Assembly (NCBI RefSeq): GCF_963921235.1
Contig: NC_086097.1
Coordinates: 141,982,001-142,046,000 of the forward strand
Reading direction: 5' to 3'
Length of the DNA: 64,000 nt
From: Mobula hypostoma
Taxonomy: Eukaryota
Positions 1-64,000 of the stretch are shown here, one piece after another. The position numbers were made by a program, and so were the translations under genes. The notes under the pieces were generated by a model. The model was not told where the DNA came from. It ran no database searches and was given only the letters and a program-made list of their open reading frames with translations. The stretch's first letter is position 1, and each line of letters starts with the position of its first letter.

Positions 1-310
1 GAGAAAAGCCCTAGCTTGCTCAACCTACCTTCATAAGATATGCATTCTAGTCCAGTCAGCATTCTGTAAATCTCCTCTGCACCCTCTCTAAAGCTTCAGC
101 GTCCTTCCTATATTGAGGACACCGGAGCCAAAATCAATATTCTAAGTGTGGTCTAATCAGGGTTTTATAGAGCTGCAACATTACTACTTGGCTCTTGAAC
201 TCAATCCCCTGACTAATGAAGGCCAACATAGCAACCTTCTTAACAACCGTATCAATTGCACACGTGTACTCCACATTGCTAAGAATCCTGCAATTAATCT
301 TGTATTCTAC
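1..310 (-). mobile_element. CR1-clade LINE fragment
   Basis: LQLYKTLIRPHLEY motif of the CR1 ORF2 C-terminus. Confidence 0.85.
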
Positions 311-324
311 CTTCAACTTCAACC

Positions 325-998
325 AGCAAATTTATGGATGACACCGAGACCTGGGGTGTAGTGGACAGCGAGGCAGTCTATTAGGTCTGGACCAGCTGGA
401 AAAATGGCAGATGGAATTTAATGTAGACAAGTGCGAGGTGTTGCACTTTGGTGGGACTAACCAGGGTAGGTCTTACACAGGACACTGAGGAATGCTGTAG
501 AGCAAAGGGATCTGGGAATTCAGGTCCATAATTTGTTGAAAGTAGAGTCACAGGTAGGTAGAGTCGTAAAGAAAACTTTTGGCACATTGGGGTACAGGAG
601 ACGGGATGTTATATTGAAGTTAATGATGACTAATTTGGAGTATTGTGTGCAGTTTTGGTCACCTTCCTAAGGGAAAGATGTAAAAGATGGAAAGATGGTT
701 GAAAGAGTACAGAGAAAACTTACAAGGATGTTGCCTGGACTGGAGAACCTGAGTTATAACGAAAGATTGAATAGGTTAGACTTCATTCCTTGGAACATAG
801 AGATTGAGAGCAGATTTGATAGGGATGCACAAAATTATGAGGGGTGTAGATAGGGCAAATGCAAACAGGCGTTTTCCACTGAGGTTGGGCAGGTCTGCAA
901 ATTAAGGTCATGGGTTAAGGATGAAAGGTAAAAAGTTTAAGGGGAACATAAGGGGAAACTTTTTTAGTCAGAGTCGTGAGAGTGTTGAATGAGCTGCC
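325..998 (+). mobile_element. CR1-clade LINE fragment (degenerate RT 3' part)
   Basis: KFMDDT, WQMEFNVDKCEVLHFG, LEYCVQFWSP in broken frames. Confidence 0.85.
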
Positions 999-1670
999 GT
1001 AACAATATGATTGTGTCATCAGAGCTGCTGCCATGATTTCATTTTCATTTTAAAATCTTTTTTATTGATCATTAGAAATCAACAAAAATACATTAAGATA
1101 ATCAAGTCAATATGTCAATATGTACAATAAAGAATTAAATTAGCAAATAGCTGATTAACAAAGCCAAGCAATATATCAATAATAATAAGAAAAAATAGTG
1201 TTAAGAATTTTTTTGGAAGGAAAAAAAGAACCCCTACTAACTAAGGAAAAAAACCCACTAACTAAAGAAAACTGAAAAAAAACCCCATTGGGAGCACAAC
1301 CCCGGAGCTATATGCCATACAAGCTTCCATAAGAGAAAAACATCAATCTGCCAATTCAAATCCATTTAAACAAAAATCGGAAGGAAACCATATTGATTAA
1401 CTCAAATCAGATGATAATAGCGGGTAAATGAACCCCACCTTTTCTCGAAATCAAATGGAGGATCAAAAGTTTGACTTCTGATTTTCTCCAAACTAAGATA
1501 TAGCATCACCTGAGAGAACCATTGTATCAAAGTAGGAGCAGAAACATCTTTCCATTTCAACAAAATAGCCCTTCTGGCCAATAAATGTAACAAATGCAAT
1601 TACATGTTGGTTTGATAGAGAAATACCATGAATATATTGAGGGATTATACCAAACAAAACTGTCAATTTA

Positions 1671-1882
1671 AAAACGCAAACAACAGGAATTTGCAGATGC
1701 TGGAAATTCAAGCAACACACATAAAAGTTGCTGGTGAACGCAGCAGGCCAGGCAGCATCTCTAGGAAGAGGTGCAGTCGGCGTTTCAGGCCGAGACCCTT
1801 CGTTCTGAAACGTCGACTGCACCTCTTCCTAGAGATGCTGCCTGGCCTGCTGCGTTCACCAGCAACTTTTATGTGTGTTGCT
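1671..1882. mobile_element. Penelope-like terminal fragment forming an inverted-repeat hairpin
   Basis: 15-bp TSD AAAACTGTCAATTTA (1656-1670, 1883-1897); 78-bp arms 1711-1788 and 1805-1882; same sequence family as the 3' end of the GIY-YIG fragment at 31650-32220. Confidence 0.85.
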
Positions 1883-3711
1883 AAAACTGTCAATTTATTA
1901 GGTTGTAAATTAATTTTTAAAACTTGAGAAATTGTAGAAAAAATAGATTTCCAAAAATGTTTCAATACAGAACACGACCAAAACATATGTGTTAATGTAG
2001 CTGTTTTACATCTATCACACTGACTATCAACATTAGGAAACATTTTAGACAGTTTCTCCTTTGTCAAATAATAACAATGTACATTTTTAAATTGAATTAA
2101 AGAGTGACTGGCACAGATCGAAGAAAAATTAATCAACTTCAAAATCCGCAACCAATCCTCTGTTATCAAGGTCATGTTATGCTCTCTCTCCCATTCTTGC
2201 TTAATCTTAAGTGAAGGGTAATTGTGCTGTTGTAACAATAAATTATAAATTTTCCCAATAAAACCTTTCACTAAAGGGTTCATTTTTAAAGTAATTAATT
2301 GGTCAGAATCCTGTGTATATGGAAAATTACTTAAATATTCTTGTTAGAAGTGTCTGATCTGAAGATATTGCAGGAAATGTGAATACGAGAGAGAGTATTT
2401 AGTTACTAATTTTTCAAAAGACATCAATCAGCCATCTTGGAATAGATCCATGAAGGAATAAACTCCTTTATTCCTCCAAAGAGGAAAGGTAGGATCACTT
2501 AATGTAGGTTTAAATAAATAATTTCAATAAATTAAACTAAAAAGTTTAAATTTTTTAAGATTAAAAAAATTATGAAACTGGAACCAAATTCATAATGACT
2601 GCTTAATTACAGGATATAAATTTAAATTAGCAATTTTGGCCAGTTGTACAGGTAGAGAAACTCTTGATAACAAGGTTAAGTGAAACTGTTTCACAGCTTT
2701 CAATTCCAAATCAGCCCAAGGTGGTCGTTCATTTTTATCAGCCCAATATAACCAAAAACACATATAACATATATTAACAGCCCAATAATACATTCTTAAA
2801 TTAGGCAGAGCAAGACCTCCATCTTCATTTAATTTTTGTAAAAGATATTTACTAATTCTTGGTCTTTTATTATTCCAAACAAAAGATGAAATAATAGAGT
2901 CAACCTGATCAAAATGCTTCTTAGTTTTAAAAAAAGGATATTTTGAAATACGTATAAAAATTTTGGTAGAATCATCATTTTAACTGCACGAATTTGGCTG
3001 GCTAACGAAAGTGTAAGTGGATTCCATCTACAAAATAATTGCTTCATAAAATCTACTGAAGGAACCAAATTAGCTTGATAAAGGTCTTTATGATTTTTAG
3101 TAATAATAATACCTAAATATTTAAAAGAGTCCATAACTCTAAAAAGGTTTAATTTATATCCCGAAAACTTACTGAACTCGTTTAATAGTTTCAATAAACT
3201 AGGAATGGATTCTTCAGGATTCAAAATATAAACTGAAGGATCATCAGCATAAAGGGAGATCTTATGAATAGTCCCATTTATGGAAATTCCATGGATATCT
3301 TCAGCTTCACGAAGTGCAATGGCCAAGGGTTCCAGCACCAAATTAAATAACAAGGAACTTCACGGACATCCTTGTCTTGTGCCCTGCGAAAGCCGAGAAA
3401 AAGGAGATCTGCAATTATTGGTAATAACAGTAGCAATAGGGCTTTTATATATCATTCTGATCCGCTTATTAAAATTAATACCAAAGCCGAATTTCTCTAA
3501 AACGTTAAATAAGTATTTCCATTCAACTCTGTCAAATGCCTTTTCAGCATCAAAAGAGACAACACATTGGGGAGTCTTAGAAAAGGATGAATATATAACA
3601 TTTAACAGTCTCTGAACATTAGAGAAGGAATGACGGCCCTTTATAAAACCTGTTTGGTCCTGAAAGATAATTTTAGTTAGAATATTCTCCAGCCAATTAG
3701 CCATTATTTTT

Positions 3712-6221
3712 CTTTCTTTTTAAATCTTTTTATTGAATTAGTACACAAAAGGTAAACCATGTAGAAACTAATATGCTGCTGCGATATAAATTTACAAGAG
3801 ATATTAATACACAAAAAAATGGTACAAACAGTGCAGTTTAGATATAAAATAACAAGGTAATATAATAGTATACTAATTTTCCATACATATCAATAAAGAG
3901 AAGAAAAAACCCAAAAAAAACCTCCAAAAAAACCCACCGTGCAACTAATCTGAAAAGCAAAGCAAAGCAATGGGCTAACTAGGTATCAAGTAGACTTAAA
4001 CAACTTAAAACAATCACGTCCTCAAACCCGACCTCCATTAAAAACAGTTAAAAAGCAAGAAGGGAATGTAAATATGGGCAAAGAGGAAAAAAAAAAATTA
4101 AATTACTTTAAATGAAAATGTTGAATAAAAGATCTCCAGGTATGTTCAAATTTAACTGAAGTATCATAAAGATTACTTCTGATTTTCTCCAAATTTAAAC
4201 ATAGTATCGTCTGAGAAAACCAAAAGAACGTAGTTGGGGCATTAATCTCCTTCCAATGTTGTAAAATACGTCTTTTCGCCATTAAAGTAAGAAATGCAAT
4301 CATTCTACGGGCTGAAGGGGAAAGATTACTGGAAATTTTAGGTAGTCCAAAGATAGCAGTAATAGGATGGGGAGAAATATCTGTATTCAATACCTTTGAG
4401 ATAATATTAAAAATGTCTTTCCAAAAAGTTTCCAGAGTAGGACAGGACCAAAACATATGAGTTAAGGAAGCTATCTCCCCATGACATCTGTCACAAAGAG
4501 GGTTAATATGAGAATAAAAACGAGCTAATTTATCTTTGGACATATGTGCTCTATGAACAACTTTAAATTGAATTAGGGAATGTTTGGAACAGAGAGAGGA
4601 AGTATTGACTAATTGTAAAATATGCGCCCAGTCATCCGCCAAAATAGTAAAGCCCAATTCCTTTTCCCAATCTGACCTAATCTTATCAAATGGAGCTTTC
4701 CTAAGTTTCATGATAGTATTATAAATAATAGCCGTTACACCTTTCTGACATGGGTTAAGGTTAATTATAGTATCTAAAATATATGTAGGAGGTAACGTCA
4801 GAAAGGAAGAGAGTATAGTACTTAGGAAATTTCTAATTTGGAGGTATCTAAAAAAATGTATTCTTGGTAAATTATATTTGTTAGATAATTGTTCAAAAGA
4901 CATAAGGGAGCCATCTAAAAATAAATCCAAAAACCGTGATATACCCTTAGTCTTCCAAATTTGAAAGGCACGGTCCGTAGAAGAGGGGGGAAAGAATATG
5001 TTACCTAAAATAGGAATTGCAAGCCCAAATTGGTTAAGATCGAAAATTTTTCGGAATTGAAACCAAATACGTAAGGTATATTTTACTATCGGGTTACAAA
5101 CCTGTTTATGGCATTTCAAATCGAAAGGAAGAGAAGAACCTAAAATGGAGCCAAGTGCATAACCTTGAGCAGATTGTAATTCCAATACTACCCATTTAGG
5201 AATGGATAATGTATCTTGGTCAAGTAACCAAAATTTCATGTGTCGAATATTAATTGCCCAATAATAGAATCTAAAATTAGGTAATGCCAAACCTCCATCT
5301 CATTTAGCTTTCTGTAGATGTATTCTACCCAGTCTCGGGTTTTTATTTTGCCAAATAAATGAAGAAATTTTAGAGTCAACTTTGTCAAGAAAGGATTTTG
5401 GAACAAAAATCAGTAATGCCTGAAATACATATAAAAATTTTGGCAGAATAAACATCTTAACAGCATTAATACGACCAATCAAAGTTAAATAAAGTGGAGA
5501 CCATTTAAATGAAAGTTGTGTAATGTGATCAATTAAGGGTAGGAAATTAGTCTTAAATAAATCCTTATGTTTACAGGTAATTTTAATCCCAAGATATGAA
5601 AAATGATTATTAACCAATTTAAACAGGAGGTTCTGATATAAGGGAACTTGCTTATTAATCGGGAAAAGTTCACTGTTACTGAGATTTAATTTATAACCTG
5701 AAAAAAGACTAAATTGTGCTAATAAATCTAAAGCTGCAGGAATAGATTTTTGAGGATTAGAAATATGTAAAAGTAAGTCATCAGCATAAAGTGATACCTT
5801 ATGAGACTTCAAACCACGAGTTATACCAATAATATTTGGAGATTCTCGAATAGCAATTGTAAGAGGTTCTAATGCAATATCAAATAATAAAGGACTAAGA
5901 GGACAACCTTGTCTGGTACCTCGAAAAAGAGGGGAAAAAGGTGAATTTAAAGAGTTAGTATGAACTGAGGCCATAGGAGAATGATATAACAATTTGATCC
6001 AGGATATAAATTTCGGGCTGAAGTTAAACATTTCGAGCACCTTAGATAAGTAAGGCCATTCGACTCTGTCGAAGGTTTTTTCAGCGTCTAGGGAAATGAC
6101 GCATTCAGGATCATTTTGTGACGGGGTATAGACAATGTTAAACAGTGTACGAATATTATAAAAAGAGTAACGACTTTTAATAAAACCCGTTTGGTCTTCC
6201 GAGATAATATAAGGAAGTGCT
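3712..6221 (-). mobile_element. L1 LINE 'B', 3' (non-inverted) segment: RT, CCHC, 3'UTR, tail
   Basis: ALPYIISEDQTGFIK, GTRQGCPLSPLLF, LYADD, CDRC...THMFWSC; AATAAA 3729-3734 (-); left TSD AGCCATTATTTTT 3699-3711. Confidence 0.92.
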
Positions 6222-7701
6222 CTACTGGAAGAGACTTCCGGTAGACCTCATGGAGCGAAGTCGTGTTCTTGACTCGCTCCATTACCTCTGAGCTTTATCC
6301 TATGATCAGCTACATTTAAGCTAACTTTTAAGGCACCGACTTTTACAATGCCTTGCAGCGGATTGCTATTATATATTTGGATGTTTTTAAGGTCCGCTAT
6401 GTCTAAGAACGAGAAAGACGGCAAATCTCTGGTTAGACCGAAAGTTACCGACCCCCCTCCGATTGAACCAGTGGTAACTATGCAAGCTGTGTCGGATCTG
6501 ATTCGTGCAGAAATTTCAACTAAACCGCAGAAAATTATCGATGAAATTGATAAAATGAAAACATCTATCACGGAACATCAGACTGCTATATCTAATCTCC
6601 AAGTATCCACGCAACAAAGTGAACTCAAGATGGGGAAAATTGAAGAAACTATTACTGTAATGAAGAAAAAACTTGACTTTCTGACCTTTAAAAATTCTGA
6701 CTTAGAATGCAGAATGCGACGACAGAACATTTGAAGTATTGGTATTCGTGAAGCTGCTGAATCTGATGACCCTATAAAGTTTTTCTCTCAACTTTTAAAA
6801 GATTCATTTCCCACCTTATTTCCTGATCAACCACCACTATTGGATGGGGCTCACAGAGTCCCATTATATTCCCCTAAGTCAGATAAACCTCGGCATGTTA
6901 TTTTACGATTTCATTATTTTCAAGACAAGGAGAAGCTGCTTCGCTTTGCTCGACCTAAAGGTTACATTGATTTCTTGGATCTTTGCTTTCGATTGGTGGA
7001 AGATTTTAGTAAACAGGTTCGTGATCAACGTGTCCGTTACAGATCTGTGATGTCGTAATTCTACAAGATGGATTTAAAACCAGTGTTGCTTTATCTTGCA
7101 CGTTTGAGGATTCGATTGTCCGATGGGGCTTCCCGTTTTTTTGACTCTCCATTGGATGCCCAGAGTTACCTGGATCAACTCTTGCCTTCAACATCTTAAT
7201 CGCACTATTAAATCATCTTTGTTTGATCTCAGGCAGTTAATCTGTTGGGTTTAATTTTTTTTTTTGCTTTATATGAGGGCAGAAAAGTTTTGCCAAACTT
7301 TTTTTTTTAACTGCGTCATTCCTTTCTTCTTCCCTGGGGATTCTGGGTGGCAATTCCCACAGCATCATTTTACGTACATCCCTGGAGGCCTTAAACTTTG
7401 TAGTTTTCAAACGTACTTTTTGTAGTTTTCTTGGCTAGTCTATGCTAATATTTCATTTTCTTGTTTAATTATATGGTCTGTTGTAGGTTAACGGTTTTCT
7501 TTATATGTACCTGTTTTTTCTTTGTATTATATCGTTTTTGTTTTAATCAGTGTACTTTTTTTTATTCCTTTACTGTTTTATAACTTTAACTGATCTTTTT
7601 ATATATACACTTTTTTTTTAGTGAGCGTCTATCGGAAGTCATGGGGGTAGTTCTAGTGCTCGCTTCTTTCTGGCTGGTCTATCTTAGATTTAGCTTTGGG
7701 G

Positions 7702-8564
7702 TGTTACGTACCCCGTAACTGGGTTGCCAAACCAGCAGAAATGGATCACTCAGTTGGAGTCTGGATTACTAGAACCAAGAAAGTTCCATTAAAGAAACAA
7801 GCAACACAGTAATCGAAAGGATAATAAATGCAACAGTTCAGCAATGATAACCACACATGTGCACAGAACCAAGACAACAGCATCAATCAAGCTCTATCGC
7901 GGTCTAGGGGCAAATGACCAAATTTCAAAGTGGCTCAAAGTTCAGTCCAGTTTAGTAGTTCAGTTCGCAGTAATCGTTGCCATGGCGATGGACAACGTGG
8001 GGGGAGAGAGAGGGGGAACAGGAACAACTGATCATTCAGACATGGCTTCACTCACAGACCGGCGATATGGCTCACAAGCAGCTTTTGGGCGGGTCCTTGG
8101 TGATGTCACCTGAGGTCACTGACTGTGACCCCTCCTCCAGATGCAGTCGATCCTCTGCAGTGAACCCGGCACCCAGGCAAGGGCGGACACACACCGGGTT
8201 CCCGCTGATCGTACCTTTCCACCCTGGCCGTTGTCTGATACTTCTCACCGACTCGTGAGAGGCGTACCGCTTCCAGGGTCTCGTTACCTCGGGTGTCGTG
8301 TGTGTCCTGCCTTAGCGAACCGGTCCCTTTTTATCCCCCTGCTGGGGTATCGCCTGTCCATCACTTCAAACAGTTCAAGGTTCAAAGGGGGGAGCCGCTC
8401 CAGACAGCTCTCTCTCCCCCGTCCCTTCATTACACATCTCCAGACGCTGCTCCATTGTTCCTTATCTCTCCTTCCCCTGAGGGCAGGTGGCAGACCACTT
8501 GCTGATGTCACTGATGCTAACCCAGGCCAGCAAACATCTTAATTTTATGTGTATTCTCGTCACA
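7702..8564 (-). repeat. 3' LTR
   Basis: TGTTAC...GTCACA; direct repeat of 11710-12572; adjacent PPT AAAGGGGGGAAG (8565-8576, - strand). Confidence 0.96.
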
Positions 8565-8881
8565 CTTCCCCCCTTTAAGGATTTTTACCGGGAGGTAAAA
8601 ATTACAAACATGAATACATTATTTGATACATACACAAATATACATCTTTATCAGCTATTTGGCTAACACAGCGAGTTTGAAGCTGTCAACACCTTGACAA
8701 ACAGTCATCATATTTTCTGTTCCTTTTACACGTGTTATTAATAATCCCTTAGACCAGGCTCCAACTCAGCGAACTTCATAGTGGCCAAAAACACTGATGA
8801 ATTGCGACCAATGTACCCTCTCATTTGGTTTTGTCCCGGACCACAATAACAAGGGTCGTCCCATTCCGACTCAGTTTTCTC

Positions 8882-11610
8882 TCACAAGGGCTTAGTAGGA
8901 GGGGGACGGGTATTGACCGCAGAGTTATTGCAAAACTTCCTGCAGTACCCCACCATCTCCAAGAGCCTTCTGAGGGCCCTCTTGTCTGTCAGGGTTGGGA
9001 GGTCAGCGATAGCCTGCACTGTAACTTGCATCGCTGCCAGCTGCCCCTGTGTCACCACAATTCCCAGGTAAGTGACCCTCGTGTGGCCGAATTCATTTTT
9101 TTCAAGGTTCACTATCAAGCTGGCTTCAGACAGCTGTATTAAATTGCCAATACACACCTCTGTGTTCATCAGCCCTTTAGTCACTGAATTACTCATTATA
9201 TATCGGTGTTCTTTACTAGGCTGCCCTATTGTAACAGACATCACCCAACGTCCCAGTTCTTTGCATTTCCTCGGGACAATCAAACACACGGGTGCGAGTC
9301 GTTTAATTACTTCTTCTAAAGATTCGCTTTGTTCGGGGATTAAGGGAGAGACTTTATCAGTAGACCTGGCCAAAACAATAGCCTTCTCCCATCTGATCGA
9401 TCCCATACTAATCTTTTCAAAATGTTTTTTTCCTCTTATCAGGGGGCCCCTAGCTTCATTGATTTCCACGCTAACACCGACTAGGTTTGTTAGCATATCA
9501 AAACCCGATGACCGTCTCAGTTCGCGTCGGTCATGATCAATAACATTCTTCCCCCTGGGCAGCCGGTAAATCTCTTTCATGATTCCACCAACTGTTTCCT
9601 TCAGCACCGCAAAATGTCCACCGGGGGGTACCTCGTGGGCCATGTTAAAAACCTCATCCCCATAACTCTTTTGCACCACCCCCCATTCCTCATCTGCGGG
9701 GACTGTACTTGATTTCCCTTTTTTCCTTAGCACTTCCTTCTCCACACAATAGTTTACTAGTTCCCTTGTTAAAGCTGTGTCAGAGAGAGCTGTCTCTGCC
9801 ACAACCATCAGCCCCTCGTCTCGCTCCTGCGTCTGCACAAATTCTTTCCTGGCTACTGCTACGTCCGTCCCAGCTCCCTCACTACCTCTTGTCTCACTAC
9901 ACCCCGTCTCATACAAGGTTGGCAGAAACGTTTCAGCTAAATTCACTATCGCGGGCCCGTGATGAACCTGTGAGTCCATGGGCGGGGCCTCAATGCTGGC
10001 AGGCTGACCTGTCAATCTCACGACTGGGAACACGATTTCTCCGGCGATGTCATTACCGAGCAAGACTTCCACGCCTTTCATCGGTAATTCGGACCTCACC
10101 CCGATCGTGACTAGTCCAGAGACCAGGTTGCTTTGTAAGTGTATCTGGTGCAAAGGGACTGACTCTGTCCCTTCTCCAACACCTTTGACCTCTACCTCCC
10201 CAGTCTGGGTCTCTGAGCTAAACTCTAATACACTCTTCAGTATTAGTGACTGACACGCTCCCGTGTCTCTCCAGATCCGCACTGGAACTGGTTTTAACCC
10301 CTCCTTCACTGACACCAGTCCGGCCGAGATAAACCTCTCGCGCCCTTCCTGGACTTTTTCAGACCTGTCCTTCCCTAGCGGTTCGCTTAACAGCTCGATA
10401 CAGCCATTCAAAATTTCCGCTTTTCCTTTCCCCGTCTCCTTCCTTGGGGCAAAGCACCTGGACGCAAAGTGTCCGACTTTCCCACAATTATAACAGACGA
10501 CCCCAGGAGACTTCCTACCAGACTGCTCCCGGTCTACCTTATCCTTTTCACTAGTCCCCGGCTTACTTTCTGACTTTTCCGGCGGACTCTCCCCGCCGTC
10601 CTGACTACCCTTCTGGTAGCCTTTACTGGGGGCAAACTTCGTTTTATGTGTCAACGTGTACTCATCCGCTAACTTAGCAGTTGCGGCTAACGTGGCTGCC
10701 TCTTTCTCATCGAGGTAGGGTCTCATACCCTCAGGGACACAACCTTTAAACTGCTCAATCAGGATCAGTTGTAGCAGTCTGTCATAATCCCCCTCTACCC
10801 CCTTCGAGGCGCACCAACGCTCACAATATGTCTGCATCTCTCGGGCAAACTCCAAATACGGGCGGTCCCACTGCTTCCTCGCATTCCGGAACCTCTGCCG
10901 GTATGCCTCCGGGACCAACTCATAAATCCTGAGGATGGCCTCTTTCACCACCTCATACCTCTGGGCATCTTCCGCGGACAAAGCTGAGTAAGCTTGTTGG
11001 GCTTTCCCTTTCAGTACACTCTGAAGTAAAACAACCCACTTATCCCTCGGCCAGTCCTGACTTATAGCCACTTTTTCGAAGTGGAGAAAGTACCGATCCA
11101 CGTCGGTATCGTCAAATGGGGGAACCAGCCTAACCTCCTGGGTCGCCTGGAACCCTCCACCTTGGTTCGGCACGAGCCCCTGCTCGGCCCTTATCTTTAA
11201 CTTCTCCAGCTCAAATTCCCTTTCCCTCTGTTTCCCTCTCTCTTCTCGCTCCCATTCTCCTCTCTCTCTAACTGTTTCTCTCTCTCTTTCTCTTCTCTCT
11301 CCCTTTCTAACTGCTTCTCTTCGTGTTCTAACTGCCGTACCCGGAACTCGTGCTCAAGTCTCAGTTTTTCAAGCTGCACCTGTACTGCGTCTCCAGCAGG
11401 TTTTTCAATAGACACCACCCCCAGCTCACCTTGGGGAAACACACCTTTAGATACATAGTGCTCTACAATAGCTCTGTGTATCTCCTCTCTCCTCATTGTC
11501 GACTTCACCTTAGCAAGATTCAACCGTTTGGCCACAGCTATCAATTCCGATTTCCTGGCATCCTCTAATGCCTCCAAGGTCGGCGCCTTTATAAATTCCT
11601 CAGCCTCCAT
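8882..11610 (-). CDS. Gag (coiled coil, SCAN-like capsid, CCHC knuckle)-protease with truncated integrase/RT remnants; one -1 frame break near 11230-11260
   Basis: ORFs 11197-11610 and 8882-11173; YELVPEAYRQRFR, LILIEQF, CYNCGKVGHFASRC, RDTGACQSL, AHEVPPGGHF, LIVNLEKNEFGHTRVTYLG, LRRLLEMVGYCRKF. Confidence 0.85.
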
Positions 11611-11686
11611 TTCTGCTGTTTGTCTTTTCTTTCTTTCGGGAATTTTAACCCAATCAATTTACTCCGTCCCAAATTTAGCGTTCAAA

Positions 11687-11705
11687 ATCCCGGACGAGAA
11701 CCCCA
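11687..11705 (-). promoter_or_regulatory. primer binding site, tRNA-Pro
   Basis: TGGGGTTCTCGTCCGGGAT versus canonical tRNA-Pro PBS TGGGGGCTCGTCCGGGAT, 4 nt inside the 5' LTR boundary. Confidence 0.88.
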
Positions 11706-11709
11706 CTTA

Positions 11710-12572
11710 TGTTACGTACCCCGTAACTGGGTTGCCAAACCAGCAGAAATGGATCACTCAGTTGGAGTCTGGATTACTAGAACCAAGAAAGTTCCATTAA
11801 AGAAACAAGCAACACAGTAATCGAAAGGATAATAAATGCAACAGTTCAGCAATGATAACCACACATGCGCACAGAACCAAGACAACAGCATCAATCAAGC
11901 TCTATCGCGGTCTAGGGGCAAATGACCAAATTTCAAAGTGACTCAAAGTTCAGTCCAGTTTAGTAGTTCAGTTCGCAGTAATTGTTGCCATGGCGATGGA
12001 CAACGTGGGGGGAGAGAGAGGGGGAACAGGAACAACTGATCATTCAGACACGGCTTCACTCACAGACTGGCGATATGGCTCACAAGCAGCTTTTGGGCGG
12101 GTCCTTGGTGATGTCACCTGAGGTCACCGACTGTGACCCCTCCTCCAGATGCGGTCGATCCTCTGCAGTGAACCCGGCACCCAGGCAAGGACGGACACAC
12201 ACCGGGTTCCCGCTGATCGTACCTTTCCACCCTGGCCGTTGTCTGGTACTTCTCACCGACTCGTGAGAGGCGTACCGCTTCCAGGGTCTCGTTACCTCGG
12301 GTGTCGTGTGTGTCCTGCCTTAGCGAACCGGTCCCTTTTTATCCCCCTGCTGGGGTATCGCCTGTCCATCACTTCGAACGGTTCAAGGTTCAAAGGGGGG
12401 AGCCGCTCCAGACAGCTCTCTCTCCCCCGTCCCTTCATTACACATCTCCAGACGCTGCTCCATTGTTCCTTATCTCTCCTTCCCCTGAGGGCAGGTGGCA
12501 GACCACTTGCTGATGTCACTGATGCTAACCCAGGCCAGCAAACATCTTAATTTTATGTGTATTCTCGTCACA
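11710..12572 (-). repeat. 5' LTR
   Basis: 11 substitutions relative to the 3' LTR by eye count, all transitions. Confidence 0.96.
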
Positions 12573-15500
12573 GGGGTTACGGGGTGGGGGTGGGGGGGCT
12601 TCACTTTTTAGTTTTTCTTTCTTCTTGGGCTACTTATATTACCGAAGTATTGGTCGCGTTCTCTTTCCCGTTATCTCTTGTTTTTTCTGTTCCCTTTCTG
12701 AGTTCATGGGTCGAACCTATTGTCAATCCTCCTTTATTTGAGGGTTGACTTTAGGAATTATGGAGTCTACTATTAATTTTGTCTCTTGGAATACTAACGG
12801 TCTTAATCATCCAATAAAAAGGAAAAAAATCTTTAAAGTATTCCGGAGACTTAAAGCACATATTCTATTTTTACAAGAGACCCATGTGCGGAGGGGGGAC
12901 AGATTACGTTTTTTTAAGTTCTGGAAGGATCAACACTTCCATTCGAATTCCAACGCCAAAATTCGAGGAGTTTCTATTTTTATAGATCCCTCAATCACTT
13001 TTGTACAACACGATATTATTTCTGATCCGAATGGTAGATTTCTATTGGTTAGTGGTTTACTCTTTAATAAAAAGGTAGTTTTGGTTAACGTCTATGCTCC
13101 TAACCTGGACTGTCCGGAATTTTATAAATCATTATTTAATTTGTTCCCGAATTTGAATGAGTTTTCACTAATCTGGGGCGGAGCTCTTAATACTTGTTTA
13201 TCCCCATTATTGGACCGTTCGGCTCCTTTACGGATTCTACCCAATAAATCTGCAACCTTGATTAATTCATTTCTTTCAGATTCCGGGTCAACGGACATTT
13301 AGCGTTTTTTGCATCCTCAGGAAAAAGATTTTTCTTTTTTTTCACATGTTCATCATTCCTATTCAAGAATTGATTATTTTCTTATTGACTCTCGTCTTAT
13401 TTCTTCAGTGGTTAAATGTGAATATAACTCTATAACCATTTTGGATCATGCTCCACTTAAGCTTTCTATTAAAATATTGGCCAATACACAAAATAATAGA
13501 CAGTGGTGTTTTAACTCGCTGTTGCTTCAGGACTCTGATTTTGTTAACTTTATGAATGAACAGATTGATCTCTTTTTTACAATCAACTGTACAGAGGATA
13601 TATCCATGAACACCCTTTGGGATACTTTTAAAGCTTATATTCGTGGTCAGATCATCTCCTATTCTGCTGCTTTGAGGAAAAGGTTGAAGGAGGAGGAGCT
13701 GGTTATTGTGGTCAAGATTAAGGAAATTGATAAGAAATATGCTGCAGCTCCCTCTGAGAAGCTGTATAAACAAAGAACTGAACTTCAAATGGAACACAGT
13801 TTATTACTTTCGTCCTCTATTGCAAATCAATTAATGAAAACGAAGCGAATTTTATATACATAGTGATAAAGTTGGTAAACTGTTGGCTAACCAGTTGAAG
13901 ACTAACTATACTATATTTCAAATTAATCAGATTTATAATCAAAAAGATCAACTGATATCTGATCAAGCTGAGATTAATCAATCCTTTTTTGACTTTTATT
14001 CCTCCTTATATCAATCAGAGTTTCCACGAGACTCTAAACATATGTATGACTTTTTAGATAACCTAGATTTCCCTAAGATTTCACACGATATATCTTTTAT
14101 GTTAGACACTTCCTTTACCACTGATGAGATTAAGAATGTTATTTTTTCTATGAACCCTGGGAAAGCTCCTGGTCCTGATGGGTTTACCACGGAATGTTAT
14201 AAATTTTTTGCATCCTCATTAATCCCTTGGTTATTCAGGGTTCTGGAGGCCTCATTAAAACTTGGTAAACTTTCCGAATCCTTTTATTGAGCACCGATCT
14301 CTTTAATATTAAGGAAGGATAAAGACCTTGCTCAATGTGCATCTTATAGACCAATATCTTTATTAAATGTTGACTCTAAAATTTTTTCTAAGTTATTAGT
14401 AAACAGATTAGAAAAAGCCATTATTTTTGAAAGAATTTTTGCATCCCCATTTAATAATGAAATAGGTCTATATGAAGCACAGTCAGTAGTCAGTTAAAGA
14501 ATCTTTAAGCATTTCCAGCATATATGGAGAAAGCAATTTTTCAAATTTTTTATAAAATCCTACAGAATAACCATCTAGTCCAGGAGCTTTACCAGACTGC
14601 ATTGAAAAAATAACTTACTGAATTTCATTTTCAGTAATAGGAGCATCAAAAGTTTGTTGATCTTCAACAGAAATTCGAGAAAAATCGATCTTTTGTAAAA
14701 AGGCATTCATTTTAGAAGAATCAACTGGAAACTGAGATTTATAAAGTTCAATGTAAAAGTCTTGAAAAATTTTATTAATGTCTTCAAAATTACATGCTGT
14801 ACTACTGTCTGCCTTATGAATTTTAAAAATTTGTCTTTTGGCTCTAGCTTCTTTTAATTGAGATGCTAATAGCTTATTATTTTTATCTCCAAACACATGA
14901 AATTGACGTTTCAATTTAAGCAAATTTCTTTCAATAGGATAAGTTAATAATAATTTATATTGTGATTGGAGTTCAACCCTTTGTTTGAATAAATCAATAT
15001 TAGGAGAGATTGCATAAATATTATCCAAGTCTTTAATTTGTTTTGAAATCTTATCTAACTCTGCTTTTGGCTGTTTCTTAAGCTTAGCTAAATAGCAGCT
15101 TATCTGACCATGCAAATATGCTTTAAATGTATCCCATATAATCACTTTTGACACATCTCCCGCATTATTAAAAAGAAAGAAATCTTTTATCTGAGTCTCA
15201 ATAAATTTGACAAAGTCCGAACTTTGTAATAAATTTTCTGGAAACGCCAAGGCAAATTTGCAATAATGACATCATTCAATTCCAAAGCTAAGCTTAAAGG
15301 TGCATGATCTGAGAAAACGATAGCATCGTATTCACATTTCTGGACTTTGGACAGAGGTCGGAGATCGGCTATAAAATAATTGATTCTCGAATATTTTTTG
15401 TGTACATGTGGAAAAAAAAAGCATGATCTCTGTCATTAGGATGTAAATGTCTCCAAACTTCAACCAGGTCATAATCAATTAAAAAAGAGTTAATAAGTGA

Positions 15501-17991
15501 TGCAGAACAACTCGGAAGCCGCTGATTGGGTGAACTCTTGTCAATCAAAGGATTTAAACAACAGTTGAAATCACTACCCATTAACAACATATATTCATTT
15601 AAATCCGGCAATAAAGCAAATACATTTTTAAAAAAAGAAAGATCATCTACATTAGGTCCATATAAATTAACCAGGACAATTTTTCTATTACAAATTGTTC
15701 CTTTAACAATTTAAAAATCTACCATTAATATCTGACACAATGTCTTCTTGGATAAATAAAATATTAGGTTTTATTAAAATAGATACTCCCTTTGTTTTAT
15801 TTTAACAAATAGCGTGAAATTGAAGGCCCTTCCACATTTAAAAAAATCTATTTTGATTGCCTGTTTTGATATGCGTTTCTTGAACAAAAATTATTTTTGG
15901 AATTGATTAATGATTTTAAAAGTCTTCTTTTGCCTAATAGGATGATTCCAACCGCATACATTCCAATTTATAACGTTCATCTGTTTAGCTAGCATAAAAA
16001 AATTTTATTTTATTTAACACATAAATACACGCATACCAGCGCAGGCTAAACAAAACTAGCGGTGATAAGTATAACCATATAGAAAACATACATGCTCCGG
16101 AACTCCGTAATGGGAAAAAATACAATAAAGAAAACTATAATTAATCTTATAACTCAAAACTAACCCCAGTCCTCCCACCACCCTGAAAGACCCGAAATTC
16201 GGCAAAAGAAAAAAGCTGAAATGTGTTCCCACAGAAGTAAAAAAAAAGAGAGACTCTGCGAGCTGCCCATTTTATAATGATGATTTTAAAAGCTTTCCTT
16301 GATTCCTCCCCCCAGTAACAAAAAAAAACAGACGGCCCTAAAATAGGAAAGCCCTACAGAGGAAAAAAAATTGTTTATACTTAATCCTTAAAAATGAGAT
16401 GGGGAATGCAGAAACAATCTCCAAAAACACCAAAACAATAAAATTAAACAAAGAGAAGAATGCTTATGTAACCTCTAACAAAGAAAAATCAGTGCCGTTT
16501 TCCACTTAACTTGCACGCCCAATGAAAAACTTTTTAGGGAAAAAAAACTAAATATCTATCTACTAAGCACTCCCAAATATGTATATATAAGAAAAAGTCC
16601 TTATGAACTATGAAAACTATTAATTAATGAAAAAAAAGGAGGATAGAAACAAATAATCAAACCGGTTAACAATCTGTCCACTGTATTGATTCGCTCAGTA
16701 AACCAAACAGATATTAGAAAAATCATTCATCAGTCACATCAAAAAGTTCACATCTTCTTTAAATGATCAGAGGACATCTTAAGCAAATCAAAAATCTTCA
16801 AAGCTTGTTTTCTTTCTGAAATAACAATTATTCAGCAGACCTAAAACCATTCAAACCTCGGCTGCAACCGAAATAGAGTTAACATAGTCCAATGCCACTT
16901 TGGGGTCCTGAAAAACATGTGGAGTCGAGTCTTTGGGAAATAACTTTCATCGGGCTGGATAGCTAAGTGATGGGAATAATCCCTTATCATAGGCTATCTT
17001 CATGGTTGGAGCAAATTTAAACCGCAGGTCCATAACTTCCCGTGGATAATCTTCATAAAAACGAATCTTCGAACCCTTGAATTTAAAAACTCTGTGTTTC
17101 CTTGCATATTTCATGATTTGGTCTTTAACTTTGAAATGAAGAAAGCAGACCAAAACTGACCTTGGTTTATTCGGATCCTGAGATTTTGAAGTGAAAATTC
17201 TATGCGCTCTTTCAATATCGGGAGGTTGAGGTAAAATATCCAGAAACAGAGATTGAAACAAATTAGCAAAATAGTCCAATAAATCCCCACTCTCAGATCC
17301 TTCCCTCAGTCCAACAATTCGAATATTATTCCGAAGAGATCTTGCTTCCAAATCGATAATCTTATGTTAAGACTTTTCTAAGTGGGCTGAAGTATCCGCT
17401 ATCTGACGCTTCATCTCTTTAAGATCAGAATTCAAGGAAATAATATTTTCCTGAACAAATTGAAAACTCTCTCGTAACAACTTCATCTCAGAAGAGGTAG
17501 CATCAAGTTTTACCGTGTTGTTTTCTATTTTCCCGTCGAGAACCATCAGTGAATGTCCTAAACGCTCAGCCCAAATAGGCATATCCTCTGATTTTCCTTT
17601 CAAAGTTTTCCCCTTTCCATTGCTGGATTCAGGAAGCTGCTTTCCGCTTCTTAAAGCTTGTGACATAATAACAACTATTCCCCTCTAAGACCGACAAATA
17701 GAAGTTAAAAATTCAAAGTTTAAACTGGGGAAAAGGAAGAATTAATCGCAGCCACACAAAATGTCTGTCACTCCATTGGGCAGTAGGTGGAGTCTTCATG
17801 ATTTCGAAAAGTAAACATTTTGCCATCATTGTACGGTTTTGCTCTAGAATACAATGAATGTTTGAATGAATTGTGTACGTAAACTATTCATAGCACTGCA
17901 GAAGTGGCATGTGATCGTGTGCTTCTTCCCTGGTGCATGCCATTTATGTGGGTCAGGGTTGAAACTGATTTTGTACTTCATATTTTGACAG

Positions 17992-18112
17992 AGCATTACA
18001 GGGTACCATGACTGATCACTCCAGTGCAATGATAGCTCTCACCCAGTTCCCTGAGCCAAAGAACCTCTTGTCCAAGGTTATACAGATAGCAACTACCTCC
18101 TCGTCTGTCACA
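17992..18112 (+). CDS. DHX30: DHX30 internal exon (start of second dsRBD-like region)
   Basis: ttgacag|A GCA...GTC ACA|gtaagt; reads [39 protein letters not shown], matching recalled human [35 protein letters not shown]. Not in the ORF track. Confidence 0.92.
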
Positions 18113-18239
18113 GTAAGTAAAATAGAAAATCATGGAGATAGTTTGAACCTTGTCTTATTGAAAAAAAGAGGGTATAAAGTATGTTAAGTCTGTTCATATC
18201 TCAAGGGGTTGTGTAAAGCAGAAGAGATTACAGATTTAA

Positions 18240-18535
18240 AGATTACTTTGTTTATCACATGTATATCAAAACATAGTGAAATATTTCATTTGCTTCAATG
18301 GCCAACACCATCTGAATATGTGCTGGGGTAGCCTGCAAGTGTCTCCATGCTTCCAGTGCCAATATAATATGCCCAAAACTTATTATCCATAACCTATGCA
18401 TCTTTGGAATGTGGGAGGAAGCGCGCATGTTCATGGGGAGAACATACAAACTCCTTACAGTGAGAATTGAACTCCACTTGCTGATCACTAGCGATGTAAT
18501 AGTATTCGCTAACTGCAATGCTAGTGTGCTGCCCA
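18240..18535 (-). mobile_element. tRNA-derived SINE (V-SINE-like), old
   Basis: Minus strand begins GGGCAGCAC..., with central TTCTCCCCATG...TTCCTCCCACATTCCAAAGATGCA typical of the V domain. Confidence 0.6.
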
Positions 18536-19493
18536 TATGTTGGACTTTAATGTTGTTGGTAATGGGTCAGGATTTAGTAAACAGACTACCTAGTTGCGCA
18601 GAGTTCAATGAAGGGTAGATATCTCATCATCTGTAGAAGAGGATTAAGTGGTTGGGGTGTATCCTTAATGGAGAAATGCACAGATCTTTGATTGCCAGCT
18701 ACCTGCTAATATTCTCCACTGAATTCTAGTTACACAGACACTCCTTATCTTCAAGAATACCAATGTGATCTGATTCTCCAGCTAAGTGTTCATATGGCTA
18801 TTGATTTACATCTTTCCTCTTCCCTTATCCCACTGTTGCTCGGAAACTTGTCCGAGTTTTTGGAGCTCTTTTTGTGAAAAAATTCCTCTTCCCCCATTAC
18901 TCTTCCTGAAACACATTCCTAAAGACTCGACTCTCTTGACTGGGGTTTCAGTTTTGCTACTTCCAATCCAACTGTTACAAAGTGCAGTTATTTATTTCAA
19001 AGAAATCCCTCTTCATTGTTAGGGCAATATTCCTCCTGTGTTGGTGCCAGTTATTCTGGTATTAAACTGCAACGATGGAGACAGTATTCAGGACTTTGAA
19101 ATGGGCATTACCTCTTCTATATCAGGAGGAGAGGTCATTAACAATTGATAAGGATTGAATTCCCATGAAGAACTTCACATAATACACAGTTTAGTCTCCC
19201 ATTTGGGGAATGGCCACTTTGCAGCGATAGTAATCAGCTCACCAGCCCACTTACCCAGCAGATATTAAACCCTATATGAGGCGATATGTTGCTTTATGTT
19301 TGGTTTCATTGCTGATATATAAAAGAATACATTTATATGATGCTCTGTTTATTTATTTTATTTGTTGCCATTCCATTGAACCTTAACATACTGTTATTTA
19401 GTCTATCTCAGTTCTTAGTTTTGAGATGAAAGACCAGAAAAAAGGAAAAATTACATTTAGTGTTAAACCATAAAGACAGTTCTATTCCTACTA

Positions 19494-21090
19494 TAGTGGT
19501 GCTAGAAAGTTTGTGAATCCTGTAGAATTTTCTCTATTTCTGAATAAATATTACCTAAAATGTGATTAGATCTTCACTTATCCTAAAACTAGATAAAGAG
19601 AACCCAGTTAAATAAATAACACAAAAAACATTATACTTGTTCATTTATTGTTGAGAAAAATGATCCAATATTACTTGTATTGTTTGGAAAAGGTATGTGA
19701 ACTTTTGCTTTCAGTAACTGGTGTGACCCCCTTGTACAGCAATAACTTCAACCAAACATTTCCGTTAACTGTTGATCAGCCCTGCACTCAGCTTGGAGAA
19801 ATTTGAGGCCATTCCTTCTTACAAAATTGCTTCAACTCTGGAATGTTGCCGGGCTTCCTTGCATGAATTAATTGCATCAGGTCCTTCCATAAGGATTAAG
19901 ATCAGGACTTTGACTCGGCCAGTGCAAAGCACGAATTTTCTGTTTTTTTAAACCATTCTATTGTTGATTTACTCTTGTCTTTCAGATCATTGTCTTTTTG
20001 CATTATTCAATTTCTCTTAAGCTTCAGGTGTCGCACTGCTACCCTGCCATTCTTCTGTAAAATGTCTTGATACAATTTTGAATTTATTGTTCCCTCAACA
20101 ATTGCAAGCTGTCCAGGCCCTGAGGCAGCAAAGCAGCCCCAAACCATGATGCTCCTTCCACCATACTTCACAGTTGGGATGAGGTTTTGGTGTTGGTCTG
20201 CAGTGCCCTTTTCCCTCCAAACATAGCATTGTGTGCATTTCTGCAAAAAGTTCAAATTTTGTCTCATCTGTTCACAAAACATTGTCTCAGAAGCGTTGTG
20301 GAACATCCAGGTGGTCTTTTGCAAACCTGAGATGTGCAGTGATTGGGTTTTTTTGGAGAGCAGTGGTTTCCTCTGTGGTGTCCTTCCATGAACACCATTC
20401 TTGTTTAGTGTTTTTATTATAGTGGGCACATAAACAGAGACCTTAGCAAGTTCTAGAGATTTCTGCAGGTCTTTTGTTGTTACCCTTGGGTTCTTTTTCA
20501 TCTCCTTTAGCATTGCACATTGTGCTCTTGGTGTGATCTTTGCAGGATACCCACTCCTAGGGAGGGTAGCAACAGTACTGAGTTTCCTCCATTTGTAGAT
20601 AATGCCTCTTACTGTGGACTGATGAACCTTCCGGTATTTAGAAATGCTTTTGTTGCCTTTTCCAGCTTCATGCATCTCTACAATTTTTCTTCTAAGATTG
20701 TTTGAAGCATGGTGCTCGTAAACAAATCTTTCTTGAGAATAGCAGCTCTGTGAGTAACCTGCCTTTGTGTGTCTTTTTTTAACAGGGCAGGGCACCTTTC
20801 CAGCCCACACCTCCAATCTCATCTCATTGATTGGAACACGTGACTCCAAATAGCTTTTGTAGAAGGCATTACCCCAGAAGCTCACATACTTTTTCCAACA
20901 AATACATGTAATATTGGATCATTTTTCTTAATAAATAAATGAACAGGTATAATGTTTTTGTGTTATTTATTTAATTGGATTCTCTTTATCTAGTTTTATT
21001 CCTTGTGTAAAGATCTGATCACATTTTGGGTCATATTTATACAGAAATAGAGAAAATTTTGTAGGGTTCACAAACTTTCTAGCACTACTG
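19494..21090 (-). mobile_element. Tc1/mariner DNA transposon, full-length, inactive
   Basis: TA on both flanks; about 210-bp TIRs ((C/T)AGTRGTGCTAGAAAGTTTGTGAA); transposase about 20710-19711 with frameshifts (RSGYPAKIT, PTVKYGGRSIMVWGCF). Confidence 0.92.
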
Positions 21091-21869
21091 TATGTTATTT
21101 AACCGCTTCTTACTCAATTATCAGACATGCTGCAAAAACTGATATTGTCTGCATAGACTTCTATCTCATTTATAAATATAATGCATTTAATCTTACAGTA
21201 ATAATTTGCTTTTGTATAGTGTGTTCATCATATCATAGCTCCTGAATGTGTTTTTAAGAGAATTATACAGTGAAATTCAACAATGAAGCCCTTTTTTCCA
21301 TTTGTGATGTTGCCAGAGTAAGCATGTATTTGAGTCAAGAGACAAATAGCACAGAAACATACCCTTAAGCCAATCGAGTCTGTGCCTTTCACCAATTTAA
21401 ACTAATTCTACATTGATCCCATTTGTTTTATTCTCCACACATTCCCATTAACTCCCAGGTTTCTATCACTCACCTCTGCATTAGAGGCAATTTATGACAG
21501 CCAGTTAACTTGCCAACTACGCTGCTTTTGGAATGTGTGACAAAACTATGGCTTCACGAGATAATCCACATAGAATGTGGCCTTTGATTCACTAAATTCT
21601 GGCAGCTGCTCATGGAATAAATAATTGTTTCACTCTAATCCTTGGTTTTTCCCTGTAGTTTGGAAAATTATTTTCCCATGTGTGTTTATCCAGTTTCCTT
21701 TTGAAAGCTTGCTTGTTCTTGTTTTCAGTGTCCTTAATGGCAACGTGTATTAAATCGTAATGACATCATGTTTATTCTAATGAAATGGGCCCCACACCCT
21801 CTGATTTATGCTCTTCGTTTTAATTGTGTATCCCCCAGTCCTTGAATATTCCACTGTTTCCTGCCAGAG

Positions 21870-23030
21870 TGTGAAATAGAAGAAGAGAGAAAGGGGAGGG
21901 AAATCATTTTTTTTACAGGAAGGAGAAATTGATGTTCATGACATCAGGTTAGAGCCTACCTGGAGGTGTTGCTCCGCCACCTTGAAAATGGCTTCGTTGT
22001 GGCAGAAGAGGAGGCCATGGTCCGACACGTCCAAACTGGAAGGGGATAGGAATTAATAAGGTTGGCCACCAGGAAGTACTGCTTTTGGCAGATGGAACGG
22101 AGGTGCTCGACAAAGCGGTCCCCCAATTGATGTGAAGTCTCTCACCAATGCAGAGAAGGCTGCTTTGGGAGCTGCAGCTATAACAGACTGTTTCGCAAGT
22201 GAGGTGTTGTCTCACAAAGGAGGGCTGTTTGAGGCCCAGAATGGAGGTGAGCAAGGACGTAAATGGGCAGGTGTAGCAATTGTCTTGCTTGCAGGGAGAT
22301 GTACAAGGAGAAGCATTAGTGGGGAGGGATGAATAGAGAAGAAAATCACAGAGGAAGCAAACCCTGTGGAAAGGTGAGAGTAGGGGTGGAGTAAAGATGT
22401 GATTGGTGTCATTGAAGATGGTGGACGTTGTGAAGAATGGTGTGTTGGATGCAGCGGCTCAAGGGGTGGTAGGTGAGGACAAGAGGAACTTTCTACCTGT
22501 TAAAGTGGCAGGAAGAAGAGGTGAGCAAGGTTGGCAGGGAAATGTGGGTGAGGGCAACATCAGTGGTAGAGGAAGGGAAACCCCATTCTTTGGAGGAGGA
22601 GGAAGAGGACATCTCTGATGTCCTGGAAAGGAAAACCTATCCTGGGAACTGATGCGATGAAGATGAAGGAACTGATAAAAGAGAATAGTTAGAGTTACAA
22701 GAAACTCTACAGCATAAATGCAAACTATTGTTTAATTGCCAGCCCTTGTAATTAAATAATACTAAGGAACTGAGAAAAGGGAAGAGCATTTTTCACAGGA
22801 GACAGGGTGGGAAGAGGTATAACAAAATAGCCATGGGAATCGGTAGGTTTATAAAAGATGTTGGTAGACAGTTTGTCTCCAGAAATGGAGACAGAGAAAT
22901 TGAGAAAGGAGAGAGAGGTGTCAGATATGGGCCAAGTGGAGTTAAGGGCAGGTTGGAAGTTGGAGGCAAAGTTGATGAAATTGACACCCTCAGCATGGGT
23001 GTGTGAAGCAGCACCAGTGCAGTTGTCTTT
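21870..23030 (-). mobile_element. Penelope-like element fragment (RT C-terminus and GIY-YIG endonuclease)
   Basis: FINFASNFQPAL...IFYKPTDSH; VRQHLTCE...LCIGE. Confidence 0.82.
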
Positions 23031-24433
23031 GTTCAAATATCTTTGTTCCTGTATGTATTTAGAACATTACTGCTGGCACAGTGAAGCTCTGATAATCAGG
23101 CAGCTTTGGGACTGGCAAATTTTCTAGAGATTGGATTTTGCAACTTTTAATACCTCAACTCACTTTTAATCTGCTTTTTGTCTCATGTTATACAGTAGTA
23201 TAACAAGTTTTCCAGTAAACCCTGTGAGTTTGTAAAGGACACTGGAAATGGGATCCCAGTGAGTTAAAAGAGAGGCTGGGAAATGGGGCCCTGTGATTTG
23301 AACAAAATGTGAAAAGCAACACTGTGAGTTTAAAGGGGGTGTGGGGAGTAGGGTCATACTGATTTTAAACAGAGGTCTTGGTGAGTTTAAAGAGAGCTTG
23401 GGAAATGGGGCCCAGGGAAATCTACAAGGAGCATGGGAAATAGATACTGAAACATTGGGATTTAAGAATAATCAGATTATCAGAGTACTTTTCCATTGTT
23501 CCTTCTGCCAAAACATTTCACTTTCCATTTCTTCAATAAATTCAGTCTACCACTCATCTGCTCATTCTGCCAGCCTGCCTACATCCTCTTGTAGCCTATT
23601 GCTCCCAGTATTGTGTGCACATTTTGTTCACCATGGTCTGTGCTCTCACACACATGCCATGCACTCTAAAATATTGAAATAGGATCCAGATCATTGTTTT
23701 ATTTTTTTCTTGTAGATTTAGCCTTCTTTACACTTGTATATTTTTATAATCATCCGTTGTAAACTTTCAGTAACTTGTAGTATATTTTGTTCTGTATTTC
23801 TGTAGCTTTTTTTTTGTCTGAAAAGCTTGAGTGCTGCCCAGACAGTACCTCCCAATAGGTTTCCTCATTGAACTGGTTTAGATCAGTTTACGTTATAAAG
23901 AAAGAGCATGTGGTCAAGTTTGTACTACTTTTTACTTGCCTTGGTTGCTGACAAGCTGACTGTCTGACCTGTATTATGACGTATATCTAATAAAAAGCTG
24001 TAATCTTAGGATCTGTAACTTATTCTGGACTTCCAAAGAATCTTCTGGACAACATTATCTCTAGATCTAACAAAAGTGGTCTTTGGCTTTCCTACTAATT
24101 CACCATCTTATTTATTTCTCCAGTCTAATTTTATATTATTTCCTACTCAAGTACTATCTACACATTCGTTTCCTTTTTGTATCCTATCCAACTTTTCCAC
24201 TGCTACATGAGTTGAGTTTAAATCCTCTCCAGTCATACTACATCACCTTTCTATGTGACATATATCATACATACAGATACATACACATGTACACACAAGA
24301 AGGGAAGAAATAGGAGAGGAGATGTGAGCTTCCATCAGTTTTTGTTTTTGTGTTTGCTTGGCCATGTGGTATCATTGCTAATCTGATCCAGTAAGTAAGA
24401 GTAATGGTGATTAACATAAATGTATTCCCTCAG

Positions 24434-24583
24434 GGTTATCTGAAATATTCCACAGAAGGTAATTCACTGAAGGTCTGTCGACTTGAGGTGCAGTGGCCAA
24501 GCCCAATGACCTTCGTCGCAAGTGGTCGGCGGAAAACTGAGGCGGAAAGAAGAGCAGCAGCTCTAGCCTGTAAGAAGCTGAAG
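24434..24583 (+). CDS. DHX30: DHX30 exon (dsRBD-like)
   Basis: cctcag|GGT...AAG|gtgatt; 150 bp; WPSPMTFVASGRRKTEAERRAAALACKKLK. Confidence 0.95.
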
Positions 24584-24689
24584 GTGATTGCAACTTGTTG
24601 AGCAGGGTCTTGTGCCTGATGATGTTAGAAATGTCTTCTTTGTGGCATGCCAGCTGAATTTCAAATTCGCCAACTGACCCTGTCGATAA

Positions 24690-25340
24690 ATTGACGCAGA
24701 CAAAAATATAAAATCTAGAATCTGGTGCAAAAATTGAACTGCTGGATGAACTGGATGTCAGGCAGCATTTGTAGAGGGAAATGGAGAGCCAGTGTTTCAG
24801 ATTGAGTCCTTTCTCTAAATTGTTGTCTTTCCTCAGAACACAGAAATCAAGTTCTGACAAACGTCTTTAGCCTGTAATATAAACTCTGATTCTCTTTCCA
24901 TGGATACTGCCTGACCCACTGAGGTTTCCAGCAATTTTTATTTTAATTTTGGACTTTAAGTATTTGCAGTTTGTTTTCGTTCTTATCAACAAATGTTTGA
25001 TGATACTTGAATGTGCAAGTGCAATACCGTATGTAGTCCAGGACAACATAGACTTAGAAAGGAAATACTGTAGTGAGCTGGGTAGCACTTGTGAAAGAGA
25101 AACAATTTGTTTCAGGTCCACGTTCTTAAATCAGAACTGGTAAAGAGGGAAGATAAATTTTAAGTTATAGAGAGGGTATGGGACAATTCCCTTTTTTCCA
25201 TCCATCCCTCCCAGCCCTCTCTGCAACTTCAAATTGACATGTTTTCTCTCTTTCTCAATTCATCTGATCCTGTTAATTCTGTTTTTTTTTTACACAGATT
25301 CTCTCAGGCTCTATTGAGTGTTTCTAGCATTTTCTGCTAT
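24690..25340. mobile_element. old Penelope terminal fragments in inverted pairs
   Basis: Degenerate copies of GCTGCCTGACC...GAG..TCCAGCA on both strands. Confidence 0.55.
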
Positions 25341-26163
25341 TTTGATTTTGTGTGGAGCAAGTCTTATCTGCAAATTTGGAGCTATCAGTTAGCTATTGTT
25401 TAGGGATGTTATGAATGTAAATGCACCATTACAGTACTGGTTACTATGGGTGGGTATGGCTCAAGGTCATCATATCAGAGCATTGAAGGGAGGCCAAGCT
25501 GGAAAAAATCTGGCTGCTTTGCAGAAGAGAGAGTAAATAATCCATACTGTATAAATATCTCTCTCTACTCTGCCATCAAACAGACCTAACCATTTACAGA
25601 GTTTATTAGCTGTACTTTGAAATATTCCATGGATTAGATTGCGTGAATCTCTCTACTCTCCATTAAACACACTCAGGAATTTTGCAGCACTGGTTAGAAA
25701 CAGGCTTCCAATCTCTGTGTTGTGATATCAAACACTTTGAGCAAAAGTCCAGTGTGCATCAGTTGCAGACCAGGGCTCCAGCCATGCACTTTAGTCTCCT
25801 ACAGCAACAGGAACAGGTTACATTTTTTATCGCCCAGGAGTCCTGTGGCTTCCATAAGTAAGATTGATTGAACAGGAAATGGATTTTGGATTTGTGAAAT
25901 CTGTAGAGCCTTCAGGAATTGAAATAGACCTTTTCTGAGAGTGAAGTGAAAGAAGAGATATATTCCTTGAGTTTGAATTGGATTTAATTATAGATCCCAA
26001 AGATGGGAAAGGGGCTTTTAATTCACAGCTCTGTGGAGTACAGGACAGTTGTGAGTTTGTTATCCATTTATTTGTCTGTTATGCTGTTTTTTCACAAAAT
26101 TAAACTTAAGGGAATGTTCTTGGACACTGGAGGTAAACTTGTGTATCTTTGTCTTCATGGCAG

Positions 26164-26316
26164 GATTTGGGCTTGCTTAACCAAAAAAACCATCCACTGA
26201 CCCATGCCATGTACAACCTGGCGGCAATAAAAGAATTGAGTGAAAAGGAACGGAGACCAACCAGGCTAGAAATCCCCAAGGATCTCCAACAACGAATCCA
26301 ACAACATCTGGACCAA
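26164..26316 (+). CDS. DHX30: DHX30 exon
   Basis: ggcag|GAT...CAA|gtcagt; 153 bp; DLGLLNQKNHPLTHAMYNLAAIKEL. Confidence 0.95.
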
Positions 26317-26500
26317 GTCAGTAAATTCTTAGTCTTTATATAAGCAACTGATAAACTAGCCTGACATTAAAATTGTTTCCGAGCAAACTATTTCTGTCAT
26401 ATTTTAAAACTGTAGCAATGTTTTTACACTGCTGAGATTTGAAAAAGCTTGCTGCATTGAAGGTTACAGGAACACTTTAGTTAGACCTGTTTAAAATTTA

Positions 26501-26761
26501 GGCTGGCTGGTGGCGCAATGGCATCAGCGCCGGACACTGGAGCGAAGGCTCCTGAGTTCCAATCCAAGTCGGGCCATCCCCTGAGCACGCTTTCCATCCG
26601 TGCCGGGTTGATTGTCGAGCTAGCCACTCGACCTTGTAAAAAAAAAGGGTCGAGTCAGGAACGTTCATATCGTGACCCGGTTAATCCGAAAGGTGACCAA
26701 TCTTGACACCATGCGCCAGACAAGAATGGCTGACTGTCTGGTGCAACGCACTGAAAAAAAA
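26501..26761 (+). mobile_element. tRNA-derived SINE, young, CpG-rich, A tail
   Basis: A box TGGCGCAATGG (26511), B box GAGTTCCAATCC (26554), two internal stems, A8 tail. Confidence 0.8.
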
Positions 26762-27049
26762 GGAATGGTTTTGAAAGAATGGCAATGAAGTAACTGTTTC
26801 TGCTGGCTAAAGGATTGATGATGAGAGGATTTAAGCTAACTGGCAAAATTCAGAAGTGATGAGAAATGTATTTTGCTTGGAGTGTATGCTGTACTACTGT
26901 TAGACAAGAATGGTGGAAGCAGAAGGAATTAAGTATCTATGACCACTGGATAAAGAATCCAAGGCTGTAGCTGGGTAAGAGGATTATTAGATTGCCTTTT
27001 CAAATAAACTGCACAGATGCTGTGGATGAAATGTAGTGATGTGAGGTAA

Positions 27050-28385
27050 GGGACATTTGGAAAGCGGTGAAATGATCGGACAAAGTCAGCATGGATTTGT
27101 GAAAGGAAAATCATGTCTGACGAATCTCATAGAATTTTTTGAGGATGTAACTAGTAGAGTGGATAGGGGAGAACCAGTGGATGTGGTATATTTGGATTTT
27201 CAAAAGGCTTTTGACAAGGTCCCACACAGGAGATTAGTGTGCAAACTTAAAGCACACGGTATTGGGGGTAAGGTATTGGTGTGGGTGGAGAATTGGTTAG
27301 CAGACAGGAAGCAAAGAGTGGGAATAAACGGGACCTTTTCAGAATGGCAGGCGGTGACTAGTGGGGTACCACAAGGCTCAGTGCTGGGACCCCAGTTGTG
27401 TACAATATATATTAATGACTTGGATGAGGGAATTAAATGCAGCATCTCCAAGTTTGCGGATGACACGAAGCTGGGTGGCAGTGTTAGCAGTGAGGAGGAT
27501 GCTAAGAGGATGCAGGGTGACTTGGATAGGTTGGGTGAGTGGGCAAATTCATGGCAGATGCAATTTAATGTGGATAAATGTGAAGTTATCCACTTTGGTG
27601 GCAAAAATAGGAAAACAGATTATTATCAGAATGGTGGCCGATTAGGAAAAGGGGAGGTGCAACGAGACCTGGGTGTCATTATACACCAGTCATTGAAAGT
27701 GGGCATGCAGGTACAGCAGGCGGTGAAAAAGGCGAATGGTATGCTGCCATTTATAGCGAGAGGATTCGAGTACAGGAGCAGGGACGTACTACTGCAGTTG
27801 TACAAGGCCTTGGTGAGACCACACCTGGAGTATTGTGTGCAGTTTTGGTCCCCTAATCTGAGGAAAGACATCTTTGCCATAGAGGGAGTACAAAGAAGGT
27901 TCACCAGATTGATTCCTGGGATGGCGGGACTTTCATATGAAGAAAGACTGGATGAATTGGGCTTGTACTCGTTGGAATTTAGAAGATTGAGGGGGGATCT
28001 GATTGAAACGTATAAGATCCTAAAGGGATTGGACAGGCTAGATGCAGGAAGATTGTTCCCGATGTTGGGGAAGTCCAGAACGAGGGGTCACAGTTTGAGG
28101 ATAGAGGGGAAGCCTTTTAGGACCGAGATTAGGAAAAACTTCTTCACACGGAGAGTGGTGAATCTGTGGAATTCTCTGTCACAGGAAACTGTTGAGGCCA
28201 GTTCATTGGCTATATTTAAGAGGCAGTTAGCTATGGCCCTTGTGGCTATGGGGGTCAGGGGGTATGGAGGGAAGGCTGGGGCGGGGTTCTGAGTTGGATG
28301 ATCAACCATGATCATAATAAATGGCGGTGCAGGCTCGAAGGGCCGAATGGCCTACTCCTGCACCTATTTTCTATGTTTCTATGTA
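27050..28385 (+). mobile_element. CR1-clade LINE, young, 5'-truncated, uninterrupted RT frame
   Basis: 411-aa ORF 27057-28292 (QHGF, YLDFQKAFDKV, GVPQGSVLGP, KFADD); (TTCTATGT)n tail. Confidence 0.95.
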
Positions 28386-29830
28386 CTTGCAGTTGTGCTT
28401 GTGTTATTAGAGAAACGATGTCCTTAAATATTGTGAAAAATAGTATTTGCTATTTTTTTTATTTGATATGTAGAGCAATGGTTACTCAGCAATTCAATAT
28501 ACCTCTAACAGCTATCTTACTGCAGGACTGCAAATTTATCCCAGAATCCAAAAACATTAGTTGGAAATCCAGGAGTTTTATAGGTTGATCAGACATTGGT
28601 GATATCAATTTTTGTGTCTCTTTCTCACAGCTAGTGTATGACAACTTGCATTCTTTACAGCAACATGTACTTATTTCATTATGACCCTTATCGTCTTCAA
28701 TTTTAGCAATTAAAATTCTTAGTTTTGATGTAGTTTTATTTTTATTGAACTGTCAATCAAATCATTAGACTGATCAAAGGCCTTCTGCAGACATTATTAA
28801 CACTTGTCAGTTTTTTGTTAAGGCATTTGTGAGGGAGTTGGTGCCTAGAAAGCTTTACATCCTATGTGAAAGGTCAGTTTGGAATTACACCTTCACAAAT
28901 TAATGACTGAAGCCCTGGGAGGATTCTTAACAACTATGTCAAGCCTTGTACAAACAAAGGAACCTTGTCCAATGCTGAATCCACCAAAAGTTATTTAATG
29001 ACTCCTTGGCAAAATGTTTAATTCCCATTGTTCACAAAGAAACACATTTAAAAACATACTTTTCCAAATAAAACAGAACTGACTATAGCATTTTCAATCA
29101 TAAAAGTCCATTCAACAGGCATAAAGCTAAAAATTGCTATTAATAGAATGTGAAGAATTCAAGACAATTTTAAATAAGCTTTTCCTTTTAGTCTTAAAGT
29201 TAGAAACACCATGAAAGGTACTGAATTGGTATTAATATCCAGATATCCCATTTCAGTATCCATAGTGTAGGTGATTGCAATCATAAACTACTTTGTAGTT
29301 CCATATTATGTTTCTGTTATTTTAGGGAGCTGTTCTATTGTGCAAAGAATTTATCAGAATATTTATTATCAGTTCTTCAGGATTACGAGATATGGAAAAT
29401 AATGCAAACCTTGCCAATGTCACATCTTAACAAACAAAAAACTTTGATATTGAGGGCTTTGGGGAATAGAAATTGAAATGGAATTAACAGGGCCTGTTTA
29501 TTTAAAAAGAGCCACCACAAACCCAATGGGCTACACATGTGCCTGTACTATACAATTCTGTTAATCTCTGCCTGAACCTGTACATTAAGAATGACTAATT
29601 GAGAATGTGGGAACAAAAATCCATGAATTTATATTGAATTGTGTTGTGCTATTCAGACACACACGATTCCACCTATTACTTTGAATCAAACGTTGGCCTT
29701 CTGAAGGGAATGAATACAAAATTTATTTTTAAAGTCAGTTAATTATACTTTTTTGTGACATCTTTAGTATGTGCTTATCAATCACAGGAATACAGCTAAC
29801 ATTTTTCTTCTTCCCGTGTTTCTCCCTCAG

Positions 29831-30658
29831 TACACAGTGGAGACTCCACCTGACCTCAGTGAGCCCAAACTTATCAACCCTGACCCAGAAATTATGGATC
29901 CAACATCAAAGTTTGGTTTGATTAGTGATGCCATCACAGGAAATGCCTACGTTCCAATGTTACCTGAAGAGATGGAACGCATCAATCAGAGATTGCGCAG
30001 GCTATGGCAGAGATCCAAGCCGGGGAAGGTTAAGCCACTTCCTGTTGACTCTCACAAGGAAGCAATCATCTCTGCCATTGAGGAAAACCGCATTGTGGTC
30101 ATAGCTGGAGCAACTGGATGTGGAAAGACCACCAGGATCCCACAGTTCATACTGGAGAAATTCATAACTGATAACCGAGGAGCCCACTGTAACATTCTGG
30201 TAACTCAGCCCCGGAGGATCAGTGCTGTGTCAGTGGGGCAAAGGGTAGCCTATGAAATGGGACCAGCCCTCAAGAAAAACGTGGGCTACCAGGTACGGTT
30301 GGAGAGCATGTTGCCTCCACGAGGAGGGGCATTGCTGTTCTGTACTGTTGGTATTCTCTTGAAGAAGCTGCAAGGGAATCCCTCACTAGAAGGTATTAGT
30401 CACGTCATTGTGGATGAAGTCCATGAGCGTGATGTCAACACCGATTTCCTGCTCATCTTGCTGAAGAATGTAATGGATGCTAACCCCAAGCTGAAGATCA
30501 TCCTGATGAGTGCCACCAGTGACATTGAGCGGATATCAGATTACTATGGGAATTGCCCTGTAGTGACTGTGCCAGGGTTCATGTACCCTGTGAAGGATTA
30601 TTATCTAGAAGATATCCTACCAATGCTTGGACAAAAGGAAACAATTCAACTCAGTCAA
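29831..30658 (+). CDS. DHX30: DHX30 large exon, RecA1 helicase domain
   Basis: cctcag|TAC...CAA|gtaagt; 828 bp; Walker [26 protein letters not shown]. Confidence 0.97.
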
Positions 30659-30809
30659 GTAAGTGGTTAAGTTTTTTAAAAATTGCATTGATGCAGCTTG
30701 GTTCCTTTTTCCCCAAACACGTCATTGTTAATGGAAGTGAAGTGACCTGTTTATTTGTAGAAGTGATGGAAATATTCAGTAAATATGTTTTTTGGGTACT
30801 GTTGATTTA

Positions 30810-30940
30810 AGGAGGATAGCGGGCCAGAACATGAGAAAAAATGAGGATAGGAATTAAAACGGTTGGCCACTGGGAAATCATGCTTTTTGCAAATGATGTG
30901 GTGGTGCTCAAGAATGTGGTTTCCCAATTTATGTTGTGTC
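30810..30940 (-). mobile_element. Penelope GIY-YIG fragment (inverted)
   Basis: GPLYIGETQHKLGNHILEH...FPVANRFN. Confidence 0.8.
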
Positions 30941-31636
30941 TCACCAATATAGAGAGGACCGGATACATTGTGTCTCACCAATGTAGAGAGGACCAGATAT
31001 GTTGGGTCTCACCAATGTAGAGAGGAAGAGATACGTTGTGTCTCACCAATGTAGAGAGGACCGGATACGTTGTGTCTCACCAATGTAGAGAGGACCGGAT
31101 ACATTGGGTCTCACCAATGTAGAGAGGATCAGATAGGTTGTGTCTCACCAATGTAGAGAGGACCGGATAGGTCACGTCTCACCAGTATAGAGAGGACCGG
31201 ATATGTTGTGTCTCACCAATATAGAGAGGACCGGATACGTTGTGTCTCACCAATGTAGAGAGGACCGGATGCATTGTGTCTCACCAGTATAGAGAGGACT
31301 GGATACATTGGGTCTCACCAATGTAGAGAGGACCGGATACGTTGGGTCTCACCAATGTAGAGAGGATCGGATAGGTCGTGTCTCACCAATATAGAGAGGA
31401 CCAGATATGTTGTGTCTCAGCAATGTAGAGAGGACCGGATACGTTGGGTCTCACCAATATAGAGAGGACCGGATACGTTGGGTCTCACCAATATAGAGAG
31501 GACCGGATACGTTGTGTCTCACCAATGTAGAGAGGACCAGATACGTTGTGGCTCACCAATATAGAGAGGACCGGATACATTGTGTCTCACCAGTATAGAG
31601 AGGACCGGGTACGTTGGGTCTCAGCAATGTAGAGGA
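30933..31636. repeat. 34-bp minisatellite, about 20.5 copies
   Basis: Consensus GTTGTGTCTCACCAATGTAGAGAGGACCGGATAC; TCACCA register recurs every 34 nt from 30941 to 31621. Confidence 0.97.
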
Positions 31637-31649
31637 GGCCACAACTGGA

Positions 31650-32220
31650 GCAGAACTTCCCGATGGCCAACAATTTTAATTCCTATTCCCATTCCCATTC
31701 TGACAAGTTGGTCCTTGACCTCCTCTTCTGCCACGATGAGGCCATTCTCAGGGTGGAGGAGGAACACCTCATATTCTGCCTAGTTCTGTCTAGGTAGCTT
31801 CCAACCTGATGGCATGAGCATCAATTTTTCTTTCTAGTAATTCCACCCCCCTTCTTCTCTTCCCTCCTCTGGCCTCTTACCTCTTCTCCTCACCTGCCCA
31901 TCACCTCCCCCAGTGCCCCTCCTCCGTCCCTTTCTCCCAAGGTCCACTCTCCTCTTCTATCATTCCTTCTTTTTCTGCTCTTTGCCTTTTCCACTTTCCA
32001 GCTTCTTACCACATCCCCTCTCCCCCACCGACCTGGCTTCATCTGTTGCTCTCTAGCTTGTCCTACTTCTCCACCCCCCCCACACCTTTTTGTTTTAGCA
32101 TCTTCCCCCTTCCTTTCCAGTGCAGATAAAAGGGCTCGTCCCAAAACATTGACTATTTATACAATTTCATAGATGCTTCTTGGCCTGCTGAGTTCATCCA
32201 GCATTATGTGTATGTTGCAA
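31650..32220 (+). mobile_element. Penelope endonuclease C-terminus, 3'UTR and terminal repeat with decayed hammerhead
   Basis: FPMANNFNSYSHSHSD...RVEEEHLIFCL...GSFQPDGM; pyrimidine-rich UTR; GATGCTTCTTGGCCTGCTGAGTTC. Confidence 0.8.
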
Positions 32221-32249
32221 GAGTTTCCATTGTTGTTCAGGCGAAACAT

Positions 32250-32658
32250 TATAATGGAGAAGAAATTTTTATTGTGGAATGATTGTTGATGCCAGAAGTG
32301 GTGGTTTGAGTACCTTAGAAACTGCTGATCTCCTGGGGTTTTCACATACGACAGTCTGTGGATTTAAAGAGAATGTTGTGGAAAACAAAGAACATCCAGT
32401 GAGCAGTAGTTCTGTGGGCAAAAACACCTTGTTAGTGAGAGAGGTCAAAGGAGAATAGCCAGATTTCTTCAAGTTGTTTGGAATGCATCAGTAACTCAAA
32501 TAGCCATGTGTTACAACAGTGGTGTGCAGAAGAGCATTTCTGAACACACAACATATCGAACCTTGAGGTGGATGGGCTACAGCAGCAGAAGACCGCAGAT
32601 ATACTGTCAGTGGCCACTTTAAGTACAGGAGGTCCCTAATAAAGTGGTCACTGAGTGT
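32250..32658 (+). mobile_element. Tc1-like non-autonomous fragment
   Basis: GMIVDARSGGLST/ETADLLGFSHTTV transposase N-terminus; terminal CCTAATAAAGTGGTCACTGAGTG followed by TA. Confidence 0.7.
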
Positions 32659-33174
32659 ATAAAGGTGCTTCATTCCAAGAACTGGGAATTCGTTCTAATC
32701 CAGTGATGAGATGGCTTTTGACTAAATCATATTGGCACTTGGAACTTAATGACAAAGAAAGAATTGTGAATAATCCTGAAATATAAGTCTGGTATCAACA
32801 ATAGCATGAGGTTATCAAATTGTCAATAAACATAACTTGTATTTCAGGGAAACAAATGATCTGCCTTTGCATGTACAGCAAATGTTTGTCTCCAGAGCCA
32901 CAGCAATAATTTTGTGTGCTCTGTAATTTGCCTGTAAAGTCCTGGTGGTCACTCAAACCACTATAGAAAAGCTCAATAAAAATAAAATCAAGTAGGTAAC
33001 TAACTGGTACTGGATTTAGACACAAAAAGGTATACTTAGTGAGAATCTTCCCTAATTAACATTTGAATATAAGGAGATCAATCATACACTAGCCCTGATA
33101 AAGAGATATTCACAGACTATACCTCCTAGCCAGAATATTAATTAATTAATTTTAATTTTATATTAATTAATCTT

Positions 33175-33881
33175 AATCTACAAAACTTAATTGATATAGT
33201 TGTTGAAGAAAGTGAAAATTGCAAAAAGACAGAATGTATGGTAATATCCAAAAGGAAGGAGAATCCTATCTGCAGGCTGAGAATAAACGGGGAAGACATA
33301 AAACAAGTACAGAACATTTGCTATTTAGGAAGCTGGGTGACATCAGATGGCAGGTGCAACATGGACATCAAAAGAAGAATAGGGATGGCAAAAGACACCT
33401 TCACGAGAATGAAGAGTATGCTGACCAATACTAAACTAGGCATGACAACCCACCTCAGTGTATCCAGTTATGTTATATGGCTCAGAATGTTGGACAATAT
33501 CTAGTAACATGAGGAAACGAATTGTAGCAGCAGAGATGTGGTTTTTGAGGAGGATGGAAAGAATATCATGGACGAAACGAATATCTAACGAGGATGTCAT
33601 GAACAGAGCAAACACAAAAAGGGAAATAATGTATGAGATCATGAAAAGGCAACGTAACTTCATTGGACATGTGATTAGGAAAGAGGAGTTAGAATGCACG
33701 GTAATTATGGGAAAGATTGAAGGGAAGAAAGCAAGAGGAAGACAAAGACAAATGATGATGGAGACAGCAGCCAGAGAACTGGAAATGAATACCAATGAAT
33801 TGATCCACTTGACCCGAAACAGGAGTGTGTGGACCATGGCAGTCAAAGCTCAGACTGGGCATGGCACCTGATGATGATGAT
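33175..33881 (+). mobile_element. RTE-clade LINE 3' fragment
   Basis: DIKRRIGMAKDTF, YPVMLYGSECWT, GHVIRK...GKIEGKKARGRQR; (TGA)n tail. Confidence 0.85.
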
Positions 33882-34941
33882 AGTTTTTCCAGTCAGCAGG
33901 GCAACCTAATAGGGGTAACAGAGTTGTATGTCATAAATCAGTGACTCTGGGAGTCTGCAAAATGACTGGATTCAATACACTGTTAAGGCATCATGTCAAA
34001 AATGGGTAAGGAATTTTCTGATGGTTGCCATGTACTGACCTTCCTCAGCTGATGTATTAATACTTCTGTTGAAGTTTGCTTGAAAATAGTGCTGAGAGTA
34101 GCAAGGGCAGAGAATTTTGAGGGATGCTGGCCTTGTAATATCATTAATGAGTTAGCTGAGTCCAAAGTACATAGCTGCTTGAGATGGTAAAAGAATCAAC
34201 GAGGGGAAAGTCAAATTGAACCTTTCATCACATGTCTCTGGGCTGAAGGTGCATCTGCTATGAGAGTACTTAGTGGGAGTATGTGACCATCACATAGCCT
34301 TTATGGAGATGAAGTTATTTTTTTACTCAAGGTATTGTCACGTTTTGTAGGACACTCAACTTGCCAAATGGTATAATTTCAGAATGGACAATTCAAAACT
34401 GGTAACCCTGAGGCATCATGGATTATTAGATTAAGTAAAATTTAATTCTGGCATCGCTTATAACTTTGCAACTTGAATTCCTTGGGTAAACATCTTACTA
34501 TGGTCACCATGTATCATGCCATGGTACTTGTTCTTCTCTTTGGCACTCTCAGTTCTTACATTCACAATATTTTCTTGTAGTTGAGGAATTATATGCAGAA
34601 TTAAAAGGGATAAGACTGGACTGACTTGTGAGAATAATGTTGGAGGATAACTAATTAAAAAAGGAGTGCTTGTTGCATGTGAAAGCTGCTTTGTGTAACC
34701 ATTTATCAAGGATGCCTGGCAACAGAGTACTACGTGATAACGAATGTTTAACAAGCAGCCCCAGACAGTACTCGGGGCTCACTTGATTGCAGATTTTCCC
34801 AGGCTCTATCATACCACGATACTTGTTCTTCTCTTTGGCTCTATGAATTGCTCAGTTCTTACGACCACAATATTTTCTTGTGTCACATTTGTGTCATGCT
34901 CGTTTTCATAGCTATATCACCTCTTTGATAATATTTAACAG

Positions 34942-35017
34942 GATGAGGAAGATCCTGTTCCTGATCTTGACTTGGTCACCGACACAATTCTGCATATTGA
35001 CAAGCATGGTGAACCTG
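34942..35017 (+). CDS. DHX30: DHX30 exon
   Basis: taacag|GAT...CCT G|gtaaga; DEEDPVPDLDLVTDTILHIDKHGEP. Confidence 0.93.
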
Positions 35018-35179
35018 GTAAGAAATATCTGTTGATTATCTCTGGCGTTTGATTCTGAATATATAAATGAAGGCCACTTTATCTCCCCCCGCCCCACCCC
35101 TCCGATTTGATTACTGGCTTGGCCAAAGTGATGGGACAAGTTTAATTCAGCCTCTTGTGCACTAATGAGATGTGATGAA

Positions 35180-35745
35180 TTAGAAACATAGAAAATCTAC
35201 AGGCCCCTTGGCCCACGATGCTGTGCCAAACCTGTACTTACTTTAGAACTTACCTAGGGTTACCCAGAGCCCTCTATTTTTTTAAGCTCCATGTACCTAT
35301 CCAGGAATCTCTTAAAAGACCCTATCGTATCCACCTCCATCACCATCGCTGGCAGCCTATTCCACGCACTGACCACTCTCTGCGTTTTAAAGGAAACTTG
35401 CCCCTGACATCTCCTCTGTACCTTCTTCCAAGCACCTTAAAGCTGTGCCCTCTTGTTTTAGCCATTTCAGCCCTGGGAAAAAGCCTCTGACTATCCACAC
35501 GATCAATGCCTCTCATCATCTTATACACCTCTATCAGGTCACCCCATATCCTCCGCTGCTCCAAGGAGAAAAGGTCGAGTTCTCTCAACCTATTCTCATA
35601 AGGCATGCTCCCCAATTCAGGCAACATCCTTGTAAATCTCCTCTGCACCCTTTCTATAGATACCACATCCTTCCTGTAGTGAGGTGACCAGAGTTGAGCA
35701 CAGTACTCCAAGGGGTACTGACCAGGATCCTATATAGCTGTAACA
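35180..35745 (-). mobile_element. CR1 LINE 3' fragment
   Basis: LEYCAQLWSPHYRKDV...TRGHSFK; tail-type TAGAAACATAGAAA. Confidence 0.88.
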
Positions 35746-36655
35746 ATTAGTCAAGAGATGATAAATATCTGGAGAGGACAGTGTTAGATTAAACAACAAT
35801 CATCCTGGTGTAAAATCAAGTTCCTGATAAATGGAGAATGCTTGAAATAATTTAGCACCAATGATTTCCAAACGTTTCCACTGCTAGATTTTTCCATAAC
35901 TTATTCCTCATTCTATTGTGGCCTAATTGATTTCTGTCATTATCAGTTCCATTTGCAGTACACCATGGAATGACCAGGAAAATGAAGAGAAATGATGACA
36001 CCATGGTGTTTTCGGTGCAGAAAATCCTGCCTTTTATTTTCCCTCTCCCTCTCCCTCGCCCTCTCCATGTTAACAACCTGTAGCAGAATCTAACTTGAGT
36101 CTGAAACGAGCAGTTGGCTGAATGGTCTTTTTAGTCTAATTGTAAAAAGTAAAATTGCATAAAGTTTGCAATGACTTTTCAAGTTAATCAGTGGAATAGC
36201 ATTTACTCCCTTTCTCCCCCCATCCCACTGTCATCTAGTTTGTCAGAATTACCCACTCCAGTTTCTATAAATTCCTTGTACAGAATCATTTTGAAGGTTG
36301 GCATGAGGTTTTATGTCGTCCTGCCAGCATTGCCACCTAGAATATATTTGGCAAGTGTGTGAACTATTCATACCAAGCCTACACACACTGCAAAGGGGCT
36401 CTATCATGCAATATTGCACCGTAGGCTGCATCCTGAGAAAGATTTAGGCTGCAAATTACTGTTAATTGGAATGAGAGAAATTTATTTAATATCAAGGGTA
36501 TTGTACTCATGCTATCAAAGAACCACCACTTGAGTATAGGACAAAAATAGCTGTTATCCTTAATGGAGAGGAGGCAATTAAATTGATCAAAGAGTGTAGT
36601 GATGGAAACAAGACTTTAAATCAGCTTTTAACTAACTTGTGTGTTTTTATTTTAG

Positions 36656-36760
36656 GGGGAATTTTGTGTTTCTTGCCAGGCTGGCAGGAGATCAGAGGGG
36701 TCCAACAGCGACTTGAAGAACATCTTTCCACCAGAAAAGAAAACTGCATCATTTTACCTG
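36656..36760 (+). CDS. DHX30: DHX30 exon (motif IV)
   Basis: ttttag|GG GGA...CCT G|gtgagt; [19 protein letters not shown]. Confidence 0.95.
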
Positions 36761-37779
36761 GTGAGTGTTTTCACAAACTTAGAATGTATCTGGAAGGCAT
36801 GTGAATGTCCCATGGTTTACTTCAATTAATTAGTTAACATGTTATTTTTGGATTTGGTTAATCCTCATGATATGAACCACAGCACAACAAGTGATGGAAC
36901 GAGTGAATATCACAGTTTTACTCTTTAAATATGATATAAGCAAGCATTTGCAGTAATCGGGGTAATGTCTGTGCCACACTACCTAATTGTGACAAAACAG
37001 CGAATCTTATTGTGTGTTTGCATACCCTCTGTTATAAGATGAACGCAGTGACGGACTGTACAATTAAATGAATTGCCAGCATTTTGTGAGCAGCCTCAAA
37101 AGAAGAATGATGACTTGTGCAAAATAGTGAGGGATGGGTGGCGTTCATGAATCTGTTCTCCTGCATGGAGAACTCCTGGGGAAAGGCAGGAATTGTTGCT
37201 TGAATTGATGACCTAAATTCATCAGGCCACACTCTTCCTTTGTGAAACCAAATGAGTATGTTAGATTTGCATATTAAAATTTCATATGTAGTGGAGCAAG
37301 TTAAATTTGTTTCCTCTTATCAGTAATAATGCAGGTGTGATTTTGGTTATCTCAACATGAATTTGTTTTGTGTTGTACTTATGTGGGCAATCTCTCACAC
37401 GTAAAAAAGTACAACATTGGAACAGGCATTTCAGCCTACCATGTTTACACCAACCAAACTAAACTGCATTCATCTGCCTGACATGGTCCATAATCCTCTG
37501 TTCCCTGCCTGTTCACTTAACTGCCTAAATACCTCTTAAATGCTGTTATTATATTTGCTTCTACCACCTTTCTTGGCAGTATCTTCCAGGCACCTTCCAT
37601 TCTCTGTATGGAGAAAGGAAAATCTTGACTTTACAAATTTACTTTACATTTGCCCCTCTTGTCGTAAACCTATGTCCTCTAGTATTTTACAGTTTCACCA
37701 CAGAAAGAAAACCCCACCATAAACCCTATTTATGCCTCTCATTATCTGATACACTTTTGTTTCATTAGGGTCCAGACAT

Positions 37780-39370
37780 TAGCTATCCACACGATCAATG
37801 CCTCTCATCAACTTGTACACCTCTATCAGGTCACTTCTCATCCTCCATCACTCCAAGGAGAAAAGGCCACGTTCATTCAACCTATGCTCATAAGGCGTGC
37901 TCTCATTCCAGGCAACATCTTTGTAAATTTCCTCTGCACTGTCTCTACAGTATCCACATCCTTCCTGTAATGAGGTGACCAGAACTAAACACAGTACTCC
38001 AAGTGGGGTCTGTTACAAGAATCACCCCTTGCAATAATGATCAGCGAGGCACAGAGAATCTGTACTTACCGACAAGTAACTTAATGTTTCAATTAAAAAG
38101 CACGTGGGTTCACACACCTGTGCGCAACAACTAGAATCCCTGACCCTCCATGAACAGTCAATGAAGAGAAAAGGTATTACCCAGGAAAGGAGTCTATGCT
38201 GGCCGGGGGTTCCTCATGATCCTGATTTCCATGTGTCCGTGGGGTCCACCTTTTCCGCGATAGTTGGTCTCTGGTTTGTCCTTGTACAGGACTACAACCA
38301 ACATTGTTTCCTGGTTCTGCCCAACCCAGCATTGTGTATTTGTGTCTTTCAATTCTGACTGGTCCAAACTAGTTAAATGAGGCAACCCAGACAGAGTCTA
38401 ACGAGATCGCAGATTGCTTCTTTGGTAGGTCTGGCATTTTACATAATAAGTAGCTACTCGTCTGAGCATGGTCTCAGATTTAGCAGGTCATTACCTGAAG
38501 TTCCTTGTGTTGACATTCAATTGCTCTGATTAGATTATCCCAGAGCAAGAACCAGTTCAGAGTCCCTGCCCTTTACATAACAAACAGCTGCTTGTCTGAG
38601 AATGGTCTCAGGTTTAGCAGGTCATTTCCTGAAGCTTCTTGTGTCCACATTCAATTGCTCTGATTAGATTATCCCAGAGCCAGAATCAGTTCAGAACCCA
38701 CAAAATGGGGTAAAACAAAGACAACTGGTTTGACTGCTTCCCCTGTTCTTGATTAGACTGTAGTTTTTTCTGGCCAACGGGTCTAACTAAGGCCTTACAT
38801 AGTTTTAACATTACCTCATGACTCTTGAACTTAATCCCATGGTTGAAGAAGGCCATCATACCATACGCCTTCTTAACAACGCTGTCAACCTGCACAGCAA
38901 CTTTGAATGTCCTGTGGACATGGACTCCAAGATCTCCCTGATCCTCCACACTGCCAAGAGTTTTATCATTAATGTTATATTCTGTCTTCAAATTTGACCT
39001 ACCAAAATGAACGTTTTACGGTTATCTGGGTTGAACTCTATCTGCCACTTCTCAGTCAAGTTCTGCATCCTATCGATGTCCCACTGTGACCTCTGACAAC
39101 TGTCCAGACTATCCACAACACACCCAACCTTTGTGTCATCAGCAGAGTTACTAACCCACCCTTCTACTCCTTCAACCACGTCATTTATAAAAATCACAAA
39201 GAGGAGGGGTCCCAGAACAGATCCCTGCAGAACATTAATGGTCACCGTTCTCCATGCAGAGTAAGAAACATCTACAACCACTCTTTGCCTTCTGTGGGCA
39301 AGCCAATTCTGGATCCACAAAGCAAGGTCTCCTTGGATCCCATGCTTCATTACTTTCCGAATGAGCTTTT
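37780..39370 (-). mobile_element. CR1 LINE split by a solo LTR
   Basis: WIQNWLAHRRQRVVV, QGSVLGPLLF, SADD; sequence is contiguous across 38011-38779. Confidence 0.82.
38011..38779. mobile_element. probable solo LTR
   Basis: TGTTA...CAACG ends; GGTC duplicated at 38007-38010 and 38780-38783; interrupts CR1; internal tandem duplication. Confidence 0.72.
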
Positions 39371-40061
39371 TGAGTTCGAACACTTCAAACAGGTTGTCTC
39401 TCAGTCTCTAACACTTCATGAAGCCAGTCTAAGTTTTTCCAATGATTCTTTCGAGCTAATACACTCCAATCTAGGCAACATCTTAGTTAGCCTCCACCTG
39501 CTCACTATAGTGATCTGAACCATACACAACAATCCAAATGCAGCCTAACCAATGTTATATGCATCTGCAACAGGACTTCCTTATGCTTAAGGTCAGTGAC
39601 TAAGGCAAACATGCCGCACACCTTTATCATTCTGTCTGTGCGTGTTGCCACTTTCACTCAGGATCTTTCCACTAGTGTTCCTAAGGGTCCTGCCACTTGA
39701 CCTCCCAAAATGCAATACTCTGCTCTTATCCAGATTAAGCTCCATCTGCCATTTCTGGGCCCAAATTTCCATTTGATTTATATCCTGCTGTGTCCTTTGA
39801 CAACCTTCATTGCTTCCATAACTCCTGATATTTGCCACTCTTAGACAAGCAAGACCCTCGCGACTTATTTGCGCTTGTCTTTAAGCTGGAGTTTGGAGCA
39901 GAATTTTGTACAGGACGAAACTGGATTCAGTTTATCCAAAGTGTTCTCGATTTGAAACATTTTACCACATTCCCCATGGACCTTCCAAAAAAGAAAAGCT
40001 AAGTTTGTTGGCCTTTTTCCTTACTGTGGTTTACTCAGTGATAGTGTGCAACATACACACA

Positions 40062-40345
40062 TTCTTCTCTTCTCTTCTTCGGCTGTCCATCGATTTTCAA
40101 TGTTGTCTGAGGCCTGGTTGTATGGAGGACTGGCAGTTGATCATGCTGCAAGTCCCCCCTCTCCACGCCACTGATTTTGTCCAAGGGAAGGGCATTAGGA
40201 CCCATACAGTTTGGCACCGGTGTTGTCGCAGAGCAATGTGTGGTTAGGTGCCTTGCTCAAGGACAGAACACGCTGCCTCAGCTGAGGCTCGAACTCGCAA
40301 CCTTCAGGTCACTAGACCAATGCCTTAACCACTTGGCCACGCACC
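40062..40345 (-). mobile_element. tRNA-derived SINE with CORE-like segment
   Basis: A box TGGCCAAGTGG, B box GAGTTCGAGCC, TGTCCTTGAGCAAGGCACCTAACC, (GAA/GAAGA)n tail. Confidence 0.8.
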
Positions 40346-40443
40346 ACTCACTGCACATTAGAGAACCATTATACCCAAAGCACTTTAAGATGTTTTCAAG
40401 AAAAAGGCTGAGTCGCTTGAATACTTGTCATTTTTTCTCACAG

Positions 40444-40619
40444 TTCACTCCAACATTCCTGTAATGGATCAGCAAGAGATTTTCCAGCAACCACCTCCAA
40501 TGATGAGGAAAATAGTGTTGGCAACAAACATTGCAGAAACCTCAATAACTATTGATGATATTGTACATGTCATTGACACAGGATGTCACAAAGAGCAACG
40601 CTATGATTTGAGGACAAAG
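40444..40619 (+). CDS. DHX30: DHX30 exon (motif V)
   Basis: tcacag|TT CAC...AAG|gtaact; HSNIPVMDQ...[18 protein letters not shown]. Confidence 0.96.
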
Positions 40620-41359
40620 GTAACTTTATTAATGCCTATTTTTCTTATTTAATTACATAGTAGATTCTTAATTGAATTATTTTTCACTATAGTTTAGCTT
40701 TTACTTCAAAGTAAATCAGTTTGATAGCTTGGTGAGAACCAATTACTGCAATAGAGGTGGTTTCTCAAAAGTTGAATTAAGGTAGCATGAATGATCTTCC
40801 TTATCCATTACATTTTTAGGGGAACTTGCTTTTTCCTATAATTTTATGGAGTGGAGTAAACTACTAGTAGAGTTGCCAGTCCACCTTCCCATGAGTTTTG
40901 TTAACAGACCTGGCTCTTCCTCACATCTTAAGATTTGCAGAAACAGCATTATTAGAGCCACTTAGTCAAAATGAACTGCTTAAACCTTAATTTGAATTAG
41001 CTTGCTGACAATTCCTGAGTCGAACAACAGAGGGCACTTGAAAACTAGGTCAAGCTTCTGGTAGACTGTATGATTCAGGGGATTGGGAAATCCTTGGAAT
41101 ACATCACAGAAATAGTAAAAAAAAGCTCTTGTTTTTGCAATCTTAAATTCCATCTCAGATGTAGAATATGATACAGTCTTTAAGACCTTTCAAGGTGACG
41201 CGAGGGGAAATAAGGGAAAAGGAGAGGATCTACACATATATCATGGAATGTCAAAGCCCTTTAGACCCTGCTAAGTAATTTTAAATGTAATTGCTATGTA
41301 GGGAATGATATAAGCCAAATATTTGACTGATGAATCTTTTGACTGGTGAACACTAGCTG

Positions 41360-42034
41360 CAACACCTTGGCCTCAATACCTCCTTGCGCAACTGGATCCT
41401 CGATTTTTTTTCACTTGCAGACCCCAGTCATTTTGGATTGGCAACATCTCCTTCACAATCACAGTCAGAATAGGTGCATTCCAAGGCTGCGTGCTTAGCC
41501 CCCTGATCTACCTGCTTTACACTTACTGTGAGGTGAAGCACAGCTCCAGTGTTACTGCTGGTGACACCACTGTCAATGGCCAAATTAAAGGTGGTGACAA
41601 ATCAGCATATAGGAAGGTGATTGAAAATCTAGTAGAGTGGTGTCATAACAACGTCTCACTCAATGACAGTAAGAGTAAGGAGCTGTTATTGACCACAGGA
41701 GAAGAAAACCAGAGGTCTGTGAGCCAGTCCTTATTGGAGAATCGAAAGTGGAGAGGGTCAGCAACTTTAAGTTCCTTGTGTTATAATTACAGAGGATCTG
41801 TCCTTGCTCCAGCATACAAATGCTATTACAGTGAAAGCATGACAGCGCCTCTGCTTGCTTAGAAGTTTGCGAAGATTCCACATGTCACCTAAAATGTAGA
41901 CAAACTTTTATAGATATGTGGTGGAACATGTATTGACTGGTTGCAGCACAACCTGGTATGGAAATACCAATGCCCCTGAACGGAAAAGCCTATAAAATGT
42001 AGTGGATACAGCCCAGTCCATCACTGAGCACATC
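41360..42034 (+). mobile_element. Rex1/Babar-like LINE fragment
   Basis: NWILDF, QGCVLSPLIYLLYT, NLVEWCHNNVSLN. Confidence 0.72.
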
Positions 42035-42036
42035 TA

Positions 42037-42821
42037 CAATTGCATGAAAAAGTTTGTGAACCCTTTGCAATTACCTGGTTTTCTGCATTAGTTACTCATA
42101 AAATGTGATCTGATCTTCATCTAAGTCACAATAATACACAAACCCTATCTGCCTAAACTAATAACACACAAACAGTTGTACTTCACTGAGTACGCCATTT
42201 AAACAGTCACAGTCTAGATTCAAAAAGGTATGTAAACTTCTGGGGTAATGCCTTCTACAAAAGGTATTTGGAGTCAAGTGTTCCAGTCAATGAAATGAGA
42301 TTGGAGGTGTGGGTTGTAGAGGTGCCCTGCCAGATAAAAAAAAAGATACACAAAGGCGGGTTACTGACAGAGACTGCTCTTCTCAAGAAAGATCTGTTTA
42401 TGTGCACCATGCCTTAAACTAAACAGCTTTCAGAGGACCTTAGAAGAAGAATTGTAGAGATACATGAAGCTGGAAAAGGCTACAAAAGCATTTCTAAAGA
42501 CGTGAGTGTTTATCAGTAAGAGAAATTGTTTACAAATAGAAGAAATTCAGTATTGTTGCTACTCTTCCTAGGAGTGGGCGTCTTGCAAAGATCACACCAA
42601 GAGCACAATGTGCAATACTGAACGAGGTGAAAAAGAACCCAAGGATAACAGCAAAGGAGCTGCAGAAATCTCTAGCACTTGCTAAAGTCTCTGTTCATGT
42701 GTCCACTATAAGAAAAACACTGAACAAGGATGGTGTTCATAGAAGGACACCATGGAGGAAACCACTGCTCTCCATAAACAAACATTGCTGCACATCTCAG
42801 ATTTGCAAAAGACCACCTGGA
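42037..42821 (+). mobile_element. Tc1/mariner 5' half
   Basis: TA then CAATTGCATGAAAAAGTTTGTGAACC; MP*TKQLSEDLRRRIVE...KNPRITAKELQKSL; related to 19494-21090. Confidence 0.85.
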
Positions 42822-43835
42822 TTTATTTTTAGAGCCCTTCTTAAGCAGTGGAACAACATTTGCTGTCCTCCAATCTGCCGGTGCCTCACCTGTCACTAAG
42901 GATAATTTAAGAATCTCTGCTAGAGCCCCTGCAAGTTCTGCACTTGCCTGTCATAGGGTCTGAGGGAACACCTTGTCAAGCCATAGGGACTTATCCACCC
43001 TAATTTGCCTCAAGACAGCAACCACCTCCTCTGTAATATTTATAGGGTCCATAAAGTCAATGCTGCTTTGTCCCACTTCTATAGACTCTTGTGTCCATCT
43101 CCTGAGTAAATTCAGATGCAAAAATTCCATTTAATATCCACCCCCATCTCTTCTGACTCCACACATAGATTATCATTCTGGTCTTCCAGAGGACCAATTT
43201 TGTCCCTTGCAATCCTTTTGCTTTTACCATATCTGTAGAATCCCTTAGAATTCTCATTCACCTTGACTGCTTGGGCAACCTAAAATCATTTATCCCTCCT
43301 GATTTAAGTGTTCTCTTGCATTTCTTATACTCTGCAGTACCTCATTTGTTCTTACCTGCCTATATCTGCTATACACCTTTTTAATTCTTAACCAGGGCTT
43401 CAATATCTCTTGAAAATCAAGGTTCCCTAAACCTGTTATCTTTATCTTTTATTCTGACAGGCACATACAAGGTTTGTACTCTCAAAATTTCACTTCAGAA
43501 GGCCTCCCACTTACCAAGTACACCTTTGCCAGAAAACAGCCTGCCCCATCCACACTTACCAGATCCTCTCTGATGCCATCAAAATTGGCCTTTCCCCAGT
43601 TTAGTATCTCAACCCGCAGACTAGACCTATCGTTTGTCAGAATTAATTTGAAAGTAATGGCATTATGATTACTAGATGCAGTGTTCCCCTACACAAACCT
43701 GTCGCCTGCTCTGTCTCATTCCCTAATAGCAGGTCCAGTATCACACACTCTCTCATTGGGACTTATACCTACTGATTAAGGAAACCTTCCTGAACACATT
43801 TGACTAACTCTACCCCATCTATTCCTTTTACAGTA
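42822..43835 (-). mobile_element. CR1 LINE internal fragment
   Basis: PADWRTANVVPLLKKG. Confidence 0.78.
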
Positions 43836-44604
43836 TACCCTCTTAATAGCTTGCAAAGCATTGTGTGTTACCCCTTCAGTTCAAGGTAGAATATCAATGA
43901 GGTTCTTCAGAGGAAAGATCTTTACACCTGCATGTTGGTCTGCAGTGACTTGTGTATACCTAGGACCCTTTGAACATGTATGTTACTTAATGATTCAATA
44001 TTTAACAATAACTATTACCTGCTCCAGGGTGGATTACCTCCCATTTTTCCAATGTTGTATTACATCTGCTATATTATCATCCATTTAACTTGAAGCTTCT
44101 CTACATCTTTCTGGCATACACATAATTCCATCCAGTTTAGTATCATGAGTAAAAATAATTTCTTATTGTTCCTCTACTACTTATACAAGGCTTTGGTGTG
44201 CTCTTGATGCATGGTCTTGAGGTCTACCTGATTATTTCTTCCTTTGATAGAGCTTGGAATAGAGAGTTTGTTTTGGAAGTCAGGTGTTGGACATATGAGC
44301 AATGTATCCTACTCTATGTGGCCAACCGTTCAAAATGAGAAATACTGGGATGTTGACCTGGTATATTCCCAGTGAAGTTGAAGGATTTTGCAGAGACAGT
44401 TTTATTTCTTGATTGCCATAAGCAGCATCCATTTTAGCAAGAGTGAGTAAAAATAACAACTGAGGCCTGAATCTATATGTGATAGATGCCTTGTGCTGAG
44501 GATAGTGGAAATTGCTATGAAGCAGAATGTTTAATCCAGTTTTAACAGGCTAGTGTGCAATACCAGTGGAGGATATTTCTATCTCTCTCTCCCCTCTGTT
44601 ACAG

Positions 44605-44811
44605 GTTTCATGTCTGAACACTGTTTGGATTTCCAAGTCGAATGTGAAGCAACGACGTGGACGGGCTGGCCGCTGTCAGCCGGGTAACTCCTACCACTTG
44701 TTCAGCAGGGAGAGGTTGGAGAAAATGGTTGATTTCCAGATCCCAGAAATCTTGCGCACTCCTCTGGAGAACATTGTGGTCCAGTCCAAGATCCATATTC
44801 CTGACATTACA
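44605..44811 (+). CDS. DHX30: DHX30 exon (motif VI)
   Basis: ttacag|GTT...ACA|gtgcgt; [21 protein letters not shown]. Confidence 0.96.
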
Positions 44812-45202
44812 GTGCGTGTTGGTATTTTAGTGTTTGCCTAGCTGTCCCTCTTCTTTAGTGGTGGGAAGCACAGAAACAGTTCTGAAGCCAAAACTACAGA
44901 TTTAAGGATTTTATAAAAGACATGGAAAAATAATGAGCAGTGACATGATTTGTTGATGAGAAAGTTAATGCAGCAGATTTGATAAAGACAGTTCTGTAGA
45001 AAGAGAGAGAGCCATTAACAGTATAATTTAACATGGGATAATGAAAAACTATAATTTAACATTGGCCAGTGATTCAGTGGGAATAGAAATTGTGTATTTC
45101 AGATAGTTCAATGACTCTCCAGGGCCTGGATTGCTAGCATTCACTAGTGCAGAGATCAGTGCCTTTAATGTCACTCCAATACCTCTTCCCTTTATTTTTC
45201 AG

Positions 45203-45284
45203 GCTTCAGATTTTCTTTCAAAAGCAATGGACAGTCCAAACCCTAAGGCAGTGAATGAGGCTGTGCAAATATTACAGGAGATAG
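45203..45284 (+). CDS. DHX30: DHX30 exon
   Basis: tttcag|GCT...ATA G|gtgagt; ASDFLSKAMDSPNPKAVNEAVQILQEI. Confidence 0.94.
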
Positions 45285-46049
45285 GTGAGTGTTGCTGATA
45301 AGTAAATTTGTTACTGAAGGAGGATGCTACAAACATTTCAATAACATTTTGGAAGAACTTGGATAGGGAATCATTTACAATGCGATTCAATGCGTCAATT
45401 AGATTACTTGGTGAGCTGTTAAATGGATCAGGATGTTCCAACACTTGAGTTCTTTTCTAAACTGGCTTCGATAGTAAAATGGATCAAGCTCCCATTAATA
45501 GCCCTTTTTTCTTCCTGGGTGTATGGATGTGCAAATGAGTTTGCCCAGATGAGTGTTGGCTGTGATTTCTTTTCTAACCTACAAAATTGCTGCTGGACGA
45601 ACTCGGTGGATCAGGAAGCTTCTGTGTAGGCAAAGGGATATTCTATGTTTTGGGTTAATATCCTGCATCAGAACTAATCCTTTGACTCTACAGATGCTGC
45701 CTGACCTGCTGAGATTTTTGAGCACTTGTTTTTGTATTTGCGGAAGATCCCAGTGCCTGCAGTTTCCTGTGTCTATATTTTAACCTAATCTTTATAGCTA
45801 TAGAGTCATTACCGATAGAGAATAAGTTCAAAATTATGCATATTTGTTGAAGCAACAGAATTCAATGGTACTACATTTAAATCTCAATGCAATTTGAATT
45901 GCCGTTCTTGTAAAATCAGACATCAACCTGAAGTGCTGTTTTCAAGAATTTAAATTTAGAAACTCTATTGCCAACTCTTCACAGTGAGTTCCTGAAATGT
46001 GGGTCCTTATAAGCCTCAGCAGGTCTGCAAAGTAAAACAGATCTTGAAG

Positions 46050-46200
46050 TCATGGCAACACACAAACAATGTTGGAGGAACTCAGCAGGCCAGGCAGCAT
46101 CTGTGAAAACAAGTACAGTTGACACTTCAGGCTGAAACCCTTTGGCAGGATTGGAGAAAAAAGGCTGAGGAGTAGATTTGAAAGGTGGGGGGAGGGGAGG
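46050..46200 (-). mobile_element. Penelope terminal fragment with decayed hammerhead
   Basis: Minus strand CCTGCCAAAGGGTTTCAGCCTGAAGTGTCAACTG...GATGCTGCCTGGCCTGCTGAGTTCCTCC. Confidence 0.7.
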
Positions 46201-46729
46201 CCACCTGAAGTCATAGTCCCACATTGATGGCCTGCTGTCTTCTTTGTGTTGGTAACTACGGCTATCATGGGAGAACTCAGTTTGCAATATGCTGCTTGCC
46301 TCCAGGTAAATTTTATACAAGATAAAATGTTTTTATTGAAATGATTTATAAATGCTGCGGTGTTCCTGAACTAAACTAACTCAAAAGACTGACGTTCAAT
46401 CATCAATGTATAGTTTATTAATTGATGCCAGACACTGGCTTCCTGCATTCTGTGATGGTGAAGATGAAAACACAGCTCTTCAGGAGGGACAGATGCCAGT
46501 TGAGCACACGATTGGATATAAAGTTCTCTGTCAAGTCTCATGAGGGTTGGCTACAAATGGGAAACCAGCTCTGGTTTCATGTTTCTTCCACGGAAGAGAG
46601 GAGAAAGTTTGGGATGGAATTTTTCTTCTGTTGCTAAAAATGAAAAAGCTCATCAGAACCCACACAGTTCTGCACTGTCAAATAGATGTGTGAGTTGAAT
46701 TCTCTAAAGTATCTCCCCTTCCATTACAG

Positions 46730-46923
46730 GAGTACTGGATGAAAATGAGTCTCTTACCTTACTTGGCCAGCGTCTGGCCCACATCTCCACTGACCCACGC
46801 TTGGCAAAAGCCATTATCATGGCCTGCATATTCCGTTGTCTTTCCCCTGTTCTGATGGTTGTTGCTTGTCTGACTCGAGATCCCTTTGTGAACAGCTTGC
46901 TGAACAGGGCTGAGGTTATGAAG
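46730..46923 (+). CDS. DHX30: DHX30 exon (HA2 domain)
   Basis: ttacag|GA GTA...AAG|gtaggg; [29 protein letters not shown]...TRDPF. Confidence 0.95.
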
Positions 46924-48026
46924 GTAGGGAGAGATACCAGGTGAATTGTGAATGATTTTTCTTAATTATGTTTGCTTTTCATGGTGGGAACTGAGCTTGG
47001 ATCTGAGTCTTGCTCGGGGGAGTGGTTTGGGCTGTTTAAAGAGAACTATTCCCTCTGGACTTCCTGTCCATTTCAATACACAAGTTTGGGTGACTTTTCA
47101 AATCTTTGTAAAAGTTTACAAAAAGTACACAACCTTCCTGTAATGTGATGATCAGAACTGTACGTTTAGATGTGACTAGCTTGCATTTGCACAGTTCTAA
47201 CTTAACCTTACTTCTCTCCCTCAGTACCATGGATGATAAAATATTTCACTTGCCATTTTAACCAATTTATCATGCTATTCTACAACATTCACAGATATAT
47301 GGATGTGCAGTCCAAAGTTATTTTGTTCCTTTGTGTTTTGGACATCCTGTCATTAATCATGTAATTCCTTGCTTTCGTTGCTCTTCCTAAATACATTACT
47401 TCACAACACCAGACAGAATTTCATTGCCACTTTTGTACTTACCTGCCTGACGAACTTATTGATAGCTTATGGCAGCCTCAAATTTTCTCCTTACTATTAT
47501 CCACACAGCGAGTTTTGGTTTTATCAACAGATTTGCAAAGCGTAGTCCCTATATTTAAGTCCAAAAGCTGAGCACACTTCATGAGAAGCAAGCAAGGCAG
47601 CACTCTGGACATGTTGCAAACAGCCTCAAAAGTAGAGAGGTTTTTGTTGGTTTTGTAGAACAGAGGTGAGCTCCTATATGCTGTACTGCAGCTCCTTATT
47701 TAACGAAAGGTATTAATGTCTGAAGTAATTCTGGTAAACTTTACCAGACTACTGCTTGGAATGGTCTGGTTGTTTTACAGAGTACTGCATTTCAGATTAC
47801 TGTGACTTCCGTCAAAAGAATTCTACTTACTCAACACTTTTTAAACTAAATATTATGAAATCCTCCTGTGGAAGTAAATGATATCTCGTTATTGACCTTA
47901 TAAATACCTCTCAAGTTAAACAGCTGTTAATGCTCTCCTAAATCTCCTCTGCTTTGAAAAGAACAGTCCTAGATTTTCCGATCCACCTTGATCCTGTGTG
48001 ACCTCAGGTTTTGATTTGTCCTTTAG

Positions 48027-48186
48027 GCTAAAGCATGTCTAAGTGGGGAGAGCCGAAGTGATCACATGGCATTTATTAAAGCCATTGAAGGCTGGAAGAA
48101 AGTATTGCAAGAACGGGATGCAGATTCCAGAAAAGAGTATCTGGAAGAGAATATGCTGTATGCTCCCAGTCTCCGGTTCATTCACG
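48027..48186 (+). CDS. DHX30: DHX30 exon
   Basis: ctttag|GCT...CAC G|gtaggt; [13 protein letters not shown]...[16 protein letters not shown]. Confidence 0.95.
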
Positions 48187-48859
48187 GTAGGTTGGGTGAT
48201 CAGAAGAACAAGTTTAGCAATAGAGGCATCAAGACTGCTGGACTGCAGGCTTCAGCTGACTACTTACAAATCTTTCTTTTTTATTTGCTCTTTTGGGAAA
48301 TTTCAGAAGTTCCCTTGTCCTGACTGTGGTTAAAGACAGTTTATTATTGTAGGAAATGTTATAACATTTCCTGTAATGAACTTTGTTTCAAATCACAGCT
48401 GGCATGTATTCATCAGTTTCAATTTCTGAGATCTTCCAAACTTTGAAAACTGACCTGTGTGTGCTGGTCATCATTTATTTAGAGTACTGAGTTTAGTTGT
48501 ATTTCACCAGAAAAGAGCTTCCGTTGACTGGTAGCCAAGGGAAATAATAACAGCAATTGGACTGGATAGATGTGGAATGTATGGCATTTGAGGCAAAGTA
48601 TTGAAACTTGAGGCAAACTGATTTAAAGAAAAGTTGTGCAAGTACAGAATAAAGAGATGAAGTTGGAAGGAGGATATTAAAGAGTGTGTTGAAAAAGCTG
48701 GACCAAATGGCTGATTGTCCTATGTTTGGAATTATTTTCATTGTAGTTTCAGTTGCTGTCACTTTTGGGTCATTGTACAAAGTTTTATTCTGTAATTTAA
48801 ATAGTACTTTATTTTTCTCTTCTTTTTGTTGACTAACAGTTTGCATTCTTTTTGTCCAG

Positions 48860-49017
48860 GATTGATGCTACAATTCTCTGAAAATGTTTACAATGCTTTC
48901 CTGGTGTCTGATCCATCAGTCTGCACACGTTCCTCCTCCTTGTGTAACCAGTACAGTGAGGAGGAAGAGCTAATTAAGGGGGTCCTGTTGGCTGGTCTGT
49001 ACCCCAACCTCATCCAG
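48860..49017 (+). CDS. DHX30: DHX30 exon
   Basis: gtccag|GA TTG...CAG|gtgaca; [12 protein letters not shown]...[21 protein letters not shown]. Confidence 0.95.
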
Positions 49018-49429
49018 GTGACAAATAATCTCTTTGAGTTTAACTGATCTTGATGTCTTTAGATAATTAATTGCATTAATTAAATATCATAGTTCCTTTA
49101 CGAAATAGATGCTCATCCAGGGGTGGAGGGGGGGGGGGAGAGGCAATTGTTGAGATGATGACTAAAATCCATACATATGGGTTTTATGGAACACTTACAA
49201 GAAAGGGTGTAGTTTGAGGAGACAGTTCTAAGTCCTACCTGAAAAACTGAAAGTATTTTCAAAAGTAGGAATTCATTTTCGGAATGTAGGGGTAGGGGTA
49301 GAGGCAGAAGGAGTTGAGGGAGAGGGAAGGATGAAGCAATGAATGGGCTTGTGATTCAAGAATTTATAATCAGATGGGGTGTGAGTGAGCAGGACAGGTA
49401 CAACAAACTTTTGGAATGTAGCAGAGTTC

Positions 49430-49960
49430 AAAAGTAAATTTATTATCAAAATACATATGTCACCATATACAGTACAACCCTGAGATTTGTATTACGGATG
49501 ATCACAATAAATACAGGAGAATCAGTGAAAGACCTCACCCAACAGGAGAGACAAACAACCAGTGTGCAAAAGACAACAAACTGCAAATAGGAAACGAGAG
49601 AAAAAGTTCATAAGCTATAAATATCGCAAACCTGAGATGAAGAGTCCTTGCAAGTGAGTCAATAGGTTTGGGAACAGTTCAGAGATGAAGCAAGTGAAGT
49701 TGAGTGAAGATATCCCCTTTGGTTCAAGAGCTTGATGGTTGAAGGGTAACAACAGTTCCTGAAACTGGTGGTGGGCTCCTGAGGCCATTGTACCTTCTTC
49801 GCACTGGCAACAGTGTGAAGAGAGAATGTCCTAGGTGATGGATGCTGCTTTCCTGTGACAGCATTTCATGTTGATTTTCTCAATGATGGGGAGGGCTTTA
49901 TCGTGATAGACTGGACAGTGTCCACTACTTTTTGTAGGCTTTTACATTCAAGGGCATTGG
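49430..49960 (-). mobile_element. Rex1/Babar-like LINE 3' fragment
   Basis: Similar to 54810-55540; decayed 3' ORF end and UTR. Confidence 0.55.
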
Positions 49961-49969
49961 CATTTCCAT

Positions 49970-51940
49970 AAGATCCTAAGTCTGATCCGCCATTTTATCA
50001 TGGCTGAACCCGGATCCCACTCAATCCATACACCTGCCTTCTTGCCATATCCTTTGATATCCTGACCAATCAGGAATCTATCAACTATCCACTTTAAATA
50101 TACCCATGGACTTGTCCTCCACTGCAGTCTGTGGCAGAACATTCCACAGATACACTACTTTCTGGCTAAAAAAAATCCTCCTTATGTCTGTTCTAGAAGG
50201 TCACCCCTTAATTCTGAGGCTGTGCCCTCTAGTTCTGGATACTCCCACCATAAGAAACATCCTCTCCACACATCCACCCTATCTAGTCCTTTCAAAATTC
50301 GGTACGTTTCAATGAGATTTTCTGTCCCCCCCCCCCCACATTCTTCTAAATTCCGGTGAGTACGGGTCCAAAGCTGCCAAACATTCTTCATGTGTTAACC
50401 CCTTCATTCCCAGAATCATCCTCGTGAACCTCCTCTGGACTCTCTCCAATGATAATACATCCTTTTCTGAGATATGGGGCCCAAAGCTGTTGACAATTCT
50501 CCAAGTGTAGCCTAACTAGTGTTTTATAAAGCTTCAGCATTATCTCCTTGCTTTTGTATTCTATTCCTCTTGAAATGAATGCCAACATTGCATTTGCCTT
50601 CTTTACCACAGACTCAACCTGTAAATTAACCTTCTGGGAGTCTTGCATGAGGACTCCTAAGTCCCTCTGCACCTCTGATGTTTGAATTTTCTCCCTGTTT
50701 AGATAATGGTCTGCACTATTGTACCTTTTACCAAAATGAATTATCACACATTTCCCAACATTGTATTCCATCTGCCACTCTTTTGCCCATTCTTCCAATT
50801 TGTCTAGGTCCTGCTGCAAATGCATTGATTCCTCAGCACTACCTACCCCTCCACCTGTCTTTGTATCATCCACAAACTTTGCCACAAAACCATCAATTCC
50901 ATGAAGGGGTTAAATTATTGGCAAACAACATGAAAAGTAGCGGACCCAATACTGACCCCTGAGGAACACCACTAGTCACTGGCGGCCAACCAGAAAAGGC
51001 CCCCTTTATTCCCACTTGCTGCCTCCTGCCTATCAGCCATTCCTCTATCCATGCCAGTATCTTTCCTGTAATGCCATAGGATTTTATCTTGTTAAGCAGC
51101 CTCATGTGGGGCACCTTATCAAATGCCTCTTGAAAATCTAAGTAAATGACATCCATTGCCTCTCCTTTGTCAATCCTGTTTGTTACTTCCTCGAACTCTT
51201 GACAGATTTGTCAGGCAAGATTTCCCTTCACAGAAACCATGCTGACTTTGACTTATTGTATCATTAGACTTTAAGTATCCTGAAACCTCATCCTTTAATT
51301 ATAGACTCCCAAAACTTTCCCAACCACTGAAAGTAGGCTATCTGGTCTATAATTTCCTTTCTTCTGCCTTCCTCCCTCTTAGAATGACATTTGCAATTTT
51401 CCAGTCCTCCAGGACCATGCCAGGATCAACTGATTCCTGAAAGATCATGATCAATGCATCCATTCTCTTTAGCAACCTCTGTCAGGATTCTGGGATGTAG
51501 TCCATCTGGTCTAGATGACTTATCCACCTTAAGACCTTTGAGTTTGCCTAGCATTTTTTCCTTTTGTAATAGCAATGGCACTCACTCCTGCTCCCTGACA
51601 CTCAAGGACATCTGGCATACTGTTAGTGTCTTCCACAGTGAAGACTGAAGCAAAGTACTCATTAAATTCATCTGGCATTTTTTGTCCCCCATTACTACCT
51701 CACCAACATCATTTTCCAGAGGTCCACTATCAACTCTCATCTCCCTTTTACTTTTTATGTAACTGAAAACCCTTTTAGTATCCTGCTTTTCATTATTGGC
51801 TGGTTTGTCCTTGTATTTCATTTTTTCCCTTATAGCTTTTTTAGTTACCATTGGTTGGAGTTTAAAATCTTCCCAATCATCCAACTTCTCACTCACTTTT
51901 GCTACCTCATATGCCCTTTCCTCGGCTTTTGTTCAGTCCT
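49970..51940 (-). mobile_element. CR1 LINE, about 2 kb, decayed
   Basis: YLDFQEAFDKVPH, GVPQGSVLGP, KFVDDTK. Confidence 0.9.
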
Positions 51941-53202
51941 TAAATGAAGGAAGTATAACTGGTTCACAAGTGGATTAGACACTAGAAGGGATGTGAGAGG
52001 ATGTGCCATTCGGAACTCTGTAGGCTGTGAACCATCAGGTCATGGTGAGTTAAGGATGAAGCGTCTGGCAAAGAGCGGAGTTTATAGATGGTGTTAAATC
52101 ATGAATTCCTGTGCCAAGTAATATGAAATATCCAGCTCAAATGAATATATGTCTGACTGCTTGCTGAACCCTGATGTCATATTAGTAAACAAAGTTACTG
52201 ACATCTTTGAAGATCTACATAATCACCTCTTGAAAATGCCAAGGACAGGATCTGTTGGGCAAATCCTGTACATTTATCACTGCGAGGCTAATGCATTGGA
52301 AACTATGAAGTATAATCCCATCAACCTCTTGTTTAATAATCACCAAGACCCTTGTCTGTAATGGATCACATTCATTCTTCTTTGGAGTAGTAGTAGACAG
52401 TAGAATGATCAGAGTAGGAAGTCTGCTACTTCACAAGTGATGTTGGAGTATGGACCAAGGAGGTAAATTCCAGATAGAGTTGCACTGGCTGTGGAAAAAG
52501 GAAATTTGTCACTGATCCCTTTCCAATTATATTTGATTGAGCTCAGATTCAGACTTGAATGTGATTCCTGATTTGAGATGAAAACTTTACTGAATTTAGG
52601 TATATATCATGTGAAAGCAGAATTAGCATTATGATACCAGGAACAGGTTGCACAGACTGTTGGTATTCCATGAGCTTCTAACATTGAGGAGTGGCCCTAA
52701 TGAAGTATTTGAAATGATTTAGCTGTTTCCTCTGGTAAAATAACTGAGAATGCAGACAAACAGAGTTAAAATTAGAGAGATGTCATTTACCAGTGAAATA
52801 AGGAATCTCTTATAAATATGGAAGGAATCAGAAATTCTCTCCAAACATGCTGAGTCAGTTGAGATTCTCAAGATTAGCTTAATAAGTTTTTGATAGATGG
52901 GGCTCTCATGGGATATAAAACAAAGACTTAACATCAGAAGAGGTACAGATACTGGTCAATTCTTTCTGTGATGATTTTTAAAAAAAGCTGCAGATGCTGG
53001 AAATCTGAACCTAAAAACAGAAAATGCTGGAAATATTTGGCAGGCAGGTCAGACAGCATCATAATCATGGGTCTCCAATCCGAAATGTTGGCTCTATTTC
53101 CCATTGATTGGACCTCATTAGCATTTTGTATTGTTGGTTTGGATGCCAGGTTGTCCACCCGGGTTAACGTTACAGCTCCTCTTTCTCATGTTTACTTTGT
53201 AG

Positions 53203-53306
53203 CTGAGGCATGGGAAAGTCACCAGAGAGGGGAAATTCAAACCCAACAGCGTGGTCTGCCAGACTAAGACTGGCCAGGTATTACTGCACAGATCCTCTGT
53301 CAACAG
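53203..53306 (+). CDS. DHX30: DHX30 exon (OB-fold)
   Basis: ttgtag|CTG...AAC AG|gtaagt; [34 protein letters not shown]. Confidence 0.94.
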
Positions 53307-54065
53307 GTAAGTCGCTGTATGAGCATGGCTTTAGGAAAGAAAGGTGATCTTTTGTGGAATTGGACAGTATTGATGTTGAATCATTTGATGGTAACTAATT
53401 TCCATTAGGTTTCTCAAACTGAACTCTGCTGAGCTGTGGAATTGGCACTGGTGTCCATAGTTGTTTGCTGTCACTCCTTGTACACGTGCAAGGACTGAAT
53501 TGCTAAAAGAGACCGATATGAGAAATAAATCTAGTTTAGGTAATGCTGTTTTTGGTATAGAAACAAAATAGAATAGAATAAAGGTGTTACCAGCTAATGT
53601 AACCCACTAAAGATGAGATTAGATTCTCCCCTCCCTTTGTAAATTGTGCTCTTGAATCACTGTTCTTGAAATAAAGGATTTTATCATTAAAAGTGTGAAA
53701 TTGTTAAAGTGGTCCACACATAGTAGGGAAGGACATGCCTTGTTTCAATCGGGCCTATGAACAGTAAACCTTTAAGTACCTCTGCTGGACATGGCAAACT
53801 GCTATTTGTACAGATTGTTATAAAATTATTCAGCATCTTGTAAAGGGCAATGAAGGATGAGAGTGTCATCTATTGAGAATTTTCTTTGTGTGGTTAAAGC
53901 GTTAAACTAAGGTCCTTTTCCTGGGGAAAAAATATTAAAGGTAGTGTTGTAATCCAGAAAGGGAAAGGGTCTTATTCAGCATTTTTATAGATCCCGCATA
54001 CCGTCCAGAATCAGTTGGAAACTATTCATCTCTCTCTGCTAAGGCTGTTTGCAATGCATTTTCAG

Positions 54066-54205
54066 GAATGAGGAATCATTTAAGAGCCGCTGGATGACCT
54101 ACTTCACAGCTGTGAAATCCAATGGAAGTGTCTTTGTTCGTGACTCCTCCATGATCCATCCAGTCGCTTTGCTCTTACTCCCAGATTGTGATATCCGTGT
54201 CAAGG
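54066..54205 (+). CDS. DHX30: DHX30 exon (OB-fold)
   Basis: tttcag|G AAT...AAG G|gtaagt; [26 protein letters not shown]. Confidence 0.95.
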
Positions 54206-54339
54206 GTAAGTGTTGTGGAGAGCCTTTTGCATTACATAATATAGCACGTGGGAAGGCCCTGAAAATGGATATCCCACTGAAACTTCTTGCTGATGGGTGA
54301 ACTGGTTATTCACTGAGAAGCTAAGAGGTTATAAACCAA

Positions 54340-56370
54340 AATAAGGTTCACACTTTATCTGCAGATATAGTAGAGCCATGGGGAGGTGCTAGAAGATTGG
54401 AAAACTGCAAATGTGACTTCCATTTTCAAGAAGTGTGGACTGGGAACTGAGAGACAAAGAATAGAAGCTAACAGGCCATTCAGCTTTAATATCTGTCACT
54501 GGGAATATACTGAGTATACTCAAGGAAGAAATTGCTAGTCATTTAGGGAAGTTTAACATAATCAAACCGAATCAAAGGGGTATCATGTTTGCTGAAGTTC
54601 TTTGAGGATGTAACAAGTAGAGCAGCATATTTAGACTTTCAGAAGGCTTTTGATAATGTGCACAAAAATGGCTAGTGCACAGGAGTTCATGATATTGGGG
54701 AAAGGGTATTAACATGAACTGGTACACAGAGAAGGTTGGAGTGAATGTTTTTCTTCAGACCAGAAAGATATGACCAGGGGAATGCCCCACAGATCATTTA
54801 CTATATTAAGGAGAAAAAAATAATTGTTACTCCAGATATGATACAGCACAAAAACTGCACAAGATAAAGAATACAATAATAATTTTTAAAAAACAGTAAA
54901 TATAAATACAAAAGCTAGCTTATATACAGTTGATTGTATGTCCATAAAGTAAGGCTATACTCAAGGTGACGAATGGGAAACAATAAACTTGTGGTGGGTT
55001 AGTGGCTGGGGTGTTGATCAGTCTTGCTGCTTGGGGAAAGCAACTGTTTTTGAGTCTGGTGGTCCTGGGGTAGATGCTACTTGGCCTTCGCCCTGATGGG
55101 AGTGGGATAAACAGTCCATGAGCAGGGTGGGTTGGATCCTTCATGATATTCCTGGTCCCTTTTCCAGAACCTTTCTGTATATATGTCCTTGATGGTGGGT
55201 AGGCTGGTGTCAGTTAATGTGGGGGGGGGGGGTTAAGTTCTGACAATCCATTGTGGAGCCTTCCTGTGTGCTGCAGTGCATTTCTGTACCAAGCACTGAT
55301 GAACCTTGTTAAGGTGCTCTCTACTGCGCATCTGTATAATGACTTGAATGTGGATGTGCAAATTCCAGCTCCTTTCAGCCTCCTCAGAAAGTAGTGGCAT
55401 AGATGTGCTTTCTTGATTGTGTAGGATGTGTTCTGGGACCATAAGTGGTTGTGTGTGATGTGCATGCCCAGCAGTTTGAAACTGCTTGCAGTTCCCCCTG
55501 CTATGCCGTTGACGTGTGAGTGGTGCAAGTTCTCCTGAAGTCGATAACTTGGTTGAGAGGGTGGAACATAAGTTTACTGATGGCAGAAAAATAGGTGACA
55601 AGTATGCTATACGAGGATATTTGGATGCTGCATCAGGATATAGGTTAGCTGCATGGATAGAAAAAAATCTTGGCGATTGAGTTTAATGTAGGAAAGTATG
55701 AAGTGATGTACTTTTGGTCGGAGGAATCAAAAGGCAGACTGCAGTTAAGTGAAGAATAACTGGTCTAGATGTCCTTGTACATGAAGCAGAGTTAGCGGGT
55801 ATCTGCAAAAATAATTAAGAAGGCAAATGTTGTATTGGTCTTTATTGCTGTGGTTTGGGAGCTTAAAAATAGAGATGTACTGTTATAGTTACAGTTGACG
55901 AGGTCATTCCTGGAATTTGGTACAATTTTAGTCCCCAAATTTAAGAAAAGATATAGAGGCATTCCCGAAGAGATACACTAGATTAATTCCAGGGTGGAAA
56001 ACTATCACAAATAGCTAAGAAAAGCTGGATCTACATTCCTTGGAGTTTGGAGCAATGAGTAGTGATGTTATTAAGCTTTAAGATCCTAATGAGCCATTGT
56101 AAGAGGGATATTGAGACGTATCTTCTAGTGTAGGTATCTCAAATGGGGAAACATAATTAAGATAAAAGAGCAGTCATTTAAAACTCAGGTGAGAAGATTC
56201 CTTCTCGCATAAGATAGTGAATCTCAAATTCTCTACACATAGAGGGTTGTAGCGGGTATATCACTGGAGGTATTTAAAAGAGATAGAGCTATGGTGGGAC
56301 TGGCACAAAAGGATTTGAGGCTTGGTGCAGATCTGCCCTAATCACAGTGAATGGCAGAACAGGCTGATAC
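54340..56370 (+). mobile_element. old CR1 LINE interrupted by a Rex1-like fragment
   Basis: DWKTANVTSIFKK, YLDFQKAFD, KFTDG remnants on both sides of 54810-55540. Confidence 0.7.
54810..55540 (-). mobile_element. Rex1/Babar-like LINE 3' fragment
   Basis: SSFKLLGMHIT...YFLRRLK...YRCAVESTLT; KDPTHPAHGLFIPLPSGRR...RLKNSCFPQAARL. Confidence 0.8.
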
Positions 56371-58340
56371 TGATCTTGTGTTCTTTGATAAGAGCTTTCT
56401 ATATTGTAGACCTACTGTCTGGCCTGGAGCAAAGATGTAGCATGCTCTATACTGTGAAGATACAATGACTGTTCATATTTTAGATGTATTAACTGATTTT
56501 GGGTTTGGAATGGCTCTACTTTTATTTTGCAACATGGATACGTACCGAGCATGATCAATATATATTGTCTATTCTAACAGTTCACAAGTAGATGGAATTG
56601 ATCTGCTGACCTGAATCACTAAAGTCTTGCTCCACTCTCAGTGCATTTGAATAGAGTCCCACTGTTTTATGAAAGGATTGTGAGGACAAGATTTATTTAC
56701 ATTTTGTAAGGAAATCAGGTTGTTTAGAGGGAGAGAGAGAGAGTTTAAAAGTGAGTGGGGCAGTCGACCATTTTATGCACCATGGTTCCCGAGGAGCCAT
56801 CAGATTTCAGACAGACAGAGAGAGAGATATTTATTTATATTTCAGAAGAAGTCAGTGCAGACATTTGGCAAGGGCCAATAAAAAGAAATTAGGTTTAAGC
56901 ATAGTGGGGAGTTGAGGCTTTGGCTGGTCAAGGCTTTTGTGAGTGGAGACGTAGACCATAGGTAGATTTCTTTTTCGTTATTTATTCTTTATTTCTTATT
57001 GCACATATAGAGCAGTGGGGATGCTAGGCAGGATAGTGGAATGCTCCTCTTATGGGATGTGGGAAGGCAGGCAGACCCCCAGTGACACATAACTACAAGT
57101 GAAAGAAGTGCTCCAGCTTCAGCTTCTAACAGACCGTGTTAAGGAGTTGGAGCTGGATCTGGATGAACTCCAAATCATTTGGGAACCTGAGTTGATAAAC
57201 ACAACATACAGGGAGGTAGTTACAACCAAGGGGAAGATAGCCAGTGCAGAGAACCCCTGTGGCTTTTCCCCTCAACACCAGACATACTGCTTTGGATACT
57301 GTTTGGTGGGGGAGGGGGGGAGAAGAAGAATGAACTTGCAAAGAAAAACCACAATAGAAAGGTCTCTGGCACTGATTCTGGATGTATGGCTCAGTGTAAG
57401 GGGGAACAAGAGGCAAGTTGTGATAGAGGATTCATTTGGTTGGGAGAACTGAAAGGAAGCTCTGGGAACAAGATTCCCAGATAATATGTTGCCTCTCAAG
57501 TGCCAGAGTCAGAGACATCTCACATTAAGTCCCCAGCGATCTTAAGTGGGAGAATGAGTAGCCAGAGGTCGCCGTCCATGTCGTTTCCAATGACGTGGGT
57601 AGGAGGGGTGATGAGTTCCTGCAAAGGGAGTACATAGAGTTAAGTGCTAAGTTAAAGGACAGGATATCCAGGGTTGTGATCTCAGGATTGCTACCCACGC
57701 CATGTGCTAGTGAGACCAGAAACAGTAAGATCATACATGTGGCTAAGGAGATCGTGCGGAGAGCTGGGGCTTTAGATTTTTGGATCACTGGGCTCTTCTA
57801 GGGAATGTGAGACCTGTATAGAAGGAACAGTTTGCACCTGAACTTGAGGGGTACTAATATCCTAGTGGGAAGGTTTGCTAGTACTGTATGGGGGGGGGGG
57901 GGGAGTTAAAACTGGAGTTGCAAGGGGATGGGAACCAGACAGCCTGGAAAAACAGTAGAGCAGTAAGATGTTAAACCTCCATACAAAGTCAGGAATCAAA
58001 AGGTCAAATGGATGTCTTACATCTGTATTTATTCAGAGATGGACACATAGTCTATAGATATGAGGCAATACAGCAGTGAGGTTATGGACCAAATACAGAT
58101 TACAGAGGAGGAGGTGTTTGCTGTCTCGAGACAAATGAGGGTGGATAACTCCTTAGTGCCTGCCAATATTTTCTGTCAGACCCTGTGGGAAAATAGTGCA
58201 GAAATTGCAAGGGCCTTAACAGATATATTTAAAACAATCTTAGCCACAGGTGAAGTGTCAGACGATTGGAGGATAGCTACTGTTGTTCAGTTGTTTAAGA
58301 AGAGCTCTAAGAATAAGCCAGTGAACATGACATCAGTAGT

Positions 58341-58460
58341 CTCGGCCTGAAACATCGACTGTACCTCCTCCTAGAGATGCTGCCTGGCCTGCTGCGTTCA
58401 CCAGCAACTTTGATGGGTGTTGCTTGAATTTCCAGCATCTGCAGAATTCCTCGTATTTGC
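58341..58460 (+). mobile_element. Penelope terminal fragment, young
   Basis: TSD ATGACATCARTAGT (58327-58340, 58461-58474); closely similar to 1671-1882. Confidence 0.85.
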
Positions 58461-59410
58461 ATGACATCAATAGTGGTATTCAAAGGGACTATTTATATAA
58501 GTATTTGGATCGCAGGGACTGATTAGGGACAGTCAACATGCTAAGTCGTGTCTAACCAACCTTAGACTTTTTCAACCAATTTACCAGGAAAGCTGATGAA
58601 GGCAAGGCAGCAGCTGTTGTCTATATGGACCTTAGCAAAGCCTTTGACAAGGTCTTTCATGGGAGATTGGCCCAGAGGTTGTCATTTGGCATTCAAGATA
58701 AGGTGGTAAATTGGATTAGACAGTTTGTGGGAGAAGCTACAGAGTGGTAGTTGATGTTTGTCATCCATATCAATGATCTGAATGAAAATGTGGTAAACTG
58801 GATCAGCAAATTTGTGGATGACACCAGATTTGGGGGGTATAGGGGACAGCAAGGAAGACTATCAAAGCTTGCAGTGGGATATAAACCAGCTAGAAAAATG
58901 GCAAATGGAATTTAATGCAGATAAGTGTGAGGTGTTGCAATTTGGAAGGACCAACCAGGGTAGGTCTTACACACTGAAGATAGGGCACTGAGAGGGTGCT
59001 AGGAGAGAAGGATCTGGGAATACAGATCCATAATTCCTAGAAAGTGGGATCACTAGTAGATGGGGCTTATTGGCCTTCGTAAATCAAAGTATTGAGTACA
59101 GGAGATGGGATGTTATGTTGAAATTGTGTAAGACATTGTTAAAACCTAATTTGGAGTATTGTGCCCAGTTTTGGTCAGATACTTGTAGGAAAGGTGTAAG
59201 TAAGATTGTAAGAGTGCAGAGAAAATTTACAAGGATAGGGCTGGGATTTGAGGAACTGTATTATATAGGAAAATATTGAATAGTTAGAGACTTTATTCCC
59301 TGGAATGTAGAAAATTGAAGGGAGATTATATGGAGGTATACAAAATTATGAGCGGTATATATAGGGTCAATAGCTGAAACTACAACACGGAAGTTATGGG
59401 TTAAGGGGAA

Positions 59411-60279
59411 CATAGAAACATAGAAACATAGAAAATAGGTGCAGGAGTAGGCCATTCGGCCCTTCGAGCCTGCACCGCCATTTATTATGATCATGGCTGA
59501 TCATCCAACTCAGAACCCAGCCTTCCCTCCATACCCCCTGACCCCTGTAGCCACAAGGGCCATATCTAACTTCCTTTTAAACATAGCTAATGAACTGGCC
59601 TCAACAGTTTGCTGTGGCAGAGAATTCCACAGATTCACCACTCTCTGTGTGAAGAAGTTTTTCCTAACCTCGGTCCTAAAAGGCTTCCCCTCTATCCTCA
59701 AACTGTGACCCCTCGTTCTAGACCTCCCCAACATCGGGAACAATCTTCCTGCATCTAGCCTGTCCAATCCCTTTAGGATCTTATACGTTTCAATCAGATC
59801 CCCCCTCAATCTTCTAAATTCCAACGAGTACAAGCCCAGTTCATCCAGTCTTTCTTCATATGAAAGACCTGCCATCCCAGGAATCAATCTGGTGAACCTT
59901 CTTTGTACTCCCTCTATGGCAAAGATGTCTTTCCTCAGATTAGGGGACCAAAACTGCACACAATACTCCAGGTGTGGTCTCACCAAGGCCTTGTACAACT
60001 GCAGTAGTACCTCCCTGCTCCTGTACTCGAATCCTCTCGCTATAAATGCCAGCATACCGTTCGCCTTTTTCACCGCCTGCTGTACCTGCATGCCCACTTT
60101 CAATGACTGGTGTATAATGACACCCAGGTCTCGTTGCACCTCCCCTTTTCCTAATCGGCCACCATTCAGATAATAATCTGTTTTCCTATTTTTGCCACCA
60201 AAGTGGATAACTTCACATTTATCCACATTAAATTGCATCTGCCATGAGTTTGCCCACTCACCCAACCTATCCAAGTCAC
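59411..60279 (-). mobile_element. CR1 LINE, young, same subfamily as 27050-28385
   Basis: 254-aa open frame 59510-60274; (TTCTATGT)n tail; about 97% identical by eye. Confidence 0.95.
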
Positions 60280-60636
60280 AAACATGAGGGGAACTTCCTC
60301 ACTCAGGGTGGAGAGTGTGGCTACTAGGGCAAGTGGTGGATAAGGGGTTGATTTCAACATTTAAGAGAAATTTGGATAGGTACATGGATGGGAGGGGTAT
60401 GGAGGGCTATGATCTGGGTGTGGGTCAATGGGACTAGGTAGATTAATAGCTTGGCCCAGACTAGATGGGCTGAAGGACCTGCTTCCAGGTACTTGTCAGC
60501 ATGGTTTTCTGTGTGGGAATTCAGGTCTCAGATTTGATTGATATTTTTGAAAAGGTCCTACATGATAGATTGGTCCAGAAGCTTAGAACAGATAGGATCT
60601 GGGGTGAGGTAGCTAGATAGATACAAAAATCATATA

Positions 60637-60716
60637 CAGTTGCAAGAAGTTTGTGAACCAGTTTCAATTATCTGGTTTTTTTGCATTAATTACTCATAAA
60701 ATGTGGTCTGATCTTT
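60637..60716 (+). mobile_element. isolated Tc1 TIR fragment
   Basis: TA then CAGTTGCAAGAAGTTTGTGAACC, matching the terminus at 42037. Confidence 0.7.
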
Positions 60717-61024
60717 TTCTTGCAAATAATTTGGATGAAAATGCTTATGAAGTGGAGTGAACAGCACAGTGGAAATAGAAATCTGGGATCTTTTAAACAG
60801 TTACAAACTGCATCTGCTACATTTCAGTTGTATGATAAAAATGCCTGCGAGTTACTGATCTTGGTTTGATAGAGGGACTAAATTTGCTGAACACACATTT
60901 TAAGAGATTATTGGCAAAAGCAGCTCAGCACTGTCTTAAGTTTGGATAATGAAACTCTTAAGTATTTACTAAGTAAAGGCCTCAGACTCAGCATCTCTTA
61001 AATTTATCTTTAATCCTTTTTCAG

Positions 61025-61251
61025 AGGATGGTAACTCTATGCTGCTCACCCTGGCTGACTCCAGTCTCCTCCGGCTTGAACTGGACTCTGATACTGCACA
61101 TCTGCTCTACAGATTCCGCATAGCAGTACACAACATGATAGAAACCTGCTTGTGCCACGAACTGCCAGAACTTCCGTCCAACTTGCGTATAGAGCATGAT
61201 GCGGTGTTGTCATTACTCGTAGAGCTCTTGAACTGCTGGCCATCAGAATGA
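61025..61251 (+). CDS. DHX30: DHX30 terminal coding exon
   Basis: tttcag|AG GAT...GAA TGA; LADSSLLRLELDS...LLVELLNCWPSE*; the 15 exons sum to 2881 nt (1 nt plus 960 codons including the stop). Confidence 0.93.
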
Positions 61252-61449
61252 ATGGTTCACTTGGAAAATGGGAGGTTGACAGGCATCTGAGCATATATAT
61301 TATTCTGTATCAGAATTGCTTCGTGCATTGTACAAAAATAGCTGATGTGTTTAATATTTGTGGAGCTCAAATGCACTCACCTCTTCAACATTTCTTTGAA
61401 GTAATGGACTGAACAGTCAGTGATTTCATAATTTATAGCTGTTGTACAG

Positions 61450-61455
61450 AATAAA
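61450..61455 (+). promoter_or_regulatory. candidate DHX30 polyadenylation signal
   Basis: First AATAAA seen after the stop, about 200 nt downstream, followed by T/GT-rich sequence. Confidence 0.55.
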
Positions 61456-64000
61456 TTATACATAAAACTAATCAGAAAATTTTCTCAAGAATCATGAAAA
61501 TTTGGAGAATGTTTTTGTACAGGCAGTAGTGCCTGATTGCCATGATTTACATTTAAATTTTATGTAGTCAACTTTTGTACTTGTCATTATTTTTGCCCTG
61601 CTCCACCTTTATTTCTAAGTTTGTAGCCTCTTGATCTCTTCACAATTAGTTTATCTTTTTCATCAACAAATTTAACAACCAAAATTGATCTGAAGGCAAA
61701 GGTTTATGAATTAAAAACTGAGGACCCAGCATCACGCATTGGGACACATCACACCAACTAGAGAATCCTACTCCACTTTTCCATTTATCCAGCCAATATT
61801 CTTCCCATAGCAGTATGTTACCTATGAAAGGGAAAACTTCTATTTTCCACATTAACCTTTGATACAGCATCTTATAAAATGCCTTAGTGGATCCACCTTT
61901 TATGTACAGCTCCAATGACCAAGTCAAATATCACTTTCCTTTCCTAAAACCATGTTGATTATCTTCATTTACTCATCAATTTGAATACAAGTTAATATTT
62001 TCCCCAGTAGTTTCCATCTTTCTGGCTCAATCCCATCTTATTTATGCATCATTCTTTTTACGTGCACCAGAAGAGAAATGGATCTAGACAATTTTTTTGT
62101 GTATTGAAATATTTTCTTAAAATTCAATCCTTCCATTTCACCTTCTCCCAAGACAAGAACATGAAGAGCTGAACTGCTAAAAAAAACTCTTTACAACATT
62201 AAAAGGCAACATGCAAAATTTCCCATGATACTTTATTTATGCACAGTTATGCTTCTGTAGAGACTCAGTCAAGAATCTGGTTTTAGGATTGGATACCAAA
62301 AGTTTTATAGAACATTGTATTTGGAGACAGCCAGGGGATTTTTAGGCTAGGGCAGCAGATGGTCTAAAAGCACATTTACCACCGACAAGATGAGGAAATT
62401 AAGTAATGAATAAAAGATCAAGGGTGGAAACAAGAATAAAGTTAACTTCAACACCAGAATGTTCTCTTTTCATGCTAATAACCCAGGTGAACATATGGTG
62501 CAAACATTTATTCAAAGGCAAAATACTGTTAATCTCACGAAGGCCCTTAGACTCATTAATGTCCCATAGCAGCATTCCCAATAGCTCTGTTCCCCCTTTC
62601 CTTTTGTCTCTGTATCACTGCAACTGTTTGCTCACACAAATGCACATAAATTTCTCTTGATTCTTTCAGCCAATAACCTGCACTTAAAATGTCTACTGTA
62701 AATTAGCTCTAACAGCAAGTCTGAGATGTTGGGGGAAAATCGATATGCTCATGGGGAGAACATGTAAGCTGTGCAGATAGCATCCAGATCCCTGAAGCTG
62801 AGATACAAAAGCACTAGCTATTGCACAACCCAGACTGGAAATCTGAAACACTGAATGCTTGTTTGTCGGGACACAGCAGAGACCAGCAGCCGGCTTGATA
62901 GCAAACCACTCAGAACAATGAGTTGGACCAATAGAAACGTGAGTATTTGCCAGAAACAACACTCTTTTGCAGACTGATTATTTCACCTTGACAGGTGATG
63001 AACTGTTTGCGACCTAACCAGCAGGCTCGGCAAACAACCCTATAAACTAGCAGCCAACCTCTCCTTCATTTCAACAGGAAATACTCGTCATCATGGCAGA
63101 GAATCAACTTTTTTGTTGAAATCCATTCATTGTTATAAGTTCTGTCATTATTCTGACACGTTAGCCAATTTTCTCATATACTGCCAAATGTAATTGTTTT
63201 TCCCTTGAGCATTAAGGGAAATCACCACCATACCAAGCCCATGGGGGCGAATGCACTCCAAAATTGTGAAAACACAAAATGCATACAAAGCTAACATCAA
63301 CATTTAAGCTTTATTTCAAACCTTTACTTGTACAATAAGGACCAAACAATGGGAATTGAATTTTGCCACAATGATGTTGCTTATTAGCGGCCAAACAGCA
63401 AAGCGAGAAGAAAGTTTCCAGAATATTAAATGTGTGCAAGGACGATAGCAGCAGTGGAAATTCTGTACCATTTTGTCCCAGGTACTCACTGCTGCAGCCA
63501 GTTACTGTTTTTACAATCCATTTATAGATTCCAAAAAAGCCTCAAAAATCAACTTGTATTCAGTAACAGCGTACTTTTTCCTAAAAGTCTCACTTCTCAT
63601 CTGAAAATGTAAAAATGACAATTTTTTTGGGGGGGGGGGGAATAGTGCCTCAAACTTATGTTCTGTGACTTTAGTGGACGGATACTTAAAGCTTCAAACT
63701 ATTTCAAAGAAAGATGATAATTTAATGAAAAATAGCCCCAATGAATTTTGAAAGTGTTCTAGCAAAATGAACTGAAATTTCAAGGCCGTTAAAGCCTTCC
63801 CCACTTAAAAAAAATTGGTAGAGAAAATTTATGAAAGACTTCTTTAAAGAATAAAGGTGATTAGCATAAACTGCTAGACAAATTTGCCTACTGACTGCTG
63901 GTTCTAAATGCACCTCAGGGGAGAGGAAAATTTTGGGAAGCAAGAGAAAAGCAAAAAGGAGGAAAAGAGAATGAGAAGATAAAAGTGGAAGGGACAGCGA

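What the first reader, a model, noticed from the sequence alone, without database searches (positions are those of the whole stretch)
8882..11173. Non-autonomous Gmr1-like element with intact Gag-protease and a collapsed but open pol
Seen: the internal region is only 3.1 kb. SCAN-like Gag, CCHC knuckle and DTG protease look intact. They are followed by short remnants in PR-IN-RT order (integrase HH part AHEVPPGGHF, RT end LIVNLEKNEF..TYLG, LRRLLEMVGYCRKF), with no YxDD, DDE or RNase H core, yet the frame stays open for 763 codons. The LTRs are about 98.7% identical, so the element probably moved recently in this form. Known: PR-IN-RT order defines the Gmr1 clade, the proposed source of the vertebrate SCAN domain. 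Inference: a capsid-and-protease-supplying parasite family borrowing RT/IN in trans, with selection on the open frame.
Basis: partly seen in the sequence, partly recalled or inferred. Interest (0 to 1): 0.7.

Follow-up and report, generated by a model that had tools for sequence, protein, structure and literature searches.

The report
Helper-dependent ray retrotransposon, eroded in frame
This is one decayed copy of a devil-ray retrotransposon family that kept its capsid and protease but lost its copying enzymes through a series of deletions that all left the reading frame open, which suggests that being translated to the end matters more to it than what the leftover tail encodes.

Summary
The element is real: 863-bp LTRs (11 mismatches), 4-bp target duplication, tRNA-Pro-type PBS, PPT, SCAN capsid, zinc knuckle, DTG protease, then IN, RT and RNase H remnants in Gmr order. 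The deletions are not private. Annotated proteins of Mobula hypostoma and M. birostris share them (IN-core junction 19 of 19 that reach it, RT junction 15 of 15), five read as one 939-1004-aa ORF, and an older intermediate shows stepwise erosion. Eight deletions (5 to 289 codons) all keep the frame. Gag-protease is conserved, while the tail changes fast (RT remnant 21 versus 2 changes; shared variants 29/294 versus 9/377) without a fixed stop. Best reading: a semi-autonomous Gag-protease family with selection on translation of the tail, not on its sequence. Plant Sabrina_SA/TR-GAG and mouse IAP 1-delta-1 are precedents. New variant of a known kind.

The parts
7698..7701 (.). target-site duplication, left copy (GGGG)
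   Evidence: flanks of both LTRs
7702..8564 (-). 3' LTR, 863 bp, TG...CA ends
   Evidence: 11 mismatches to the 5' LTR, 8 at CpG
8565..8576 (-). polypurine tract abutting the 3' LTR
8689..8769 (-). last ~30 codons of the ancestral pol, broken into three pieces in shifted frames, at and beyond the family stop
   Evidence: the family proteins share the shifted end
8738..8740 (-). stop codon at which 11 of 22 annotated family proteins end; 173 nt before the 3' LTR
8741..8881 (-). RT-connection end and RNase H scrap, joined across an 86-codon deletion near 8849; in frame with the main ORF but behind this copy's early stop
8882..8884 (-). premature stop of this copy, 48 codons before the family stop
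8885..9193 (-). RT remnant: degenerate YxDD site (9143-9154), 18-codon deletion near 9137, palm end and thumb
   Evidence: 68 of 112 identical to full RT P0307
9194..9523 (-). integrase C-terminal end, IN-RT linker and RT start; 128-codon RT deletion at 9194, 7-codon deletion near 9491
   Evidence: match to P0147, P0252, P0305
9524..10000 (-). post-protease linker and integrase zinc-finger remnant (HH at 9614-9640; CC and catalytic core removed by a 289-codon deletion at 9524); deletions of 12, 7 and 5 codons
10001..10360 (-). retropepsin-type protease, RDTGA at 10256-10270
10454..10495 (-). CCHC zinc knuckle
   Evidence: (PF00098)
10643..10912 (-). SCAN-type capsid C-terminal domain
   Evidence: PF02023, residues 148-237
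11230..11340 (-). purine-rich Glu/Arg repeat of variable length among copies; holds this copy's frame change
11270..11610 (-). gag N-terminus from the first ATG (11610), in a different frame from the rest in this copy
11687..11705 (-). primer-binding site of tRNA-Pro type, slightly degenerate in this copy
   Evidence: compared with the MLV PBS probe printed in PMC4587795
11710..12572 (-). 5' LTR
12573..12576 (.). target-site duplication, right copy (GGGG)

Best explanation
The window holds a decayed copy of a semi-autonomous Gmr-type LTR retrotransposon family of Mobula rays. Shown: family members carry LTRs, PBS and PPT and encode one polyprotein with capsid, nucleocapsid and protease plus a ~420-codon tail of pol debris that lacks every catalytic centre of IN, RT and RNase H; the debris arose by successive in-frame deletions; Gag-protease changes slowly and the tail fast. 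Inferred: the family's RNA is packaged by its own Gag (so Gag-protease is under selection in cis or among close kin), co-assembles with the polyprotein of a related full-pol element, and uses that element's RT and integrase. Inferred, less firmly: the tail is kept open because ribosomes must run to near the 3' LTR (a stop right after the protease would lengthen the untranslated end from ~170 nt by ~1270 nt, inviting decay of the RNA, or translation is coupled to packaging), so selection acts on translation and not on the encoded residues.
For: Shared junctions in two species: IN core 19 of 19 and RT front 15 of 15 annotated proteins that reach them, out of 22 family proteins examined; five single ORFs of 939-1004 aa. 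Intermediate P0147 shares four deletions and lacks three later ones and sits basal to the family (100/97 support). Eight deletions of 12, 7, 5, 289, 7, 128, 18 and 86 codons keep one frame; at one in three each, 1.5e-4; the two other frames hold 34 and 32 stops in 371 codons. Frame-free chaining put all blocks of 16 bits or more upstream of the family stop in the ORF frame, while the pieces at and beyond the stop lie in shifted frames. Relative rates at sites where two outgroups agree: gag-protease 7 vs 12 and 7 vs 8 (no excess), IN remnant 17 vs 5 (p 0.017), RT remnant 21 vs 2 (p 7e-5); second outgroup pair 1 vs 9, 14 vs 4, 16 vs 5. Among nine copies, shared amino-acid variants 9 in 377 gag-protease sites vs 29 in 294 tail sites (p 3.5e-5); singletons 36 vs 40 (p 0.11). 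Listed segregating DNA variants: 6 synonymous to 2 non-synonymous in gag-protease, 2 to 9 in the tail (p 0.024). RT-remnant stem 0.13+0.22 changes per site against under 0.05 for gag-protease; with 0.044-0.054 stops per non-synonymous change, several stops were expected and none was fixed. In unannotated contigs the listed coding-region indels are 27 nt and a compensated pair, against 8 of 9 LTR/UTR indels that are not multiples of three.
Against: No intact helper was found: best full-length hit about 40% identical among 7881 candidates; only fragments P0127 (IN start) and P0307 (RT-RNase H) are close, and no LTR or PBS of theirs could be compared. 11 of 22 annotated proteins end early and P0123 and P0124 share one frameshift that drops roughly the last 100 codons, so a sub-lineage with a shorter frame probably spread. 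RefSeq proteins are biased towards long ORFs. The DNA variant count rests on 40 of 347 rows and 12 of 24 indel rows shown; one of the four listed low-depth skips inside the main ORF outside the repeat (167 nt) is not a multiple of three. Expression is not shown (no run on record as RNA). The decay or packaging mechanism has no direct evidence here. The one-in-three prior and the independence of the deletions are assumptions.
Confidence: 0.68

Rival explanations
1. The tail is kept because the remnant protein itself does something (for example the RT thumb or IN zinc-finger piece docks onto the helper's enzymes or RNA), as proposed for the IAP 1-delta-1 fusion protein.
For: The RT end and thumb (about 95 codons) survived all deletions and stay 68 of 112 identical to P0307; reviews report a cis effect of the IAP fusion protein.
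Against: The remnants change much faster than in the full-pol sister (21 vs 2, 17 vs 5), carry three to four times more shared variants per site, keep losing pieces (9, 4, 6, 18 codons among copies), and two copies share loss of the thumb.
Confidence: 0.13
2. Gag-protease only looks selected because it is refreshed by recombination with the full-pol partner, and the open tail is luck plus annotation bias.
For: Indels are mosaic among copies (P0123, P0124, P0136, P0143), which shows recombination; gag-protease trees barely separate collapsed from uncollapsed Mobula rows; proteins come from ORF-biased annotation.
Against: Collapsed copies share their own protease marks, such as a one-codon deletion absent from P0127, P0129, P0130. 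Recombination in gag cannot explain eight in-frame deletions and no fixed stop over a long tail branch. Unannotated contigs bridge the same junctions in runs of three organisms.
Confidence: 0.11
3. The polyprotein is maintained for the host (as zebrafish Bik-1/Bik-2 Gag), or as a dominant-negative brake on the full-pol family.
For: Precedent in fish (PMC12067270); several copies are annotated as isoforms of host genes; one haplotype dominates a run guessed to be RNA.
Against: Copies are dispersed over many scaffolds with LTRs and decay individually; this copy is broken; no fixed orthologous locus was seen.
Confidence: 0.06
4. The deletions happened once in a dead copy that was then spread by segmental duplication or gene conversion, not by retrotransposition.
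For: None specific.
Against: Own target duplication inside a LINE, different scaffolds, stepwise subfamilies in two species, very high contig depth with LTRs 3.4-fold over the interior (depth is not a copy number).
Confidence: 0.02

Closest known systems
Gmr1-like (Gmr) Ty3/gypsy retrotransposons
   Same: SCAN-type capsid, PR-IN-RT-RNase H order, gag and pol in one ORF (passages of bioRxiv 10.1101/2025.03.03.638093 and PMC11117352); nearest full-length relatives have that order.
   Different: Polyprotein 939-1004 aa instead of about 1500-1630 aa; no catalytic IN, RT or RNase H centre.
Wheat RLG_Sabrina_SA, RLG_Quinta and plant TR-GAG elements
   Same: Multi-copy non-autonomous LTR elements that keep Gag or Gag-protease and are thought to use a partner's RT and IN (passages of PMC9744471, PMC11302176, PMC13570524).
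   Different: Vertebrate host, Gmr clade; pol is not simply absent but survives as an in-frame translated tail of eroded pieces with preserved intermediates; partner not identified here.
Mouse IAP 1-delta-1
   Same: Non-autonomous subtype whose deletion makes an in-frame gag-pol fusion reported to aid its own transposition in cis (passages of PMC6466679, PMC7411935; the primary paper was not held).
   Different: IAP is a class II ERV with one 1.9-kb deletion that removes part of gag; here gag and protease are whole and there are eight stepwise deletions shared across two species.
Zebrafish Bik-1/Bik-2 (BHIKHARI)
   Same: Fish non-autonomous LTR families encoding Gag, needing a partner (passages of PMC12067270).
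   Different: ERV lineage, no pol remnants, shown host function; none shown here.
[quoted passage not shown]
   Same: Selection for an open frame over junk sequence (only the titles of two such papers were seen, in the reference list of PMC4395149).
   Different: Those are RNA-virus replicons; this is a germline retrotransposon family.

Membership tests
Gmr1-like clade | SCAN-type capsid domain | tested here: met
   PF02023 E 6.9e-13, above cut-off
Gmr1-like clade | PR-IN-RT-RNase H order | tested here: met
   Remnants are colinear with full-length relatives in which IN motifs precede YxDD
Gmr1-like clade | gag and pol in one ORF | tested here: met
   Met by five family proteins; this copy is broken
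Gmr1-like clade | RT phylogeny with named Gmr1 reference elements | tested here: inconclusive
   RT remnant groups with SCAN-bearing, IN-before-RT elements, but no named Gmr1 reference was in the tree
Non-autonomous LTR retrotransposon family | No functional RT or integrase | tested here: met
   IN core, RT front and RNase H core deleted, YxDD degenerate
Non-autonomous LTR retrotransposon family | Many dispersed copies share the defect | tested here: met
   19 of 19 and 15 of 15 junctions, many scaffolds, two species
Non-autonomous LTR retrotransposon family | Cis signals kept (LTR ends, PBS, PPT, target duplication) | tested here: met
   Seen in this copy; not visible for the other copies, for which only proteins were held
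Non-autonomous LTR retrotransposon family | Autonomous partner with matching LTR ends and PBS | not testable with these tools
   No genome held; only protein fragments P0127, P0307 of a close full-pol lineage
Semi-autonomous Gag-protease elements (Sabrina_SA / TR-GAG type) | Intact Gag (and protease) ORF | tested here: met
   Family proteins; conserved relative to tail. Not met by this copy
Semi-autonomous Gag-protease elements (Sabrina_SA / TR-GAG type) | RT, IN and RNase H coding sequence absent | tested here: not met
   About 420 codons of in-frame remnants remain; works like them, not filed as TR-GAG
IAP 1-delta-1 type | Class II ERV with gag-truncating deletion | tested here: not met
   Gmr-type element, gag whole
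IAP 1-delta-1 type | Translated fusion aids transposition in cis | not testable with these tools
   Only indirect selection signals

The most novel reading that the evidence does not exclude
A vertebrate Gmr family in which selection on protein sequence (Gag-protease) and selection on translation alone (a neutral, eroding but never closed tail) can be separated, with intermediates preserved in two species: an endogenous counterpart of defective-interfering RNAs that need an open frame but not its product, and direct evolutionary evidence that Ty3/gypsy Gag acts in cis. Other ray Gmr lineages (P0152, P0157) may have collapsed the same way independently.
Probability: 0.45. Interest if true: 0.68.

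Novelty: new variant of a known kind. Interest (0 to 1): 0.52.

Why it matters
Non-autonomous LTR elements that keep Gag are documented mainly in plants, plus IAP 1-delta-1 and Bik in vertebrates. Whether LTR-element proteins act in cis is described as unsettled (passages of PMC13558583). A family whose Gag-protease stays constrained although it cannot copy itself, and whose dead pol is eroded only in frame, gives a natural series in which cis-preference and RNA-surveillance constraints can be measured from copy populations alone. It also shows that SCAN-bearing Gag can persist and be spliced into host gene models without pol, the kind of step thought to precede SCAN capture. For annotation, many Mobula RefSeq 'uncharacterized' proteins and some named isoforms are this element.

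Tried and rejected
No genome held, so no direct copy mining. A first cheap-gap alignment suggested many small integrase islands in the middle of the tail; frame-free chaining gave chance islands of up to 17 bits in six shuffles, and closer relatives showed the middle is one continuous IN-end/linker/RT-start block, so those islands were dropped and the count is eight deletions. PDB sequence search of the protease: nothing significant. No AATAAA or ATTAAA in the LTR on the element strand. No RNA holder listed; run X6 is only guessed to be RNA, so its coverage and its dominant P0122-like haplotype are not used as evidence of expression. Contig depths are not copy numbers. The gag frame change could not be checked in reads (repeat skipped). 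Three look-ups of earlier scan findings returned nothing. Dating: 11 differences give 0.64% per LTR; at the epaulette-shark rate of 7e-10 per generation (abstract of PMC10587355) that would be millions of generations even after removing CpG sites, but the rate for rays is unknown, so no age is claimed beyond 'not shown to be recent'. Literature searches for a prior description (Gmr1 + retrotransposon; Mobula + genome + transposable elements + LTR; SCAN domain + Gmr1-like + retrotransposon) listed none on this family, judged from listings; Repbase, Dfam, subscription papers and supplements were not searched.

Full report
Observation. The element lies on the minus strand between two 863-bp LTRs (7702-8564, 11710-12572) that differ at 11 of 862 compared positions, with GGGG on both sides, a polypurine tract at 8565-8576 and a 3145-bp interior. 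The primer-binding site resembles the MLV proline-tRNA site printed in PMC4587795 (passages; window text). It sits between ORF1-like and ORF2-like remains of a LINE (the LINE label is from my own knowledge of these motifs). One frame is open for 823 codons and carries SCAN and a zinc knuckle, a retropepsin-like protease and the quoted pol motifs.

Position 11173 is a GTG inside gag. The first ATG is at 11610, and the N-terminal part that matches full-length relatives is in another frame; the change lies in the purine-rich repeat. The ORF also stops 48 codons before the family's stop. So this copy, as assembled, does not encode the family polyprotein. Its listed private coding differences are 9 non-synonymous to 1 synonymous (from the 40 of 347 rows shown), as in neutral decay. 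Eight of 11 LTR differences are CpG transitions; with the very low shark mutation rate (abstract of PMC10587355) 98.7% does not show a recent insertion.

What was lost. Full-length relatives of 1442 aa or more are at best about 40% identical (210 hits among 7881 candidates) and have integrase before RT. Closer ray proteins define the map: deletions of 12, 7 and 5 codons after the protease, 289 codons from the CC of the zinc finger through the integrase core, 7 codons, 128 codons from the front of RT, 18 codons just after the YxDD position, and 86 codons of RNase H. The YxDD position is present but degenerate. An earlier reading of many tiny integrase islands was wrong and dropped.

It is a family. 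A tail search gave 13 hits among 8000 scored candidates, nine from Mobula hypostoma; cluster look-ups and two more searches added others. Of 22 collapsed-type proteins tabulated (19 M. hypostoma, 3 M. birostris), all 19 that reach the integrase junction and all 15 that reach the RT junction carry them; 11 end at the same stop; five run from the ATG to that stop as one ORF of 939-1004 aa; six start at internal methionines; 11 end early. They lie on many scaffolds. P0147 (M. birostris) shares the 5-codon, integrase, RT and RNase H deletions but keeps the segments lost in the 12-, second 7- and 18-codon deletions and still reads YIGD; it branches below the family and above the full RT fragment P0307. 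Unannotated contigs of three organisms cover the element in all 30 bins, and among the 32 pieces listed, six of the eight junctions are bridged by at least one.

Selection differs along the ORF. Against Mobula full-pol-type fragments and two outgroups, the window lineage shows no excess change in gag-protease (7 vs 12 with P0127, 7 vs 8 with P0129) but does in the integrase remnant (17 vs 5) and RT remnant (21 vs 2); a second outgroup pair agrees. Among nine copies (the window and eight that span both regions), variants shared by two or more copies number 9 in 377 gag-protease sites and 29 in 294 tail sites, while singletons are not significantly different (36, 40). Listed segregating DNA variants give 6 synonymous to 2 non-synonymous in gag-protease and 2 to 9 in the tail; the neutral expectation is about 30% synonymous. 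So the tail's residues look unconstrained.

Yet the frame stayed open. All eight deletions are in frame (1.5e-4 at one in three each), although the other frames are full of stops (34 and 32 in 371 codons). The RT-remnant stem is about 0.35 changes per site; scaled to the tail and at about 0.05 stops per non-synonymous change, my estimate is four to eight expected stops, and none was fixed. Frameshifts were fixed only in the last ~30 ancestral codons, at and beyond the family stop. In contigs, listed coding indels are 27 nt and a compensated pair, and listed skips inside the main ORF are 54, 174, 162 and 167 nt, while 8 of 9 LTR/UTR indels are not triplets (half of the indel rows were not shown). 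Against this: annotation favours long ORFs, half of the proteins end early, and P0123 and P0124 share a frameshift that removes roughly the last 100 codons, so the constraint is not absolute.

Mechanism. Shown: structure, sharing, stepwise erosion, contrasting rates. Inferred: Gag-protease is useful to the RNA that encodes it, the enzymes come from a related full-pol element (fragments P0127 and P0307 show such a lineage existed in Mobula; gag 59 of 68 and RT remnant 68 of 112 identical), and the tail is kept open for translation's sake, since the family stop is 173 nt from the LTR whereas a stop after the protease would add about 1270 untranslated nucleotides. That long untranslated ends trigger decay is from my own knowledge, not tested here. 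Rivals are a residual protein role, refreshment of gag by recombination plus chance, host co-option, and spread by duplication.

Comparison. The Gmr1-like order and SCAN link are stated in bioRxiv 10.1101/2025.03.03.638093 (passages), the single ORF of 1506-1634 aa in PMC11117352 (passages and table). Gag-protease semi-autonomous families are known in plants (passages of PMC9744471, PMC11302176, PMC13570524), in-frame gag-pol fusion with a cis effect in mouse IAP 1-delta-1 (passages of PMC6466679, PMC7411935), Gag-only families in zebrafish (passages of PMC12067270), and translation-dependent defective viral RNAs (reference titles only). Cis-preference of LTR elements is presented as lineage-dependent in PMC13558583 (passages). 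Searches listed no description of this family; repeat libraries, subscription papers and supplements were not seen and may hold it.

Verdict. A real, well-supported new variant of a known kind: a semi-autonomous Gmr-type family of Mobula rays whose pol was eroded in frame. The window copy itself is a decayed member. Interest 0.52.

Noticed in passing
P0157 (M. hypostoma), P0152, P0158, P0131, P0132 (Hypanus sabinus): Other ray Gmr-type proteins with different in-frame gaps in integrase or a degenerate open tail; could be independent collapses or gene-model introns.
   Followed up: partly
P0122, P0140, P0145, P0307, P0306: Element-derived proteins are annotated as isoforms of host genes (MACC1, UBE2G2, PPM1Lb, HSPB1-associated protein, TMEM38A-type names), suggesting the elements are spliced into host gene models.
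   Followed up: no
window 11230-11340: The Glu/Arg-rich repeat in gag varies from almost absent to about 100 codons among copies, in frame.
   Followed up: partly
run X6 on window 8676-11709: One haplotype matching the P0122-like subfamily dominates a run guessed to be RNA; not evidence of expression.
   Followed up: partly
window 6306-7190 and 12742-14290: Host LINE (ORF1-like and endonuclease/RT ORF2-like remains) split by the insertion in its inter-ORF spacer at a G run.
   Followed up: partly
window 29768-30670: Large exon-like ORF of a DEAH-box helicase on the + strand (PF00270); the element is upstream or intronic and antisense to it.
   Followed up: no
window 30798-31743: 34-bp tandem repeat array of about 28 units.
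   Followed up: no
window 27045-28384 and 59418-60298: Two 97%-alike LINE RT fragments in opposite orientation, one with a 415-aa open frame.
   Followed up: no
window 19492-21092 and 42049-42778: Tc1/mariner-like transposase remnant with inverted repeats and a second related copy (label from my own knowledge).
   Followed up: no
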